64,000 nucleotides of DNA from Candidatus Poribacteria bacterium (GTDB lineage Bacteria > Poribacteria > WGA-4E > WGA-3G), in assembly GCA_964291315.2 (NCBI GenBank), contig OZ219753.1, positions 512,001 to 576,000 on the forward strand, read 5' to 3'. Positions 1-64,000 of the stretch are shown here, piece after piece (the stretch's first letter is position 1; each line of letters starts with the position of its first letter). Both the position numbers and the translations under genes were made by a program. The notes under the pieces are model-generated. The model saw only the letters and a program-made list of their open reading frames with translations. It searched no databases and had not been told where the DNA came from.

Positions 1-2783
1 TGCTCCTTGAATTCTTCGTAAGCTCCCTCCGAGATTTCCCCATCAGAGGCGTGCAGCTGGATCTGTACGTCTTGAAAACTTGATTGCAGATGGTGCAAGA
101 GCTGTAAGACATCGCTCACTTTTCCGGATGGCAGTGTAAAGCGGATACCGATTTCGGTCTTGGTAAGAACCGGTGTTGGCGGCGGTGACGGCTCGGGCGG
201 CGGTGAAGTGTTCACGTCTGTTGTTCCTCTCACGCCTCCTCGGTCTGGCGGCTCTACGACAAGCCCCGTGCAAAGTGATGCAGCGAGGATCAGTTCGTTA
301 TCCGCAAAGGTAAGCGGCGGGCACTTCTCTCTAAACGCTCGCGGCACAAATGTATCACCGATGTTCTCACCGAGACCAAACACACCGCTCTCAACGCCTT
401 CACGGATCGCCGCCTCCCACACACTGCGAAGCGGGCGTGCACAATTATCGCCTCCCGACGCATATGAGAACGGGTGAGACGTGGAAATCGCATCGGTGTC
501 TCCCAGGTACTCGCGGAGGATATCCTCGGTTGTGATGCGCTCACGGATGAGATGCGGCTTCATAATCACTTCGCTATCCTCTAAGGTTACCTCTGACGGC
601 AGCTCCCTAAAGGTGCCGGGGATCAGTTTATCGGCTGTTTTCTCACCGAGGGCGAAGAACCCCTTTTCAACACCTTCCTTGATGCTCGCTACCCATGCAT
701 CCCGAAGAACCCGCTGCTCTCCCGGTGCACGCAGACTCGTGTGGAAGAGTTGTGCCGTCGGCAGTAGCTCCCGCTCGTTCTGATCAAGATAGCGGATTGA
801 GAGGTTTCGCGGTCCGATGCTTGTTAAGACGTGCTCTTTCATACAGAGCATCTCATAGATGTCCTCATCAAGCGGCTTGTCCATACCGGAGGCAGGCAGT
901 CCGAGGTCTTCGGTATCGAAACCGTCCCTGGTCGGTATCAGCACCATTCGATAGTCTTGACGTGCCGCGGCTTTCAAGGCATCTCTGGACTGCTTGAGCG
1001 TGTTGTTAATCTCTTGCCGCTGTGTCGCAGATAGGTTCAGTGCCTTATCTTTCTTAATCTCTTCGTAGGCGAGCACCTCTTTTGTCTTTTCTTCTAATTG
1101 CTCGGGTGTCCCTGATACTGGCACGAGGAAAAAGAGCGTATTGCGGTAAATGCGCGGCTTGTCACCGCGAGACTCGCTGAGCCTTTGGCAAAGTGCGTCA
1201 TCTTGTTTGGAGAGAACCACCAGCTTCAGTACCTCGGTGTCCGGGATATCGGTGCTCTTCGTTGGCGAGATATACGTCTGCATTTTAGCGGACGTAGCGG
1301 TGAGTCGCTGAAGTTGGGCGTGCATCCGTTTCGCAATGTCTTCAGGCGCGAGGTTCTCCATCCGGGTGCGCACAATCCGCTTCAGATTCGGTTGCGTGTC
1401 AAAATAAGCAGTGCCGTTCTCGGTGCGGAGATAAAAGAGATGCTCAGCCAGCTGGCTCTTCGCTGAATCTATGATCGCCGCGGGTTGATCCACCGGCACT
1501 GTGCTGCGTTTAATCTCTTCGGAGCTGGCGCCTCGCTCCACACCGCCCGTAAACGAATACAAGAAGATAGTCGTGGCCGTGCGACTGCCGAGCGCCAACT
1601 TCTCGTAGGTATCGCCCAGGGCGTTATCGGCAGCCTTCGCGCCCGCGTTGTAGCCCGTGATGTCGCTGGCGATGACGCTTTTGTATTGAGCGTCTATGTG
1701 TTCAAGGAGTTCCTCGCGGATATCGGTGTCCGATAAGTCAAAATCGGCAAGCGTCAGATACGGACGCTGCTTGCCACATGCACGATTCACCACGCGTGCG
1801 AGCAACCTGAGCACGCCTCTTGTTCGTTGAAAGTTGGGAAAACTGCCCCATCTATGATATAGCACCTCTATAACCTCGGGCAGGAACGGATAGCTCGCTA
1901 GGAATCGCTCTCGATACTCGGACTCTTGTGTGCCCGTTGGCAGAATGCCTTCTTTTCTCGCGTGCCGGGCGAAGTCGCGAACTATCTTCTTAGCCTCGGT
2001 GTGCTTGAAATCATCTTTAGAGAAGAGCCTATGCCGGATGACGCTGGCGATCTCGGCATCGTTGACCGGCGTGATCGTCCGGCTCATTCGCTTCAGCAGG
2101 TCTCGGAAGAGGGGGAAGCGACTCTCAAGGGGCGCGACCTCGCTCTCTTGCAGCGTCACAACAAAGACGACGTGCGGAGAGGCTGCCACCGCCTCTGTCA
2201 GCGAAAGCATAAACGCGATGCTCTGCTCGGCTAAGGTGCTGCCTTCCACAGCGATGCCCGCAGCAGAAGTCAAGTAGTGCAGCACCTCATCCATCAAGAT
2301 CAGCACCGGTCTGCTGCTCTTTTTGAACAATTCTGCGATGCTGTTGCCGCCCGGGCGGATCTGTGTGCCGAAGTGGGTGATCCGTCCCGTGAGCTGCCTC
2401 TCTATCTCTCCCCAGAAGGTGTCGGTGGTGTCTATCTCGGAGCCGACAATGGCGACGGGCGTTGCGTTCCACTCCTTCGCCTTGTGGTAAAGAGCGATGA
2501 GCGTGTGCGTTTTGCCACCGCCAAACGGGGTCTGCAGCTGCAGGATCGGGTCCTGGTTCTGGCGGTCTCGCCCTTTTAGTCGTCCCTCGATGCCAGAGAT
2601 CAAGCCTTTCAACCCATCGGTGAGATAGGTTTTCTGAAAGAACTGCTGGGCATTTTTGTACTCAGAGGGTCCTTGGTTTTTGACCACCTGTCCGAGCTTC
2701 GCGGCATAGGTGTCGGCTGTGAAGAGGCCGCGTAGGATATCTCTATGCGGTTTGGCAATTGTTTCAAATGCTACCGGTTTCAT
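1..2783 (-). CDS. DUF499 family AAA+/P-loop ATPase (runs off the left edge; absent from the ORF track)
   Basis: Manual translation from ATG 2783: MKPVAFETIAKPHRDILRG...DPILQLQTPFGGGKTHTLIALYH (DUF499 Walker A signature). The 5' and 3' portions translated by hand are open and the frame reaches the window edge. ATGA overlap with the methyltransferase stop. Confidence 0.9.
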   Translation of the reverse strand, partial: MKPVAFETIAKPHRDILRGLFTADTYAAKLGQVVKNQGPSEYKNAQQFFQKTYLTDGLKGLISGIEGRLKGRDRQNQDPILQLQTPFGGGKTHTLIALYHKAKEWNATPVAIVGSEIDTTDTFWGEIERQLTGRITHFGTQIRPGGNSIAELFKKSSRPVLILMDEVLHYLTSAAGIAVEGSTLAEQSIAFMLSLTEAVAASPHVVFVVTLQESEVAPLESRFPLFRDLLKRMSRTITPVNDAEIASVIRHRLFSKDDFKHTEAKKIVRDFARHARKEGILPTGTQESEYRERFLASYPFLPEVIEVLYHRWGSFPNFQRTRGVLRLLARVVNRACGKQRPYLTLADFDLSDTDIREELLEHIDAQYKSVIASDITGYNAGAKAADNALGDTYEKLALGSRTATTIFLYSFTGGVERGASSEEIKRSTVPVDQPAAIIDSAKSQLAEHLFYLRTENGTAYFDTQPNLKRIVRTRMENLAPEDIAKRMHAQLQRLTATSAKMQTYISPTKSTDIPDTEVLKLVVLSKQDDALCQRLSESRGDKPRIYRNTLFFLVPVSGTPEQLEEKTKEVLAYEEIKKDKALNLSATQRQEINNTLKQSRDALKAAARQDYRMVLIPTRDGFDTEDLGLPASGMDKPLDEDIYEMLCMKEHVLTSIGPRNLSIRYLDQNERELLPTAQLFHTSLRAPGEQRVLRDAWVASIKEGVEKGFFALGEKTADKLIPGTFRELPSEVTLEDSEVIMKPHLIRERITTEDILREYLGDTDAISTSHPFSYASGGDNCARPLRSVWEAAIREGVESGVFGLGENIGDTFVPRAFREKCPPLTFADNELILAASLCTGLVVEPPDRGGVRGTTDVNTSPPPEPSPPPTPVLTKTEIGIRFTLPSGKVSDVLQLLHHLQSSFQDVQIQLHASDGEISEGAYEEFKE

Positions 2784-5478
2784 GGTAAAATCTCCTGTTG
2801 CGTGTTTTCCGAGGCTTTTGCGACTTCGCGCTGAATGGCGGCTTTGCCCGCAAGCCAGCCGTCAAGCCATTGCCGTTCCTGATTGTCGCTCGGCAGCGCG
2901 TCTCTTATCTGCTCTGCTACGTTCCATACCAGCTCGTTGAGGCCGACATTCCGCTTCGAAAGACACTGGATCATTTCAGAGCTGTTGCTAGACGACCAGA
3001 GCAGCAGGGCACGGTGCAGAATATCTATCAACTCTTCGCTGCCGGAGAGGTCGGTGTCCTTTCGATCCTGAGGTCCCAGAACCCGCACGTTCGTCTTCTC
3101 CTGCTGGATAAAACTCTCTGCACCCCACACTTCGGTTAGCTCAATACCGAGGGAAAAAGCGAGCTCGCGGGCATCGTTGAAAGGTGCAGCCTTTGCACCG
3201 TGTTGCCGCCGCCACCGGAGGTAAAAACGGGTAAGATCCGTGCCTGCTGCACCCGATTGATCGTCCTCGAACCGCAAGAGTATCTCCCGGATGTCAGCGA
3301 TCATTTTATCGGCACGCACGACGTTGTCGTCTTTGTCGAGCACCTGTTGATAGGCACCGAACACCTCAATCCCGATCCCAATTGCAGCGATGAACAGACC
3401 GACCCCAGAGAACCCCCACTCCCACAAGGTAAAGAGGCGCTGTTCTAAGTAGCTCTCCATTTCCGTTTTAACGTCCTGATAGAGCCCGAGGGGTTTCCGA
3501 TCTCTCTTGCGGGCGACCATGTAGATAGTGGATGAAAGAACTGCAGAGTCTTGTGCTCGGAGCCGAGAGGGCAGCTCTGTATCTATGGGCCACGCCGCCG
3601 TGATGACAAGTTCCGATTCCAAGAGGGCGTTAATCAAAGCTTCCCAGCCTGCCGTGGATTTGTGGCCGTAGACAATAATTGCGATGCCGTCTGCTTTTAA
3701 CACGCGATGCATCTCCTGAAACGCCATCGCAAGGCCGACTTCAAACAACTGCTTACCTGCCTTCAATCCGCCCGGGCCATGCCCGTAAGCCACGATCTCC
3801 CCTTCCTTCGGTGTCAAGGGGGTTTTAAAGAGCTCGGGGTAGTGTGCGCCGATACTCCGTTTCAGCCACACATAGAAGAATTCGGAGAGATAGGCATATG
3901 CCACGTTATTGTAGTAAGGAGGATCGGTGAGGATAGCATCGAAGGTGTCGTCTGGATAGGGGAGGCTCAGGGCGGATGCCTGTCTCACGGTGGATACAGG
4001 CTCCCTGTCCATTTGGCAGAGATGCGCCATCGACCTGAGAACGGTTTTTAATCGATTTGCCCCGACACGAAACGGGTTCGCCTCTCCATAATCCCAGACC
4101 ATCAGCAACGCTGCTATTGAGAAAATTTTATCAGCAGCTTCATGTGTGTTCACCCATGGACTAAGGTTAGAACCAGTGTCAGCGACACGATCCAACCAGA
4201 GCCCTAAGTAGGTGCAGACCGCCTTGGCGTATTCAGGGTCATAGTTCTCACGCGCTTGCATTTCTGCAGCGGCACCGCGAATCTTCTCTGTCAGGGTGAC
4301 GAGGGTGAGTTGTTGGCGAGGATTGAACAGATCACCATAGGTCTTCAGGTTGTAATTATCTAATTTACCCCCCAGCACCCTGGAATCAGGTGTTGGTTCA
4401 TCGGGTACCGGGTCAATCCCCCACTTGTCTTTGAGGAGCGAACGTTTTTCGGAAAGTCGTTGCTGTGCGCGCTTGAAAATTACGAGGTCTTCCGCAGTCG
4501 CAAGTCGATACGATCTGCCGGTCCGTTTTGAGTGATGTGTTACCACCGCCAGCATCCGCTCACCCGAGTGCCCCTCTTGAAAGAAGCGGCGCGTCTGCTC
4601 CGCAGCGATGGTGTTCTGGCAAAGCGGACACGTAACAATAGACCGGGAAATCGTGCCCTTCGCAGGCTCAAAGCCGTCCGGCATCGCCGCGTGCCCTGTG
4701 CCGACAATGCGGAAACCGATCTGTCCCTCAGCATCATAGGGGAACAGCGCTATTTGCTTGGATTTATCTTTCTTTTTTTCATTTTTCTTTTGTGCCAACC
4801 AGAATTGACGCATGAGCGGAATAACCGCATTGCAATTCAGGTTTTGACACGGTAGCGTGCGCGCCCAAATATAGGCGTAGACCTCCGAGCCGTCCGGCTC
4901 TTTCGGGTAGAAAGCCGTAAGCTCCGTCTTTATCTCTGCAAGTATCCGCTCTCCCCACCTCTTGACATCGTCGTAAAGGCGCTGTCCATATCTTTGCGGG
5001 TATTCGAGGTTGCACTTCTGGATTAGAACAGAGAGCGGGTTGAGGTCAGTGGCGTGCGTTTCGCAGCCGAGTCGTTGTGCTTCCAACGGAATGGCCCCGG
5101 TTCCCCCGAAGGGGTCTAGGATTTTAGGCGGTTTTCCGTTGTGAGACCGTAGGATATCTGCTCTCGCCTGTTGGATCCAGAGCGGGTTGAGAGCGTTCTC
5201 CCATCTGGCGAGTTCTGCGATGAAATTGTGTTTAGGGGGGAGTAGGGAGGTATGTGTGGATGTGTTAATATACTTATCACATGTGGATATGGGGGGGTCA
5301 GGGGCGAATCTGCGCGGACTAGTGCAGCATAAGCTGTAGCACGCGATGGCCCCAGCGGACGACTCGCCCAATAGATGTGCAGACCCGTAATTTGGGATTT
5401 GTGTTTGTCGCGGCGCCCCTCTCTGCTCACGGCCTCCACCGGAAATCCGACTTCAATGATACGTCTGTTGTCGTTCAT
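2780..5478 (-). pseudogene. DUF1156 adenine-specific DNA methyltransferase, split by a frameshift near 5230-5320
   Basis: ORF 5478..5116 gives the DUF1156 N-terminus (IIEVGFPVEAVS...LHIYWASRPL..SRA.AYAAL). ORF 5371..2780 gives motif I DPFGGTG, Cys pairs and motif IV TDPPY. The two frames differ by 1 nt. Confidence 0.85.
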
Positions 5479-5594
5479 ATATTCACTGCTTTCTATAAGG
5501 TAATTTGAGCTTCAATAAATAATCTACTGTTCTCTTTCTCTAAAGTCCCTTTTGTACAATAACGTGAATTAAAACAATATCTAGGGGAGCTCTT

Positions 5595-5651
5595 TTGTAG
5601 CATAGACTGTCAGTCTCTGCCTCTTCAACACTTATAGCAAAACCTGTTAAG
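5595..5651. repeat. Dispersed ~37-bp repeat family (TTGTAGCATAGACTGTCAGTCTcTGCCTCTTCA...), about 1.5 units
   Basis: TTGTAGCATAGACTGTCAG is identical at 5595 and 58935. Reverse-complement copies at ~47930-47962 and ~59213-59286. Confidence 0.75.
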
Positions 5652-5914
5652 CTATACTAAGGGTCCTCTTTATCCAAAGAGGAGCAAAATAATTACCAAG
5701 CTCGCGTTATAAATTATTGTAAGTTATCATATCAAATCACGATTTAATTGTCCAATTGATTTTTAATAGGTGATATGTCGGTTCTTATAGTTTTGGCTAC
5801 TGTAGGACGGATTGCGACATCTCGATGGATGTATTCGGGCATTGGAGTTCCCTGCCACAGAAAAGAGAACAGCATTCGGATTCATAGGATTTGTAGCATT
5901 GATATTTAATTAAT

Positions 5915-5943
5915 TTGACAGGTGCGGAAAAATAGTGTATAAT
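5915..5943 (+). promoter_or_regulatory. Consensus sigma70 promoter of the tRNA-tig-clp operon
   Basis: TTGACA-17 nt-TATAAT about 115 nt upstream of tRNA-Pro. Confidence 0.8.
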
Positions 5944-6056
5944 TTAAACGTCTTGGGAAGAGATCTGTCAAGTGACCTTACAAATGTGCTGACAGTTGCG
6001 GACGCAGTTTTTAGTGAGAAGTGGGTCACTTGTAAGTATAGGCGCTGAGTAAGTCT

Positions 6057-6132
<76 letters not shown>

Positions 6133-6162
6133 TAAAAAAAAAGAATGGGCTATTTAACACAA

Positions 6163-6236
<74 letters not shown>

Positions 6237-6256
6237 CTTTTCATAACTCAAAACGT

Positions 6257-6329
6257 GGTGGATGTAGCTCAGGGGTAGAGCACTTGACTGTGGATCAAGT
6301 GGTCGTGGGTTCAAATCCCATCATCCACC
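6257..6329 (+). tRNA. tRNA-His(GTG)
   Basis: G-1 plus GTGGATG/CATCCAC acceptor, anticodon arm CTTGA-CT GTG GA-TCAAG. Confidence 0.97.
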
Positions 6330-6364
6330 CTCATTCATATCTCGGGGCCGGCTGTGCGGCAGAA

Positions 6365-6497
6365 CGCCCGGTTGAATACGGGGACATCAGAAAGCAGTAA
6401 GTGTCCATTCCGTTCACTGCGAATCATTGGTGGGATATTCCGAGAACAAGCAAACGCCACGGTTAGAACAAGAGACGTGGATCTGTCCCAACGGGCG
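6365..6497 (+). ncRNA. Candidate structured RNA between tRNA-His and tRNA-Lys
   Basis: Nested helices CGCCCG/CGGGCG, GGACAT/GTGTCC, TGGGATA/TGTCCCA and CCACG/CGTGG. No family recognised. Confidence 0.3.
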
Positions 6498-6513
6498 AGA
6501 ATACCAACCAGGT

Positions 6514-6586
6514 GCGCCGTTAGCTCAATTGGCAGAGCATCTGACTCTTAATCAGGCGGTTGAAGGTTCGATTCCTTCACGGCGCA
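6514..6586 (+). tRNA. tRNA-Lys(CTT)
   Basis: Acceptor GCGCCGT/ACGGCGC, anticodon arm TCTGA-CT CTT AA-TCAGG. Confidence 0.97.
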
Positions 6587-6608
6587 TCGCTTCTAATATA
6601 GAACGTTC

Positions 6609-6693
6609 GGGCGGGTGCTGGAATTGGTAGACAGGATAGACTTAGGATCTATTGGGGTTACGCCTCGTGAGGGTTCAAGTCCCTCCTCGCCCA
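6609..6693 (+). tRNA. tRNA-Leu(TAG)
   Basis: Acceptor GGGCGGG/CTCGCCC, anticodon arm ATAGA-CT TAG GA-TCTAT, long variable arm. Typical position upstream of tig. Confidence 0.96.
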
Positions 6694-6833
6694 TGATTGC
6701 AAGAAATTGGTGGCGGCCGGGAAACAGCGGCGGTTAACCTCCGACATTGCTACCTATCACTTGCCAAGAAACAGGCACCATCAGTGATTTGAAAGCACCC
6801 GGGCTCTCAACGCTCGGCATGAGGACAAAAGAC

Positions 6834-8138
6834 TTGAAAGTTCAAATTGAAAGGTTAGATGCCACACGAGTTCGACTCAATATAGAGGTTCCATCCGAAG
6901 ATGTTAACAATGCGTTAACGGAAACTTATGAAACGTTGCGAGGAAGAGCTTCTATTCCCGGTTTTCGCAAAGGGCGCGTCCCAATAGCCATCCTTAAGTC
7001 GCGATTTCCAGAATACGTCAACTCAGAAGCTATCCGATATCTCGTTACTCCTGCTTACGAAGACGCAATTAATAGTGAAAAACTTAATCCTATTTCACAA
7101 CCTACTTTCTTACCCTCCCTTAATGAATTGCAGGTCGAGGAAAATAAACCGCTGAGCTTCTCTGCAACCGTGGAGACGCGACCCAATATCCAGCTCCCGA
7201 ATTACGACGAATTGACCATCGATAAAAATCCCGTTGATGTCCCACGAGAGGATGTTGATGCCTATGTTACACGGCTACAAGCACATTCCGCAACCTATGA
7301 ACCCCTCGATGTTGAACGCCCAATTCAAGAAGGCGATTGTGTGCGTATGGATTGGGAATGTCTAATCGACGGCGAACGAATTGAAACCGAATCGCGACAA
7401 GATGCTGACATAGAAATTGGAAACGCGGATATCCACGAAACACTCGAACACGCCTTGATCGGGATGCAAATCGGCGATACAAAATCTGTAGACATTCAAC
7501 TCTCACAAGAACACAGTGATCCTAACCTTGCTGGAAAATCCGCCCGTTATGAAATTATGCCGCATGCTATCACGCAAAAACATCTCCCTGATTTAGATGA
7601 CGAATTCGCAAAAGACCTCGGCTATGAAAATTATTCTCAACTCTACGGAATGATATGGAACAACCTTGTCGAGGAGGAAACGAGTCTGCATGTCGAAAAA
7701 CAAAAATCAGAGCTCCTAAACCAACTCATCGAAAAGACAGATATTCCTATCCCCGAGCCTCTAGTAGAGCAATATGTACAACAAACCCTTCAGACTTTTC
7801 AACAGCAGCTGGCAACCGAAGGTAAAACGCCCGAACAGGCCGGAATTGACCTTAATATACTCCCCGATGAATTGCGGAAAGATGTCATCAAACAAACAAA
7901 ACAGTCATGGATTTTCGAGGCAATAGCCGAAAAAGAAGGTGTTTTCGTAACTGATGACGAACTCGAATACGAAATTCGGCGCGCCGCCGAACGACAAAAC
8001 CGGGACGCTCAAAAATACGCTGCACTGCTCAAATCAAACAATCGATTAGAGGAATTACGGGGGCAGCTACGACATGAAAAAATTTATCAGATCCTGATTC
8101 ACCGCGCTGCTGCTAAACAGGCGCTTGTCATTACCTAA
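6834..8138 (+). CDS. tig: Trigger factor
   Basis: IPGFRKGRVP ribosome-binding signature, FKBP domain, PDLDDEFAK. Probable TTG start at 6834 after GAGGA. Confidence 0.96.
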   Translation: MKVQIERLDATRVRLNIEVPSEDVNNALTETYETLRGRASIPGFRKGRVPIAILKSRFPEYVNSEAIRYLVTPAYEDAINSEKLNPISQPTFLPSLNELQVEENKPLSFSATVETRPNIQLPNYDELTIDKNPVDVPREDVDAYVTRLQAHSATYEPLDVERPIQEGDCVRMDWECLIDGERIETESRQDADIEIGNADIHETLEHALIGMQIGDTKSVDIQLSQEHSDPNLAGKSARYEIMPHAITQKHLPDLDDEFAKDLGYENYSQLYGMIWNNLVEEETSLHVEKQKSELLNQLIEKTDIPIPEPLVEQYVQQTLQTFQQQLATEGKTPEQAGIDLNILPDELRKDVIKQTKQSWIFEAIAEKEGVFVTDDELEYEIRRAAERQNRDAQKYAALLKSNNRLEELRGQLRHEKIYQILIHRAAAKQALVIT

Positions 8139-8159
8139 GGAATAGTTAACCATCGAAAT

Positions 8160-8759
8160 ATGAATTTGATACCTGTCGTCGTTGAACAAACAAGCCGGGG
8201 AGAACGCTCCTATGACATCTATTCTCGCCTACTTGAAGACCGTATCATCATGATCGGGACGCCTATTGACGATGATGCCGTTGCAAACATTGTAACCGCC
8301 CAAATGCTCTTCCTTGAAGGAAAGGACCCGGATGCAGACATTGTGCTCTATATCAACACCCCCGGCGGCTCTGTCTCTGCAGGCCTGGCGATCTACGATA
8401 CAATGCAATACATCAAAGCCGATGTACAAACTTGGTGTTTGGGTAGAGCCTATAGTATGGGCGCTATCTTACTCGCCGCCGGGGCCCCGGGCAAACGCTA
8501 CGCCCTGCCACACGCCAAAGCACTCATCCACCAGCCCATGGCGAGTGGTATTAGCGGGCAAGCCTCTGATATCAGCATTCACGCAAGCGAAATTTTACAC
8601 GAACGCGATCGGCTCTACGCGATTCTAGCAAAACATACCGGACAAAACGTTGAAAAAATCGCTACCGATGCCGACAGAGATTTTTACATGACTGCAGAAC
8701 AAGCACTTGAATACGGATTGGTCGATCAGCTTGTTTCCCAACGCGCAACAGCCGAGTAG
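8160..8759 (+). CDS. clpP: ATP-dependent Clp protease proteolytic subunit
   Basis: [35 protein letters not shown] (Ser), IHQP (His), DRD. Confidence 0.98.
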
Positions 8760-8899
8760 TTGTCAAGCACCGGGGACCAATTCTGGATTAAAGAAGACAC
8801 TGGTAACAACATGTCCAGCTTTGCAGTCCATCGGAAACGGGGAAGTGTTACCAAGCTCACTATAGCTGGCTACTGACAACTATAAAAGGAGAAACCTGT

Positions 8900-10381
8900 A
8901 TGTCACAATCCATCCGCCGTGAGTTATTTTGTTCTTTCTGTCAACAGGATAGCGCACAAGTCCGACGCCTCTTTCAAGGCAGAGAAGCGAATATTTGCGT
9001 TGAATGTATTGTTCGACTCTCAGCGTCCACCGCCCAAGACGCTACCTGCGCTTTTTGTCAACGCAACAATACACTAGTCGAAAGACTCTTTAACGGCATT
9101 GACGCGAATATCTGTGACAAGTGTCTTGCTGAATGTCTTGCTGTCTGTAAGGACATTCTTGGACAACAACCGGAGAACAGTCTTGACGTGTTAACAGAAG
9201 AAGCCCCTCAAGAGAACCAAGAACTTCACACAAGACAACTAGCACAAACACAAGCCGAAAGCATAACGGCCTCCCAAGCACAAACGCAATATGAAACACC
9301 CGCAAAACCGCCTTCACCCGAAGAGATAAAAGCAAAACTTGATGAATACGTGATAGGTCAAGAAGAAGCAAAGAAAAACTTATCTGTTGCTGTTTATAAC
9401 TCCTATAAGCGATTACACCACGACGAAACAACAGACGACATCGAATTAGACAAAAGCAATATCTTACTCATAGGCCCAACAGGTACTGGAAAAACGCTAC
9501 TCGCTCAAACACTCGCTAAGGTCTTGGATGTTCCATTCGCTATTGCTGACGCAACGACACTGACCGAAGCTGGCTATGTCGGTGAAGATGTTGAAAATAT
9601 CATATTGAAGTTGGTACAGGCAGCCGATGGCGATGTTGCACGCGCTGAAACTGGTATCATCTATATTGATGAAATTGATAAGATTACACGAAAATCCGAA
9701 AACCCATCTATTACTCGAGATGTCTCCGGCGAAGGAGTCCAACAAGCACTGCTTAAAATCCTTGAAGGAACAACAGCAAGTGTTCCGCCCCATGGTGGTA
9801 GAAAGCATCCTCACCAAGAGATGATTGAGGTAAATACCAACAAAGTCTTGTTTATCTGCGGAGGAACCTTTATTGGTCTGGAGAAAGCTATTAAGGATAG
9901 ACTTGGGAAACAGAGCATCGGCTTTGGGACTACCATACAATCCAAGAATGAAACCAAAATTCATGAGATTATCGCACAAGTAACACCGAAAGATCTCATT
10001 AAATATGGATTTATACCGGAACTGATTGGACGACTCCCTATTGTTACAACCTTGCATGAATTAGATGCACCAGCGTTAATTCGTATCCTCACAGAGCCGA
10101 AGAACGCACTCGTCAAACAATACCGTCAGCTCTTAGCTTACGAAGGAGTCGAATTCCATGTAACCGAAGCTGCATTAACGGCCATCGCCGATGAGGTGAT
10201 TGAGCGAGAAACCGGGGCCCGGGGGTTAAGAGCTATTTTTGAGAAAATTATGCTCGATACCCTCTATCGACTCCCGTCACTCGAAAATGTTGAGGCATGT
10301 CATATTACAGAGGACGTTGTTCGCAAGAGTGAACCGCCGCAACTCATCTACAGAAAATCCGAAGAACTTAAAACCGCTTAA
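8900..10381 (+). CDS. clpX: Clp ATPase ClpX with two N-terminal C4 zinc-binding domains
   Basis: [44 protein letters not shown] and IGF loops. Confidence 0.98.
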
Positions 10382-10394
10382 TAGATGCCATATC

Positions 10395-10480
10395 TCGGTT
10401 TTCGGTTAAAGAGCAAGTAAAGATAGAAAAAACGTTCACAAGCACCACAACGGGTGACCGACAGCTGACAACCGATAACT
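10395..10480. repeat. Palindromic heptamer-arm intergenic element
   Basis: Left arm CGGTTTT-CGGTTAA-AGAG; right arm CCGACAG-CTGACAA-CCGATAA. Similar arms near 8865-8882, 12943-13020 and 22766-22872. Confidence 0.6.
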
Positions 10481-10497
10481 ATGAGAGGACAAAAATC

Positions 10498-12939
10498 ATG
10501 CATTCGACAGCAACGAAAGAATATGAAACGGTAAGTTTACCTGTTATCTATCTGCCTTCCGATTTTAACGCGATCTTTCCGAGGAGAAGATCTCTCCTAA
10601 ATGTCGCTCGCAAGATGGGGGTCGCAGCAACACGTGATGCACTCCAATCACAGTCCGATATATTCCTCCTCCATCAAAAAGTAGAATTAGAGGATGGACA
10701 AGAAGCAGCTCCTGAAGACCTCCATACAATCGGTACTGTTGCAAATATTATCGAATCTTATGAACCCGGCGACGGCACTATCCGTATCGCCGTTCTATTA
10801 CAACAACGCGCCATTGTCCTCCGTTACACGCAAATAAAGGAATTTTTGAAAGCCGACGTGCAGATTGTTCATGAGGAAATCGGCTTAGCTAATACTGCCA
10901 AACCTCTCATGAGAGAAGCCAGGGAGCTTTTCAGGAATTACGCAAAAATTCGACAGAAAGACGAAGCACAAGACTCACAATCCCACGTTCTGACCTCCGA
11001 AGATGTCAAACGCGCTATTACAGAGCAGGAAGAACCCGGACACCTCGCCGATACCATCGCCGGACTTATCAATCTCAAACCATTCGAACGGCAAGCTGTT
11101 CTTGATGAACTTAACCCCATTAAGCGGCTTCAGCTCGTCATCCAATACCTAAAGGAAGCTCTAGAACGTGGCGAATTGCGCGACGATATCCACAACCAGG
11201 TCCGTGAATCTATTCAAAAAACACACCGCGAATTTTACCTACAAGAGCAGATGAAGGTAATACAGAAAGAACTCGGGCGCGACGACATCGCAGAAGTCGA
11301 TGAGCTTCGAGAACAGGTGAAAAACGCCGGAATGTCTGAAGAAGCCGAAGAAAAAGCTCTCAAAGAACTCGAACGACTTTCACAGATCCCACCACAATCT
11401 GCTGAATCCGGTGTTATTCGTACCTATGTCGATTGGATACTCGACCTACCCTGGAAAGAGAGTACTGAGCATCAACTCCATCTGCCTGAGGCTGAACGGA
11501 TTCTTGACGAGGACCACTACAGTTTAGAAAAACCCAAGGAAAACATCCTCGAATATCTCGCCGTTCTGCAGCTCGTCAAACATCTAAAAGGTCCTATTGT
11601 TTGCCTCGTCGGGCCCCCAGGTGTCGGCAAAACTTCGCTAGGAAAATCAATCGCCCGCGCAACCGGGAGAAAATTTGTTAGAATGTCGCTCGGCGGTGTC
11701 CGAGATGAAGCGGAAATCCGAGGGCATAGACGCACTTATATCGGCGCAATTCCCGGCAGAATTATCCAAGGGCTCCGGGATGTCAAGTCAAAAAATCCCC
11801 TCTTCCTGCTTGACGAAATTGATAAACTCAGCTCCGATTTCCGCGGAGATCCCGCCTCAGCACTCCTCGAAGTCCTTGACCCGGAACAGAACGCAACCTT
11901 CCGAGACCATTACATGGATATCGCTTTCGATCTTTCTGATGTGATGTTTATCACAACCGCTAACACCCGGGTTACTATCCCACCTCCACTTCAGGACCGA
12001 ATGGAAATTATCGATCTACCAGGTTATACCGATTTCGAGAAGCACAAAATCGCTACCTTTACGCCCAAGGGACTTATCCCAAAACAACTAGAACGTCACG
12101 GATTGTCATCCGAGCAGATTACTTTCACTGACGAAGCCATTTTTGAGATGATCCACAAATACACACGCGAGGCCGGGGTACGAAATCTCGAAAGGACCGT
12201 CACCACCGTCATGCGGAAGGTCGCAAAAGAAATTGTCACCGAAGAAAAACCTGACATTAAGGTTGAAGTCACTACAGCAAATTTGAGCGACTATCTCGGC
12301 CCCCCTAAATGGACGCGCACAAAAGCTGAAGAGAATGACGAAGTCGGAGTCGCAACAGGACTCGTGTGGACCCAGATTGGAGGCGATATCGTCTCCGTCG
12401 AAGCCACAACAATGCCTGGGGAAGGAAAACTCAATATGACAGGGCAGCTCCAAGAAGTAATGCGCGAGTCAGTCCAGGCAGCAGTCGCCTATATCCGATC
12501 CCGCGCAGAATCCTTTGGCATATCTGAAAAGATGTTCGAAAAACAGGACATTCATATCCACATCCCCGAGGGGGCGGTCCCAAAAGATGGACCCTCCGCC
12601 GGTATTACAGTTGCTACCGCCATACTTTCCGCCTTGACAGGAAAATCTGTCCGGAAAGATGTTGCTATGACCGGTGAGATTACGCTTCGCGGCAGAGTGC
12701 TGCCAATCGGAGGCCTAAAAGAGAAAGCACTAGCTGCCTACCGCAACGGTATTTTCGACATCATCATTCCTAGCGATAATGAAAAAGATGAAGTCGACGT
12801 CCCAAACGAAATTCGCGAGGAAATCCGTTTCCACAAAGTCGATGATATGACACAGGTGCTAGACCACGCACTTAGGGAGCCCATCATAACCGAAGTCCCC
12901 ATAGAAAAAATGCCTGTCGCCTCCGAATCATCAGTTTGA
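10498..12939 (+). CDS. lon: Endopeptidase La (LonA)
   Basis: [32 protein letters not shown] catalytic Ser, IGGLKEK. Confidence 0.98.
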
Positions 12940-13032
12940 TATTTATCAGTTGTTATTTATCAGCTCTTGTGACAATTGACAACATGTGTAACTACCATAT
13001 CTGTTGCTGACAGCCAGCAGCGAATAAAAAAA

Positions 13033-13320
13033 ATGCGATTAGACAAATTTTTACAACTGAGCCGTCTTGTGAAACGACGGACAGTTGCTAATACTCTCTG
13101 CAGTCGAGGAGAAGTTAGTGTCAACGGGCACATCGCAAAAGCCGGAAAAATGCTTGCTATCGGTGATGTGATTCGATTGCCAGGGCCCCCATCTGCCCAT
13201 CAGGACAAGGACTCGGATGAGGAAAGTGCGCCTGAGCTTGAGTATGAGGTTCTCGAACTCCCATCGGGGAACGTTTCACGCGCCCGCGCCACAACACTCT
13301 ATCGTCTAATAAAACCGTAA
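13033..13320 (+). CDS. S4 RNA-binding protein (YabO/RqcP/Hsp15-like)
   Basis: MRLDKFLQLSRLVKRRTVA...GEVSVNG S4 motif. Confidence 0.9.
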   Translation: MRLDKFLQLSRLVKRRTVANTLCSRGEVSVNGHIAKAGKMLAIGDVIRLPGPPSAHQDKDSDEESAPELEYEVLELPSGNVSRARATTLYRLIKP

Positions 13321-13441
13321 ACCTTATCTCTTGATCGGGGCCAAGGTAATCACCTGGAGGGCCTAACCTTTATTCGGAAAAGGCATTCCCGGCTAGCTAC
13401 CGGCGAGAACACCACGTTCGATCAACGGAGAGAAACTTGTA

Positions 13442-14593
13442 ATGAACCGCGAAAATGCCCAAAGCCGCCGCAAACCAACACAAACTCTACCAACATACGT
13501 GTCGTCCAATGTAACGAAACCAAGGAAACCAAGGATTGGTATAACGATGGGCGATGCAGCCGGCATTGGGCCTGAGATCATTGTCAAGGCGCTTGCGCAT
13601 GAAAGTATATATTCAGTATGCCAACCGATAGTTATCGGTAGCCCAGATATCCTTGAAAAAGCGGCTCTCCAATTTACGCCGCCCTATATACCACGACTAA
13701 AGCTCAATATTATCAATTCACCAGCCCAAGCACTTGCAGTACACGGCACAATTGATGTTTTGAGTGTCAGTTCGCTATCTCCACATAATATTTCCATAGG
13801 CACCGTAAGTGTCCGCGCAGGCCGAGCTGCTGTCAACGCAATTGAAACAGCAACACATCTTGCTATGCAGGGCGACATTGACGCGATTACAACCGCACCA
13901 ATCTGCAAAGCTGCTATACATCGCGCCGGGTCCCCTTATCCCGGGCACACTGAAATGATTGCTGCTCTCACCAATACCTCTAGCGTAGTGATGATGCTTT
14001 GCACGACTGAAACACTGAAGTCTAACGCTGCTTTGAAAGCGACAAATTGCCCCAATCTTTCTGATAACAGAGCCGCTTTTGCTGTGTCTTTCGTGACAAA
14101 TCACGTCGCACTCGCTGACATACCGAAACATTTGTCCGTACAAAGAATAGTGGATGTCCTCTGCCTCACCCGGCAAGTGCTCATTCGAAGCGGTATCTCT
14201 GAACCAAGACTCGTTGCCGCTGGGCTGAATCCACACGCAGGTGAAGAAGGAATGTTCGGGAAAGAGGAAAAACACCTCATCTCTCCAGCTATTGCCCAGG
14301 TGCAAGCCCAAGCTCACGCCGGCATAATAGATGGTCCCCTTCCTGCAGATTCCCTTTTTGTCAAGGCAATCCAAGGGAAGTGGCACGCCGTTATCGCTAT
14401 GTATCATGATCAGGGAAATATTCCGATAAAACTCTTGCGATTCGGTGAACTTGTGAACGTCACCTTAGGTCTACCGATAATCCGTACTAGCGTTGATCAC
14501 GGCACCGCTTTTGACATAGCGGGCAAAGGGATCGCCAGCGAAACGAGTTTAATAGCGGCACTAAAATGCGCCTCACAACTCACACAGACGTAG
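13442..14593 (+). CDS. pdxA: 4-hydroxythreonine-4-phosphate dehydrogenase family
   Basis: ITMGDAAGIGPE, TAPICK, GHTE, GLNPHAGE, MYHDQG, IRTSVDHGTAFDIAG. Confidence 0.95.
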   Translation: MNRENAQSRRKPTQTLPTYVSSNVTKPRKPRIGITMGDAAGIGPEIIVKALAHESIYSVCQPIVIGSPDILEKAALQFTPPYIPRLKLNIINSPAQALAVHGTIDVLSVSSLSPHNISIGTVSVRAGRAAVNAIETATHLAMQGDIDAITTAPICKAAIHRAGSPYPGHTEMIAALTNTSSVVMMLCTTETLKSNAALKATNCPNLSDNRAAFAVSFVTNHVALADIPKHLSVQRIVDVLCLTRQVLIRSGISEPRLVAAGLNPHAGEEGMFGKEEKHLISPAIAQVQAQAHAGIIDGPLPADSLFVKAIQGKWHAVIAMYHDQGNIPIKLLRFGELVNVTLGLPIIRTSVDHGTAFDIAGKGIASETSLIAALKCASQLTQT

Positions 14594-14611
14594 GTGCACA
14601 TCTCAAGACCG

Positions 14612-17600
14612 ATGAAAAAATCTGCTATCTTTTCTTTTATAGTCCTCATCTGCTGTACTATCCCAACAATGGTTTCTGTAGCCCAGACGCAGCAGAACTC
14701 ACCACTGCAAATTTTTTCAACCACGGCAGATACTCTCACGGCACGTTTCAAATTGCCCGAACTTCGAGTAGGAAACGGCGCTTATGCTGTTGATGAAGAT
14801 GCTCCCGACACAGTAACCCGAATTTATTTTGCAGGTGCAGATTGGACGCTAGACGTAGGTAAACCTCGACTCCCTGTCTACGTACGGCGTATCGGGATTC
14901 CTGTCGTCGGGATTCCTGTCGTTACCATTATTCAGGCACGTTCTGAAGTAAAAAGCGTCAAAAACGTTCCTATTACACCGGATGACCCGATTTTCCCAGC
15001 CTTAACCCCGCTGCGCCGGGAACCACGAGGATTTTATCCTACAAAGCTGGTCGAAGTTGTTCCGATCGGTTTTGTCCGCGATCAGCGCATCGCGAGTCTG
15101 CAGATCAATCCGGTACGATATAACGCCACAACAAAGCAATTAAAAATCTACTCATCTGTTACCTTCCGCATTGAGTTTCCAGGTGCAGCAACCACTAAGC
15201 AGCAAAACCGGATGCCAACCACCACTTTCGCGCCGGCCGTCTTCGCACCTTTCCGTTCTGCTGTCTTTGAGAACCTGTTCCAAGGAACACTGCAAAATTA
15301 TGAGCAGGCAAGATCGTGGCGAAACCAGCGACGCGGCTATAGCGACACGCCTAGAAATAGCATCGCTAGGGCCCCAACATTAGCGGTTTCTGAAGCTTAC
15401 AGATTTAAAATTCCAGTTATCAGGACAGATCTCTATCGCATCACTTACAACAACATTAAGGTTGCTGCTAGTATTGAACCGGAAAATATTGATTTGGACA
15501 CCCTTCAGCTGGAAAATGGCGGACAAAAACAGGGCGTTTACATTTTTGATGAAAATGAAAACAATATATTTGAGATGGGCGAACAAATCATTTTCTATGG
15601 ACGCGCCTTAGCAGACAACAAATTTACCGAGGAAAACGTCTACTGGCTCCGCTTTGCTTTGCGTGGAGAACCTGCCATGGGCGGACTAGAATCCTCTCGT
15701 GTGGCAACGCGGGACGCTACACCCCGCTCCGAAAACTTAGTAACACCGACCGCTTTTTTAACACGAGCCCGCTTTGAAAAAAACATACATCACGATGCGT
15801 TAGCCGGTACCTCTGTTAAGTCCGAGCTTGCCGATCACTACTTTTGGAGTGCTTTTCGTGGCGGGAACGTCCAATCGAGTCGCAAGGATTTTCCTATAGA
15901 GCTGCCGAGGGCAGTCCCACGCCTCAAGATTGATCGCAACGCAACCCTACGCATCAAATTTCAAGGGGCTTCCCGCAGAGGAGCAGCACTCCACCGAGCG
16001 CGAATCACTTTCAATGGACTACAACTCGGCAGGATCGAGGAATGGAAACGGCAAGTTTCACAAATTGCTACCCGTGGCATTCCACAAGCGCGCATCCACC
16101 ACAATCAGGTCAATTTCATGCGCATCGACGCTCTTGATGATAATAAAACCGCCCCAGGATCCTACGATTTCTACCTTGATTGGTATGAACTCGATTATTG
16201 GCGCAGCTTTCAGGCAAACGCTAACCGTCTTGAATTCAATACGAATACCGAACCTCCCAACCGGGGGCAAGTCCAATACCGCATCGAAAATTTTTTTACC
16301 GAAGCCATTGACGTATACCAGCTCAATGCAAAAGGTATTGTAAATAAACTTGTTGGTGGGGAAGTCTCACAGACTGGCGCAAGTTACCAAATTCTCTTCG
16401 AAGACACCATCGACCAGCATACGCGCTATTTTGTCATAAGCCGCACCGCGTATCGGAGTATCAATGCCCTCATTCCGGCACCGCCTACCACACTTCGCAA
16501 TCCCGCCAACCAGGCCGACTATGTCGTTATAACACATCCAACCTTTACCGAGAGCATACAGCCTCTCGTTAAATTCCGACGTTCGCAGGGCCTGACAGCC
16601 CTGGTAGTCGACATCGAGGACATCTACGATGAGTTTAGTGATGGCCTCTTTAACCCGCTTGCAATTCAAAAATTCCTTCGATATACCTATAACAATTGGC
16701 AAGAACCTGTACCGACTTATGTTGTCCTCGTCGGGGATGCGCACTACGATTACAAGTTTGCTACCGTTGAACGCTACCGTGAAGACCCAAACTTCCAAGG
16801 GGTTTATAATCTGTATCCTATCTTCGTACCAACGTTCCACGGTTGGGCACCTGAAAGTGGGGAGACTGCTATGGACCAGCGCTTTGTCAACGTTAGTGGT
16901 GAAGACCCACTGCCAGATATGCTTATTGGAAGACTTTCTGTCCAGACTCCTAGTGAACTCGTAACTATGGTTGAGAAAATTATCAACTATGAAAAGAATC
17001 TCAAAACTGGACTATGGCAAGGAACTCTCATTCAGGTAGCTGATGACAACACGGACAACCCTGGTGATGGACTCTTTGAAATATCGCGCGACAGACTCAT
17101 TGCAGATATTATACCTGTCGGCTACGATACCCGCCAAATCTATCTCCGAAAAATTGAAAGCCCCGAACTCACACGCCTCCAAATCCGTGATGCTCTTAAC
17201 CAAGGCGCACTCGCGATTGAATACACAGGACACGGGGGGATCCAGACCTGGTCGGATGAAGCTATCTTTCGAAGTGAGGATGTCATCGGTTTGCGGAACC
17301 GATACCTGCCTTTTGTTATAACGACAACTTGTCTCAATGGACAATTTGATAAACCGCAGCAGGTCGGAAACTTCTGTCTCAGTGAGCAATTTCTATTAGG
17401 TGAATATGGTGCTATCGCAGCACTCTCAGCCACTCGGTTAACCTACGGGACAGCAAACGCGGCGTTTGACAACGACCTCTTTGAATCTTTATTCGGAATC
17501 GGGCGCGCCGGAAACTTGGAAACACGATTTCAATCGACCGGAACTTCACAGACGGTCGGACATATTGTTGCTAACGCCAAAATTAGTTTTCTCACTCGGA

Positions 17601-20600
17601 TCCGAAACACGCAATGGATTCCAGGCACAGAACAATATACCCTCTTTGGCGATCCTGCATCCCGACTCGCGATCCCAGAACTTCATGTAAAGGTTGAACT
17701 AGAGCGCATCGCACTCAACAACACCCACGAAATCGTCATCAAAGCGAACGAAGTCGGAACAATTGAAAATTTGGGAGCCGGACACACAACGGATCCAGTC
17801 TTCAAACGTGCAACCGACTTTAGTACAGAGGCCCTCTCTGCTTTCGCTACCTTTGCAAATAATTTTGACGATAACATCAGGAATGAACTAACGCGCCGTA
17901 CAGGAGGCAGAATTTGGCAAGGTGAATATGGAACAATCCGAATTGATGTACCGGATAGCGCACTGCCCGGCCCGGGCAGTGCAAGAATCTTCGCCTTTGA
18001 CGACACTCGTGCCGCTATCGGCGGCACCCGATTCTGGGTTGATACCCCCGTTGTACATGACATCCGAGAAACACTCGATATTAAAGTCACTGATACCCTT
18101 AATATCGCAGCCCTTGTTGTTGATGACCTTGGACCCGCAGGTATACGGAGCATTAAGGTCTTATGGGATAACACTGCTACCTTCAAAGACCAAATAGCAC
18201 TTATGGTTAAAGCACCTGCACCGCTCGGCGAAGTACCACAGGGCGGACAGTGGTATCAACTCCAAACACCTATTCCTGTGCCACAAGACGGACGACAGAT
18301 CCGCTACCGAATCCTTATCACCGATAGTAACGGACACGAAATTGCCGTTCCTTCAAAACTAGAACGCAACATCGTTAAAATCCCCGAAGGTCCCAATATC
18401 GCAATCGGTACAGAGAAAAACGACAAGCCACCTATCCGCTACGAATTTGATGAGGCAGAAGAGGGGTACCAACTCGTCGCAGAAATCGTCAATAGCGGTG
18501 GACGACCTGTCCGATCGGATATTGAGGTCGTGTTCGCTGAAGGAAACCCTGATAGCGAAGCGGATAGCATAATTGACGAAGACGCTAATATCTTAGGCCG
18601 ATTAACCGTCAAAACCACTGATTGGATAGATGGCACTCATGTCCTGCAACGTATAAGTACGACGCTCTACCTTGATAAACCCCTCGGAGCAGGCGTACAC
18701 AAAATCTATGTCTTCGCGGATCCGGATGACCCGGGAATCGATGACAAAATTCTCGGAAACGTTCAGGAATCGCGCCAGTTTGATAACAAGCAGCACATCT
18801 CTTTTATCGTCAATGAATTTAGTTATAAGCCACAGGAGGAATTAACGGCGTTCAGTCTGGATAGAGTGTTTGATATCCATTTGCCGGCAAATGCCCTCAA
18901 TGTGAGGCAACAAAGTAGAGGAGGGATTCCGCTCTCTGTATCTTCACAGACACCTACCGAGCCATTCCAACCAGATCTCCAATTCGCGCCTATTCCCCGC
19001 GTCGCTGCACTCCGACAAGGACTCATCCGACAAGGAACAGAGGTTGCACAATACTATCAACCCATCTTCCGGAACGGGGTAACAGAACTCGCTAAACCCG
19101 CTAAAGTCAAACTCCGTTTTGATGTCAGCGCCTTGGAAGATACTGTGCGCGAGGAGACAGCCCTCCAACCTGACAGCCCGGCATTTAAAACCGCGTTGAT
19201 AGAAATTGCGAAGCAGATGGCAATCTATGCATGGCAAGCAGACTTCTCGGCATGGCGGCGCCTCTCATCGCAAATTAACTATAACTCCGAAGCAGATTTT
19301 TTGCTCGAGAACTATGTCACACCAACGCAGATGGAAAATGCAAGCCAACAGGAATTAGCAGAATCCGACATCACTATTAATCCAAATCTGACACCTGCTG
19401 GAACCTGGGCACTAATTTTTTTAGATGCCGCTGAATACGAAGTGTTTCTCCAACGAAAAGGGGAAACAACCGTTCAGAAACTAGATCAGTCAGGACAATT
19501 GGATAACACGTTCAGGGAGGAAGGCTTCGGGTTAGAGATACAGATCCCGAGGCTAGAGAGCACGCCGCTAGGGGTTAATTACACCTTTGAATTTGCGGAT
19601 GTCCTCGTTTTTGAAACTGACTATAACCCCGGAGGCGATGTCGTCCTCACTCGCACTTGGCGGGCAAACACCGGGAACGGCAAAGCAACAGTCAGCAGCA
19701 GACGCGGGCCCAAAGCGGAATTCGCCATAGGCGATTGGTTTATTTTTTTTACACAACCTGAACGTTATGAACTCCGTGATGTCTCTGGCGAACCTATTCA
19801 CTATCCTAACGGTGTTAAAGTCCGAGGCAAAGTGAACGAACCAATTTACCTCAGTCACCTCGGTTTGGAAATTCTCGTCACCGCAAGCTCTGAAACCTTC
19901 GCGTTTGGCGATAAAATTAAATTTAGCAGCACTCAAGTTGGAACAATTACAGCAGAAGTCAATGAACTTACACACTTCAGCCTCATGCGTAGCACGGATA
20001 TCGAACCCCCCGCGCTTAGCCTGTGGTTAGATGGAATTCGACCGCAAACAGGAAGTGTGATTCCACCGCGGCCTACCTTCTCTATTGTCTTGGAAGATAT
20101 CAACGGCGTTGATCTGAAATCCTTTACTTTTGAAAAGAGAAAGGACGGCGGTCGTTTTGAGACCATCACCGACTATAAAATTCGAGTACAAGGAAAAGCG
20201 CAAACCGTACCAATCGATTACCAGCCAATACTCTTCCCTGGCGAATACACATTTAACGTCACAGCACAAGACTTCAACGGAAACGCTATTGGCGGAGACG
20301 AAAAAGTCGCTAGTTACCGATTTTTTGTCATCGACACCCCTGACCTCAAGCCACCCACTATTGATATCCAAGTGATTGCACTCGTTACAGGTTCAGCACG
20401 CGAACCAACCGGTGAACCGTTGACAGAGGGCGCAGTACTCAGAGAACAACCACGCTTTAAGATTACACTCACCGATGATAGCGCACTTGATGAAACCTCG
20501 TTCAATCTCAATTTTGGACATTTGCACGAACTGATTGAACCGTTGGACGCGATCAATTATACTAAAATTTTTGACCCTGCCGCTCCTGCCCAAGCCTCTA

Positions 20601-21007
20601 TTACTTACACCCCAGATCTTGCTAACGGCGAATATCAATTCCATATCACCGCCGCAGATACTAGCAACAACACAGCCGAATTTATTACCACCTTCGTCTT
20701 GAATGAGGAAGTTGCTCTCAGTGAGGTATTCAACGTTCCGAACCCGACAGTTGATGGTAAAACCTTTTTTACCTATTACCTTGCCCAAGCCCCCGACACC
20801 GTCACTATTAAAATTTACAGCGTCAACGGCAGACTCCTTCGAACGCTCGCCGATGCAAGTGCCACCCGCGGAGGAAACGAAACCCGTTGGGACGGCAGAG
20901 ACGAAACAGGAATGCGATGCGCCAACGGGGTGTATCTCTATCGCGTCATCGCTCATACAGAGAATGGAAAAGTCGAACAGGTCGGAAAATTAGCCGTCTT
21001 GCGGTAA
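14612..21007 (+). CDS. PorU-like C25 (gingipain-family) cysteine peptidase with C-terminal FlgD-Ig/T9SS-type CTD
   Basis: Signal peptide and C25 propeptide; ADYVVIT, DIYDEFS, LVGDAHYD, IGRLS, YTGHG (His), TTCLNGQFD (Cys), LFGDP; ends FNVPNP...WDGRDE.G..CANGVYLY...KLAVLR. Confidence 0.88.
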   Translation: MKKSAIFSFIVLICCTIPTMVSVAQTQQNSPLQIFSTTADTLTARFKLPELRVGNGAYAVDEDAPDTVTRIYFAGADWTLDVGKPRLPVYVRRIGIPVVGIPVVTIIQARSEVKSVKNVPITPDDPIFPALTPLRREPRGFYPTKLVEVVPIGFVRDQRIASLQINPVRYNATTKQLKIYSSVTFRIEFPGAATTKQQNRMPTTTFAPAVFAPFRSAVFENLFQGTLQNYEQARSWRNQRRGYSDTPRNSIARAPTLAVSEAYRFKIPVIRTDLYRITYNNIKVAASIEPENIDLDTLQLENGGQKQGVYIFDENENNIFEMGEQIIFYGRALADNKFTEENVYWLRFALRGEPAMGGLESSRVATRDATPRSENLVTPTAFLTRARFEKNIHHDALAGTSVKSELADHYFWSAFRGGNVQSSRKDFPIELPRAVPRLKIDRNATLRIKFQGASRRGAALHRARITFNGLQLGRIEEWKRQVSQIATRGIPQARIHHNQVNFMRIDALDDNKTAPGSYDFYLDWYELDYWRSFQANANRLEFNTNTEPPNRGQVQYRIENFFTEAIDVYQLNAKGIVNKLVGGEVSQTGASYQILFEDTIDQHTRYFVISRTAYRSINALIPAPPTTLRNPANQADYVVITHPTFTESIQPLVKFRRSQGLTALVVDIEDIYDEFSDGLFNPLAIQKFLRYTYNNWQEPVPTYVVLVGDAHYDYKFATVERYREDPNFQGVYNLYPIFVPTFHGWAPESGETAMDQRFVNVSGEDPLPDMLIGRLSVQTPSELVTMVEKIINYEKNLKTGLWQGTLIQVADDNTDNPGDGLFEISRDRLIADIIPVGYDTRQIYLRKIESPELTRLQIRDALNQGALAIEYTGHGGIQTWSDEAIFRSEDVIGLRNRYLPFVITTTCLNGQFDKPQQVGNFCLSEQFLLGEYGAIAALSATRLTYGTANAAFDNDLFESLFGIGRAGNLETRFQSTGTSQTVGHIVANAKISFLTRIRNTQWIPGTEQYTLFGDPASRLAIPELHVKVELERIALNNTHEIVIKANEVGTIENLGAGHTTDPVFKRATDFSTEALSAFATFANNFDDNIRNELTRRTGGRIWQGEYGTIRIDVPDSALPGPGSARIFAFDDTRAAIGGTRFWVDTPVVHDIRETLDIKVTDTLNIAALVVDDLGPAGIRSIKVLWDNTATFKDQIALMVKAPAPLGEVPQGGQWYQLQTPIPVPQDGRQIRYRILITDSNGHEIAVPSKLERNIVKIPEGPNIAIGTEKNDKPPIRYEFDEAEEGYQLVAEIVNSGGRPVRSDIEVVFAEGNPDSEADSIIDEDANILGRLTVKTTDWIDGTHVLQRISTTLYLDKPLGAGVHKIYVFADPDDPGIDDKILGNVQESRQFDNKQHISFIVNEFSYKPQEELTAFSLDRVFDIHLPANALNVRQQSRGGIPLSVSSQTPTEPFQPDLQFAPIPRVAALRQGLIRQGTEVAQYYQPIFRNGVTELAKPAKVKLRFDVSALEDTVREETALQPDSPAFKTALIEIAKQMAIYAWQADFSAWRRLSSQINYNSEADFLLENYVTPTQMENASQQELAESDITINPNLTPAGTWALIFLDAAEYEVFLQRKGETTVQKLDQSGQLDNTFREEGFGLEIQIPRLESTPLGVNYTFEFADVLVFETDYNPGGDVVLTRTWRANTGNGKATVSSRRGPKAEFAIGDWFIFFTQPERYELRDVSGEPIHYPNGVKVRGKVNEPIYLSHLGLEILVTASSETFAFGDKIKFSSTQVGTITAEVNELTHFSLMRSTDIEPPALSLWLDGIRPQTGSVIPPRPTFSIVLEDINGVDLKSFTFEKRKDGGRFETITDYKIRVQGKAQTVPIDYQPILFPGEYTFNVTAQDFNGNAIGGDEKVASYRFFVIDTPDLKPPTIDIQVIALVTGSAREPTGEPLTEGAVLREQPRFKITLTDDSALDETSFNLNFGHLHELIEPLDAINYTKIFDPAAPAQASITYTPDLANGEYQFHITAADTSNNTAEFITTFVLNEEVALSEVFNVPNPTVDGKTFFTYYLAQAPDTVTIKIYSVNGRLLRTLADASATRGGNETRWDGRDETGMRCANGVYLYRVIAHTENGKVEQVGKLAVLR

Positions 21008-21014
21008 ACCGAAG

Positions 21015-21344
21015 CTATTGCAACGGTGAATAATCCGTCGGTTCAAGTATTTTGGAACTCGCTACACTTACCAGCGGTCCCCCAACTTCTGTCAACCGTT
21101 TTGCTTGCTGCCACTCCGGATCTGCGATAAATGCGTCCCATGCCCGCTGGTAGTGTCCGAGATCGTCAAAGGCAAGCATATAGACGAGCTCGGTTGTCGT
21201 CGCTTCACCAATAGCTGTTTCCCAAAAACCGATGATCTTCATACCGTGTTTCTCAAACAATGGAACCGTAATATCCGCAAACCGATCGTTTAAGTTTTTC
21301 ATTTTTCCCGGCACAACTTGATAGGTGCGCAATTCATAAATCAT
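21015..21344 (-). CDS. NIPSNAP family protein
   Basis: MIYELRTY...GFW...WDAFIADPEW...LEPTDYSPLQ. Confidence 0.92.
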   Translation of the reverse strand: MIYELRTYQVVPGKMKNLNDRFADITVPLFEKHGMKIIGFWETAIGEATTTELVYMLAFDDLGHYQRAWDAFIADPEWQQAKRLTEVGGPLVSVASSKILEPTDYSPLQ

Positions 21345-21412
21345 TTTTTCATTTTCCTTTCCAACAATACATGGAACCGCAGCCGGACTGGACATACGAG
21401 CTTTTTCTTTCG

Positions 21413-22087
21413 TCAAAGTATACCATATTTATCATAAACTTCCCGCAGTATCGCGCCGGCTCGGAGGGCATCACGGGTGTACTTCTCTCTACTCACCTTT
21501 GTCAAGGCCGACTCAATCACCACTGTTTCCACTGCTTGTGGAATAACAGCAACTCCGTCCATGTCACCGAACACAATATCACCCGGATGAACTGTGACAC
21601 CCCCGCATTCAATTGGAACGTTGTATGCAACAACGTCAACACGTCCGGAAGAGTCTACGGGAGACAGACCTGTCATAAAGACCGGAAATTGCATCTCTAT
21701 AATCTGTCGGGCATCTCGAATGAAACCTTCAATAATCGCACCACGTGCTCCACGCCCCCGTGCTGCTATTGAAAGCAGTTCGCCCCAAATGCAGCTACGT
21801 GTGCTCTGATTCGTAGAGCACACGAAAATGTCATTCTGTTTGAGACTATCTACGGCTATAATTTCCCGCTGATATGGTTCATCCGGAATTTTGTAGACAT
21901 CTACACACAGTACAGGCATCGCTCGCCCTACGACAACCGACCCCGCGTACAACGGGCGGATTGTGTGTTGCAGGACCTGTTCACGGTACCCAATTCCATC
22001 AAGGGCATCCGAAATTACAGCAGCGTATAGATGCTTTTCCATCTTATCAAACAGTTCTGTGTCATCGTGCCACTTTTGAGTTTCCAT
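21413..22087 (-). CDS. RraA/HMG-aldolase family protein
   Basis: AVISDALD, WGELLS, G.IRD, GGVTVHPGDIVFGDMDGV. Confidence 0.9.
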   Translation of the reverse strand: METQKWHDDTELFDKMEKHLYAAVISDALDGIGYREQVLQHTIRPLYAGSVVVGRAMPVLCVDVYKIPDEPYQREIIAVDSLKQNDIFVCSTNQSTRSCIWGELLSIAARGRGARGAIIEGFIRDARQIIEMQFPVFMTGLSPVDSSGRVDVVAYNVPIECGGVTVHPGDIVFGDMDGVAVIPQAVETVVIESALTKVSREKYTRDALRAGAILREVYDKYGIL

Positions 22088-22209
22088 AATTTCCCTTGTA
22101 TGGACTATCAACTTTCATCACTTTGAAGAAATCAGAATATCTTGCTACTGTGTTTAAGACTCGCTGGAGCTTAACTGCTGTTCTTCTGAACACGACTTCT
22201 TTCTGACGG

Positions 22210-22737
22210 TTAGTAATTCTGATAGCCGACTTCTTGAAGACGCGCGGCTTTCTCCGCGACACCATCGCTCAACTTTTTTTTATATGCCAACAATTTCGCT
22301 TCCAGCTCTGGGAATTGGAGCCCCAAGATTTGGACAGCGAAGAGTCCAGCATTTCGGGCACCCCCGGATCCAATCGCCATTGTTCCAACAGGAATGCCGG
22401 GTGGCATTTGCACCGTTGCATAAAGTGCATCCACACCGTTAAGCGGGCCCCCGTCAATCGGTACACCGATAACCGGCAGAGGGGTGTGTGCTGCGATGAC
22501 ACCAGCAAGGTGCGCTGCGCGTCCCGCCCCAGCGATAATTACCTTTCCCCCTTCGGCTTTAATCTTTTCTGTCCAAGCAACTGTCCTTTCCGGTGAACGG
22601 TGGGCAGAGGAGATAGTTATCTCAAATGGGACCTCAAATTCTTCTAAAACCTTTGCGGCTTCCGCCATCTTTTCTAAATCGGAATCACTTCCCATCACAA
22701 TACCAACTAAAGGGGTTTTCTGCTCTCGAAGCGACAT
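22210..22737 (-). CDS. purE: N5-CAIR mutase
   Basis: VGIVMGSDSD, SAHRSP, AGAGRAAHLAG, VQMPPGIPV. Confidence 0.97.
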   Translation of the reverse strand: MSLREQKTPLVGIVMGSDSDLEKMAEAAKVLEEFEVPFEITISSAHRSPERTVAWTEKIKAEGGKVIIAGAGRAAHLAGVIAAHTPLPVIGVPIDGGPLNGVDALYATVQMPPGIPVGTMAIGSGGARNAGLFAVQILGLQFPELEAKLLAYKKKLSDGVAEKAARLQEVGYQNY

Positions 22738-22871
22738 ATTTGTATAGTACCTTTCAAGTTTAATAGTTATCAGTACAGTTTGCTAAGCAAACCTGCCTGT
22801 CGATTATCAGTTAAAGCCTGCCGAATCCAAATATATTCGGTAGGCCGCGCTGTGTAACTGCCAACTGTTAA

Positions 22872-24164
22872 TTAATAAACAATATGTGAGTTTCTCTGAA
22901 TAATAAGCGGTTCTGGACCACCCACAGGAAAATTGGATGCCCACTCGTTTGGATCGTAATCACGAGTGACAAAGCAGGCACGATGCCCTGGCACAGCATG
23001 CTTCAAACCGATACGCGTTGCCATTTTCACGCATCCATCGTAGAACGGAAATTCACCCTCTGTCGGGTGACTCGTTAGGAAACCGATATGCGGCTCATAA
23101 GCTGCTACTGCCGAAATCAGTGCATCATGTTCAGCGAAGTTGTTAATCGGGTCTCCACTGAAATAGAGTATTACACCGCCGCTAACAATAACATACCCCA
23201 AATGCGTAACATCAGGCGGGGCTATGTCCACAGATGCATCGCCTTCAGGAGGTTTAGCATAGACAGCATGTACAGTGAGACTGTTAAGCCTCGCCGATTC
23301 ACCTGCACAAATTTCTGATATGTGTGATGATCCGACATTCGTTTCTGCTAGAATCTGACGCACACTCTCTTCGGGACCCACAAACCGTGTAGCATTGGAG
23401 GTCTCCCATATCCGGTTTATAGACTCTGAGCAGGTATGATCTCCGTGTGCGTGTGTCAAGAGAACAAAATCGGTTGGAAGGGTCGATTCATCGAGCGGGG
23501 TGGTGGTATGAATAAAACGCGCAGCAGGACGTTCCCGCGGAAAATATGGGTCAATTTGGATAATCGTGCCAGCCGAATCCTTCACTGCGAAACTGCTCTG
23601 TTCAAACCAGTGGACAGCGATGGACCCTTTCGGCACGTTCAAGTCAACAAGTAGATGCATATTGCTTCCTTTTTTAGGAGTTTTCAATTGTCGTCTATCA
23701 ATTCTCCGAACATTCTTGAGGCGATAGCTAGAGTTATCAACGTCCGCAGTAGGCCCCGGCCTGATAGCCGAAGATGAACGTAACGAACGGGCTGGCGAGC
23801 GATAACTATAATAGAGATAGACACCAAATACGCCTGCAATGGAGCCGAGCGCGTCCGCAACCCAATCCGCAACGGTTGCTGATCTACCAGGGACAAAGGT
23901 CTGATGCCACTCGTCGCTTGCGCCATAAAGAATCGACAGTAGTGCTGCGATATACCATATCAGTCGTGACTGCACTATTGAAGGTTTTGTCTTCACAAAA
24001 GCACGAGCGATTAGTCCACCAAGTACGACGTATTCGATAAAATGGTAAAGTTTGTCAATCGTTAACCATTCAAATTCTGGTGTCGGAAGCGGCGGCTGCT
24101 TCATGGACGAGATACCAAAGATGAGAACCATGTACAGGAAGGGCGGTACCCAATATTTTATCAT
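22872..24164 (-). CDS. VanZ-family membrane protein read through in-frame into an MBL-fold metallohydrolase (MBL has its own RBS and ATG at 23660)
   Basis: N-terminus DKLYHFIEY...SDEWHQTFVPGRSA..DW.AD (VanZ); C-terminus THAHGDH, YFSGD (MBL fold, UlaG-like). Confidence 0.8.
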   Translation of the reverse strand: MIKYWVPPFLYMVLIFGISSMKQPPLPTPEFEWLTIDKLYHFIEYVVLGGLIARAFVKTKPSIVQSRLIWYIAALLSILYGASDEWHQTFVPGRSATVADWVADALGSIAGVFGVYLYYSYRSPARSLRSSSAIRPGPTADVDNSSYRLKNVRRIDRRQLKTPKKGSNMHLLVDLNVPKGSIAVHWFEQSSFAVKDSAGTIIQIDPYFPRERPAARFIHTTTPLDESTLPTDFVLLTHAHGDHTCSESINRIWETSNATRFVGPEESVRQILAETNVGSSHISEICAGESARLNSLTVHAVYAKPPEGDASVDIAPPDVTHLGYVIVSGGVILYFSGDPINNFAEHDALISAVAAYEPHIGFLTSHPTEGEFPFYDGCVKMATRIGLKHAVPGHRACFVTRDYDPNEWASNFPVGGPEPLIIQRNSHIVY

Positions 24165-24302
24165 CTTTTTAACGATTGAAAGGGCGTTGCTGCATCCGTT
24201 GTCCTTGCGAATTTTGAACTTGAATTGGTAAGAAACCTTTCATCGTCCAGAGGCGATGGATTTAACCAGAAATCACTCGGGAACGCTACCCAAGCTGAAT
24301 AG

Positions 24303-26267
24303 TTAAGCGAGCGCATTAAGGATTGCGTCTACGTCGTAGACACACCCGCCCCATGTGCCACCACCGACAGATTGCAATGCTGCCCAAAGCCTCGTATCGT
24401 CTGGTAGTGCTTCATCCGGTGCCAGGTCTGGCCGCGGGTGTCGTTCTGATAACAGATGTTCACCAGCTTCAGCACCAAAATGCTCCTCACCGTGTCCTAC
24501 CAGATCAATATGGCCTACGAGTCGCCGCGTATCAATCTCAATCCGAATTATATCGTCTTCAAGTATCTTTCCAATAGGACCGCCTGCAAGAGCTTCCGGC
24601 CCGACATGTCCGATACACGCCCCTGTTGAGACGCCGGAGAATCGCGCATCTGTAATCAGGGCGATATTCTTCCCAAACGAAAGATGTTTCAGTGCAGCTG
24701 TGAGTTGATAAACCTCTTCCATACCCGTGCCTTGCGGACCGCGGCAACACAAAACTACAATGTCACCAGGTAGAATGTTTGCTCCGCCTTGTCCCTTAAG
24801 CGCTTGTATTGCTTCAGATTCCCGGACGAAAACCCGCGCCGGGCCCGTCATCCGATACACACCATCCGCGTCAACAACACTTGGGTCAATAGCGGTACTT
24901 TTGATGACGGATCCCTCTGGAGCAAGGTTGCCTCGCGGGAACGTGACGCTACTTGTCAATCCCGCTGCTGCCGCTGCCGCCGGATTCAGGATTACCTCGT
25001 CCGGAGTGACGTTATCCTCTTTTTCAAGGATTTCACGGACGCGGATACGTCGTCCGGAACCCAACCACCAATCAAGATTACTACCCAGAGATTCGCCTGT
25101 TACCGTTAGCACGTCTTCGTTAAGGTGTCCTAGTTCACGAAGGTGGAGCATAACTTCAGGAACGCCCCCGGCGAGGAAAACACGTACCGTCGGGTGGCCA
25201 ACGGGACCGTTCGGTAGAACATCCACGAGACGCGGGACGCCCTGGTTGACTTCCGTCCAGTCATCTACCGTTGGACGTTCGAGCCCAGCAGCATGTGCAA
25301 TCGCAGGAATGTGCAGTAAGAGATTCGTCGAGCCACCAAAGGCTGCATGTACCACCATAGCGTTCCGAATTGATTCTGGTGTTACAATGTCGTTCATCGT
25401 CAAACCCTTGGCAGCTAAATTCACCACGGCACGGGCTGAACGGAGTCCCATATCTGACCAGATGTTCTGGCCCGACGGGGCTAAGGCTGTATGCGGTAAG
25501 CTCATACCTAGCGCTTCACCAATCACTTGTGAAGTTGCTGCAGTCCCAAGAAATTGACAACCGCCCCCGGGAGTCGCACAAGCGCGGCATCCCATATCCG
25601 CCGCGTCTTGCAGACTTATTTCGCCGTGTGCGAAACGTGCTCCGACAGTCTGAATTTTTCCGGCATCCTCGCCTATCGTCGGCGGCAGCGTCACGCCCCC
25701 CGGAACGAGGACAGCCGGCAGCTGCCGCATTGAAGCAAGCGCCATCATCATCGCAGGTAAACCTTTATCACACGTAGCAACGCCGACAACGCCTTTGCGT
25801 GTTGGTAGAGATCGGATGAGTCTCCGGAAAATCTGCGCAGCATCGTTACGATAGGCGAGACTGTCCATCATACCCACGGTACCTTGTGTGCGACCATCAC
25901 ATGGATCAGAGCAATAACCGGCAAACGGGATCGCAGCCAGCTCTTTAAGTTCTTGGGCAACCGCTTGCATGAGAAGCCCAACCTCCCAATGCCCGGTATG
26001 GTAACCGAGGGCAATAGGCGCACCATCAGGCGCACGGATACCGCCTTGCGTGCTGAGAATCAGGAATTCCTCGCGGCGCAACTCCGACGGGGCCCACCCC
26101 ATTGCTGTGTTGTGACTCAAGCCGAATATATCACCGCTCGGTCGAGTGAGGAGCATTTCTGCCGTGAGTGGTAGGCTGCCCTCAGGACCAGCAGCATGGG
26201 TTCGGAGATCATAGATGCGGCTATCCCCGGTCTCTAAAATGTCAGTGTAGTGTATCGATTTCGCCAT
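24303..26267 (-). CDS. YjhG/YagF family D-xylonate-type dehydratase (IlvD/Edd superfamily)
   Basis: [45 protein letters not shown]. Confidence 0.92.
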
Positions 26268-26563
26268 TAAGCAGTCTCTCCATTTCCTCTCTTTTTGATA
26301 TTCAGTGCCCTCTGTTCATTCAGGCTACACACAAATTCTCCAACAACATCTTCGCCCATCAATGTGTCTTCATAAGTGAGCAACGTGAAATTTGTGTCGT
26401 AACGATAGACCGTAACAGCCGCTAGTTCCGGAGGAACAAGCGAACCTTTGCATCTGATATATTCATAACCTTCTAAGTTGTCTCAGAGAAACCCGTCTAG
26501 CCACGTTGTACTGGCCGTGGATGTTCTCTCAATCGTTTCAGCGGATGCTTGCAAGTTAAGCAT
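26267..26563 (-). pseudogene. Uma2 (DUF820) endonuclease remnant with central deletion and in-frame stop
   Basis: Manual translation: ...GFL*DNLEGYEYIRCKGSLVP..|..VTVYRYDTNFTLLTYEDTLMGEDVVGEF. These are Uma2-like N- and C-termini with the nuclease core missing. Confidence 0.55.
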
Positions 26564-26609
26564 CTATTTTCCTCGCTGATAGGGCAGTTGGGAAAACCGC
26601 TATCAGTGC

Positions 26610-28844
26610 CTATTTCTTGCTAGAGTCGGAGATCAGTTTTATAACCTCGACTCTGCCCGCCTTGACTTCTGCTTCGTCCACTTCTATCCGTAGTAACCCA
26701 GCTATAAATAGCGTTAATTCCCAGTCAACTTTTGCTGCATCGAGAGGTGTAATGCCGTCACTATTCCGAAGGGTCGTATCGGCACCTTTTTCTAGGAGTA
26801 ACTTTACCGTTTCAGCGCGTCCCAAGAAAGCCGCCGCGTGGAGTGCTGTTCCCCCGTTTCGATCTGTCACATTGATGTCTGCGCCCTGTTCAAGGAGCAT
26901 AGCGACTGCCTTTGTCTGTCCCATCACTGCTGCGGTACTCAACAGTGTAGATCCCGACTCCAAGTTTTTGGCATTAGGGTCCGCACCATCTCTTAAAGCC
27001 TGCTCAAGAGCCTCGGTGTTACCGATGAACGCTGATTCCCATATATCAGTTGTCCCCATGTGTTGTTCCGAGGGGAGGCTAATATTGAGCATATCAGCAA
27101 TTCTGATTCTCGCCGCTTCTACCTGCTTCTTCTCCAACTTTATGCCTAAAGGTTCTGATAAATGCCTTGTCGTTTCCCAAGGGACTGCCAAAAGGTCTGT
27201 CAGTGTAGCACCGTCGCTGTTTTTTACGTTCACATCGGCTCCATTCTTTATAAGCAGCTCGGCGGTTTCAGCACGTCCCATAAACGCAGCCAGATGCAAA
27301 GCAGTATTACCGTCTCTATTTCTGCCGTTGATATCTGCTCCATTCTGAAGAAGCAGTTCAACAGCTGCTGTCTTGCCCATCATGGCAGCCCATGCCAGGG
27401 GCGGCATTTCGAAACGCATCTCATTAACATCAGCACCTTCCGCTAGGTAACGTTTAATCGCCATAAGGTCTCCGGCGTGTGCAGCACCTACTAAGGTATT
27501 TTCCATTAATTTTAGGAATCCGGTCATGGAATCTCCGTCTTCAGGCATAACGAAGGGCGGGTCGGGTCGTTTCCTCCACACCGGCATCTGCTTAGCGATC
27601 TCTGTCTCTATATCGTTCTTACGGTCGCGGATGAAGTCGCGAGCCGCTTCTAATTCACTCGCATAAGTCGGCTTAGATTCCTGCCCCCACCTTTCACCTC
27701 TATTCCATTCTTCTTCAATTACACGCTGAGCAGGCACTAAATGTGGTTCAACCATCAGGGCAATTTTGTCTAATGTTGCTAACAATTCTGCGGTGTTCCA
27801 ATGTTTTTCTAGAATGTCTGTGAGCACTTCCTTATATCGCCGCCGTCCAGCCTCGAATTGATACAACTTATAGGCAATTAGGCCCTGGGTCTTTACAGAT
27901 ATTGGGGCCCGCGCGTCGTTCATAAAGTCAAGTTTACTCAACTTGGTAAAAATAGAGTCCATACCCCACGGAATGAAGTAGAATTTGTTGTCATCCGGGT
28001 TAAGATAAATGAAAAAGTTGTTTTTATTCCCGGAGTAACCGTCCCAGAAACCGACTAAACTCTCAGCCGCCCAGAACTTATAAAACGACTCTAAATCTAC
28101 CAATGTACCGATGTCAGCTTCCGTCGTTTTCGGGTCCTCCAGCAAGTTAATCAAGGTTTTAATTTGTCTTCTACCGCGTGTGTCGTCACCACGCTTGTGT
28201 TCGAAGCTATTCTCCCACCCTTCATAAAAATCCACAACCGTTCCTTCATAGAGCGAGCCATCGTCGTTCCCGAAAGCACGTTTCAACAACGGTTTCCGAA
28301 CAGTCTCCACGTGTGAATAAATGCCAAGGTTCTTACCGTTCACTGTCACCATCGCATATGCACACCGCGGGGCAGGTGACCCAATTGCGTTAAACAAAGC
28401 GTACCCCATAAATTGACTCACCAAACCTGTATCTTGTTTATTGTTGTTAAGTGTTAGGTTTGTTAGGCCCGCAATCCCACTCTCTTTGTCAATGTGATTT
28501 AGTTTGATTTTAAGTGAAGGACGAGTATGGCTTAGGGAACCAATAAATCCTTTTTTCCGCAGTCCTACTTTCGGGAAAGAGACACCGTCAATGCTGACAC
28601 TCGCTTCTACGTAGGTATACGGACGCTCCATCGGCCCAAATTGTCGGGATGCAGCAAGGGCAGTCCTGAAATCCCGCGACTGGTATCGGATTGTATCCCA
28701 ATCCTGCTGTGAGAGCGTAATCTGTACGTCTATAACGCGGTCTGTCGGGAAAATATCATCTAAGGTTAGATCTTTCGCGCTGACGGGATGCAAGGCTATC
28801 CCAAGACAGAAAATGATTGCTGAGTACATTATCCATTTTGCCAT
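26610..28844 (-). CDS. Secreted CotH-kinase family protein with C-terminal ankyrin repeats
   Basis: Signal peptide; VGLRKKG, RPSLKI, WDGY...NNFFIY, IPWGMD (CotH); repeated GxTALHxAA...GAD ankyrin units. Confidence 0.9.
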   Translation of the reverse strand: MAKWIMYSAIIFCLGIALHPVSAKDLTLDDIFPTDRVIDVQITLSQQDWDTIRYQSRDFRTALAASRQFGPMERPYTYVEASVSIDGVSFPKVGLRKKGFIGSLSHTRPSLKIKLNHIDKESGIAGLTNLTLNNNKQDTGLVSQFMGYALFNAIGSPAPRCAYAMVTVNGKNLGIYSHVETVRKPLLKRAFGNDDGSLYEGTVVDFYEGWENSFEHKRGDDTRGRRQIKTLINLLEDPKTTEADIGTLVDLESFYKFWAAESLVGFWDGYSGNKNNFFIYLNPDDNKFYFIPWGMDSIFTKLSKLDFMNDARAPISVKTQGLIAYKLYQFEAGRRRYKEVLTDILEKHWNTAELLATLDKIALMVEPHLVPAQRVIEEEWNRGERWGQESKPTYASELEAARDFIRDRKNDIETEIAKQMPVWRKRPDPPFVMPEDGDSMTGFLKLMENTLVGAAHAGDLMAIKRYLAEGADVNEMRFEMPPLAWAAMMGKTAAVELLLQNGADINGRNRDGNTALHLAAFMGRAETAELLIKNGADVNVKNSDGATLTDLLAVPWETTRHLSEPLGIKLEKKQVEAARIRIADMLNISLPSEQHMGTTDIWESAFIGNTEALEQALRDGADPNAKNLESGSTLLSTAAVMGQTKAVAMLLEQGADINVTDRNGGTALHAAAFLGRAETVKLLLEKGADTTLRNSDGITPLDAAKVDWELTLFIAGLLRIEVDEAEVKAGRVEVIKLISDSSKK

Positions 28845-29201
28845 GTTTTTTCTCCTTCATCCAGATTTCTGTTTATGATTAGTTTAGCACATTTTGGTTT
28901 TTTATGCTTGCAAATATGTTAGATATCTAGAGTCATTACGCAAAAAAATATCTGCGAATGAATTTTAATCTAGCCTAAGGCCACCTAATGCCCTAGTTCT
29001 TCTGTGAATACCTCGATATCCAATGCCCGAGATATATTGTGAAAGAAGGGACTTGAAATCTCCTCACTTATAAAGGCAAAACAAACCGTAGATCATAGTC
29101 AAGTCCGAAGAACCTAAACGGCAACATTGACAAATCCGCGGAGGGCGGATTGGCTGCGCCAATTGCTGCGGTGCAATTGCTTGTATCAAGATTAAAAAAC
29201 A

Positions 29202-31106
29202 TCAAAACGACGCTCCTAAACTGACATGAATTTTCCCTTTTAACACGGAATCTCCAGCGGCGAGCCCGTAGTTCAATCGTAAGATGCCTCCTTTCGATTC
29301 GAGCCTCGCGCCAAGTCCGTAGCCAACTCGAAGTCTGTTGAAAGTAGAGGGGGTTTCAACCAACGTCACAGCTCCTAAATCCGTGAAAATAAAAATCTGG
29401 GAGTCGGATCCGACAAGATACCGATATTCGATGTTTGCATACACGCGCCGCGGGCCGGAGAACCAGTCCTCATCATATCCGCGCAACGTGGTTGCTCCAC
29501 CTAGATAGAAGAGCTCTGTCGGCGGAATATTAACCCCCCATGCTGCAGCACCGTGAAGCTCTACCGCCACTGTCTGCTTCCGCCACGTCGGGAAATATTG
29601 TTGCAGGGAAAACCAAACCTTCCGAAGCCGAAAATCGCTCCGTGATACCTCAAGGGCGATGCTGTCGCGACGTCCCCGCGTCGGATTGAGAAAATAATCG
29701 CGGGTATCGCGAGCCAACCGGAATGTAACGCTATACTTCGTCCCACTATACGGCTCCCCGGCCACCCACGGCGCGGCAATCGGAGCTTGAACCTCAAGGG
29801 ACCTCCCCGCTATTGGGGATCGAGCCATGTCTGGCACATTAATCTGCTTATATCCTAACGTCATAGCGCCCTCAAAGATCCGTCCAAAGTTTGTAGTTAT
29901 GCTCACACTGCTTGAACGCTCTTCCGAGACCGTTCTATTGTCGCCAAGTGTAGACGCCGCAACCTGTTCTCCATTAAAATTCTGCTGTTTAAGTTGTCCA
30001 TATTCTACGCTAATCGTTACCGGTTTCCCAAGTATCCACGGCTCTGCGTAACTGAGGCGGAGGATTCTAAGCAGCCCAGATTTCCAATAGAAGTTGAAAC
30101 GTCTACCTGTTCCTAACAAATTGGTTTCACTAGCTTCCAAAATACCAGTGAGTTGTGGAGCCTCATTAACTTCGGAATCCGGCGGTGCATATCCGATCAC
30201 CCCACTCAGGCGCCCAGTTTTTGCTTCTGTTACTTGCGCATGGAAGTTAATTCTATCTGCCATTTTGCCTGCCTCTAACACATTCGGGTTAATCTGGTAG
30301 AAGTAGCCTAAATTGCGCAGTCGGCGGTAACTTGTGTCAATAGCGCGTTGATCAAAACGCTGGTTAGGTTTCACCGAAATTTCTCGGAGGACCACCTCGC
30401 TTCTCGTTTTCTGGAGACCGCTCACTTTGACCTCGCCGATCCGAATCTGAGAACCTTCACGAATATGCAATTCAAAGTCAACGGTAGCTGCCTCCGGCGA
30501 TAATCGAATGTCCCTCGGTTCAATCTCAATCTTCGGGTAACCGTTTTCACTGTATAACGTCTGTAACCGGCGAATTCCGTTGACGAATGCAGCCTCCGTA
30601 AACACGCTACCGCGTTTTAAGCCGGCCTCGGCACGAATCTCATCCGCAGAAAAGCGTTGGTTTCCTGTAAAACTCAACGCACCTATCCGGATCTGTCTGC
30701 CTTCCGTAATCTTTACCCGAATAGACACATACGGTTCGCTTTCAGTAATCGATGAAACGTCCGGTACCATTTTTACAAATACAAACCCGTCTTTCCGATA
30801 AGCCGCAAGGATCCGTTCAAATCCATCTCTGATTTCCGACTCAGAATATGCCTTTTCCACCTGCCAGTTAAATAAGTCGGTCAATCTTCTCTGATTTAAA
30901 CGCTCGTTTCCATCAAAACGGAGTTGCTGAATATAATAGTGCGGTTCAGTGGTTTTATTTTCTATGCTATTGCTAACAGCTGCCTCTTCCAAGTCGCGAC
31001 TTTCATTTCTGTCATCGCTACTGTGCAAAGCTTCAAGTCTTCCAAAGATACAGAAAAGTGAAAAACTGATCAATATAAAGGCGGAGCGGAGTCTCTGTTT
31101 GTACAT
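29202..31106 (-). CDS. Omp85 (BamA/TamA) family outer-membrane protein with POTRA domains
   Basis: Three POTRA-like repeats, NLLGTG, FYLGGATTLRGY, C-terminal Phe. Confidence 0.9.
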   Translation of the reverse strand: MYKQRLRSAFILISFSLFCIFGRLEALHSSDDRNESRDLEEAAVSNSIENKTTEPHYYIQQLRFDGNERLNQRRLTDLFNWQVEKAYSESEIRDGFERILAAYRKDGFVFVKMVPDVSSITESEPYVSIRVKITEGRQIRIGALSFTGNQRFSADEIRAEAGLKRGSVFTEAAFVNGIRRLQTLYSENGYPKIEIEPRDIRLSPEAATVDFELHIREGSQIRIGEVKVSGLQKTRSEVVLREISVKPNQRFDQRAIDTSYRRLRNLGYFYQINPNVLEAGKMADRINFHAQVTEAKTGRLSGVIGYAPPDSEVNEAPQLTGILEASETNLLGTGRRFNFYWKSGLLRILRLSYAEPWILGKPVTISVEYGQLKQQNFNGEQVAASTLGDNRTVSEERSSSVSITTNFGRIFEGAMTLGYKQINVPDMARSPIAGRSLEVQAPIAAPWVAGEPYSGTKYSVTFRLARDTRDYFLNPTRGRRDSIALEVSRSDFRLRKVWFSLQQYFPTWRKQTVAVELHGAAAWGVNIPPTELFYLGGATTLRGYDEDWFSGPRRVYANIEYRYLVGSDSQIFIFTDLGAVTLVETPSTFNRLRVGYGLGARLESKGGILRLNYGLAAGDSVLKGKIHVSLGASF

Positions 31107-31270
31107 CTATTGTCTCCATTGAGTCTACATCTATTGCAATGATATTTTAGCATGTCCAGTGTGATGAAGGCAAACCGCCTTGTCTTTACGACTCATAATC
31201 CACGCGCAGTGCCGTACGCACATTCGGCAGACATATCTTTCCTTGTAGTAGGAGCAAGCTCAAGAAAAAT

Positions 31271-31299
31271 TTGATAAAAATTGGAGAACATGGTATAAT
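31271..31299 (+). promoter_or_regulatory. sigma70-like promoter of the radical SAM gene
   Basis: TTGATA-17 nt-TATAAT with TG extension. Confidence 0.6.
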
Positions 31300-31391
31300 A
31301 TTATCTACATTGCTTAAACCAAATAATTTATTTCAGAAAAAATTGGCAATATGGGTAGAATAGTTGTACCCGTCAGGAGTCCGTGTAAGTT

Positions 31392-33395
31392 ATGCTAAAC
31401 GCTCTATTAATTTATCCCAAATTTCCGCCTTCTTATTGGGGATTTAAATATGCCTTAGATTTCCTTGGGAAAAGATCCTCAATGCCACCGCTCGGGTTAT
31501 TGACTATCGCTGGAATGTTCCCGAAAAATTATAACCTAAAAGTCGTTGATGTTAATATTGAACCCCTTACTGATAAACATATCCAGTGGGCAGATGTCGC
31601 TTTCACATCAACAATGATTGTTCAAAAATCTTCCCTTTATGAGGTTGCTGAGCGTTGCAATCGAGCAGGCGTTCCCATTATCGCAGGAGGACCGCATCCG
31701 ACATCTTACTACGATAATATCAAAGCAGAAACTGATGCGACGATCAACCATTTTCTTTTTGGAGAAGTTGAAGAAACCTTTGAAGACTTCTTAACCGATT
31801 TTGAAAGTGGAAACGCAAAAGAGGTTTACCGCGAAGCCCGCAAACCGGATATCACAAAAACCCCTGCACCTCGCTACGATCTTATCGATATTAATTCGTA
31901 TGGATCAATGGCACTCCAATTCTCACGCGGTTGTCCCTTCAATTGCGAATTTTGTGATATTACGAAGTTGTTTGGGCGGGTACCTCGCACAAAAAGTAAC
32001 GAGCAAATGCTCACTGAGTTTGAGACACTCTATAAACTCGGTTGGAACGGGCCAATGTTTGTCGTCGATGACAACTTTATCGGTAACAAGCGCGACGCAA
32101 TGCGCCTGCTCCCTGCTGTTACCAAATGGCAGGCAGAACGTCAATTCCCGTTTTCACTTTATACTGAAGCAAGTGTGAACCTTGTCGAAATACCAGAAAT
32201 GCTCGATGCAATGAGTGGAGCCGGTTTTAATATGGTTTTCCTCGGTATCGAAAGCCCGAATGAGAAAGCGCTGATTAGCACCTCCAAAGGGCAGAACACA
32301 AGCAAACAAGAAGATGCAAGCAGCTACCTATTGCAAGCTGTCAGAAAGATACAGAGTAAAGGGATGGAGGTTACTGGCGGGTTTATCATCGGGCTCGATG
32401 GCGATACCGAATTTGATTCGCATATCAATTTTATTCAGGAAGCCGGGATCCCGATGGCCATGGCGGGGCTGCTTACCGCATTGAAAGAGACTGACCTCTG
32501 GCATCGATTGAAGAGAGAAGACCGACTACTTGTGGAATCAAGCGGAAATAATACGGATATGACGCTCAATTTTGTTCCCGAAATGCCACGAGAAAAGCTC
32601 ATCCGGGAGTATCGCAGGGTTATATCCGTCCTCTACGACCCGACCTTGAAAAACTATTTCGCTCGATGTTTAAAGCTCCTTGAACACATGCCTAAAACCC
32701 AACATAATGTCAGATCTATCCGTATGACAGAAGTCCGCGCCTTTATCCGCTCAATCCAGAAGCAACTTTTTTCAAAACAAGGATTAGAATACGCCCGGTT
32801 TTTGATGAAGTCCCTCAAAGACTATCCTACTATGTTCCCAGAAGCCGTACGATTGGCCGTTATGGGTTACCACCTCGAAAAGATAACACGCCACACCGTT
32901 GCTGTTGAAGCTTTCAGAAGCTTCTTAGCTCGTGAAATGGAAACCTTTAAAGAGGAAGTTTCCCAGTTCACTCAGGTACAAGGGGAACGCATGAATGAGA
33001 TCCAAAACTATTCACGTCAACTCTTTGCTCGTGTTAAAACGGAATACAATACCATTCACAAAGATTTTCGGTACGCCGCACACACCGCGCTCACCGGTTT
33101 CCAAGAGTCAATGTTCAAAGAATACTTAGAGGCAGAGCTCAAAGCCTTCAAAAATGCTGCGAGCGCATTTGCGAAAACGCAGAGCGCCCGCCTTGGCGAG
33201 TTACAAACTTACGTCCATAAGCTCTTTGTCCGGGTCCGTGTACAACACGCGCAACTCTATGACAGTTTCAAATATCACACCGACGACCTGAGCTGTCACA
33301 CCCAAGAAGCTTTCGATGTTTTCCGTGAATCTATGGCCCGGCATTTAGAGCAACTCTTCGGCTCCGTCCCCGTGCAGATCGAAAACCTCACCTAA
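31392..33395 (+). CDS. B12-binding radical SAM protein (DUF4070/YgiQ-like) with helical C-terminal extension
   Basis: MPPLGL, AGGPHP, SRGCPFNCEFC (CxxxCxxC), VDDNFIGN, FLGIE. Confidence 0.9.
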   Translation: MLNALLIYPKFPPSYWGFKYALDFLGKRSSMPPLGLLTIAGMFPKNYNLKVVDVNIEPLTDKHIQWADVAFTSTMIVQKSSLYEVAERCNRAGVPIIAGGPHPTSYYDNIKAETDATINHFLFGEVEETFEDFLTDFESGNAKEVYREARKPDITKTPAPRYDLIDINSYGSMALQFSRGCPFNCEFCDITKLFGRVPRTKSNEQMLTEFETLYKLGWNGPMFVVDDNFIGNKRDAMRLLPAVTKWQAERQFPFSLYTEASVNLVEIPEMLDAMSGAGFNMVFLGIESPNEKALISTSKGQNTSKQEDASSYLLQAVRKIQSKGMEVTGGFIIGLDGDTEFDSHINFIQEAGIPMAMAGLLTALKETDLWHRLKREDRLLVESSGNNTDMTLNFVPEMPREKLIREYRRVISVLYDPTLKNYFARCLKLLEHMPKTQHNVRSIRMTEVRAFIRSIQKQLFSKQGLEYARFLMKSLKDYPTMFPEAVRLAVMGYHLEKITRHTVAVEAFRSFLAREMETFKEEVSQFTQVQGERMNEIQNYSRQLFARVKTEYNTIHKDFRYAAHTALTGFQESMFKEYLEAELKAFKNAASAFAKTQSARLGELQTYVHKLFVRVRVQHAQLYDSFKYHTDDLSCHTQEAFDVFRESMARHLEQLFGSVPVQIENLT

Positions 33396-33402
33396 CCTAC
33401 CC

Positions 33403-34926
33403 ATGGCATGTGTTGAGATAAAAAATCTCGGCTTCACATATCCGGGTCATCGAACACCCACACTGCACGGCATTACGACGCAGGTGCCTTACGGGGCTTT
33501 TGTACTGCTGACGGGCCCAACAGGATGTGGTAAATCCACGCTGCTACGGACACTGAACGGGCTAATTCCACACGCCTCTGCAGGTACGCTTGCGGGGACG
33601 GTGCTTCTCAACGGCAAGGACATCGCTACACAACCGCTTGTCGCTACATGTCGACAGATCGCACTTCTTTTTCAAAACCCTGATGATCAGCTTTTTTGCA
33701 CTTTAGTCGAAGATGAAATAGCCTTTGGGCTCGAAAATCTCAGTGTCCCCTCTGAAAAAATTAAGGAACGAATCGATTTTGCCCTAGAAAAGGTGGGACT
33801 CGCTGGGTTCGAGAACCAGCAAATATCATCGCTCTCTGGCGGTCAAAAACAACGGGTCGCTCTCGCCGCTGTCTGCGCAATGCAACCGCAAGTCTTGCTC
33901 CTTGATGAACCCACAAGCCACTTGGATCCACAAGGAACGCGGGACATCCTCGCTACCGTCGCGAAACTCAATAGGGAAATGGGGGTAACAGTCATATTGG
34001 CGACCCATCGAACCAGAAAGGTTGCTCCGATCTGCAGTCACATATGGCTGATGGACAATGGGCTCCTCTGCCTAGACCTAACGAAAGCGGAGGCTCTTCA
34101 AAATAAAGCTCCATATCGACGTTTAGGTGTGCAAGTTCCTTTTGAGGAGAAAACGCCATCTACAGCACCACTTTCCCCTCGCGCAACTCCTGCTATACCA
34201 AATTCAAGAGATCTTAGCCTAAGTATCCGTGATCTCTATTTTCGCTATCCAAATGCTGATAAGGACACCCTCCGAGCGGTCTCTTGCGAAACGCGTGGCG
34301 GAGAAGTGCTCGCTATCATGGGAGCAAACGGGTCTGGTAAAACAACCTTAATTCATCTCATTGCAGGTCTACTGCATCCATCAGCGGGGGAAATAACGAT
34401 TGCAGGAAACGGACACCATCGAGTGAAACTTCACCAATTAGCCGGTAAAGTCGGCATTGTCTTTCAAAATCCGGATCTACTACTACAGGCGAAAACTGTC
34501 CGGGACGAAGTGGAATTTGGCCCAAAAAACCTCAAACTGCCAACAGATACCCTTGAAAAACGAGTAAAAAAAACGCTTACACGGTTTGACTTAACTCATC
34601 TTTCATCAGAAGCGCCGTATGCATTATCACGAGGGCAGCGTCAACGTCTCGCTGTTGCAGCAAATTTTTCACTGCATCCCGATCTTTTCCTTCTTGATGA
34701 ACCAACCACCGGGCAAGATGCACAGCACCTCTCCCGATTAATGGATACGCTTTACGATGAAATACGCCGTGGGTGTAAAACTCTCATTTTTGCAACCCAT
34801 GATACCGATCTCACCTTGAAATACGCAGATCGTGTTCTCTTACTGCGCTACGGCCAGATAATTTTTGATGGCAGTCCTGAGATAGCGTTCAATAATTCCG
34901 AGCTTCTAGCTCAAGCATCCCTATAA
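33403..34926 (+). CDS. ECF-type transporter ATPase, double ABC domain
   Basis: GPTGCGKS/LSGGQKQR/LLDEP and GANGSGKT/LSRGQRQR/LLDEP; FQNPD motifs. Confidence 0.9.
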   Translation: MACVEIKNLGFTYPGHRTPTLHGITTQVPYGAFVLLTGPTGCGKSTLLRTLNGLIPHASAGTLAGTVLLNGKDIATQPLVATCRQIALLFQNPDDQLFCTLVEDEIAFGLENLSVPSEKIKERIDFALEKVGLAGFENQQISSLSGGQKQRVALAAVCAMQPQVLLLDEPTSHLDPQGTRDILATVAKLNREMGVTVILATHRTRKVAPICSHIWLMDNGLLCLDLTKAEALQNKAPYRRLGVQVPFEEKTPSTAPLSPRATPAIPNSRDLSLSIRDLYFRYPNADKDTLRAVSCETRGGEVLAIMGANGSGKTTLIHLIAGLLHPSAGEITIAGNGHHRVKLHQLAGKVGIVFQNPDLLLQAKTVRDEVEFGPKNLKLPTDTLEKRVKKTLTRFDLTHLSSEAPYALSRGQRQRLAVAANFSLHPDLFLLDEPTTGQDAQHLSRLMDTLYDEIRRGCKTLIFATHDTDLTLKYADRVLLLRYGQIIFDGSPEIAFNNSELLAQASL

Positions 34927-35063
34927 CAATTCCTTCCTATTTGCTAGTCAAGTTTGATCGTTTCAACCATCATCGATGTGTGTTAGCGGGGAGGTCTACC
35001 TGTCTATCGCATCTGTTATAATTTACCCTAAATGAAGGATCCTCAAATAGATCCATGAGAATA

Positions 35064-35092
35064 TTGACAACCTTTACCAGATATGTTATGCT
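35064..35092 (+). promoter_or_regulatory. sigma70-like promoter upstream of the LolA-like/YidD-like/TPR genes
   Basis: TTGACA-17 nt-TATGCT with TGn extension. Confidence 0.55.
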
Positions 35093-35247
35093 CTAGTTAG
35101 TTAAACGGTTACTCGGGAAGAACTTCAAGCTGCATGTATTGGCCACGCGCACGAATTCACACCGCTACAAGTGATCCTCTTTGGTTTCCATGCCTAAGCA
35201 CGTCCACCGAAGACTGATGATGTAGCCTCACTCATCGATTTGAATGA

Positions 35248-35970
35248 ATGTTTAAAAAACTTCTATCTGTCATTACCTTTTTATCTTTCTTTTTAAACAT
35301 GGACACGCTCCACGCTGCTCCACTAAAGACGCTTTCCTTAGATTTTACGCGAGAATTAACGGAAAATAAAAAGACGGAGTATATCACAGGTACACTTCAC
35401 TATGATGTCAAAAAATCACGCGTCGTCGTTGAAGTCAACCGCCCCATCAAGCAGCTAATGATTGTAAAAGGCAATGTGCTGGAAATTTACTATCCTGTCG
35501 AGAAACAGGCGTTCCGTTTCAACGCCGAGGGCCCGGTTCCACTACCATTTGTGGAATCCATTATCCAAGCTACACAAGCTGAGTACAGGTTGACAGAATT
35601 ATTGGGGTACACCCTCGACAAGCATGAAGTTGTGGACAGAGTGCTCTACACTTATTGGATCCCACCTGAAAAAAGAAAAAATAATCTGGGCACTGTTGTC
35701 CTCGGGATCCGTGACGATATGCTTATTTCTACTGAAATGAAAGACTCATATGGTCATGTCATAGCAAGAACACTCTATCAGGATCACAGCAAAATAGGCA
35801 TCAATTATATTCCGATGAAGGTTGTCGCTACTACATATGATGAGACCTCTCGCCTGCTTCAGCGTGAAAAAATTTTCTATAGCAACCCACACGTGAATGC
35901 AGAACATTCAACTGCCATCCTGAATGTCGCAATCCCAGAATCTGTCGAGGTTAAAGAGATCAAATGGTAA
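35248..35970 (+). CDS. Exported protein, possible LolA-like fold
   Basis: Signal peptide; LKTLSLDFTRE...GTLHY...P.KQLMIV.G..L.IYYP..KQA resembles the LolA N-terminal strands. Confidence 0.5.
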   Translation: MFKKLLSVITFLSFFLNMDTLHAAPLKTLSLDFTRELTENKKTEYITGTLHYDVKKSRVVVEVNRPIKQLMIVKGNVLEIYYPVEKQAFRFNAEGPVPLPFVESIIQATQAEYRLTELLGYTLDKHEVVDRVLYTYWIPPEKRKNNLGTVVLGIRDDMLISTEMKDSYGHVIARTLYQDHSKIGINYIPMKVVATTYDETSRLLQREKIFYSNPHVNAEHSTAILNVAIPESVEVKEIKW

Positions 35971-36407
35971 ATTGCTCTATCTATTCTATCTTTTTCCTTG
36001 TCTGTATCTGCTGTTTATGGATTTTTATGTCCACGTTGCCGATCTCCGCAGGTGAATCGGAAGATCTTGAGTTCATTCGCAAATTTAACCCTGTGACAAT
36101 GCAGAAGCCAAGACAGGTTGCCCGCTTCAATCCTCGGGAAACGTCGACGTTCAAACTCGCTGCGACGGGGTTGATACGTTTCTACCAGAAATTTATCTCT
36201 AGTCAAGACATACCGACTTGCAACTTCCAGCCGACTTGTTCACGTTTCGGAATGGCGTGTATACAGAAGTACGGTATGCTACGCGGTGTGCTGCTTACCG
36301 CTGATAGGTTGCTTCGATGCAACGGATCGCAACCGCGGCATTATCACAAGGATGAAGCAACAGGTAAATATATTGATCCTATTTCCGACTATGCAACCCT
36401 GAAGTAG
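35964..36407 (+). CDS. YidD-family protein with N-terminal signal peptide/TM
   Basis: LIRFYQKFIS...CNFQPTCSRF...G.LL..DRLLRCN. Confidence 0.85.
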   Translation: MVNCSIYSIFFLVCICCLWIFMSTLPISAGESEDLEFIRKFNPVTMQKPRQVARFNPRETSTFKLAATGLIRFYQKFISSQDIPTCNFQPTCSRFGMACIQKYGMLRGVLLTADRLLRCNGSQPRHYHKDEATGKYIDPISDYATLK

Positions 36408-36480
36408 TGCCAACACTCCTGATTCAATTTGGCAACTACGGCAGGTTATAGTATTAATTCGAAGCTCTGAACCAGCAAAG

Positions 36481-37422
36481 TTGAACTTCACTACGTCCGT
36501 CAAATCTATGAATGCTATGAACACTCCGCAACTTTATAACTTCCTATTCATAATCCCTCTAACAATTACATGTCTATCCTTTATATCCGTTACATCCGCT
36601 GAAGAACCTATCGAATACTACGCTCCCGAAAACGTTCGCAAATTCTCCGATTTTCTATATCAACAAGGCGATTATCTCCGCGCCGCGGCTGAATATCAAC
36701 GTTACCTTTTTTATCTTCCCGAAGCCGTAGAAGAAGGTGAACAGGTTCGCTATAAAATTGCCCTCTGTTATCGTTTTACCGGGAATGGAGAGAAAGCAAT
36801 TCAAAATTTCAAAACGCTTTTGGAGTTGTACCCACAAAGCCGGTTCGCAAGCCGAACTTACTACCAAATTGGGGCTACCTATTTTCTGATGGATCAATTT
36901 GAACAGTCTGAACAGTTTTTACTTGAAGCGCTGCCCCACATAAACGACACACGACAACACGCCGAAGTCGAGCAACTTGTTGGGCTCTCTTATCTGATGC
37001 GGAAGGAGTGGTCTCAGGCAGGTGAAGTTTTCAAAACGTTGCAGAGCTCAAGCGTAACCTCTGTCAGGGAAAAAGCATCAGTCTATCGCATTTACACAGA
37101 GACAGGAAGGCAGCTCCCCAAGCGAAATCCATTCTTAGCAGGCGTACTTTCTACAATTCTACCCGGGGCAGGACGACTCTATACGGGACGTATCGTTGAT
37201 GCAGTAACGTCTCTGTTGACGGTAGGTCTGGCGAGTTGGCAGGCTTACGAAGGTTTCCGAAATGATGGACTTTCATCAGCGAAAGGATGGACGCTTGGCA
37301 CAATTGGAGGTCTCTTCTATATTGGCAACATCTACGGTTCTGTAATTGCTGCACAAGTTTATAACCAAGGTATAGAAGACGAATTTTTAGCAACCGTCGT
37401 ATCTGTAGAATTACCGTACTGA
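36481..37422 (+). CDS. Exported TPR protein with C-terminal DUF5683/TM2-like segment
   Basis: TPR helices (GDYLRAAAEYQRYLF); NPFLAGVLSTILPGAGRLYTG. Start may be 36508 or 36517. Confidence 0.75.
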   Translation: MNFTTSVKSMNAMNTPQLYNFLFIIPLTITCLSFISVTSAEEPIEYYAPENVRKFSDFLYQQGDYLRAAAEYQRYLFYLPEAVEEGEQVRYKIALCYRFTGNGEKAIQNFKTLLELYPQSRFASRTYYQIGATYFLMDQFEQSEQFLLEALPHINDTRQHAEVEQLVGLSYLMRKEWSQAGEVFKTLQSSSVTSVREKASVYRIYTETGRQLPKRNPFLAGVLSTILPGAGRLYTGRIVDAVTSLLTVGLASWQAYEGFRNDGLSSAKGWTLGTIGGLFYIGNIYGSVIAAQVYNQGIEDEFLATVVSVELPY

Positions 37423-37521
37423 CCTGTCTGCCGCGCGCCTCTTAATCCCTGGTTCACCGGTGAGGTTTCTAACCCAAAAACGTTTAACCCCGAGCAATGA
37501 GTTCTGGTGGGGTGCTCAGAT

Positions 37522-39036
37522 TTAATCGCTAAACAGATCATGTTTTAGAAAAATATCTCCATCAAAATCTGCGACCTGATGCTGCAGCTGACGTTTCGCC
37601 GCTAGTGTGCCAATAACTGGAACATCAAAAGAGATAGATTGTTGGATACCGCTGCGGTTGTACACCGCCCAACCTTTTTCAAACTCACGGACGAAGAGTC
37701 CCGGAGTTCCTTGATACTTAACGGCTTTCTTTGCTATCGGTCGACCGAGGTCTATATCCCAGAATTCGTACCAGTTGTGCAAATGGTCGGAGGTTGGTAT
37801 AACGTTGTCATCACTAAAAAGCACGTACCCATCAGAATGTGTTAAGCTGAGCGTGGTAAACGTCCGCATCCACTGTCGGTTCTCTTCGCTATTTCGCTCC
37901 GCAACCCGTGTATTGAGATCCCCCATATAATTTGTTACAACGCGCCAACCCTCTAGACAATTGATTCTCGGCTCTCTCAGGTGTTGTTCCGCCCATAGCA
38001 GTGTCCTTTCGATTCGTAGCATCTGTTCAAGGCTGTATCCGCTATCGTAGTCTGGTTTATAACACTCCATGAAAATACCGTTCACATGCTGCGCTGACTT
38101 CGGAATCTGACGCATATTCGCGTTGACGAGAATTAGAAAGTTCTCCGTCACTGCTGCCCGTATTTTGCGTAAAATCGCCAACCTGGCTTCTAACTCGACT
38201 TCCCGTGTGAGAATTGTATCAGACCAATCATCAACACGGATTGGACTAGTTGCATAGTCCTCGTTCCACCAATCAAGCATGATCCCGTCAAAAAGCCCAG
38301 ATTTGTCTAATGCTACTGCTTGCTTGACTATCAAATTCTGCACTTCTGGGTTTGTGAAGTTTATGAGGTAGTTGAGAACTGTGTCGTTCTCGTCGATTTT
38401 CCCATTCCCGTTTGTGTCTTCACCCCAACCGATGACAGGTTTACCGTGGCTATCTTTCAACCAATAAGGTGAATCCGGCGGATAAAACCCGACCTCCCAC
38501 CAGTTTCCCACACTCGTTTCACTTTGACGCGACAAATACCTTGCATCCCGGTACCGAATTTCGACGAGCAACAAAAGATTCGGATTTAAGGATAAGAGCT
38601 CGGATTTTCTATGATGCGCTGTATCTAACCGACTCGGCTGCAAATCTGACGCTAATCCTGAATAAGGCTGCTCCTCTGATATATTCCAAGGGATGCTTAA
38701 CAACGTGTACGGATCCGCAAAAACGAGATTGTGCCGAACCATTTTTTTGACCTCGCTTTCATCCGGTCTATTTTCTATACCGCTCCACGCCTGAAAGATT
38801 GAAGGATAATTTCGCTGCACGTTTTCAGCACCTGCCACTAGCTCTCCTAAAATGAGAAGAGCAATAAGATGAGATAAAGCTAGTAAAAAAACACGCTGAA
38901 TACCGATAGCCAGACTGAAATTTGAGTTGCAGGATCTCATAGAAGTTAAATTCTCAATCAGTTTTGAAAACGTCATAATTCTCTCGCTATCCGTTTCTTT
39001 TCTCACTGAATCACAGGCACCGGTTATTGATTCCAC
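37522..39036 (-). CDS. Secreted putative glycoside hydrolase (GHL15-like TIM barrel)
   Basis: FDGIMLDWW, NGIFME, SLTHSDGY, WDIDLGRP, FVREFEKGWAVYN; EF-hand-like DTNGNGKIDEND. True start probably downstream of 39036. Confidence 0.6.
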   Translation of the reverse strand: MESITGACDSVRKETDSERIMTFSKLIENLTSMRSCNSNFSLAIGIQRVFLLALSHLIALLILGELVAGAENVQRNYPSIFQAWSGIENRPDESEVKKMVRHNLVFADPYTLLSIPWNISEEQPYSGLASDLQPSRLDTAHHRKSELLSLNPNLLLLVEIRYRDARYLSRQSETSVGNWWEVGFYPPDSPYWLKDSHGKPVIGWGEDTNGNGKIDENDTVLNYLINFTNPEVQNLIVKQAVALDKSGLFDGIMLDWWNEDYATSPIRVDDWSDTILTREVELEARLAILRKIRAAVTENFLILVNANMRQIPKSAQHVNGIFMECYKPDYDSGYSLEQMLRIERTLLWAEQHLREPRINCLEGWRVVTNYMGDLNTRVAERNSEENRQWMRTFTTLSLTHSDGYVLFSDDNVIPTSDHLHNWYEFWDIDLGRPIAKKAVKYQGTPGLFVREFEKGWAVYNRSGIQQSISFDVPVIGTLAAKRQLQHQVADFDGDIFLKHDLFSD

Positions 39037-41260
39037 CAGTACGTTAATTTCCCAACAACAGTCCAGCTGAGAAGTTCTAAACCATTGCTTCGGGTATCGT
39101 AGCTTTGATCGAAAACGAGATAGAAATCGCTGCCCGGACGGTAAATGTAATTGAGCAGGAAGCTCGTAGAGAGCACGTCTCTATTAGTACTCCACTGCGC
39201 GAATAATTTCGCGAAAAGTGTCGTGAAGAAAGAATAGCCGACACGCCCTCCCAAAGCATTCGCGTCGAATTCCTGATTCGGAAGCGTGATGCGATTAAAT
39301 TCGATGAAAGGTTCAAGACTCAACTGAGCTGTCGGTCTGGCGATGACATCTATTAAGAAACCGCGCCGCTGCCCGCTATAAAACTCACCAAACCCCACTT
39401 GCAACTGTCCAGTAATCATGCGACTGCTGCTAGTCTGACCCGATACCTGAAATGATGTGAAATTGTAGTCGTCAACAGGAATACTAACGCTTTGGATCCA
39501 AAAGTCCCGACCAAGATTTTCTGTCGTATTTTTGATCTCAAAACTGATGTTATCTCCTGTCTTAAACTCAAATTGCAGGTCGAAGGTTATCTCCTGCGTT
39601 TCCAGCTCGTTTTCCTGTGTCAGCACAAGGTCTATTTCTGGTCCGATTTGAATTTCGCGAATGCCAAACTTATCTGGCCACGGAGTGTAACCGGCACCGC
39701 CGCGCAAGCGGCGGACATCTTTACGTTCTACATAACCGACTTCAGGATTAAAGTCTTCACCGATGTCCGTGTATGAAGCATCGAGTCGGAACAGGTTTGT
39801 TCGCCAATCACCGCCGATAAAGAAGGCGTTATTATTGCCAAGAATATCTGCTTCAAAGGTCCGTGACCACAACCCTTGGATATTAATTTTGCGCGTCGGA
39901 CGGTATGAAAAGTCAACCCCCACCGTGCGATTGTAAACATCCACATCTTGTTTGTTGATAAGAATGCCGCCAACGGTCGATCCTGTGAGTATATCTCTAT
40001 TCACACGCATCACTGAATAATTTGTACGAGGTTCGTCAACGCGCGGCTCACCTATCTGAAATTCGTCATCCCTAATATTGTTCGTTAATACGTTCAGAAT
40101 CCCAATACCGTAGGAACCGACTTTACCCGTCATTTTCCCGCCTGCAATAATAGGAATCGCCATGCCTTTTGCAAGCCCAATCCTACGGCTATAAAAAAGA
40201 AGTAAGGGTGGTGGACTATCAAAATTCGGACGTGGAGCTCCAACATCGAAGATACTTGCACCTTCTAAGAAAAACGGACGCTGCTCCGGAAAAAACAGAC
40301 TGAACCGGGTAAGGTTTACCTGTTCTTGGTCCGCTTCTACCTGTGCAAAGTCCGTGTTAAACGTCAAATCAGCAGTTAAATTCGGGGTTACTCCATACTT
40401 GAGATCCAAGCCTGCCTCCAGTACACGCTCAACGCCCTCTGCCGACGAGCCGCTGCTTGCCCCCGGTAGGATATAAGGCAGCAGCTCCAGATGTCTTGAT
40501 GGTGAAATACCTTCTATCCCTTCAAGCGTACCGAAATAAGCAGTGCGATACTTTCCCAAGCCACCGTAAGTCTTCGGGGCTTCGTTCCACGCGGCAATTT
40601 CTTGTTTTCTCGCGATTTCACGTCCGAAATTTACGCCCCAGCTCATGACATCGCTTTTTTCAAAACGGAGTTGACTAAACGGAATAGCAATCTCGGCTGT
40701 CCAATACGCTTCATTCATCCTACAGCGGCACTCCCAAACGATATCCCAGCTTCCGTTGCGGCTGTCCCCACTCTTGGAGACCGCAGTGTCTTCTATCCGC
40801 CAACAGGAGTGAAGCGAAAGAAAACAGCATTTCGACGATCGTTATAAGTATCTAACAATAGAAAACCATAGTCATTAGAGCGCAAACCCGGAGAATCCCG
40901 ACGCATGTCATTCGCAACAATCTTGTCCATCTCTGAATCAAAAAAAGTGAATCCGAAATACAGTTTTTTGTCATCATAGAGAATACGGATTTCGGAAGAT
41001 TCTGTTGCAGGTTCGCCTTGATCAGGTTGGATTTGGTATAACTGACGAATCGGTTCTACGCTTTGCCAAACAGGCTCGTCAAGCACACCGTCAATCTCAA
41101 CCGCCTCAGATATCCGGTGTGCTGACATGCGTGGGAACGCACGTTCAGCTTCCACATCAACCTCCTGTAAAACGGATAAACCGCACATCCAGAGTAATGC
41201 AAAAAAAGCAAGATTCCGCACATACAACGAATGCTGAAAGTTAGTTGTGAAAAATCTCAT
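39024..41260 (-). pseudogene. CBM9-like + DUF5916 outer-membrane protein, split by a 1-nt frameshift at ~40795
   Basis: Upstream ORF has IDGVLDEPVW...YDDKKLYFG; downstream ORF has WTAEIAIPF, NTDFAQVEAD, FFPEQRPFFLEG, LFYSRRIG. The intervening EDTAVSKSGDSRNGSWDIVW lies in the downstream frame. Confidence 0.8.
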
Positions 41261-41565
41261 ATAAGTTAAAACGCCCGTTTATTTATAAGATAAGGTAAAG
41301 TGTGGCTATTAAGAATGCCGCCTACAAACAGCGCTATTAAGTTCCGCTTTTTACATCAACGACGATAGGCGCTAGTTTCTATACCATCACGTCTACCCGG
41401 GCACCTCCGAATTGTTGAATTCGATCCAAACTGCCGGGTTGAAAAAGCGGTAATAAATTGGATCATTGTGGGCATATTGCCTCTCCAGACGAATAAGTCA
41501 TTAAGACCAGCGTCAATATCAGCCATCCAGACATCCGCACATTTGGTTTCCGCTTCGGTTTTCAG

Positions 41566-42900
41566 TTATTCAAGCGAGAGTTCTACCTCAATCTGTTTTC
41601 CATTTCGGAGAAGTCTTACGGGTAAAGTCTTTGCTTGTGGAACATCTTGTAGTACATAAGCGATAATCCCGCTCTCGGTTAACCGATCGGTGCGATCACC
41701 GTAACCAACCACAATATCGGCCCGACGGATGCCTGCCCTTTGGGCATTCGTCTCTCTACCTGAACGGCGCGACCGCCGGCCGACTGTCTCAACGCTCAGA
41801 GCCATTTCGGTCTCACCTAAACCTTTGCGTTGACGCTCGGCATCAGATAGGTCCTGAAGTACCATCCCGCCAAGCGCCACAAGCCGCAACTCACCAGTCG
41901 TTGTACGCCAAGAGATGTCACTTCCCCTCCGCCAACCCGAATGGAGAGTCAGACCCAGATTTATTTCTTCACCGTGACGATCGACTTTTGCTAGTACTGT
42001 CGTGTTTTCCGGGGCACGATGTAACACCCACTGCACATCCGCAACTGAAATAATCGGCTGCCCATCAAGCGTGAGAATTTCGTCTGCGCGACGAAATCCA
42101 TCTTTCTCCGCAGAAGATCCAGATACAACTTTGGTGATTTTCGCGCGATGCTTTGGTGAGAAATACAATCCTAAAACATCTGGCATCGGAAATGGATATA
42201 GCACTTCGTCTGGAACGGATTTCCTGTCATACCAGTGGATCTCCCGCTGCGCCTCTCCGATTTGATGGCAGTGGATGCACTGCCGGTCAATTTCACTGCT
42301 AAAGTCCAAAGTCGCGGAATAGCGCAGCAACGTCGGAAACGCCTCCGGCGTTTTCTTTGCCGGCTCAGGTCCAGTTTTTGCACCTAAAGATGCCTTGTTT
42401 TTCGGATATTCTTTGTGCAAGGCAAGAACGGCTTCAAGCGCCTGTTTGAAACCTTCAATCGAAATATCTTTCGCGGCGTTCTCATATTCAGCGCGCGTGC
42501 CAAAACGCCCATAGAGGGTCTTATCGGCATTCATGAAAAACACCGCGAAGGTGAGATCATAATCGAATTGGAACAGCGATAGATCCATACCGTTGCCTTG
42601 CACTATACGGACGCGCACAAACTGATCCATGAGCTCTTTTATCTGTTTATCGTGACGAACAACCTGTTCATCGAAGCCCTGGCACGACTCTCACGGCACT
42701 CACCGAAAAACGATGAGTAAAGGTTGACCTGTTTTTTCCGCTACACCAATCCCTTTAGCGAGGTCATTGTAGATCCAGTAGCCGGTCGCCGCAACTGATT
42801 CTATGTCTTCTGCAACCTCCCTGTCACCGTGTCCAAAACAGAAAAATACAGATAACAATAGGATACTAAGGATTATACCGGACATCTGATACTTCATCAA
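41566..42900 (-). CDS. Thioredoxin-like/CxxCH/PDZ selenoprotein with two UGA codons (UxxUxxC), ~444 aa
   Basis: ORFs 42900..42700 and 42630..41566 share a frame and join as LLIVFR-TGA-VP-TGA-ESCQGFDEQVVRHDKQIKELMDQF. SECIS-like hairpin follows; CIHCH motif; PDZ-like regions. Confidence 0.85.
42650..42687 (-). promoter_or_regulatory. Candidate bacterial SECIS element
   Basis: GAUGAAC-AGGUU-GUUCGUC hairpin (7 bp, G-containing apical loop), extendable by UCGU/ACGA. Loop is ~25 nt after UGA2 and ~34 nt after UGA1. Confidence 0.6.
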
Positions 42901-43006
42901 AATATGCTCCTTTCATTTTTTTTTTTTTTGATTTTTTGGGCAATAACGATACGCCGGGTCAGACGTAGTGTAAACCCAACTCATTTTGAAAATTGTTCCG
43001 CGCAAA

Positions 43007-43612
43007 TTAGAGCGGAAATCTTTCGTTAATTAACATGAGCGGCGCTCCAGCCGCGAACACTCGATACGCACGACTGATAAACGTCTCGCCGTCAAGATGC
43101 TCGACAGCCGATGGCAGTCCGGTTAAAGTCTCGATACCGCACCAAAGCAGCTCACGCCGAGTCTCTAAACCACTGCACCGCAAAAGCCCACCTAACCCGT
43201 GTTTGTCAGATGTTAATCTCTCCAAAACGAATTGCGGCAGACGGTGCGGCACAAGGAGTGATGTTGCATACGTCTGAATTGTCGGCGATGCCCCCAATTT
43301 CGGGTAAGTCTGGAGAACGACTTGACGTAAAATAATCTCCGCGCCGGCAGGGAGTTGAAGCCCAGTGTGCTCGGTGGATAGTGTCTGCCTCGTCTGTTGT
43401 AGCAGCACTACCTCCACCGCAGTGAATGTATACGCTTCAATGAAACGGGTAACCGTCCCATCCGTAACCAGCAACCCCCGTTGAAAGGCAGTGAGGCATG
43501 CAAGATCGATCTCTTTTACGTTTTCGGGTTTGGCATCCTGGGCGACAAAGAGGGACTTCATACGTGTATTGACACACGTTCCCAAGCGTTTATTGATGGT
43601 GTCTATTTTCAT
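43007..43612 (-). CDS. Chorismate pyruvate-lyase-like protein (DUF98/Rv2949c/UbiC family)
   Basis: FQRGLLVTDGTVTRFIEAY, R.V.L, GLGGLL...LETRRELL, SRAY...PLMLINERFP. Confidence 0.85.
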   Translation of the reverse strand: MKIDTINKRLGTCVNTRMKSLFVAQDAKPENVKEIDLACLTAFQRGLLVTDGTVTRFIEAYTFTAVEVVLLQQTRQTLSTEHTGLQLPAGAEIILRQVVLQTYPKLGASPTIQTYATSLLVPHRLPQFVLERLTSDKHGLGGLLRCSGLETRRELLWCGIETLTGLPSAVEHLDGETFISRAYRVFAAGAPLMLINERFPL

Positions 43613-43898
43613 GATGAACGTTCTCTTTTCGTTAGGCGAAGTTAGATATATCTTTTTAAATGATGAATAATCACTAGATCTCTTTTTTCTTAAGGTGTAC
43701 TGGTACAGACAAAATTATCTGCAGCTTCACACACTTAAATCTACATTAATTTAGACGCTTGATTCTGAAAAAGGTTCGTTTCCGCACAAATGGAGCGTAA
43801 TATCAGCTTGACTAATGCCGTTTAACTGCCGTATACTATTTCCGCTAGCGCAGTTTGCAACCCTAACACTCTTCCATACTATAGGAGCCTCTTTCCAA

Positions 43899-44762
43899 AT
43901 GCCCAAAATTTTAAACTGCTCTATCTCTCTTTTCTTGATCATTTTGCTTTATTTGTTCTTTAGTTCCGAGGCGATATCGGAGGAACTTCCGTTATCCATC
44001 GGAAGATATCTCGCCGCGCACGGAAATTATGATGCCGCCGTTACTGAGTATAAACGTTTTCTTTTTTTCCATCCAGAGGATGCCCGTGTTGGAGAGGTAT
44101 ATCGCAATATCGGGCTCGCTTACAGGGCACAAGGCTTGTGGACGGAGGCAATCACCGCATTGAGAATAGCAACACAGCACGCCACAGATGATGAATCAAA
44201 GTCAGAATATCAATTGCTACTTGCAGTAACACTCATCGCTATGCAGGATTACGACCTTGCCCAATTGGAATTGATTAAAGTGATGCTGCGCAGTCCATCC
44301 GCATCGCTTTACCGCAGAGCGTTATTTTTGAGAGCCGTCGTCTATATCTACCAGTTCCGATGGAATGAGGCACGCACACTCCTAGAAAACTGGAAAACTG
44401 ATGAAAAACTGGATCGACTTTTTGATGCAGCGATGAATACGCCTCAGAAGTCAACTGATGTGGCAAAGAGGTTATCGACCGTTTTCCCTGGGGCAGGACA
44501 AACCTACGCTGGTAATTGGCACAGCGGGTTAAACGCACTACTATTAAACAGCACACTTGGTCTCCTTACCGTTGATGCTGCGGTAGACAAGCGCTATGCT
44601 GATGCTCTATTATGGGGCGGACTTGCTTTCTGGCGTTATTATCGAGGAAACACCTTTCGCGCCGAACAAGCAGCACTACAGTTCAATCAACAACGAATTG
44701 AACAAGCCGCGGAAGCGATCTTACAGCGCCTTCAAGAAATCGCTAATGCCCCGCAACAGTGA
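43899..44762 (+). CDS. Exported TPR protein with DUF5683/TM2-like segment (paralog of 36481..37422)
   Basis: GNYDAAVTEYKRFLFFHP; KS..VAKRLSTVFPGAGQTYAG. AGGAG RBS before ATG 43899. Confidence 0.75.
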   Translation: MPKILNCSISLFLIILLYLFFSSEAISEELPLSIGRYLAAHGNYDAAVTEYKRFLFFHPEDARVGEVYRNIGLAYRAQGLWTEAITALRIATQHATDDESKSEYQLLLAVTLIAMQDYDLAQLELIKVMLRSPSASLYRRALFLRAVVYIYQFRWNEARTLLENWKTDEKLDRLFDAAMNTPQKSTDVAKRLSTVFPGAGQTYAGNWHSGLNALLLNSTLGLLTVDAAVDKRYADALLWGGLAFWRYYRGNTFRAEQAALQFNQQRIEQAAEAILQRLQEIANAPQQ

Positions 44763-44902
44763 AATAGGAACTCTTCCTATTTTCTTGTAGCAACAAGTCC
44801 TACTCGTGACTTTCTAGAGATTACAATGTTTTACCATTCAGAAGACTGCCTCCTGCTGTTAGGGATCATCTCACCTTCGAGGCCTTCCTTGAAGGGCGAC
44901 TC

Positions 44903-46807
44903 CTAAGCCCGTTCTACCTCCGAACGTTTCTGGGCAATATAGACCGCTGCAACAAGCATTAGAGAAAGAACAAACGTCCAGATATTGTAGATATAGGCGA
45001 GAAACGCTGCAAGGGCAAGCATTACCCATTCATACCAATGCATCTTTCGGACGAAGTAACCCATTGTCACAATTGAAAAGATCGCCGTCCCCACAACCGC
45101 GCTTACCACAGACAGCATGTATTGCGTAAATGTGCCATCTGTAAATAGAATGTGTGTATATGCAAATAACAGCGGCATGATGTAAAGTAGTTTAGCGAAC
45201 TTAAAACATGCCCACCCTGTCTTCCACGGATCAGCACGCGCAATAGCAGCCCCCGCATAGGCGCTAAGAGCAACCGGAGGTGTTATGTTTGAATCTTGAC
45301 TCAACCAGAAGATAATCAGATGCGCGGCGATGACAGATATGCCCATCTCAGGTGTCGTTAAAATCGGTACTGCAAGCTCAGAGGTAATTAAGTACGCAGC
45401 CGTGACAGGGATACCCATACCTAGCACTAAGGAGGCACCGGCGAGAAATAGAATCGCGACGGTCTTATTGGTACCCGCAACACTTAACACTAGCTCGGGG
45501 AATATCCGGCCCAAGCCCGTTAAGTCAATAACTGCAACGATAATACCAATAGTGCCAACTGCACCGCCTATTGCCAGCGAATTCTTCGCCCCGCCTACCA
45601 TCGCTTCCCATATCCGCTTTGGCGTTAATCTTGTGTCTGGACGGATATAACTCACTGCAATCGTGACCAGAATCGCGAAAAAAGCTGCTTTGTAGGCAGT
45701 ATATCCGGCAATGAGCATCCCGATCAGAGTGAACAAAGGCAGTAAATAGAACCAATCCTGCTTAAGCAGTAGAAAAAATCTCGGTGTTTCTGTTTCAGGT
45801 ATGCGATCAAGTCCCTCTTTCTTCGCTTCAAAGTGAACCATCAACCAAACAGATAGAAAATAGAGGGCTGCTGGCACGATAGACAAGAGTGCAATTTGAC
45901 TGTATGGCAGCCCAGTTCGCTCCGCAATCAGAAACGCACCTGCCCCCATCACCGGCGGTAAAAACTGCCCGCCTACAGAAGCAGATGCCTCGATCGCACC
46001 AGCGACATGTGCGCGGAAACCTGTCCGTTTCATCAGCGGAATGGTGAACGTTCCCGTCGCAACAGTATTCGCAATCGCGCTCCCTGCAACCGAACCAAAA
46101 AAACCGGAGGTCATCACAGAAACCTTCGCAGCACCGCCTATGGAACGACCAGCGATGGACATCGGCAGGTTGATAAAGAACTGACCAACACCCGATTTTT
46201 CCAGAAATGCTCCGAAAAAAATAAAGAGAATCACGTATGTTGCCATTACGTTTGCCATGATGCCGAAAACACCGGCCTGATTGAAAAAGCAGTGCTCAAC
46301 AATACGGCGCACTGTAAAACCCTTGTGGGCAAATGCATCAGGCACGTACCTGCCGAAGAGGGCGTATAAGATACCTATCACAGCGATAATAGGTAATGCC
46401 CACCCTACGGTTCGACGACTCACCTCAAAACTTATCACGATCGCGACAGTCCCCACGAAAATATCGAGTCGGCTGTAATTACCAGCTCGGGTGGCAAGCT
46501 CTGGATACTCTACAATCCAATATCCGATGGTAAAAATGCTACAGATGATGAGCGTGAGATCTAACAAAGAAGGCCGAGCTGACGGCGAAACTTGCCGACA
46601 CACGTACAGCACCCCAATCAGCACGTGGGTAAGGAGCAGATAGACACCGATGTGATACTGTTCACTAGCACTTCCAAAACCTGCACTATAGAGGTAAAAA
46701 AGAACGAGGCAAGCTGCACCAACCTCAAATATCCATCTGTATACAGGTTTCAAGTCTGTTCGCTGCGTCTTGAGACCCGTAACCTCTCCTGTTTCTGATT
46801 GTCTCAT
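44903..46807 (-). CDS. TRAP transporter fused 4TM/12TM permease (TAXI type)
   Basis: GGAAKVSV, GSAIANTVATGTFTIPLMK, ASVGGQFLPPVMGAGAF, ITPPVAL. Confidence 0.92.
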   Translation of the reverse strand: MRQSETGEVTGLKTQRTDLKPVYRWIFEVGAACLVLFYLYSAGFGSASEQYHIGVYLLLTHVLIGVLYVCRQVSPSARPSLLDLTLIICSIFTIGYWIVEYPELATRAGNYSRLDIFVGTVAIVISFEVSRRTVGWALPIIAVIGILYALFGRYVPDAFAHKGFTVRRIVEHCFFNQAGVFGIMANVMATYVILFIFFGAFLEKSGVGQFFINLPMSIAGRSIGGAAKVSVMTSGFFGSVAGSAIANTVATGTFTIPLMKRTGFRAHVAGAIEASASVGGQFLPPVMGAGAFLIAERTGLPYSQIALLSIVPAALYFLSVWLMVHFEAKKEGLDRIPETETPRFFLLLKQDWFYLLPLFTLIGMLIAGYTAYKAAFFAILVTIAVSYIRPDTRLTPKRIWEAMVGGAKNSLAIGGAVGTIGIIVAVIDLTGLGRIFPELVLSVAGTNKTVAILFLAGASLVLGMGIPVTAAYLITSELAVPILTTPEMGISVIAAHLIIFWLSQDSNITPPVALSAYAGAAIARADPWKTGWACFKFAKLLYIMPLLFAYTHILFTDGTFTQYMLSVVSAVVGTAIFSIVTMGYFVRKMHWYEWVMLALAAFLAYIYNIWTFVLSLMLVAAVYIAQKRSEVERA

Positions 46808-47008
46808 TCTGCCCCCAACATAATCGCTTTTTCTGATATGCAAAAACATTTGCCTATTTTGCAGAAATATGATACAATATACATAAGAGAACTCCACTTG
46901 GAGAAAATATAATAAAATTATTATACCAAAGCGGTTCTCTTTAGACAAAGAAAACAGTCAGATATTTATCAAACTCATATTAATTTGAAAAAAAAAAATT
47001 AAAAAAAC

Positions 47009-47038
47009 TTGACAAATTAAATGGGTTTGTGGTATCAT
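47009..47038 (+). promoter_or_regulatory. sigma70-like promoter followed by a structured 5' leader
   Basis: TTGACA-18 nt-TATCAT with an A-rich upstream element; three hairpins at 47059-47177. Confidence 0.5.
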
Positions 47039-47202
47039 TAACTATGTGTTAGCTGGAAAAGCAGGTAAAATGTAAATAACCTGCTTAAAGATGAGAAATA
47101 TAATGGACAACACGGTTATGACCGGAAGTCCACTTTAGTAGATTCCCACCCCTACTTCGGTGAAGGTAGATGGGGAAAAACGCAACAGAGGAGTACTTTC
47201 CA

Positions 47203-47841
47203 ATGAAAACGTATGTGACGATCCCGAAACTCGTCATCGCAGTGCTCGCTATTGTCGCCTGCAGCTTCACGCCGCACGCTTGGAGTAAGGCACAAACTAG
47301 CTTTAATAGTCCCTCGGCTACGCTGCAAGTAGAAGCAGACCGGCAATTTATCACAGAACCCGAGGCGAAACCGACAGCACCCGGCAGATTGGCGAAACCT
47401 CACGGGACAGTGGGCTTACAATTTATCACAGAGCCCGAGGCGAAACCCGCGGAACCAGGCGAGCTGGAGCCTGCCCTTGTGCGTGCCAGACAACAAGAGC
47501 TAGCAGATCGCCTGCTTTTGCTATCTGAAAAGCAGCTGGCGGTTCCGAAGCAGTCGGCATTGCTGACAAACTATCCGAACCCGTTCAACCCCGAGACCTG
47601 GATCCCGTACGATCTTGCAGATGCTGCTGAAGTCAAAGTGTCCATTTATGCGGCAGATGGCAGCTTAGTTCGGACGCTCTCCTTAGGGCACCAAGTAGCA
47701 GGTGTCTACCAGAGCAAGTCTCGTGCAGCGTATTGGGACGGGCGCAACGACGCGGGTGAGTCTGTTGCAAGTGGACTCTATTTCTATACGCTTGAAGCAG
47801 GTTCCTTCGCTGCAACCCGTAAAATGTTGATAATGAAGTAG
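47203..47841 (+). CDS. Small secreted protein consisting almost solely of a FlgD-Ig/T9SS type-A-like CTD
   Basis: GAGGAG RBS, signal peptide, 2x QFITEPEAKP, then LLTNYPNPFNPETWIPY...AAYWDGRN...SGLYFYTL...RKMLIMK. Confidence 0.85.
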   Translation: MKTYVTIPKLVIAVLAIVACSFTPHAWSKAQTSFNSPSATLQVEADRQFITEPEAKPTAPGRLAKPHGTVGLQFITEPEAKPAEPGELEPALVRARQQELADRLLLLSEKQLAVPKQSALLTNYPNPFNPETWIPYDLADAAEVKVSIYAADGSLVRTLSLGHQVAGVYQSKSRAAYWDGRNDAGESVASGLYFYTLEAGSFAATRKMLIMK

Positions 47842-47920
47842 TTAAGAATAACGTGAGTTTAATTATAGGGAGGCTCTTTGTTGGTTAGCGAGAGCTTTTG
47901 CAGAGTCGAATGGATTATAC

Positions 47921-47978
47921 TGCAAGCGTTGCAGAGGCACAGATGGACAGTCTATGCTACAAGTCCCTTGCAGATGCA
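47921..47978. repeat. Copy of the ~37-bp dispersed repeat (reverse orientation)
   Basis: GCAGAGGCACAGATGGACAGTCTATGCTACAA matches the reverse complement of 5595-5626. Confidence 0.7.
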
Positions 47979-48052
47979 CCTTGCAGGTTATGGGACAAAA
48001 GAGTCTCCCTATATGTTTTTTCAAAGTCATGTTAGGCCTAAGGAGGCATAAA

Positions 48053-51000
48053 ATGCGAAGAACATTAGTGGTTCTCTCTGTGCTTGCCGCGTTTATGTTT
48101 GCGAGCGTCCCGTTCGCAGCGGCAGAATGGCAAGAGAACCTGGTAACCAATAACACGCTCAAAGCGCTCTATGTGATCAAGAGCACTTGGCGGGCAGCGG
48201 ATGATAACAAAGGTATCCCCGCAGGGTTCTTGACCCGCGGCTCATACCGCATCCTGCCCGGGAAGTCCAAGTTGTTCTATTCCTGGGACACCAACAGCAT
48301 CTATTTCCGTATTTCAAACGCAGAGCATGCGATAAAAGCGAACAGCGGCACGACGGCTTTTGCGTTCTGGGCTCATCCGAATCGCGCCTTCCGCGTTGTC
48401 TCACAGACGCTCGATACCTCTGTGACAACGGGTCAGCTGCTTTACTCTGATCGTTCGCCGGATCAGTTGGCTCAATTGGAGGGATTTGTCAGCTATACGG
48501 GTGGCTCCGAAGTGGTTGTCACTCCGGAGTGGGTGTTGCTAGATGGGCAGCCGACTGCTCCGCCAAATGACGAGCTCGGAGACGATGGCGGGTCGCCCGT
48601 TGAAGATGTTGCTCCGCCTGCGTGGGTAGAGAACATCGTAAGAAATGAGCGGGAAGAAGAGATATATGTTGTCTTTGCCACCTGGAAGGTTGAGAAGCCG
48701 AGGAAGGGGTGGCCTGAAGGGTTTCGGACGCGTGGCAGCTATCGTATCCCTCCGGGTAAAGGTAGAGTGTTTCATTCGTGGGAGGATAACGAGTCTTTTT
48801 TCCACATATCAAACGCGGATGGTGCGTTAAAACCGGAGAGCAGCAGTGGCACCTTCGAGTTCTGGGTTCATCCGAATAAGAAGTTTCGTATTGTGTCGGG
48901 TCAGTTCGAGAATGGTGTAACGCAGGAGGAGCTGCTGTATTCGGATCGTGCGAAGGAGGAGTTAGAGCACTCGGACGGCTTTATGTTATACGAGACCGGG
49001 GATAGTGGTGCTGAAGTGGTCGTTACTTCTGACTGGGTGTCGGTGTCTACTCTCCCACCTCCTCCGCCTCCTCCCGCTCCCGCCGTTCCTGAAGGTATGG
49101 TCTTGATCCCCGCTGGCACCTTCCAGATGGGTGCGCCCGGTACTTTTGAAAGCCCTGTTCATTCTGTTACTTTAGATGCGTTTTATATGGATACGCATGA
49201 AGTGACGAACACGGAATACGCTGCGTTCCTCAATGCAAAGGGCAAACATACCGATGGAAATAATACCTGGATCCGTCTTAGCGGTTCCAATAATAGTGTG
49301 AAGATTAGGTTATCCAATGGTAGATATACGCCGGTAGCGGCCTATGCAAATCATCCAGTTGCTCATGTGAGTTGGTATGGTGCGATGGCGTATGCGGAGT
49401 GGGCAGGTAAGCGGCTGCCGACGGGGGCAGAGTGGGAGTATGCTGCACGCGGCGGCTTAGTCGGTCAGACATACCCCTGGGGCAACGACGGCAATAATTC
49501 CCAGAATCGTGCCAACATGCGCTTCGGGTTTAAGTATGACTCCATGCCAGTCGGCAGTTATGCAGCCAACGGCTACGGATTGTATGATATGGCAGGGAAT
49601 CATCAGGAGCTGTGTTTAGACACCTACACCGCCTATTCGAGCGGGGCAAAGACGAACCCTGTGAGAGGTGCGACCAGTATCCAAGCACTATTGGCTAGCT
49701 ATAAAACGGCTAAAGGTGCTCGCGAGGTTCGTGGGGGGCACTGGGATTCCAGTCTTCCGGGCATTAAGGTTCATTATCGCCAGGGCATCAAGATCGGCGG
49801 TGATAACTCCGTCACCGGTTTCCGTTGTGTGAAGCCTGTATCTAGCCCCTCTACGAACAGTAACGATAACGATGCTGTCGAGACAACCCCGACACCTGTC
49901 GAGACAACCCCGACACCTGTTGTAACACCTGTCGAGACACCTGCAGGCATGGTCTTGATTCCCGCTGGCACCTTCCAGATGGGCGGGTCCGGTTTTGAAT
50001 CTCCCGTTCATTCTGTTACTTTAAATGCGTTTTATATGGATGCACATGAAGTGACAAACACGGAATACGCTGCGTTCCTCAATGCAAAGAGGAAACATGC
50101 CGATGCAGGGAAGACCTGGATCTATCTCAGTGGTAACAATAATAGGGTGAAGATTAGGTTATCAAGCGGTACGTATACAGTGAAAGCGGGTTATGGAAAT
50201 CACCCCGTTGCTCATGTGAGTTGGTATGGTGCGATGGCGTATGCGGAATGGGCAGGCAAGCGGCTGCCGACGGGGGCAGAGTGGGAGTATGCTGCACGCG
50301 GCGGCTTAGCCGGACAGACATACCCCTGGGGCAACGACGGAAATAGTCTCGGGAATCGTGCCAACATGCGCTTCGGGTTTAAGTGGGATTCCATGCCAGT
50401 CGGCAGTTATACGGGCAACGGCTACGGGTTGTATGATATGGCAGGGAATCATCAGGAGTTGTGTTTAGACACCTACACCGCCTATTCAAGTGGTGCCAAG
50501 ACGAATCCCCTGAGGGATGCTAACAGTAGTATCCAAGCGCTATTGGCTAACTATTTAGCGGCTACAGGTACCCGTGAGGTTCGTGGGGGTCACTATGATT
50601 CCAGTGGTGGAGACATTGCGGTTTATGCTCGCCGGGGCATCATGATCGGAGGTTCTAACTCCGTGACCGGTTTCCGTTGTGTTATACCTATCGCCCCTGC
50701 TAACAATAACAACAATGATGGGGAGTCCCAGGCCCAGGCACCTGTTCAGACACCTGTCAAGGTGCCTGTCAAGAAAACCCCGACACCTGTTGTAACACCT
50801 GTTGTGACACCCACGCTACCGCCGGGCATGGCGCTGATCCCCGCTGGCACGTTTAAGATGGGCAGCACCACGGGCGATGCGGATGAACGCCCTGTTCACA
50901 CTGTCACTTTAGATGCGTTTTATATGGATACACATGAAGTGACGAACACACAGTTCGCGGCATTCCTTACTGCAAAGGGCAAACACATCGACGCAGGGAA

Positions 51001-51565
51001 GACCTGGCTCGATATGTCAGATCCCGCCATAGGCATTGGGCTGGTAGCAGGGCAGGAAACCCCAACCTATCAAGCCAAGTCCGGTCATGGGAACCGGCCT
51101 GTCATTAGAGTCACTTGGCATGGTGCGAGAGCGTATGCGAAGTGGGCAGGCAAAGAGCTCCCCACGGAAGCACAATGGGAGTATGCTGCGCGCGGTGGGT
51201 TAGTTGGGAAACTATACCCCGGCGGCGACACCATAGACGCTACGAAGGCAAACTATGGTCAGAACGTAGGTAGCACGACGGACGTTGGCAGTTATGCGGC
51301 GAATGGTTATGGTCTCTATGACATGGCTGGGAATGTCTGGGAGTGGTGTCTGGATACGTATGACGATGTGTTCTATCAGAGTTCTCCTACCGCGAACCCG
51401 ATGTCAGGCGATCCAGACACAATGATGGATGATGTCCGTGTCCTGCGCGGCGGCTCGTATCTCTATTCAGCCCAGACGACTCGTGTCGCAAATCGCGACC
51501 GTGGCGCACCGGTGAGTACGGGCAGAGACCTCGGTTTCCGTTGTGTGAAGCCTGTATCTCCGTAA
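48053..51565 (+). CDS. Secreted protein: 2 unknown (DUF1036-like) repeats + 3 FGE-sulfatase/SUMF1 (CLec-fold) domains with Pro/Thr linkers
   Basis: AAGGAGG RBS, signal peptide; three M.LIPAGTF.MG...LPT.A.WEYAARGG...NGYGLYDMAGN...RGG...GFRC units starting at 49097, 49949 and 50828. Confidence 0.9.
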   Translation: MRRTLVVLSVLAAFMFASVPFAAAEWQENLVTNNTLKALYVIKSTWRAADDNKGIPAGFLTRGSYRILPGKSKLFYSWDTNSIYFRISNAEHAIKANSGTTAFAFWAHPNRAFRVVSQTLDTSVTTGQLLYSDRSPDQLAQLEGFVSYTGGSEVVVTPEWVLLDGQPTAPPNDELGDDGGSPVEDVAPPAWVENIVRNEREEEIYVVFATWKVEKPRKGWPEGFRTRGSYRIPPGKGRVFHSWEDNESFFHISNADGALKPESSSGTFEFWVHPNKKFRIVSGQFENGVTQEELLYSDRAKEELEHSDGFMLYETGDSGAEVVVTSDWVSVSTLPPPPPPPAPAVPEGMVLIPAGTFQMGAPGTFESPVHSVTLDAFYMDTHEVTNTEYAAFLNAKGKHTDGNNTWIRLSGSNNSVKIRLSNGRYTPVAAYANHPVAHVSWYGAMAYAEWAGKRLPTGAEWEYAARGGLVGQTYPWGNDGNNSQNRANMRFGFKYDSMPVGSYAANGYGLYDMAGNHQELCLDTYTAYSSGAKTNPVRGATSIQALLASYKTAKGAREVRGGHWDSSLPGIKVHYRQGIKIGGDNSVTGFRCVKPVSSPSTNSNDNDAVETTPTPVETTPTPVVTPVETPAGMVLIPAGTFQMGGSGFESPVHSVTLNAFYMDAHEVTNTEYAAFLNAKRKHADAGKTWIYLSGNNNRVKIRLSSGTYTVKAGYGNHPVAHVSWYGAMAYAEWAGKRLPTGAEWEYAARGGLAGQTYPWGNDGNSLGNRANMRFGFKWDSMPVGSYTGNGYGLYDMAGNHQELCLDTYTAYSSGAKTNPLRDANSSIQALLANYLAATGTREVRGGHYDSSGGDIAVYARRGIMIGGSNSVTGFRCVIPIAPANNNNNDGESQAQAPVQTPVKVPVKKTPTPVVTPVVTPTLPPGMALIPAGTFKMGSTTGDADERPVHTVTLDAFYMDTHEVTNTQFAAFLTAKGKHIDAGKTWLDMSDPAIGIGLVAGQETPTYQAKSGHGNRPVIRVTWHGARAYAKWAGKELPTEAQWEYAARGGLVGKLYPGGDTIDATKANYGQNVGSTTDVGSYAANGYGLYDMAGNVWEWCLDTYDDVFYQSSPTANPMSGDPDTMMDDVRVLRGGSYLYSAQTTRVANRDRGAPVSTGRDLGFRCVKPVSP

Positions 51566-51628
51566 CGTTTTATGCCCTAACGCCTTTTATCATCAGGTAA
51601 ATCGCTAAAGGCATTGAAATACAAAAAC

Positions 51629-51684
51629 GGGCGTGATAGCCAGTAGGACCTCCTGCACAGCTATCACGCCCATTTTCTATTTTT
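51629..51684 (+). terminator. Intrinsic terminator after the FGE-domain gene
   Basis: GGGCGTGATAGC/GCTATCACGCCC 12-bp stem followed by a T-rich tract. Confidence 0.65.
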
Positions 51685-52018
51685 GAGCCATCCAAGTTTT
51701 GAAGTCAACGCCCGGATAGGCAGCATAGTTCACCCAACCGATTGCCTTTTCTCAACCCTATACCTCCTTAAAAAACAGAGTAGGGCGGACGAAAAAATAG
51801 TTTAGGCGCACCTACCGGAGACGAAAATCGTGAAAATAGGACATTATAACAGTTCATGTAAACATAAACCCCCAATTTTCGTTTGTAGTTTAAGAATGAA
51901 TAAAAAAAGTGAGTCTCATAAGCAAACCACTGTTTTCTTTCTCTAAAGAACCTCCTTTTATTGCGATACAACCTTCATATCACAAAAATGCAGTAAACAG
52001 AGAAAACCGAGAATATAG

Positions 52019-55000
52019 GTGCAGATACATCCTTTGTTAAAATTCGTAGACCCGCCCATCTTAAAAGAGCAAACGCTACTGTTAAAAATTGGAATCATCT
52101 TTACCCTGGTAATTTGCGCAACTTTTGACGTTGCAGTGAACCGGATCACTGCAGAAGAGACTGCCCTAACAGAAGAAACACAAACAGAGACTACAAAATC
52201 AAGCGAACACACCGCTATCCCTGCTGATTCCGATAAACCCGAGACATCTGAGGAAAATCAGCGTTCTATCCCACCCGGACTGTCTAATCTCAATCCATTT
52301 AACGGTTGGAGCAAGTCAAAACACTTCATCTGGCAAAGCGGTAGCCAGCAGGCAGCAGGCAGCAATCAGCAAGAGGGGTGGGGCATAGATACACCACAAG
52401 AACAGACCGCACGCTCTACTGAAGACCAACAGCCGATAAATGATAGCGATCGACTCATACAACCCTATTTGGACAGCCTCCGACGATGGCGAAACCCGCT
52501 ATACCTAACCGACTTCAGCGAACTCTACAATTGGAAACCCAAGCCTAAGCAAGCAGAGGAGGGCATCGCTCTCCCAATGGATTCTAACCTCAAGATCACT
52601 GGCGTACAATCCGTAACCATAGAAGCAAACAAAACTCACTACTTCGGTGAGGGAGACCTGAACCGCTACGGGTATGGCGGCGGATACGGAAGCTACTCAT
52701 CCGGACTTGATCTAGGACTCACATCCTCCTACGGTTATGAGGACTTCGGATACAGCAGCAGCGGATTTGGCGGTGGATATGGATCAGGTGTTGGAAGCAG
52801 CTATGGCAGCTATGGCAGTGGATACAGCTCAGGATTTGGCGGCGGCTACGGCACCAGTGGCACGCCCCGAGCAACAGGCTTTAACCTGCGACAGATACAG
52901 CAATTCGGACTGCACGGACGCGTCGGGCAACGAACTCATATCTCCGTAGATTATAGCGCAGGCGGAAGCAGCTTTGGCAGCGGCGGATATGGCGGCGGAT
53001 ACGGCTTAGGTGGAACAAAAGAGCAGAAAATTAAAATCTGGTATGAAGGCACACCCGAAAGCATCATAAAAACTGTCTCATTTGGGGACATCACCCTCAG
53101 CCTGCCGAACACCCGTTTTTTGAACGTCAACCGGAATTTATTCGGGCTTGAGGGGGTTTTTGAATGGAAAAATACACGACTTACAGCTTTCGGTTCTCGC
53201 AGTAAGGGTATACGAGAGGTCCGAACCTTCCGCGGACAATCGCAACGAGCAGGCGGCAGATACGGATACGGACCACGCGGCATCCAGATCCAAGATACCA
53301 ACTATGTAAAGAGCAGATTCTATCACATACACAAAGATGAAGATGGCGAACTACATGAAGCATACCTCCCTATAAAAGCAGGAAGCGAAGAAATCTATAT
53401 CGACGACGGTGTCGTCGGAAACAACCAAGGCGGGAAACGGACAAGCCGGGGCTATTTCAACCCGCAGTTCCCCGGACAAGACTACAATATAGACCACGAA
53501 ACGGGCGAAATAGAATTTCTTACACCCATCTCGGCAAGCTACACTATTGTCGTAGCATACGAATACAACGGGAGCGGTGGCGGCAAAGTCGGCAACCCCG
53601 GCAACGTCTTCATCGACGAAAACGAAGACGGCACCATTGATGAACAAGGAGAAGAAATCGGTTACGTAGTCCTAAAAGAAAAAGGGTTTCGAGGGACTGA
53701 AGCGACACACGTTTATTGGCTCGGCAACCGAAATATTAATCCGCGCGACTTTACCCTCACAATCGTACGCCAAGGACAAGATGAGACATCCCCAACCAGC
53801 AGCGGCGCAGCACCCTACATCGAGATATTCGGCCTCGACCGAAACGGAGACGGGAATGTCGATGCCCAATTTATAGACTACGACAGAGGTTTCCTCCGAT
53901 TCCCAACAACCTACGGCATACATCCTTTTCAAATCACAGATCCAAACCACCCCTTTTATGCCTACCGGGAGGCAGTTAATAACAACGCCCTCTATCTTGA
54001 AGGCAGCCGAGCAGATGCGCAAATCTATACCATCATTGCAGACTACGCGTATCAATCAGAAACCTACAATGTAGGGATATTCGTCATACCAGAAAGTGAA
54101 ACTGTCCGCCTCAATGGACAAACCCTGATACGCGACACCGACTACATGATGGTTTATGAGGTTGGTACCCTCCGCTTCTTCAGACAGCTCGACGAGTTTG
54201 ACGAGATCGTCGTCGAATTTGAAAAGACACCCTTCGGAGGCTCAGCGCAACAGGCTATAGCCGGGGTTTGGCTAGAATACACACACAAACCGAAACCTAA
54301 ATCGGAAAGAGAACAGAGTCTCGAAGATAGGTTTAACCGACTAGGCGGCAGCCAAATCATGGACCACAGCCTCGGAGCGAGAACACAAGATGCTTTCGGA
54401 GAAGCCTTTTCAGGTAACAGAATCGGAACTTTGGGAGGGAGCAGCCTCGGCGGAGGTTTCGGACAGAGCGGCTTCGGCAGTGGATATAGCAGCTTCGGCG
54501 GCATTGGCGGCAGATCCCGAAACTACTACGGCAGCTACGGCGGGCAGATGGACCATTTCAACCCTGTTTTCAAAAAAGGATTCACACTATCAACAGGTTA
54601 TATTCTCAACACCGGGCAAAAACCCGCAGAAATACCGGATGCAAACGAGGTACCAAACCGGTTGCAAGCCTTCAATCTAAACACAAGCTTCGGCAGAGAA
54701 TTCAATATCGCCGGCGTTTTTAACCTGCTCCCTTTTGTTAAAATGCGGAACTTTCCGCTTTCACTCAATTTCAGCGGTGAAACAGCCTATTCACACAATA
54801 ATCCTAATAGTATTGGTGTCGCACTCATTGATAGTATGGAGGGCGCTAAGGAAACAACAACCATAACCACACTCAAATACAACTGGAAACACAGCAGCCT
54901 ACCTTACATCGCCCAAAATCAAACTAACTCCACAGAGCCGTCAACTTACCAGGTTATACCAACTAATGAGAACAGAGCCGTTTTTAGGATTGCCCTGAAA

Positions 55001-58000
55001 AATAAGAATGAAGCCGAAGCTGTCGGAAACTATATGCGAAACCGAGACGTACCTGCCTCTTCAATCCAACCGCTCTCTCTCTCTACCGAAGAACGTCTCA
55101 TCATGGAACTAGGCTACAGTTTCACAGACATCGCCGCAGAATGGGGCGGCTTTTCAAACGGGATCTCAGCATCAGGCGTAGACTACTCAGAACGCAGTTC
55201 CGTTGAGATGTGGCTACGCGTCCAAGGAGACGATAACATCACACTCCACTTGAACCTCGGCGCAGTGAATGAAGATACCGACCAAGACAAGCGATTGGAC
55301 AGCGAAGACCTACCCGATACACTGATGGACACAAACGGTGATGGAAGTGTCGATGCACTAGATTTAAACCTCGAAAACCTTTCAGATGCCGACCGTTATC
55401 GCGGGAACGGCACCTTGGATACAAGCGAAGACATCGGATGGAATTACAACGGACCCCTTGGCGAAATACCCATCGGCACAAATAACCAGGTATTGGACAG
55501 CGAAGACCTCAACGGGGACGGCGTACTCGACAACGTAGATGCATACTTCGAAATCTCAATGCCACTCAATGAAATTCCGAAAGAGTGGATCAAAAGTAAA
55601 AACGCGAATGACTGGATCTTTCTTAGTATTCCACTCTCACAATTTAGACCTGTCGGCTCGCGGTTGCCGAGTCTTGTGTTTGTGCAACACTTCCGATTCT
55701 GGCTGAGCAAAAATGCACCAGGAAGAGTGCAAGGCACTCTGCAGTGGGCTTCTATCGAAATTGTCGGAAACAAGTGGCAACAAGGAATAATAACCCGATC
55801 CAGCTCGCAAATCAACCCCGAGGTCGACCCCACTCTTAGCGACACCGCCCTTACACCCTCAACCGAAACGTTGTCAACAAGCACAATTGTCGAGAATACA
55901 CTCGAAAAGTTCATCGTCGGTACAAAAGATAACTTCAGCTATGACGACTATCAGAGCGCCTATCTTGACATCGAAGATAACGAACTCTTTAAAAAACTGC
56001 ACCCGTTCACAGCGACATCCCTTGGTTTCCAAACACAACAGCAACGGGAACAGACACTCAGCCTCGAATATTACCTTTTCCCAGAATCTTACGGAGTCAC
56101 CTCCAAACAATTGAAAGGTCTAACCCAAAGTGAAGGGCAAGACTTCAGCAAACATGATACCCTCCGTTTTTGGCTCTATGGTGATAATAGCGATACCACC
56201 TTCGTCTTGCAGCTTGCACCAACCGTCCCGACTAGCTATCGAAGCGCTTTTTATAGCTCAGACCCATTTATCGATCAGACACAAGAAGACGAAGTGAATG
56301 TTTTCGAAAACCTAACTGACTACTATGAATATACAGTGCCAATCGATTTCGACGGCTGGAAATTGATCGAAATCGATCTGCGCGACTTGCATAGAAACGC
56401 CTATCCAGATATCGCAGCAGGCAGCAACCATCAACAACCTGCCGGGAGTAGCGGAGAACAGCAACCACTGAACGTAACTGAAAACCAACAACCAACAACT
56501 GAATCACAAACTGCACTAGATGCACCAGACGGGCAGCCTGACGGTTTCACAATCCGCGGTAACAACAGCACAAGACTCTCCATTAAAAATATTGGCGGCA
56601 TCCTATTGGGCATCCGCAACAACACCAACCGTGAAATTAGCGGCGAAATCTGGGTCAACGAGATACACCTCGGCGACCCACTCGTCCGAGCCGGATGGGC
56701 GCGCCGCAGCAACATGTCAGTCGGACTCAGTAATATCATTAAGCTGAGGGGCGGATACGCCAGCCAAGACAAAGACTTCGAAAGCAGCGCAGGACAAGTC
56801 GGTAGACAACGACTCTCCTCGCGCGGATACAGTACCACGAATAACGACTTCAACATCGACGCCGATGTTACGCTCTTCCCATGGCTACCCATCCGATACG
56901 GCATCCGACAACAAGACACCGAAACTGAAAGCCAACGAGGTAGTTATAGCAGCTTCCAGAGCGGGAAAAGCGAAATACAGACACGAGATTTTTCTATCCA
57001 ACTTAACAGAAACCCCTTCCCCAACCTCGGATTTGCCTATAATTACCAAGACTTTTGGAACGAACAGCAGGGAACACAAATCAGCTATCTCTATACAGGA
57101 ACCTTCCGTTACGACCTCGGCTCAAAACTCGGGGTTAACGCACAATATCGACACGAGGATATACTCGCTAAACCCGAAACCGCAACACAGACATCAACAA
57201 CTTCAACCTCCTATTCCTATTATAGCTACGGTTACGGCAGAAATCGCGACGAAAAAACCGACAGCGCTACAATAGCACTAAATATCAGCCCCACAAACAT
57301 CTTCAGCCTAAACCCAACTTACGACATCAGCCGGACCCTTGAAAGACGAGAAGACCGCAATTACACTAGCAATATAGAAACAGAACCTGAAACGCCCGAA
57401 ACTCAAAAAGAGGAAACGAATAACTTTTCAATCACGCAACGCGAACATCGCTTAGCACTTACACCCCGACTCAATCGCGATTTGCTCGGCATGCGCCCTA
57501 CTGTCACTAGCCGAATGAGCTTTCGCGAAAATTGGTTCAGCCAGGAAAAAAGCGCTTCACTCAACGGAAACGTCAGTATTGGAATGAACCTACGCATCGA
57601 AAAATGGTTTGGATGGCTTCTCAGAAACGGAACAAACGAAATAAACGAAACACCGGAAAACAGCCCACAATCTGCAACCAGCCACCAACAGCCACCAGAG
57701 GACGCTGGAGCTAAAAGCACCACATCTGCCACAGATGAGATGCCGACACTCCACAACGAACAATCAACAACGCTCAGGGAACACCTACGAGAAAGCGGGA
57801 TCGATGAAACACAAATCCAAGAACTCGAAGAAAACCTCGGCGATTGGATCGAACGCGACAAGAATGAGGCACCCCCCGCAGAGGCAATCTCAAACCGAGT
57901 ATCAGAAACAACAGATGGGATGCTGAACCGAATCCTAAAAAGTTTCACCGTAAGCACAAACGCCAACTTTACCGCATCCGAATCTTATCGGCAACTCGCG

Positions 58001-58747
58001 GGTAACCAGTCAATCATAGAAATCTATTCGCTCGCTGAGGATGCTAAAGAACGCACAAACTCGCAGCGGAGTAACCGTTACACAATGCGAACCTCGGTAG
58101 AACCGTGGAAATGGGTATCCCTCGGTGCAAACGTCAACACCACTGATAGCTTCCGAAAAAGCACTGGAACCATTTATACATCGCATGCCGAATCATACGA
58201 AGGCAACCTAAAACTAAGCGCCCAAGAAACTACTAGTTTTCAAATACGTTACAGCTTCACAAAGCGAGATAATACAACACAGAAAGCGACTCTCAGCGAC
58301 AGCACCGCCCACACACCATCGCTCAGCTGGATACATACTTGGGGAAAAGAGACACGGACAGCACTCGGGATACGAACTACCTTCCAAGATCAACAGCGAA
58401 GTGGCATTCAAAGCAACGCTTTCATTGTCACCCCAAACCTGAGCGTTGACTACCGTTACCACACAGAAAATGGCATACGCCTCCCCTTTATCGGTAGAAT
58501 TCCACTCAAACACGACCTAGAATTAACCAACACGCTCTCCTGGGCCATTCGGAGGGAGCAATTCGGCGCAAATCGCGAAGAACGCTCAGAACGATATGAA
58601 ACAACCCTACGAGTCGGATACAAAATTAGTACACATATCACCGCAAACTTCCACCTCGGTGTCAGCTACAATAACGATAGGGTCGAAGAAGGTAGAGACT
58701 TCCTCTCAATCGCAAGTGCATTGACGATCCGCGGGGAAATTCAATGA
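52019..58747 (+). CDS. SprA/Sov-like giant outer-membrane beta-barrel (T9SS translocon homolog)
   Basis: IWYEG.PESIIK..SFGDI.L.LP...LFG, IPESE.V.LNG..L...DY..YE.G, LIDSMEG, SEDLNGDG.LD and GEIWVNEI appear in the order seen in SprA; long amphipathic-strand C-terminus. Confidence 0.75.
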   Translation: MQIHPLLKFVDPPILKEQTLLLKIGIIFTLVICATFDVAVNRITAEETALTEETQTETTKSSEHTAIPADSDKPETSEENQRSIPPGLSNLNPFNGWSKSKHFIWQSGSQQAAGSNQQEGWGIDTPQEQTARSTEDQQPINDSDRLIQPYLDSLRRWRNPLYLTDFSELYNWKPKPKQAEEGIALPMDSNLKITGVQSVTIEANKTHYFGEGDLNRYGYGGGYGSYSSGLDLGLTSSYGYEDFGYSSSGFGGGYGSGVGSSYGSYGSGYSSGFGGGYGTSGTPRATGFNLRQIQQFGLHGRVGQRTHISVDYSAGGSSFGSGGYGGGYGLGGTKEQKIKIWYEGTPESIIKTVSFGDITLSLPNTRFLNVNRNLFGLEGVFEWKNTRLTAFGSRSKGIREVRTFRGQSQRAGGRYGYGPRGIQIQDTNYVKSRFYHIHKDEDGELHEAYLPIKAGSEEIYIDDGVVGNNQGGKRTSRGYFNPQFPGQDYNIDHETGEIEFLTPISASYTIVVAYEYNGSGGGKVGNPGNVFIDENEDGTIDEQGEEIGYVVLKEKGFRGTEATHVYWLGNRNINPRDFTLTIVRQGQDETSPTSSGAAPYIEIFGLDRNGDGNVDAQFIDYDRGFLRFPTTYGIHPFQITDPNHPFYAYREAVNNNALYLEGSRADAQIYTIIADYAYQSETYNVGIFVIPESETVRLNGQTLIRDTDYMMVYEVGTLRFFRQLDEFDEIVVEFEKTPFGGSAQQAIAGVWLEYTHKPKPKSEREQSLEDRFNRLGGSQIMDHSLGARTQDAFGEAFSGNRIGTLGGSSLGGGFGQSGFGSGYSSFGGIGGRSRNYYGSYGGQMDHFNPVFKKGFTLSTGYILNTGQKPAEIPDANEVPNRLQAFNLNTSFGREFNIAGVFNLLPFVKMRNFPLSLNFSGETAYSHNNPNSIGVALIDSMEGAKETTTITTLKYNWKHSSLPYIAQNQTNSTEPSTYQVIPTNENRAVFRIALKNKNEAEAVGNYMRNRDVPASSIQPLSLSTEERLIMELGYSFTDIAAEWGGFSNGISASGVDYSERSSVEMWLRVQGDDNITLHLNLGAVNEDTDQDKRLDSEDLPDTLMDTNGDGSVDALDLNLENLSDADRYRGNGTLDTSEDIGWNYNGPLGEIPIGTNNQVLDSEDLNGDGVLDNVDAYFEISMPLNEIPKEWIKSKNANDWIFLSIPLSQFRPVGSRLPSLVFVQHFRFWLSKNAPGRVQGTLQWASIEIVGNKWQQGIITRSSSQINPEVDPTLSDTALTPSTETLSTSTIVENTLEKFIVGTKDNFSYDDYQSAYLDIEDNELFKKLHPFTATSLGFQTQQQREQTLSLEYYLFPESYGVTSKQLKGLTQSEGQDFSKHDTLRFWLYGDNSDTTFVLQLAPTVPTSYRSAFYSSDPFIDQTQEDEVNVFENLTDYYEYTVPIDFDGWKLIEIDLRDLHRNAYPDIAAGSNHQQPAGSSGEQQPLNVTENQQPTTESQTALDAPDGQPDGFTIRGNNSTRLSIKNIGGILLGIRNNTNREISGEIWVNEIHLGDPLVRAGWARRSNMSVGLSNIIKLRGGYASQDKDFESSAGQVGRQRLSSRGYSTTNNDFNIDADVTLFPWLPIRYGIRQQDTETESQRGSYSSFQSGKSEIQTRDFSIQLNRNPFPNLGFAYNYQDFWNEQQGTQISYLYTGTFRYDLGSKLGVNAQYRHEDILAKPETATQTSTTSTSYSYYSYGYGRNRDEKTDSATIALNISPTNIFSLNPTYDISRTLERREDRNYTSNIETEPETPETQKEETNNFSITQREHRLALTPRLNRDLLGMRPTVTSRMSFRENWFSQEKSASLNGNVSIGMNLRIEKWFGWLLRNGTNEINETPENSPQSATSHQQPPEDAGAKSTTSATDEMPTLHNEQSTTLREHLRESGIDETQIQELEENLGDWIERDKNEAPPAEAISNRVSETTDGMLNRILKSFTVSTNANFTASESYRQLAGNQSIIEIYSLAEDAKERTNSQRSNRYTMRTSVEPWKWVSLGANVNTTDSFRKSTGTIYTSHAESYEGNLKLSAQETTSFQIRYSFTKRDNTTQKATLSDSTAHTPSLSWIHTWGKETRTALGIRTTFQDQQRSGIQSNAFIVTPNLSVDYRYHTENGIRLPFIGRIPLKHDLELTNTLSWAIRREQFGANREERSERYETTLRVGYKISTHITANFHLGVSYNNDRVEEGRDFLSIASALTIRGEIQ

Positions 58748-58867
58748 TGAATGCTTGTCGGAATATGCATCATATAGAAACCTGCAAGCCACCGTTCCTA
58801 ATAGAATTAAGTGGAGGCAGGAAAGAATGAGGAATAAGGGCATCCGCGATTTTTAGCGAAAAAAGAT

Positions 58868-58896
58868 TTGACATGATTCGCGGTTTAAGATATAAT
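58868..58896 (+). promoter_or_regulatory. Perfect sigma70 promoter with no convincing gene downstream
   Basis: TTGACA-17 nt-TATAAT. Confidence 0.65.
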
Positions 58897-58930
58897 TTGG
58901 GCTTAAAAAGATTTAGCGGAGCTATGCCAC

Positions 58931-59286
58931 ACACTTGTAGCATAGACTGTCAGACTGTGCTACACCCTTGCAGTATAACCTACTCTTACAGCAGAGACTG
59001 TTGGTCTAAGGATGCTGCATCTGCGTGGAAAAGTCTCTGTGAGTGGTAACCTCACAACGCGTTGGGGAGAGCTGGAATCGTCTGACATATCGGAGACACA
59101 ACGGTTAAACACAGATAAGATACATCTGAAACCGACTAACCGAACGTTGGGGGTGGAACGCCTGTTTCACCCCCAACGTCTTTTAACCGCAGCCGCTATT
59201 GTGTTAGAAGACCTGAAGAGGCACAGATTGACAGTTTATGATACAAGTGCTGAAGAGGCATAGGAAACTAACAGAATGTGCTACAA
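58931..59286. repeat. Inverted copies of the ~37-bp repeat flanking ~250 bp (one forward, two tandem reverse)
   Basis: 58935 TTGTAGCATAGACTGTCAGACTGTGC versus 59221 GCACAGATTGACAGTTTATGATACAA, plus a second unit ending at 59286. Confidence 0.7.
59144..59184 (+). terminator. Strong hairpin / intrinsic terminator
   Basis: ACGTTGGGGGTGGAAC-GCCT-GTTTCACCCCCAACGT-CTTTT. Confidence 0.7.
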
Positions 59287-59308
59287 ATGCCTTTTGCGAT
59301 TAAGGATA

Positions 59309-60514
59309 TCACGTTCGATAGTCTGCGTTGATTCGGATATAATCGTAGGAGTAATCGCATGTCCAGACTTTTATTGCGGTGTCGCCGGCGCGGAGATCAA
59401 TGGTAATTCGCACGGGATCTTGTGCAAGCAGGGCGGTGGCTTTGTCCTCATCGTATCCGGAACCCATACCGTTTTTGACGAGTTGATAATTCGCGATCCA
59501 GACATCTACTTGGCGGGGATCGAATTCTGCTCTGGATTTACCGATTGCCATCATGATGCGTCCCCAATTGGCATCGTTAGCAAAGATGGCGGTTTTGACA
59601 AGTGGAGATTCAGCAACAGCGCGTGCGGCTTTTTCAGCGTCTGTTCGGTTTTTAGCGTTTGTAACAACCACTTCGACAAGTTTGGTCGCGCCTTCGCCGT
59701 CGCGAGCGAGCATCTTTACTAGTGCGGTGCAGATGAACTGAAGCCCTTCACAAAAGGTTTCGTAATTTTCGCCGGTTGCCTCAACAATAGGGACATTGTC
59801 AGCACATCCGGTTGCGAGGATAATCACGGTGTCATTTGTGCTGGCATCGGTGTCGATCGTTAGCAGATTGTATGTATTGTCTACGACGCTATTTAGAGCG
59901 GTTTGGAGCGTTGGAGCGTCAATGCGCGCGTCTGTTGTTAGGTAGGAAAGCATGGTCGCCATGTTTGGGGCAATCATACCGGACCCCTTGGCGATCCCAC
60001 CGATCTTGACAGGAACTCCGTCAATTTGGACCTCCACAGCGCTCGTCTTTGGGTGTGTATCGGTGGTCATAATTGCCTCGGCAGCATCGTTTCCGCCTTC
60101 GGGGTTGAGCATATTGACTGCGGTTTGGATACCGGTTTCGATGTTTTCCATGGGCAGCTGTTGTCCAATAACTCCGGTAGAGGAGACGAGGACGAGATTT
60201 GCCTCTATACCGAGCTGCTCGGCTGTTGCGGCTGCCATTCGTCGCGCGTTCGCCATACCGGTGTCGCCGGTACAGGCATTGGCGTTCCCGCTGTTAATAA
60301 TAACGGCTTGCGCGCATCCGTCGCTGAGATGTTCTCTGCATACCACAACTGGTGCAGCGATGATGCTATTTTTTGTGAAGACTCCGGCGGCAGTCGCGGG
60401 TGTATCGGTAACAATGAGTGCCATATCTTTTGTATCTACGGCTTTAATACCGGCGTGTACCCCTGATGCAGAGACACCCTGAACAGCCGTAATCCCACCA
60501 TCTATCTGTTTCAT
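59309..60514 (-). CDS. argJ: Glutamate N-acetyltransferase / amino-acid acetyltransferase
   Basis: NSGNANA, SSTGVIG, IMTTDT, KGSGMIAPNMATML, STND, RDGEGATK, DANWGRI. Confidence 0.98.
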   Translation of the reverse strand: MKQIDGGITAVQGVSASGVHAGIKAVDTKDMALIVTDTPATAAGVFTKNSIIAAPVVVCREHLSDGCAQAVIINSGNANACTGDTGMANARRMAAATAEQLGIEANLVLVSSTGVIGQQLPMENIETGIQTAVNMLNPEGGNDAAEAIMTTDTHPKTSAVEVQIDGVPVKIGGIAKGSGMIAPNMATMLSYLTTDARIDAPTLQTALNSVVDNTYNLLTIDTDASTNDTVIILATGCADNVPIVEATGENYETFCEGLQFICTALVKMLARDGEGATKLVEVVVTNAKNRTDAEKAARAVAESPLVKTAIFANDANWGRIMMAIGKSRAEFDPRQVDVWIANYQLVKNGMGSGYDEDKATALLAQDPVRITIDLRAGDTAIKVWTCDYSYDYIRINADYRT

Positions 60515-60745
60515 GTCTATGAATGCTCCTTGGAAAAATATGGGATAAATTTTAATACATTTTGGCAGGCGTTGTCAAATAGGAGGCGTTCGAGAAAACA
60601 AAAAAGAGCGGACGATCCGAAATATATCTATTTTATGTATAGGTGGGAGCAGTGATGCCTAACTAACGTGAACTTGAATGTAGCAGAATCTGTTAGGTTG
60701 TACAGTAGCACTTCTGGTATACACTCTCGCGTTAACTCCTATAAT

Positions 60746-60774
60746 TTGACAAACTTAGAAATATAGGATATGAT
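60746..60774 (+). promoter_or_regulatory. sigma70-like promoter of the PPS gene
   Basis: TTGACA-17 nt-TATGAT. Confidence 0.6.
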
Positions 60775-60933
60775 CTAAGAGAGCCGTGTCTACAAAAAGA
60801 GACGGAGAAGTCCGGATTTGATGTTCCCAAATACTAACTGGAGTCTGCTATCTTTTCGACTGGAAAAACACTCCAAGTATCTATCAAGCTCACGTGATTT
60901 GACAGACAAAACCTATGTCGAGGTGGTATTCAA

Positions 60934-61668
60934 TTGAGTGACGTTCCGCAAACACATCCGCGATACCATTCATTGATATTACGAGACAGGATTGTTGCAG
61001 GGGTAGCCCAAGGAATAACTTCTGTTCATGGGCTGATCGCGCACGGTCGCGGAGAGGCCTTTGATTACCTCATCGGGGAGACGACACGCCCGTTCGCGCT
61101 TGAGGCGATCCACGCGGCGGGTGCGAGGCTTCGGCTGGCAGAACATCCTGTTATTTCGGTCAACGGAAATGTGGCAGCATTGGTTCCTGAAGTGCTCGTT
61201 GAGCTTGGTCAAATCCTGAACGCGCCGTTGGAGGTGAATATCTTCCACACGGAAACAGGACGAGAACAAAGAATCCGAGAGCATCTGCTCAACCATGGTG
61301 CCCTAGACGTTCTTATGCCAACAACGGAAGCACAGCTCTCCTTTATCGATTCACATCGAAAGTTTGTGCATCCAGACGGGATTTTTAAAGCGGATGTTAT
61401 CTTTGTCCCGCTTGAGGATGGGGATCGCTGCGAAGCACTTCGAAAAATGGGTAGGGCGGTGGTGACTGTTGATCTGAACCCGATGTCGCGGACGGCACAA
61501 CGCGCGAGCATCACAATCGTGGACAATGTGGTGCGAGCATTGCCGTTGTTATGTGAAGATATTCTGGGGCTCAGCGATTGTACAGCGCGAGCCGTCCTGA
61601 AAAAATATAGTAACGAGTCGGTGTTGGGAGAAGCCTTAGGACATATCAGCAGGGGCGGGAATGGCTAA
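60934..61668 (+). other. Archaeal-type phosphopantothenate synthetase (4-phosphopantoate--beta-alanine ligase)
   Basis: HPRY.SL..R, GLIAHGRGEAFDYLIGE, PVISVNGN, EVNIFH, VPLEDGDRCEAL, DLNPMSRTA, VDNVVRA. Confidence 0.92.
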
Positions 61669-63586
61669 CAGGGACGGTAGAACTAACCGCGTCAAACCAC
61701 ATATTCTGTTGATTGGGTTGGTGCTTGTGGCTTTTAATAGCTACTGGTGCCTGATGGGAACGGAGGTGTGGCATTCTACACAGCTGACAATCGCCTCGTT
61801 GTTCTTTAATGCGGTTTTCACGCTACTCGTCTTTGTGCTTGTCAACCTATTGTTGCAAAGATATGTGCCGCGGCTGGCGATGTCGCCAGCTGATTTACAA
61901 ACGATTTATGTCATGGTAGTGATGGTAACAACCATCAGCGGGCACACCATGATGGGTTACCTCATCCCTGTGCTGGCACATACTTTCCAGTTCGCGTCAC
62001 CAGAGAACGAATGGATTCCCCTTTTTGGACACCACATCCCGCCGTGGATCGCTGTTAAAAGCCCCCGCGTTTTGGATGGGTTCTACAACGGCGATTCTAC
62101 GCTCTATACTCCTGCTACGCTAAACGCCTGGATCCCACCCGTGTTGGCTTGGTCCAGCTTTGTTATTGCTCTGTGGTTGACGCTGCTAGCAGTAACCGTC
62201 TTTCTCCGAAAGCAGTGGACAGAAAATGAACGGTTGAACTACCCGATTGTCCAACTCCCCTTGGCTTTGACGAGCAATCCGAAACGTTTCTTTAGTTCTC
62301 CGTGGATGTGGTTGGGTTTTGCACTCGCGGGGAGTGCGGAACTACTCAACGGATTGAGTTTTCTGTTTCCAGAGATTCCTTCGCTGCCTATTAGAAACAA
62401 AGTGCTTGGGCAATTTAGTTCAAAACCGTGGAGTGCGATAGGTCCCATTCGCGTCTCCTTTTATCCGTTCAGCATCGGCTTGATGTTTTTCACCCCGTTG
62501 GATCTTTCGTTTTCCTGCTGGTTTTTCTGGCTTTTGAGTCGTCTCCAGTTAATTGTAACAGATGTGCTTGGGGCGCGGAATATCTATCATCTGGAGCAGC
62601 AGACGGGGGCATGGATAGCGTTTGGATGCATTCCGTTGTGGATGGGACGCCGGCACTATGGACGCATTATCCGTAAAGTCTTCGGGATCGCCCAACGACA
62701 CGGCCAACGGCCGCCTGAAGATTCGAATGAACCGATCCGTTATCAGACTGCGGCGGGCCTGTTCACTGTCGGGATGCTGTTCCTCTTCTTCTTCTGTTAT
62801 CAGATGGGAATGACCCTCTGGGCAATTGGACTCTTTTTTTTGTTCTACTTTCCACTAGTTATCGGTATCACGCGTATCCGCGCCGAAATTGGACCCCCGT
62901 TGCATCAGCTCATCTTTGTTGATCCTGGACGAACAATGGTATTAGCGTTAGGCACCCGTCGCCTCGGTGCTGCCAATCTGACGGGCCTAACGTTTCTCTA
63001 TCCGTTTGTCCGCTGTTTCCGGGCCCATCCAACACCGAGTGAGCTGGAGGCGTTCAGATTGGCAGAACGAAGCCACATTGGATATCGACAACTCCTTATC
63101 GGGATGATCCTAGCGATTGTGTTCGGTATCCTGATAACGTTTTGGGCATATCTACATGTGCTTTATGACATCGGGGCAGGAAGCAAAGCCCGTGGCTGGA
63201 TCGTCTATATGGGATGGGAAACGTTCAACCGATTGCAAACATGGCTTGTCAGCCCTCGGGAGACAAACGTCCCAGAACTTGGGGTTATCGGCAGCAGTTT
63301 CCTATTCACGATATTTCTAATGGTCATGAAGACGCGTTTTTTGTGGTGGCCGTTGCATCCTGCTGGTTATGTATTGGTCAGCGGTACAGGAATGGGGAGA
63401 TTGTGGTTTACAATTTTCTTGGGCTGGTTAGCGAAAGCAGTCGTGTTAAAAATTGGTGGTGTGAAACTTTATCGGCAGGCGGTGCCGTTCTTCTTAGGGC
63501 TTATTTTGGGAGACTATACACTCGGGTGTGTCTGGAGCTTGATCGGGTTGGTATTAGAGATACCGACATATATTGTTTGGCATTGA
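61661..63586 (+). CDS. Polytopic membrane protein, DUF6785/DUF6784-like (putative transporter)
   Basis: Many TM helices; LRKQW..NERL.YPIVQLP, FYPF.IG, RIRAE.G, WWPLHP.GY, PFFLGLILG. Confidence 0.75.
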   Translation: MANRDGRTNRVKPHILLIGLVLVAFNSYWCLMGTEVWHSTQLTIASLFFNAVFTLLVFVLVNLLLQRYVPRLAMSPADLQTIYVMVVMVTTISGHTMMGYLIPVLAHTFQFASPENEWIPLFGHHIPPWIAVKSPRVLDGFYNGDSTLYTPATLNAWIPPVLAWSSFVIALWLTLLAVTVFLRKQWTENERLNYPIVQLPLALTSNPKRFFSSPWMWLGFALAGSAELLNGLSFLFPEIPSLPIRNKVLGQFSSKPWSAIGPIRVSFYPFSIGLMFFTPLDLSFSCWFFWLLSRLQLIVTDVLGARNIYHLEQQTGAWIAFGCIPLWMGRRHYGRIIRKVFGIAQRHGQRPPEDSNEPIRYQTAAGLFTVGMLFLFFFCYQMGMTLWAIGLFFLFYFPLVIGITRIRAEIGPPLHQLIFVDPGRTMVLALGTRRLGAANLTGLTFLYPFVRCFRAHPTPSELEAFRLAERSHIGYRQLLIGMILAIVFGILITFWAYLHVLYDIGAGSKARGWIVYMGWETFNRLQTWLVSPRETNVPELGVIGSSFLFTIFLMVMKTRFLWWPLHPAGYVLVSGTGMGRLWFTIFLGWLAKAVVLKIGGVKLYRQAVPFFLGLILGDYTLGCVWSLIGLVLEIPTYIVWH

Positions 63587-63856
63587 GACATTGATTTCCA
63601 AGTTGATAGCTTTCGCGACCTGATTTTTTCTTGATACCTGTTGTAAAGTATGTTATGATTTCCTTTATTGATAGGACTTACGCGGACGCGCGATACACCG
63701 CCTCATTTCCTGCAGATATGTCTCGGAAATACCTATGTTCCTCAAAATTACTCCAAGGCGGAGTAGTACAATTCATTGCACACGTCCCGATTTGAAAAAA
63801 CCTTCTTAAACATCTGCAGGATGTCGGCGAACGCTCCTATTTAGGCAATACCCTCT

Positions 63857-64000
63857 ATGAGAACCACCCATAATATTCTTTTTCAAGATGCTCAAGATTT
63901 GAAAGAAATTCCTTCAGAAAGCGTCGATCTGGTCGTTACTTCTCCTCCGTATCCTATGATTGCTATGTGGGATGAAATGTTTAGCAATCAGAACCCAGAA
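63857..64000 (+). CDS. N4/N6 DNA methyltransferase, beta class (partial, runs off the right edge)
   Basis: Manual translation MRTTHNILFQDAQDLKEIPSESVDLVVTSPPYPMIAMWDEMF (SPPY motif IV). Confidence 0.85.
   Translation, partial: MRTTHNILFQDAQDLKEIPSESVDLVVTSPPYPMIAMWDEMFSNQNPE

Follow-up and report, generated by a model that had tools for sequence, protein, structure and literature searches.

Two neighbouring open reading frames of a Candidatus Poribacteria contig, separated by two TGA triplets, raise the question of whether they are parts of a single selenoprotein gene and, if so, how two UGA codons in such close succession could both be recoded. For SelB to act on a UGA, a hairpin is thought to be needed at a set spacing from that codon. 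The decoding of two UGAs three codons apart in bacteria is a question posed explicitly by PMC13582414. We analysed the locus within a window of 64,000 nucleotides, by which we mean the whole stretch of DNA, and compared it with related genomes.

A single frame with two internal UGA codons

On the minus strand, a 66-codon ORF (42900..42700) and a 354-codon ORF (42630..41566) form a single frame, and the only stops in its read-through translation are the TGA at 42702-42700 and the TGA at 42693-42691, which bears out the original prediction of two same-frame ORFs split by two TGAs. The read-through product (...LLIVFR-U-VP-U-ESC-QGFDEQV...) has 444 residues and ends at the TAA at 41568-41566. It contains the WIYNDL segment which, like the signal-like segment, the CIHCH motif and the PDZ regions, had been pointed out beforehand and was found again at the gene. 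The elements of the gene are as follows:

41566..42900, minus strand: whole gene, 444 codons plus TAA (read-through frame and full-length NF041199 match)
42900 or 42897, minus strand: start codon, TTG or ATG, respectively (read-through frame)
42907..42913, minus strand: putative Shine-Dalgarno-like AAAGGAG, 6-9 nt upstream of the start codons (direct reading)
42826..42900, minus strand: putative signal-like N-terminal segment with a hydrophobic core, residues 1-25 (sequence and model)
42700..42702, minus strand: UGA1, predicted Sec67, first position of the thioredoxin C-x-P-C motif (frame and alignment)
42691..42693, minus strand: UGA2, predicted Sec70, second motif position and the Sec position of the published CxxU form (frame, alignment and reviews)
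42682..42684, minus strand: Cys73 (UGC), third Cys of the motif, within the loop of the accessory hairpin (alignment and fold)

On inspection of the sequence, residues 1-25 have neither a twin-arginine motif nor a typical lipobox. Two public assemblies from one study show zero differing letters over 42560-42900; this identity is no independent evidence, because either assembly may be the source of the present sequence. No public RNA run is listed as containing the gene. The pattern TGA-N6-TGA occurs in ten open frames of this genome, and this gene is the only one of them that looks coding. The neighbouring genes (a chorismate-lyase-like gene, CBM9/DUF5916, TPR proteins and DctM) give no functional clue.

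Both UGAs fall on invariant cysteine columns: C67, C70 and C73 do not vary among 14 Cys homologues or across a 78-row alignment, and the Cys homologues read R-C-[IV]-P-C-E-x-C, in keeping with the Cys/UGA correspondence proposed at the outset. Among 41 related genomes, all 12 matches that cover the motif share these two TGA codons and no others, even at 35% identity, and the two-TGA pattern is thus beyond chance. These comparisons confirm, at the level of sequence, a single intact gene for a predicted exported redox protein in which both active-site cysteines are written as UGA.

The deposited annotation tells a different story, in which a PDZ 'peptidase' of 350-354 residues begins after the UGAs and the upstream ORF is unrelated or decayed. 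It is in line with the fact that close relatives appear in public protein sets only as truncated forms, the best 100 matches covering at most 84% of the query under names such as 'peptidase' and 'serine protease Do'. However, the upstream 66 codons comprise a signal segment and the conserved first strand-helix of the thioredoxin fold, and they are conserved in frame in every relative; the truncated ORF would be missing half a domain and has no protease domain, and the SECIS hairpin described below tracks the UGA exactly. We therefore give this annotation practically no credence.

The genome possesses the complete set of selenocysteine genes, the presence of which had been suggested as a check: selA, selB adjoining tRNA-Sec (selC), and selD, which itself has one TGA. 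In this genome, which is 95% complete, ARAGORN and the Rfam tRNA-Sec model detect one tRNA with a UCA anticodon, namely tRNA-Sec, and one ordinary 75-nt tRNA-Cys; no UGA-to-Cys tRNA was seen among the genome's tRNAs. This census bears on another explanation, in which one or both UGAs are not Sec: a SECIS-dependent tRNA of the tRNA-ReC kind would decode them as Cys, or UGA1 would mostly terminate translation and the protein be rare. PMC13582414 does report that tRNA-ReC-like genes are enriched in genomes with UXXU motifs, where one or both UGAs might stand for Cys. Nevertheless, the absence of any other UCA anticodon among the tRNAs found here speaks against this explanation, and the approximately 27 Cys/UGA switches described below would make little sense if UGA were just a costlier codon for Cys. 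We consider it very unlikely.

A thioredoxin/PDZ family in three selenocysteine states

The read-through product matches the NCBIfam equivalog model NF041199, "Trx7/PDZ (seleno)protein", with 389.1 bits against a curated whole-protein cut-off of 300 bits, over residues 41-442 and positions 1-389 of the 390 in the profile; this agrees with the original prediction, in which the family includes selenoproteins. The structure model (pLDDT 89.6, pTM 0.86) has low pLDDT in the helix 2-20 and confidence dips around residues 61-80, to 83 and 73. The following domains and motif were delineated:

42406..42777, minus strand: thioredoxin-fold domain, residues ~42-165 (PF13899, model and fold search)
42265..42279, minus strand: C-I-H-C-H, residues 208-212, at the N-terminal end of helix 211-224 (alignment and model)
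41926..42174, minus strand: PDZ domain 1, residues ~243-325 (Pfam, fold and profile searches)
41569..41883, minus strand: PDZ domain 2, residues ~340-444 (model, fold and profile searches)

From its N-terminus, the protein would thus comprise a signal segment and a thioredoxin fold, followed by a short linker in which the CxHCH is invariant and by a pair of PDZ domains. The thioredoxin fold is recognized by PF13899 (Thioredoxin_7) at residues 42-125 (E 2e-14) and by structural matches to DsbH-like and other thioredoxin-fold chains (Z 8-9.8). Both the Pfam alignment and the model put residues 67 and 70 right after strand 61-65, where helix 71-81 begins, and the predicted Sec67 and Sec70 occupy in the model the canonical position of the thioredoxin CxxC. 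The CxHCH motif and the PDZ domains, both noticed from the start, are hallmarks of the family, the former being kept in 218 of 219 members and the latter being present as a pair. PDZ_2 of Pfam matches residues 243-318, and the second PDZ domain resembles those of DegQ (Z 11.6) and MamP (Z 11.3). Foldseek with the whole model retrieves mostly DegP/DegQ PDZ pairs (E 5e-10 to DegQ/DegP), and the tandem PDZ1-PDZ2 module has profile matches of the HtrA/DegP/DegQ type at E 1e-14. The protein thus shares the tandem PDZ module with these proteases, but its N-terminal half is a thioredoxin fold and it has no trypsin-like domain: no protease domain is found among the Pfam matches, and DegP-type NCBIfam models hit the PDZ part only, far below their cut-offs. 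The names 'peptidase' and 'serine protease Do' are therefore misnomers.

The family itself is already known. In two reviews, PMC13188914 (2026) and PMC9312934 (2022), the Trx7/PDZ (seleno)protein is listed as a CxxU form with one Sec, and both reviews trace it to the GOS study PMC2398784 (2008), in the tables of which a CxxU motif is assigned to a 'putative secreted serine protease MucD'. The present protein and the one-Sec members of NF041199 have in common the domain order, the position of the redox motif, the CxHCH and the main SECIS hairpin; it differs from the published CxxU form in that the first Cys is also a predicted Sec (UxxU) and that an extra hairpin precedes the SECIS. In the main texts consulted on bacterial UxxU proteins, Poribacteria and Trx7/PDZ selenoproteins, neither a UxxU form of the family nor an accessory hairpin is described.

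Although the original prediction implied a rarity, UxxU is found more often than either of the other states of the family across the surveyed genomes. In 176 genomes of Poribacteria, 54 matches lie above the cut-off, of which 46 have two TGAs, five have one and three have none. A sample of 401 Planctomycetota genomes gave 149 listed rows over the cut-off, with ~73, ~44 and ~32 in the same three classes by an approximate hand count over these rows. Wherever the sequence was retrieved, both TGAs are at the same two codons, and the conservation of the UGAs that had been proposed as a check thus extends across the relatives surveyed. The family is found in Poribacteria, Planctomycetota and Verrucomicrobiota. 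We assembled 225 unique gene windows, a non-random set in that one search pattern favoured Cys forms and that the Planctomycetota retrieval was mainly of rows with one or two TGAs; these windows fall into the CxxC, CxxU and UxxU states, and UxxC occurs in none. On the family tree (FastTree), the first motif position switched between a Cys codon and UGA ~27 times. Cys73 is absent in 13 Sec forms and is thus dispensable there.

The eukaryotic SelL is a UxxU selenoprotein with a diselenide, and both CxxC positions of a thioredoxin fold are likewise predicted to be Sec in the present protein. Other UxxU families appear in the review tables (a Prx-like thiol:disulfide oxidoreductase, the NF041115 metal-binding protein and the FmdB family); they too have two Sec two residues apart at a CxxC-type site, but in a different fold context and family. 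The UXXU group 4 [NiFeSe] hydrogenases of PMC13582414 (2026) led its authors to ask whether one SECIS serves both UGAs.

Two hairpins downstream of the UGA codons

Two hairpins can be drawn in the RNA that follows the UGAs:

42654..42672, minus strand: main SECIS-type hairpin, 8 bp, loop GGU at 42664-42662 (RNA fold and family comparison)
42674..42690, minus strand: accessory ('mini') hairpin, 5 bp with a 7-nt loop (fold of -3.4 kcal/mol here; family statistics)

The bacterial SECIS (E. coli fdhF type, bSECIS consensus) is a stem-loop with a G early in its apical loop. The main hairpin is of this kind, since it covaries and, in all 106 UxxU windows, is found at the same site with GU and a G in the first two positions of its loop. 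Of the eight pairs, seven or more are formed in 41 of the 42 unique Sec-form windows, as against none of 52 Cys-form windows; compensatory changes are seen at three pairs, and the hairpin is common to the one-Sec (CxxU) and two-Sec forms. An Rfam scan of 42560-42760 yielded no SECIS match and only a chance sRNA match (E 2.1). The hairpin with a G-containing loop that had been announced near both UGAs is thus the conserved element at 42672-42654, at a spacing workable for each. Measured to the start of the loop, it lies 35 nt from UGA1 and 26 nt from UGA2, farther than in six other putative selenoprotein genes of the same genome, where the loops of the MFE-predicted hairpins start 16-24 nt after the UGA. 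Because of this range, the 35 nt from UGA1 would be too long unless shortened.

The 18 nt from UGA2 to the main SECIS are occupied by the accessory hairpin, which starts 9 nt after UGA1, directly after UGA2, and which has 4-7 bp across the family. An MFE of -3 kcal/mol or below is reached in 97 of 106 UxxU windows, compared with 15 of 56 CxxU and 12 of 63 CxxC windows; with nine of the 106 UxxU windows lacking it, the short hairpin is neither exclusive to the two-Sec form nor universal in it. When synonymous codons were resampled, the median z was -2.06 for UxxU, +0.08 for CxxU and -0.28 for CxxC, and codon choice favours the short hairpin only in UxxU genes. In a fixed register, the covariation score of the UxxU genes is 0.253 against 0.150 for shuffled alignments (reached by none of 500 shuffles), whereas that of the CxxU genes is 0.146 against 0.126 (reached by 78 of 500). 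A single register fits 61% of the cells, and since loop size and register vary in the family, the per-sequence energy test is the better measure. Fourteen phylogenetically independent pairs, taken from a tree made with FastTree only, give 9.0 pairs that follow the UxxU state, 1.3 against and 3.7 without difference, with a median p of 0.02 and a range of 0.002 to 0.73 across random pairings. The short hairpin is thus associated with the two-Sec form. The main hairpin is present in every Sec form. The original prediction suggested that one SECIS might decode both UGAs, but it had missed the second, UxxU-specific hairpin, in view of which such decoding is a possibility.

This element might itself be a SECIS. 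Two tandem SECIS would then be at work, the short hairpin binding SelB for UGA1 and the 8-bp hairpin serving UGA2 only, with two pre-loaded SelB complexes, and such pre-loading would solve the kinetics of recruiting SelB twice in three codons. The spacing agrees with this scenario: the short hairpin starts 9-12 nt after UGA1, and from UGA1 to the beginning of its loop the distance is 16 nt in 66 of 97 windows (14 nt in the present gene), which is inside or just below the 16-24 nt range of the six other genes and near the 17 nt of this genome's selD hairpin (5 bp, AGG loop). A G is also present in the first two loop positions of 88 of the 97 short hairpins. However, this early G comes from the Cys73 codon UGC and is equally present in CxxU genes without the hairpin, and GU is found in only 14 of the 97 short-hairpin loops, as against every main loop. 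The freedom with which the loop sequences vary points to the stem as the part that counts. On balance, we find the tandem arrangement rather unlikely.

Proposed decoding and redox function

From these comparisons, the gene very probably encodes an exported oxidoreductase with two Sec residues, which would be recoded through one SelB-type SECIS and an accessory hairpin for UGA1. SelA, SelB, SelD and tRNA-Sec would insert Sec at both C-x-P-C positions, under the direction of the 8-bp GGU-loop hairpin, the sole element common with the CxxU relatives. When the ribosome is on UGA1, the short hairpin may stay folded just outside the mRNA channel, so that the SECIS would be reached after ~20 nt instead of 35 nt; three codons on, it would have been melted by the ribosome, and the same SECIS could serve UGA2 at its normal 26 nt. 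We tentatively suggest that the short hairpin, which has no SelB-type loop, has evolved as a 'distance adapter' that allows one SECIS to recode two UGAs 9 nt apart; it is likewise possible, as part of this tentative proposal, that it was gained and lost together with the first UGA in the ~27 switches of the family. For the hydrogenases, the text of PMC13582414 describes no change of SECIS architecture between the CXXU and UXXU forms; the UxxU-specific hairpin sets the present family apart in this respect.

If both active-site cysteines are Sec, oxidation of the enzyme would therefore join Sec67 and Sec70 in a diselenide or give a selenenylsulfide that includes Cys73. As to substrates, the proteins or peptides on which this periplasmic selenol/thiol oxidoreductase would act are probably chosen by the two PDZ domains. 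Since diselenides resist reduction, a metal- or heme-linked role is equally possible on this count: Sec67, Sec70 and Cys73 might be ligands of a metal or of a heme bound at the CxHCH, and the protein, instead of reducing disulfides, might handle metals or metalloids or carry electrons. The near-invariant CxHCH is a possible site for heme c or a metal, and the genome has three Cytochrom_C_asm matches above the cut-off, indicative of cytochrome c assembly; Pfam gave no match to a cytochrome family, and fold searches barely covered residues 170-240. MamP, a protein with a PDZ and a minimal heme part, is among the best matches of the second PDZ domain, reviews list UxxU for metal-binding selenoproteins, and the dips in model confidence lie around residues 61-80. 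Against this chemistry, residues 67 and 70 are at the canonical place of the thioredoxin CxxC, Cys73 is dispensable in 13 Sec forms, the MamP match concerns the PDZ domain only, with the heme part outside, and the model was built without cofactor. We regard the ligand role as improbable, though worth keeping in mind beside the oxidoreductase.

The two-Sec form of this known family has an extra hairpin, which could help to explain the reading of two nearby UGAs. The family amounts to a natural experiment, with hundreds of genes in three states (CxxC, CxxU and UxxU) and a first position that has switched many times independently, followed in these switches by an RNA element. If the distance adapter is real and the device recurs in other UxxU families, Sec recoding in bacteria would have a general rule of this kind, and the engineering of multi-Sec proteins a design principle. 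With its periplasmic thioredoxin fold, possible diselenide, invariant CxHCH and two PDZ domains, the predicted protein represents an uncharacterised kind of redox enzyme in widespread phyla. The analysis also corrects an annotation, since the two-Sec majority form stands in the databases as truncated 'peptidase' ORFs, and the catalogues treat the family as having one Sec.

Two in-frame UGA codons and a downstream SECIS hairpin

On the minus strand, ORFs 42900..42700 (66 codons) and 42630..41566 (354 codons) share one frame and, as the original prediction had proposed, are split only by two TGA codons; with TGA read as U, they join into one product of 444 residues in which just two codons are recoded, both within LLIVFR-U-VP-U-ESC-QGFDEQV. 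The elements are as follows.

42702-42700, minus strand: UGA1 (U67), from read-through translation
42693-42691, minus strand: UGA2 (U70), from read-through translation
42690-42674, minus strand: short hairpin, -3.4 kcal/mol, Cys73 codon in the loop, from folding
42672-42654, minus strand: main SECIS hairpin, 8 bp, loop GGU, from folding

An AAAGGAG box lies 6-9 nt 5' of the TTG/ATG start, and residues 1-25 are hydrophobic and probably signal-like, with no twin-arginine motif. Immediately 5' of the ribosome-binding site is a run of 14 A (42916-42929, minus strand).

Both UGAs fall on Cys positions of homologues, as anticipated: 14 full-length Cys homologues (45-49% identity) carry R-C-[IV]-P-C-[ED]-x-C, and C67, C70 and C73 are invariant in these as well as in a 78-row alignment. 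Two TGAs are conserved in 12/12 motif-covering matches from 41 related genomes (35-83% identity). The source genome (95% complete, 4 contigs) encodes the selenocysteine machinery, namely selA, selB directly adjoining tRNA-Sec, and selD, which itself holds one in-frame TGA. A UGA-to-Cys route is discussed for UXXU hydrogenases in PMC13582414; such decoding is disfavoured here because the 95%-complete source genome has only one UCA-anticodon tRNA, neither a second one nor an odd tRNA-Cys having been found. The prediction of a double-TGA gene for a putative selenoprotein is correct.

The hairpin with a G-containing loop foreseen downstream of both UGAs is the SECIS listed here, whose loop begins 35 nt past UGA1 and 26 nt past UGA2. 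At least seven of its eight pairs are retained in the same register in 41/42 unique Sec-form windows versus 0/52 Cys-form windows and, in a larger set, in 89/106 two-Sec (UxxU), 35/56 one-Sec (CxxU) and 0/63 no-Sec (CxxC) windows; the Sec-form windows that miss it mostly fold in a different register, with a loop of 4-5 nt. All 106 UxxU windows have a hairpin at this position with GU in the loop and G among the first two loop positions. Compensatory changes occur at three pairs, and the covariation score (0.197 vs 0.150 shuffled) was reached by 0/500 shuffles.

Family, fold and possible function

The gene is a member of the known selenoprotein family NF041199, 'Trx7/PDZ domain-containing (seleno)protein' (NCBIfam equivalog, end-to-end match, 389.1 bits vs a cut-off of 300). 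In Pfam, residues 42-125 match Thioredoxin_7 and residues 243-318 match PDZ families. A confident AlphaFold2 model of the product, built on the 78-row alignment (pLDDT 89.6, pTM 0.86), comprises a Trx fold, a linker in which C-I-H-C-H (208-212) starts helix 211-224, and two PDZ domains, a layout with which fold and profile searches are consistent. Residues 67 and 70 follow strand 61-65 and precede helix 71-81, where a CxxC classically sits, in agreement with the Trx-like redox site originally proposed; the PDZ-like regions likewise proved to be two PDZ domains. The N-terminal half resembles DsbH-like and other Trx-fold chains (Z 8-9.8), the tandem PDZ modules match those of DegP/DegQ (Foldseek E 5e-10; profile search E 1e-14), and the best structural chains for PDZ2 are DegQ (Z 11.6) and MamP (Z 11.3). 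The product shares the PDZ pair with DegP/DegQ but has a Trx fold N-terminally and, according to domain searches of the 444 residues, no protease domain; the labels 'peptidase' and 'serine protease Do' on relatives are therefore misnomers.

A diselenide could link the two Sec residues at the CxxC positions, like the one reported for eukaryotic SelL. The CIHCH motif noted in the original prediction belongs to a CxHCH found in 218/219 family members and, since cytochrome c assembly genes are also present in the source genome, the Sec pair could plausibly have a metal site or a covalently attached heme beside it. The neighbouring genes gave no functional hint. Among them, a CBM9-like ORF (40793..41260) and a DUF5916 ORF (39024..40718) lie head to tail on the minus strand, in different frames and 75 nt apart, and could be two distinct genes or a single gene broken by a frameshift or an assembly error. 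A five-tRNA cluster (Pro, Arg, His, Lys, Leu) is located at window positions ~6056-6693 (G000:C4:518056-518693 in the source genome).

Distribution and evolution of the two-Sec state

The tables of two reviews (PMC13188914, 2026; PMC9312934, 2022) catalogue this family as CxxU with one Sec, whereas the present gene is UxxU with two, and give UxxU for other families only. Both reviews refer back to the GOS study (PMC2398784), where a 'putative secreted serine protease MucD' is tabulated with CxxU. The article texts searched describe no UxxU Trx7/PDZ protein, and as far as this search goes the two-Sec state is uncatalogued.

This state is widespread but under-annotated. The 176 Candidatus Poribacteria genomes surveyed yielded 54 family matches above the cut-off (46 two-TGA, 5 one-TGA, 3 no-TGA). 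In a sample of 401 genomes of the phylum of one Planctomycetota relative, 118 have an over-cut-off match, and the 149 rows listed divide by hand count into ~73 two-TGA, ~44 one-TGA and ~32 no-TGA. The 100 best matches in a set of 5.8 billion proteins are ORFs no longer than 383 residues, mostly 350-375, that cover 84% of the query or less, and are therefore cut at the UGAs. Some Planctomycetota genomes have two adjacent two-TGA copies (G482:C9:126526-129073, G406:C242:15269-17875), and CxxC, CxxU and UxxU paralogues lie side by side in several surveyed genomes (e.g. G050-G052, G377).

All fetched family loci, pooled, gave 225 unique 63-nt windows (106 UxxU-type, 56 CxxU-type, 63 CxxC and 0 UxxC), a non-random sample in that one homologue search used a pattern favouring Cys forms, the Planctomycetota part consists of the first 30 rows listed plus 98 of the remaining 1-TGA or 2-TGA rows, and two 1-TGA rows came from another listing. 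On a tree of 219 members inferred with FastTree, after removal of six rows that had a stop or were shorter than 330 residues, the three motif states change 30 times unordered and 31 times ordered; the state therefore changes stepwise, the first motif position changing 27 times and the second 4 times. Thirteen members with Sec (9 UxxU and 4 CxxU windows; loci L191, L213, L216, L218-L220, L227-L229, L252, L258, L267, L273) have A, S, F, N or G in place of the third Cys, as against 0/63 CxxC windows, which suggests that this Cys is no longer needed when the motif contains Sec. CxHCH is kept in 13/13 of these members.

A short UxxU-linked hairpin and the recoding of two close UGAs

In UxxU genes, the 18 nt separating UGA2 from the SECIS fold into a hairpin of 4-7 bp.

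Short hairpin by motif state (z and most stable 5% relative to 200 synonymous-codon resamplings)
State; MFE <=-3 kcal/mol; median MFE (kcal/mol); median z; in most stable 5%
UxxU; 97/106; -5.3; -2.06; 45/106
CxxU; 15/56; -1.4; +0.08; 1/56
CxxC; 12/63; -1.2; -0.28; 2/63

The stems vary by lineage with pairing retained (e.g. GGACU/AGUCC, GGAUU/AAUCC, CGACU/AGUCG, GCCU/AGGC). In one fixed register, 61% of cells are paired in UxxU rows vs 50% shuffled, with covariation of 0.253 vs 0.150 (reached by 0/500 shuffles); the values for CxxU rows are 42.5% vs 39% and 0.146 vs 0.126 (reached by 78/500). Over 14 well-supported independent tree pairs, the hairpin tracks UxxU in 9.0, opposes it in 1.3 and does not differ in 3.7 (median p 0.02, range 0.002-0.73).

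In the main rival explanation the short hairpin would itself be a second SECIS, and its geometry does resemble that of the selD hairpin of the same genome; only 14/97 short-hairpin loops have GU, however, and we think on this sequence evidence that it is not a SelB-binding SECIS. We infer instead that it may act as a spacing helper for UGA1. In selD and five AhpC/TSA-type putative selenoprotein genes of the same genome, folding of the sequence 3' of the UGA predicts an MFE hairpin whose loop begins 16-24 nt past the UGA (two further putative candidates gave no clear hairpin); the 26 nt between UGA2 and the SECIS loop are close to this range, and the 35 nt from UGA1 are outside it. The mRNA leaves the ribosome about 9-12 nt past the A-site codon, and the short hairpin, ~17 nt long, starts 9-12 nt past UGA1. 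With UGA1 in the A site, it would stay folded and reduce the path to the SECIS loop to ~20 nt; three codons on, the ribosome would have unwound it and UGA2 would meet the usual spacing. This UxxU-specific hairpin offers a testable handle on the recoding of two close UGAs.

The source genome looks selenoprotein-rich from its sequence: outside the window, one in-frame TGA occurs in 6/13 AhpC/TSA-family matches, two of them adjacent, and in one further Thioredoxin_7 match (e.g. C4:2301999-2302817, C4:1108602, C4:2253622, C1:471388, C1:367055 and C1:527564 on contigs of G000, the source genome). Most of these TGA-bearing matches have a hairpin 16-24 nt past the TGA.
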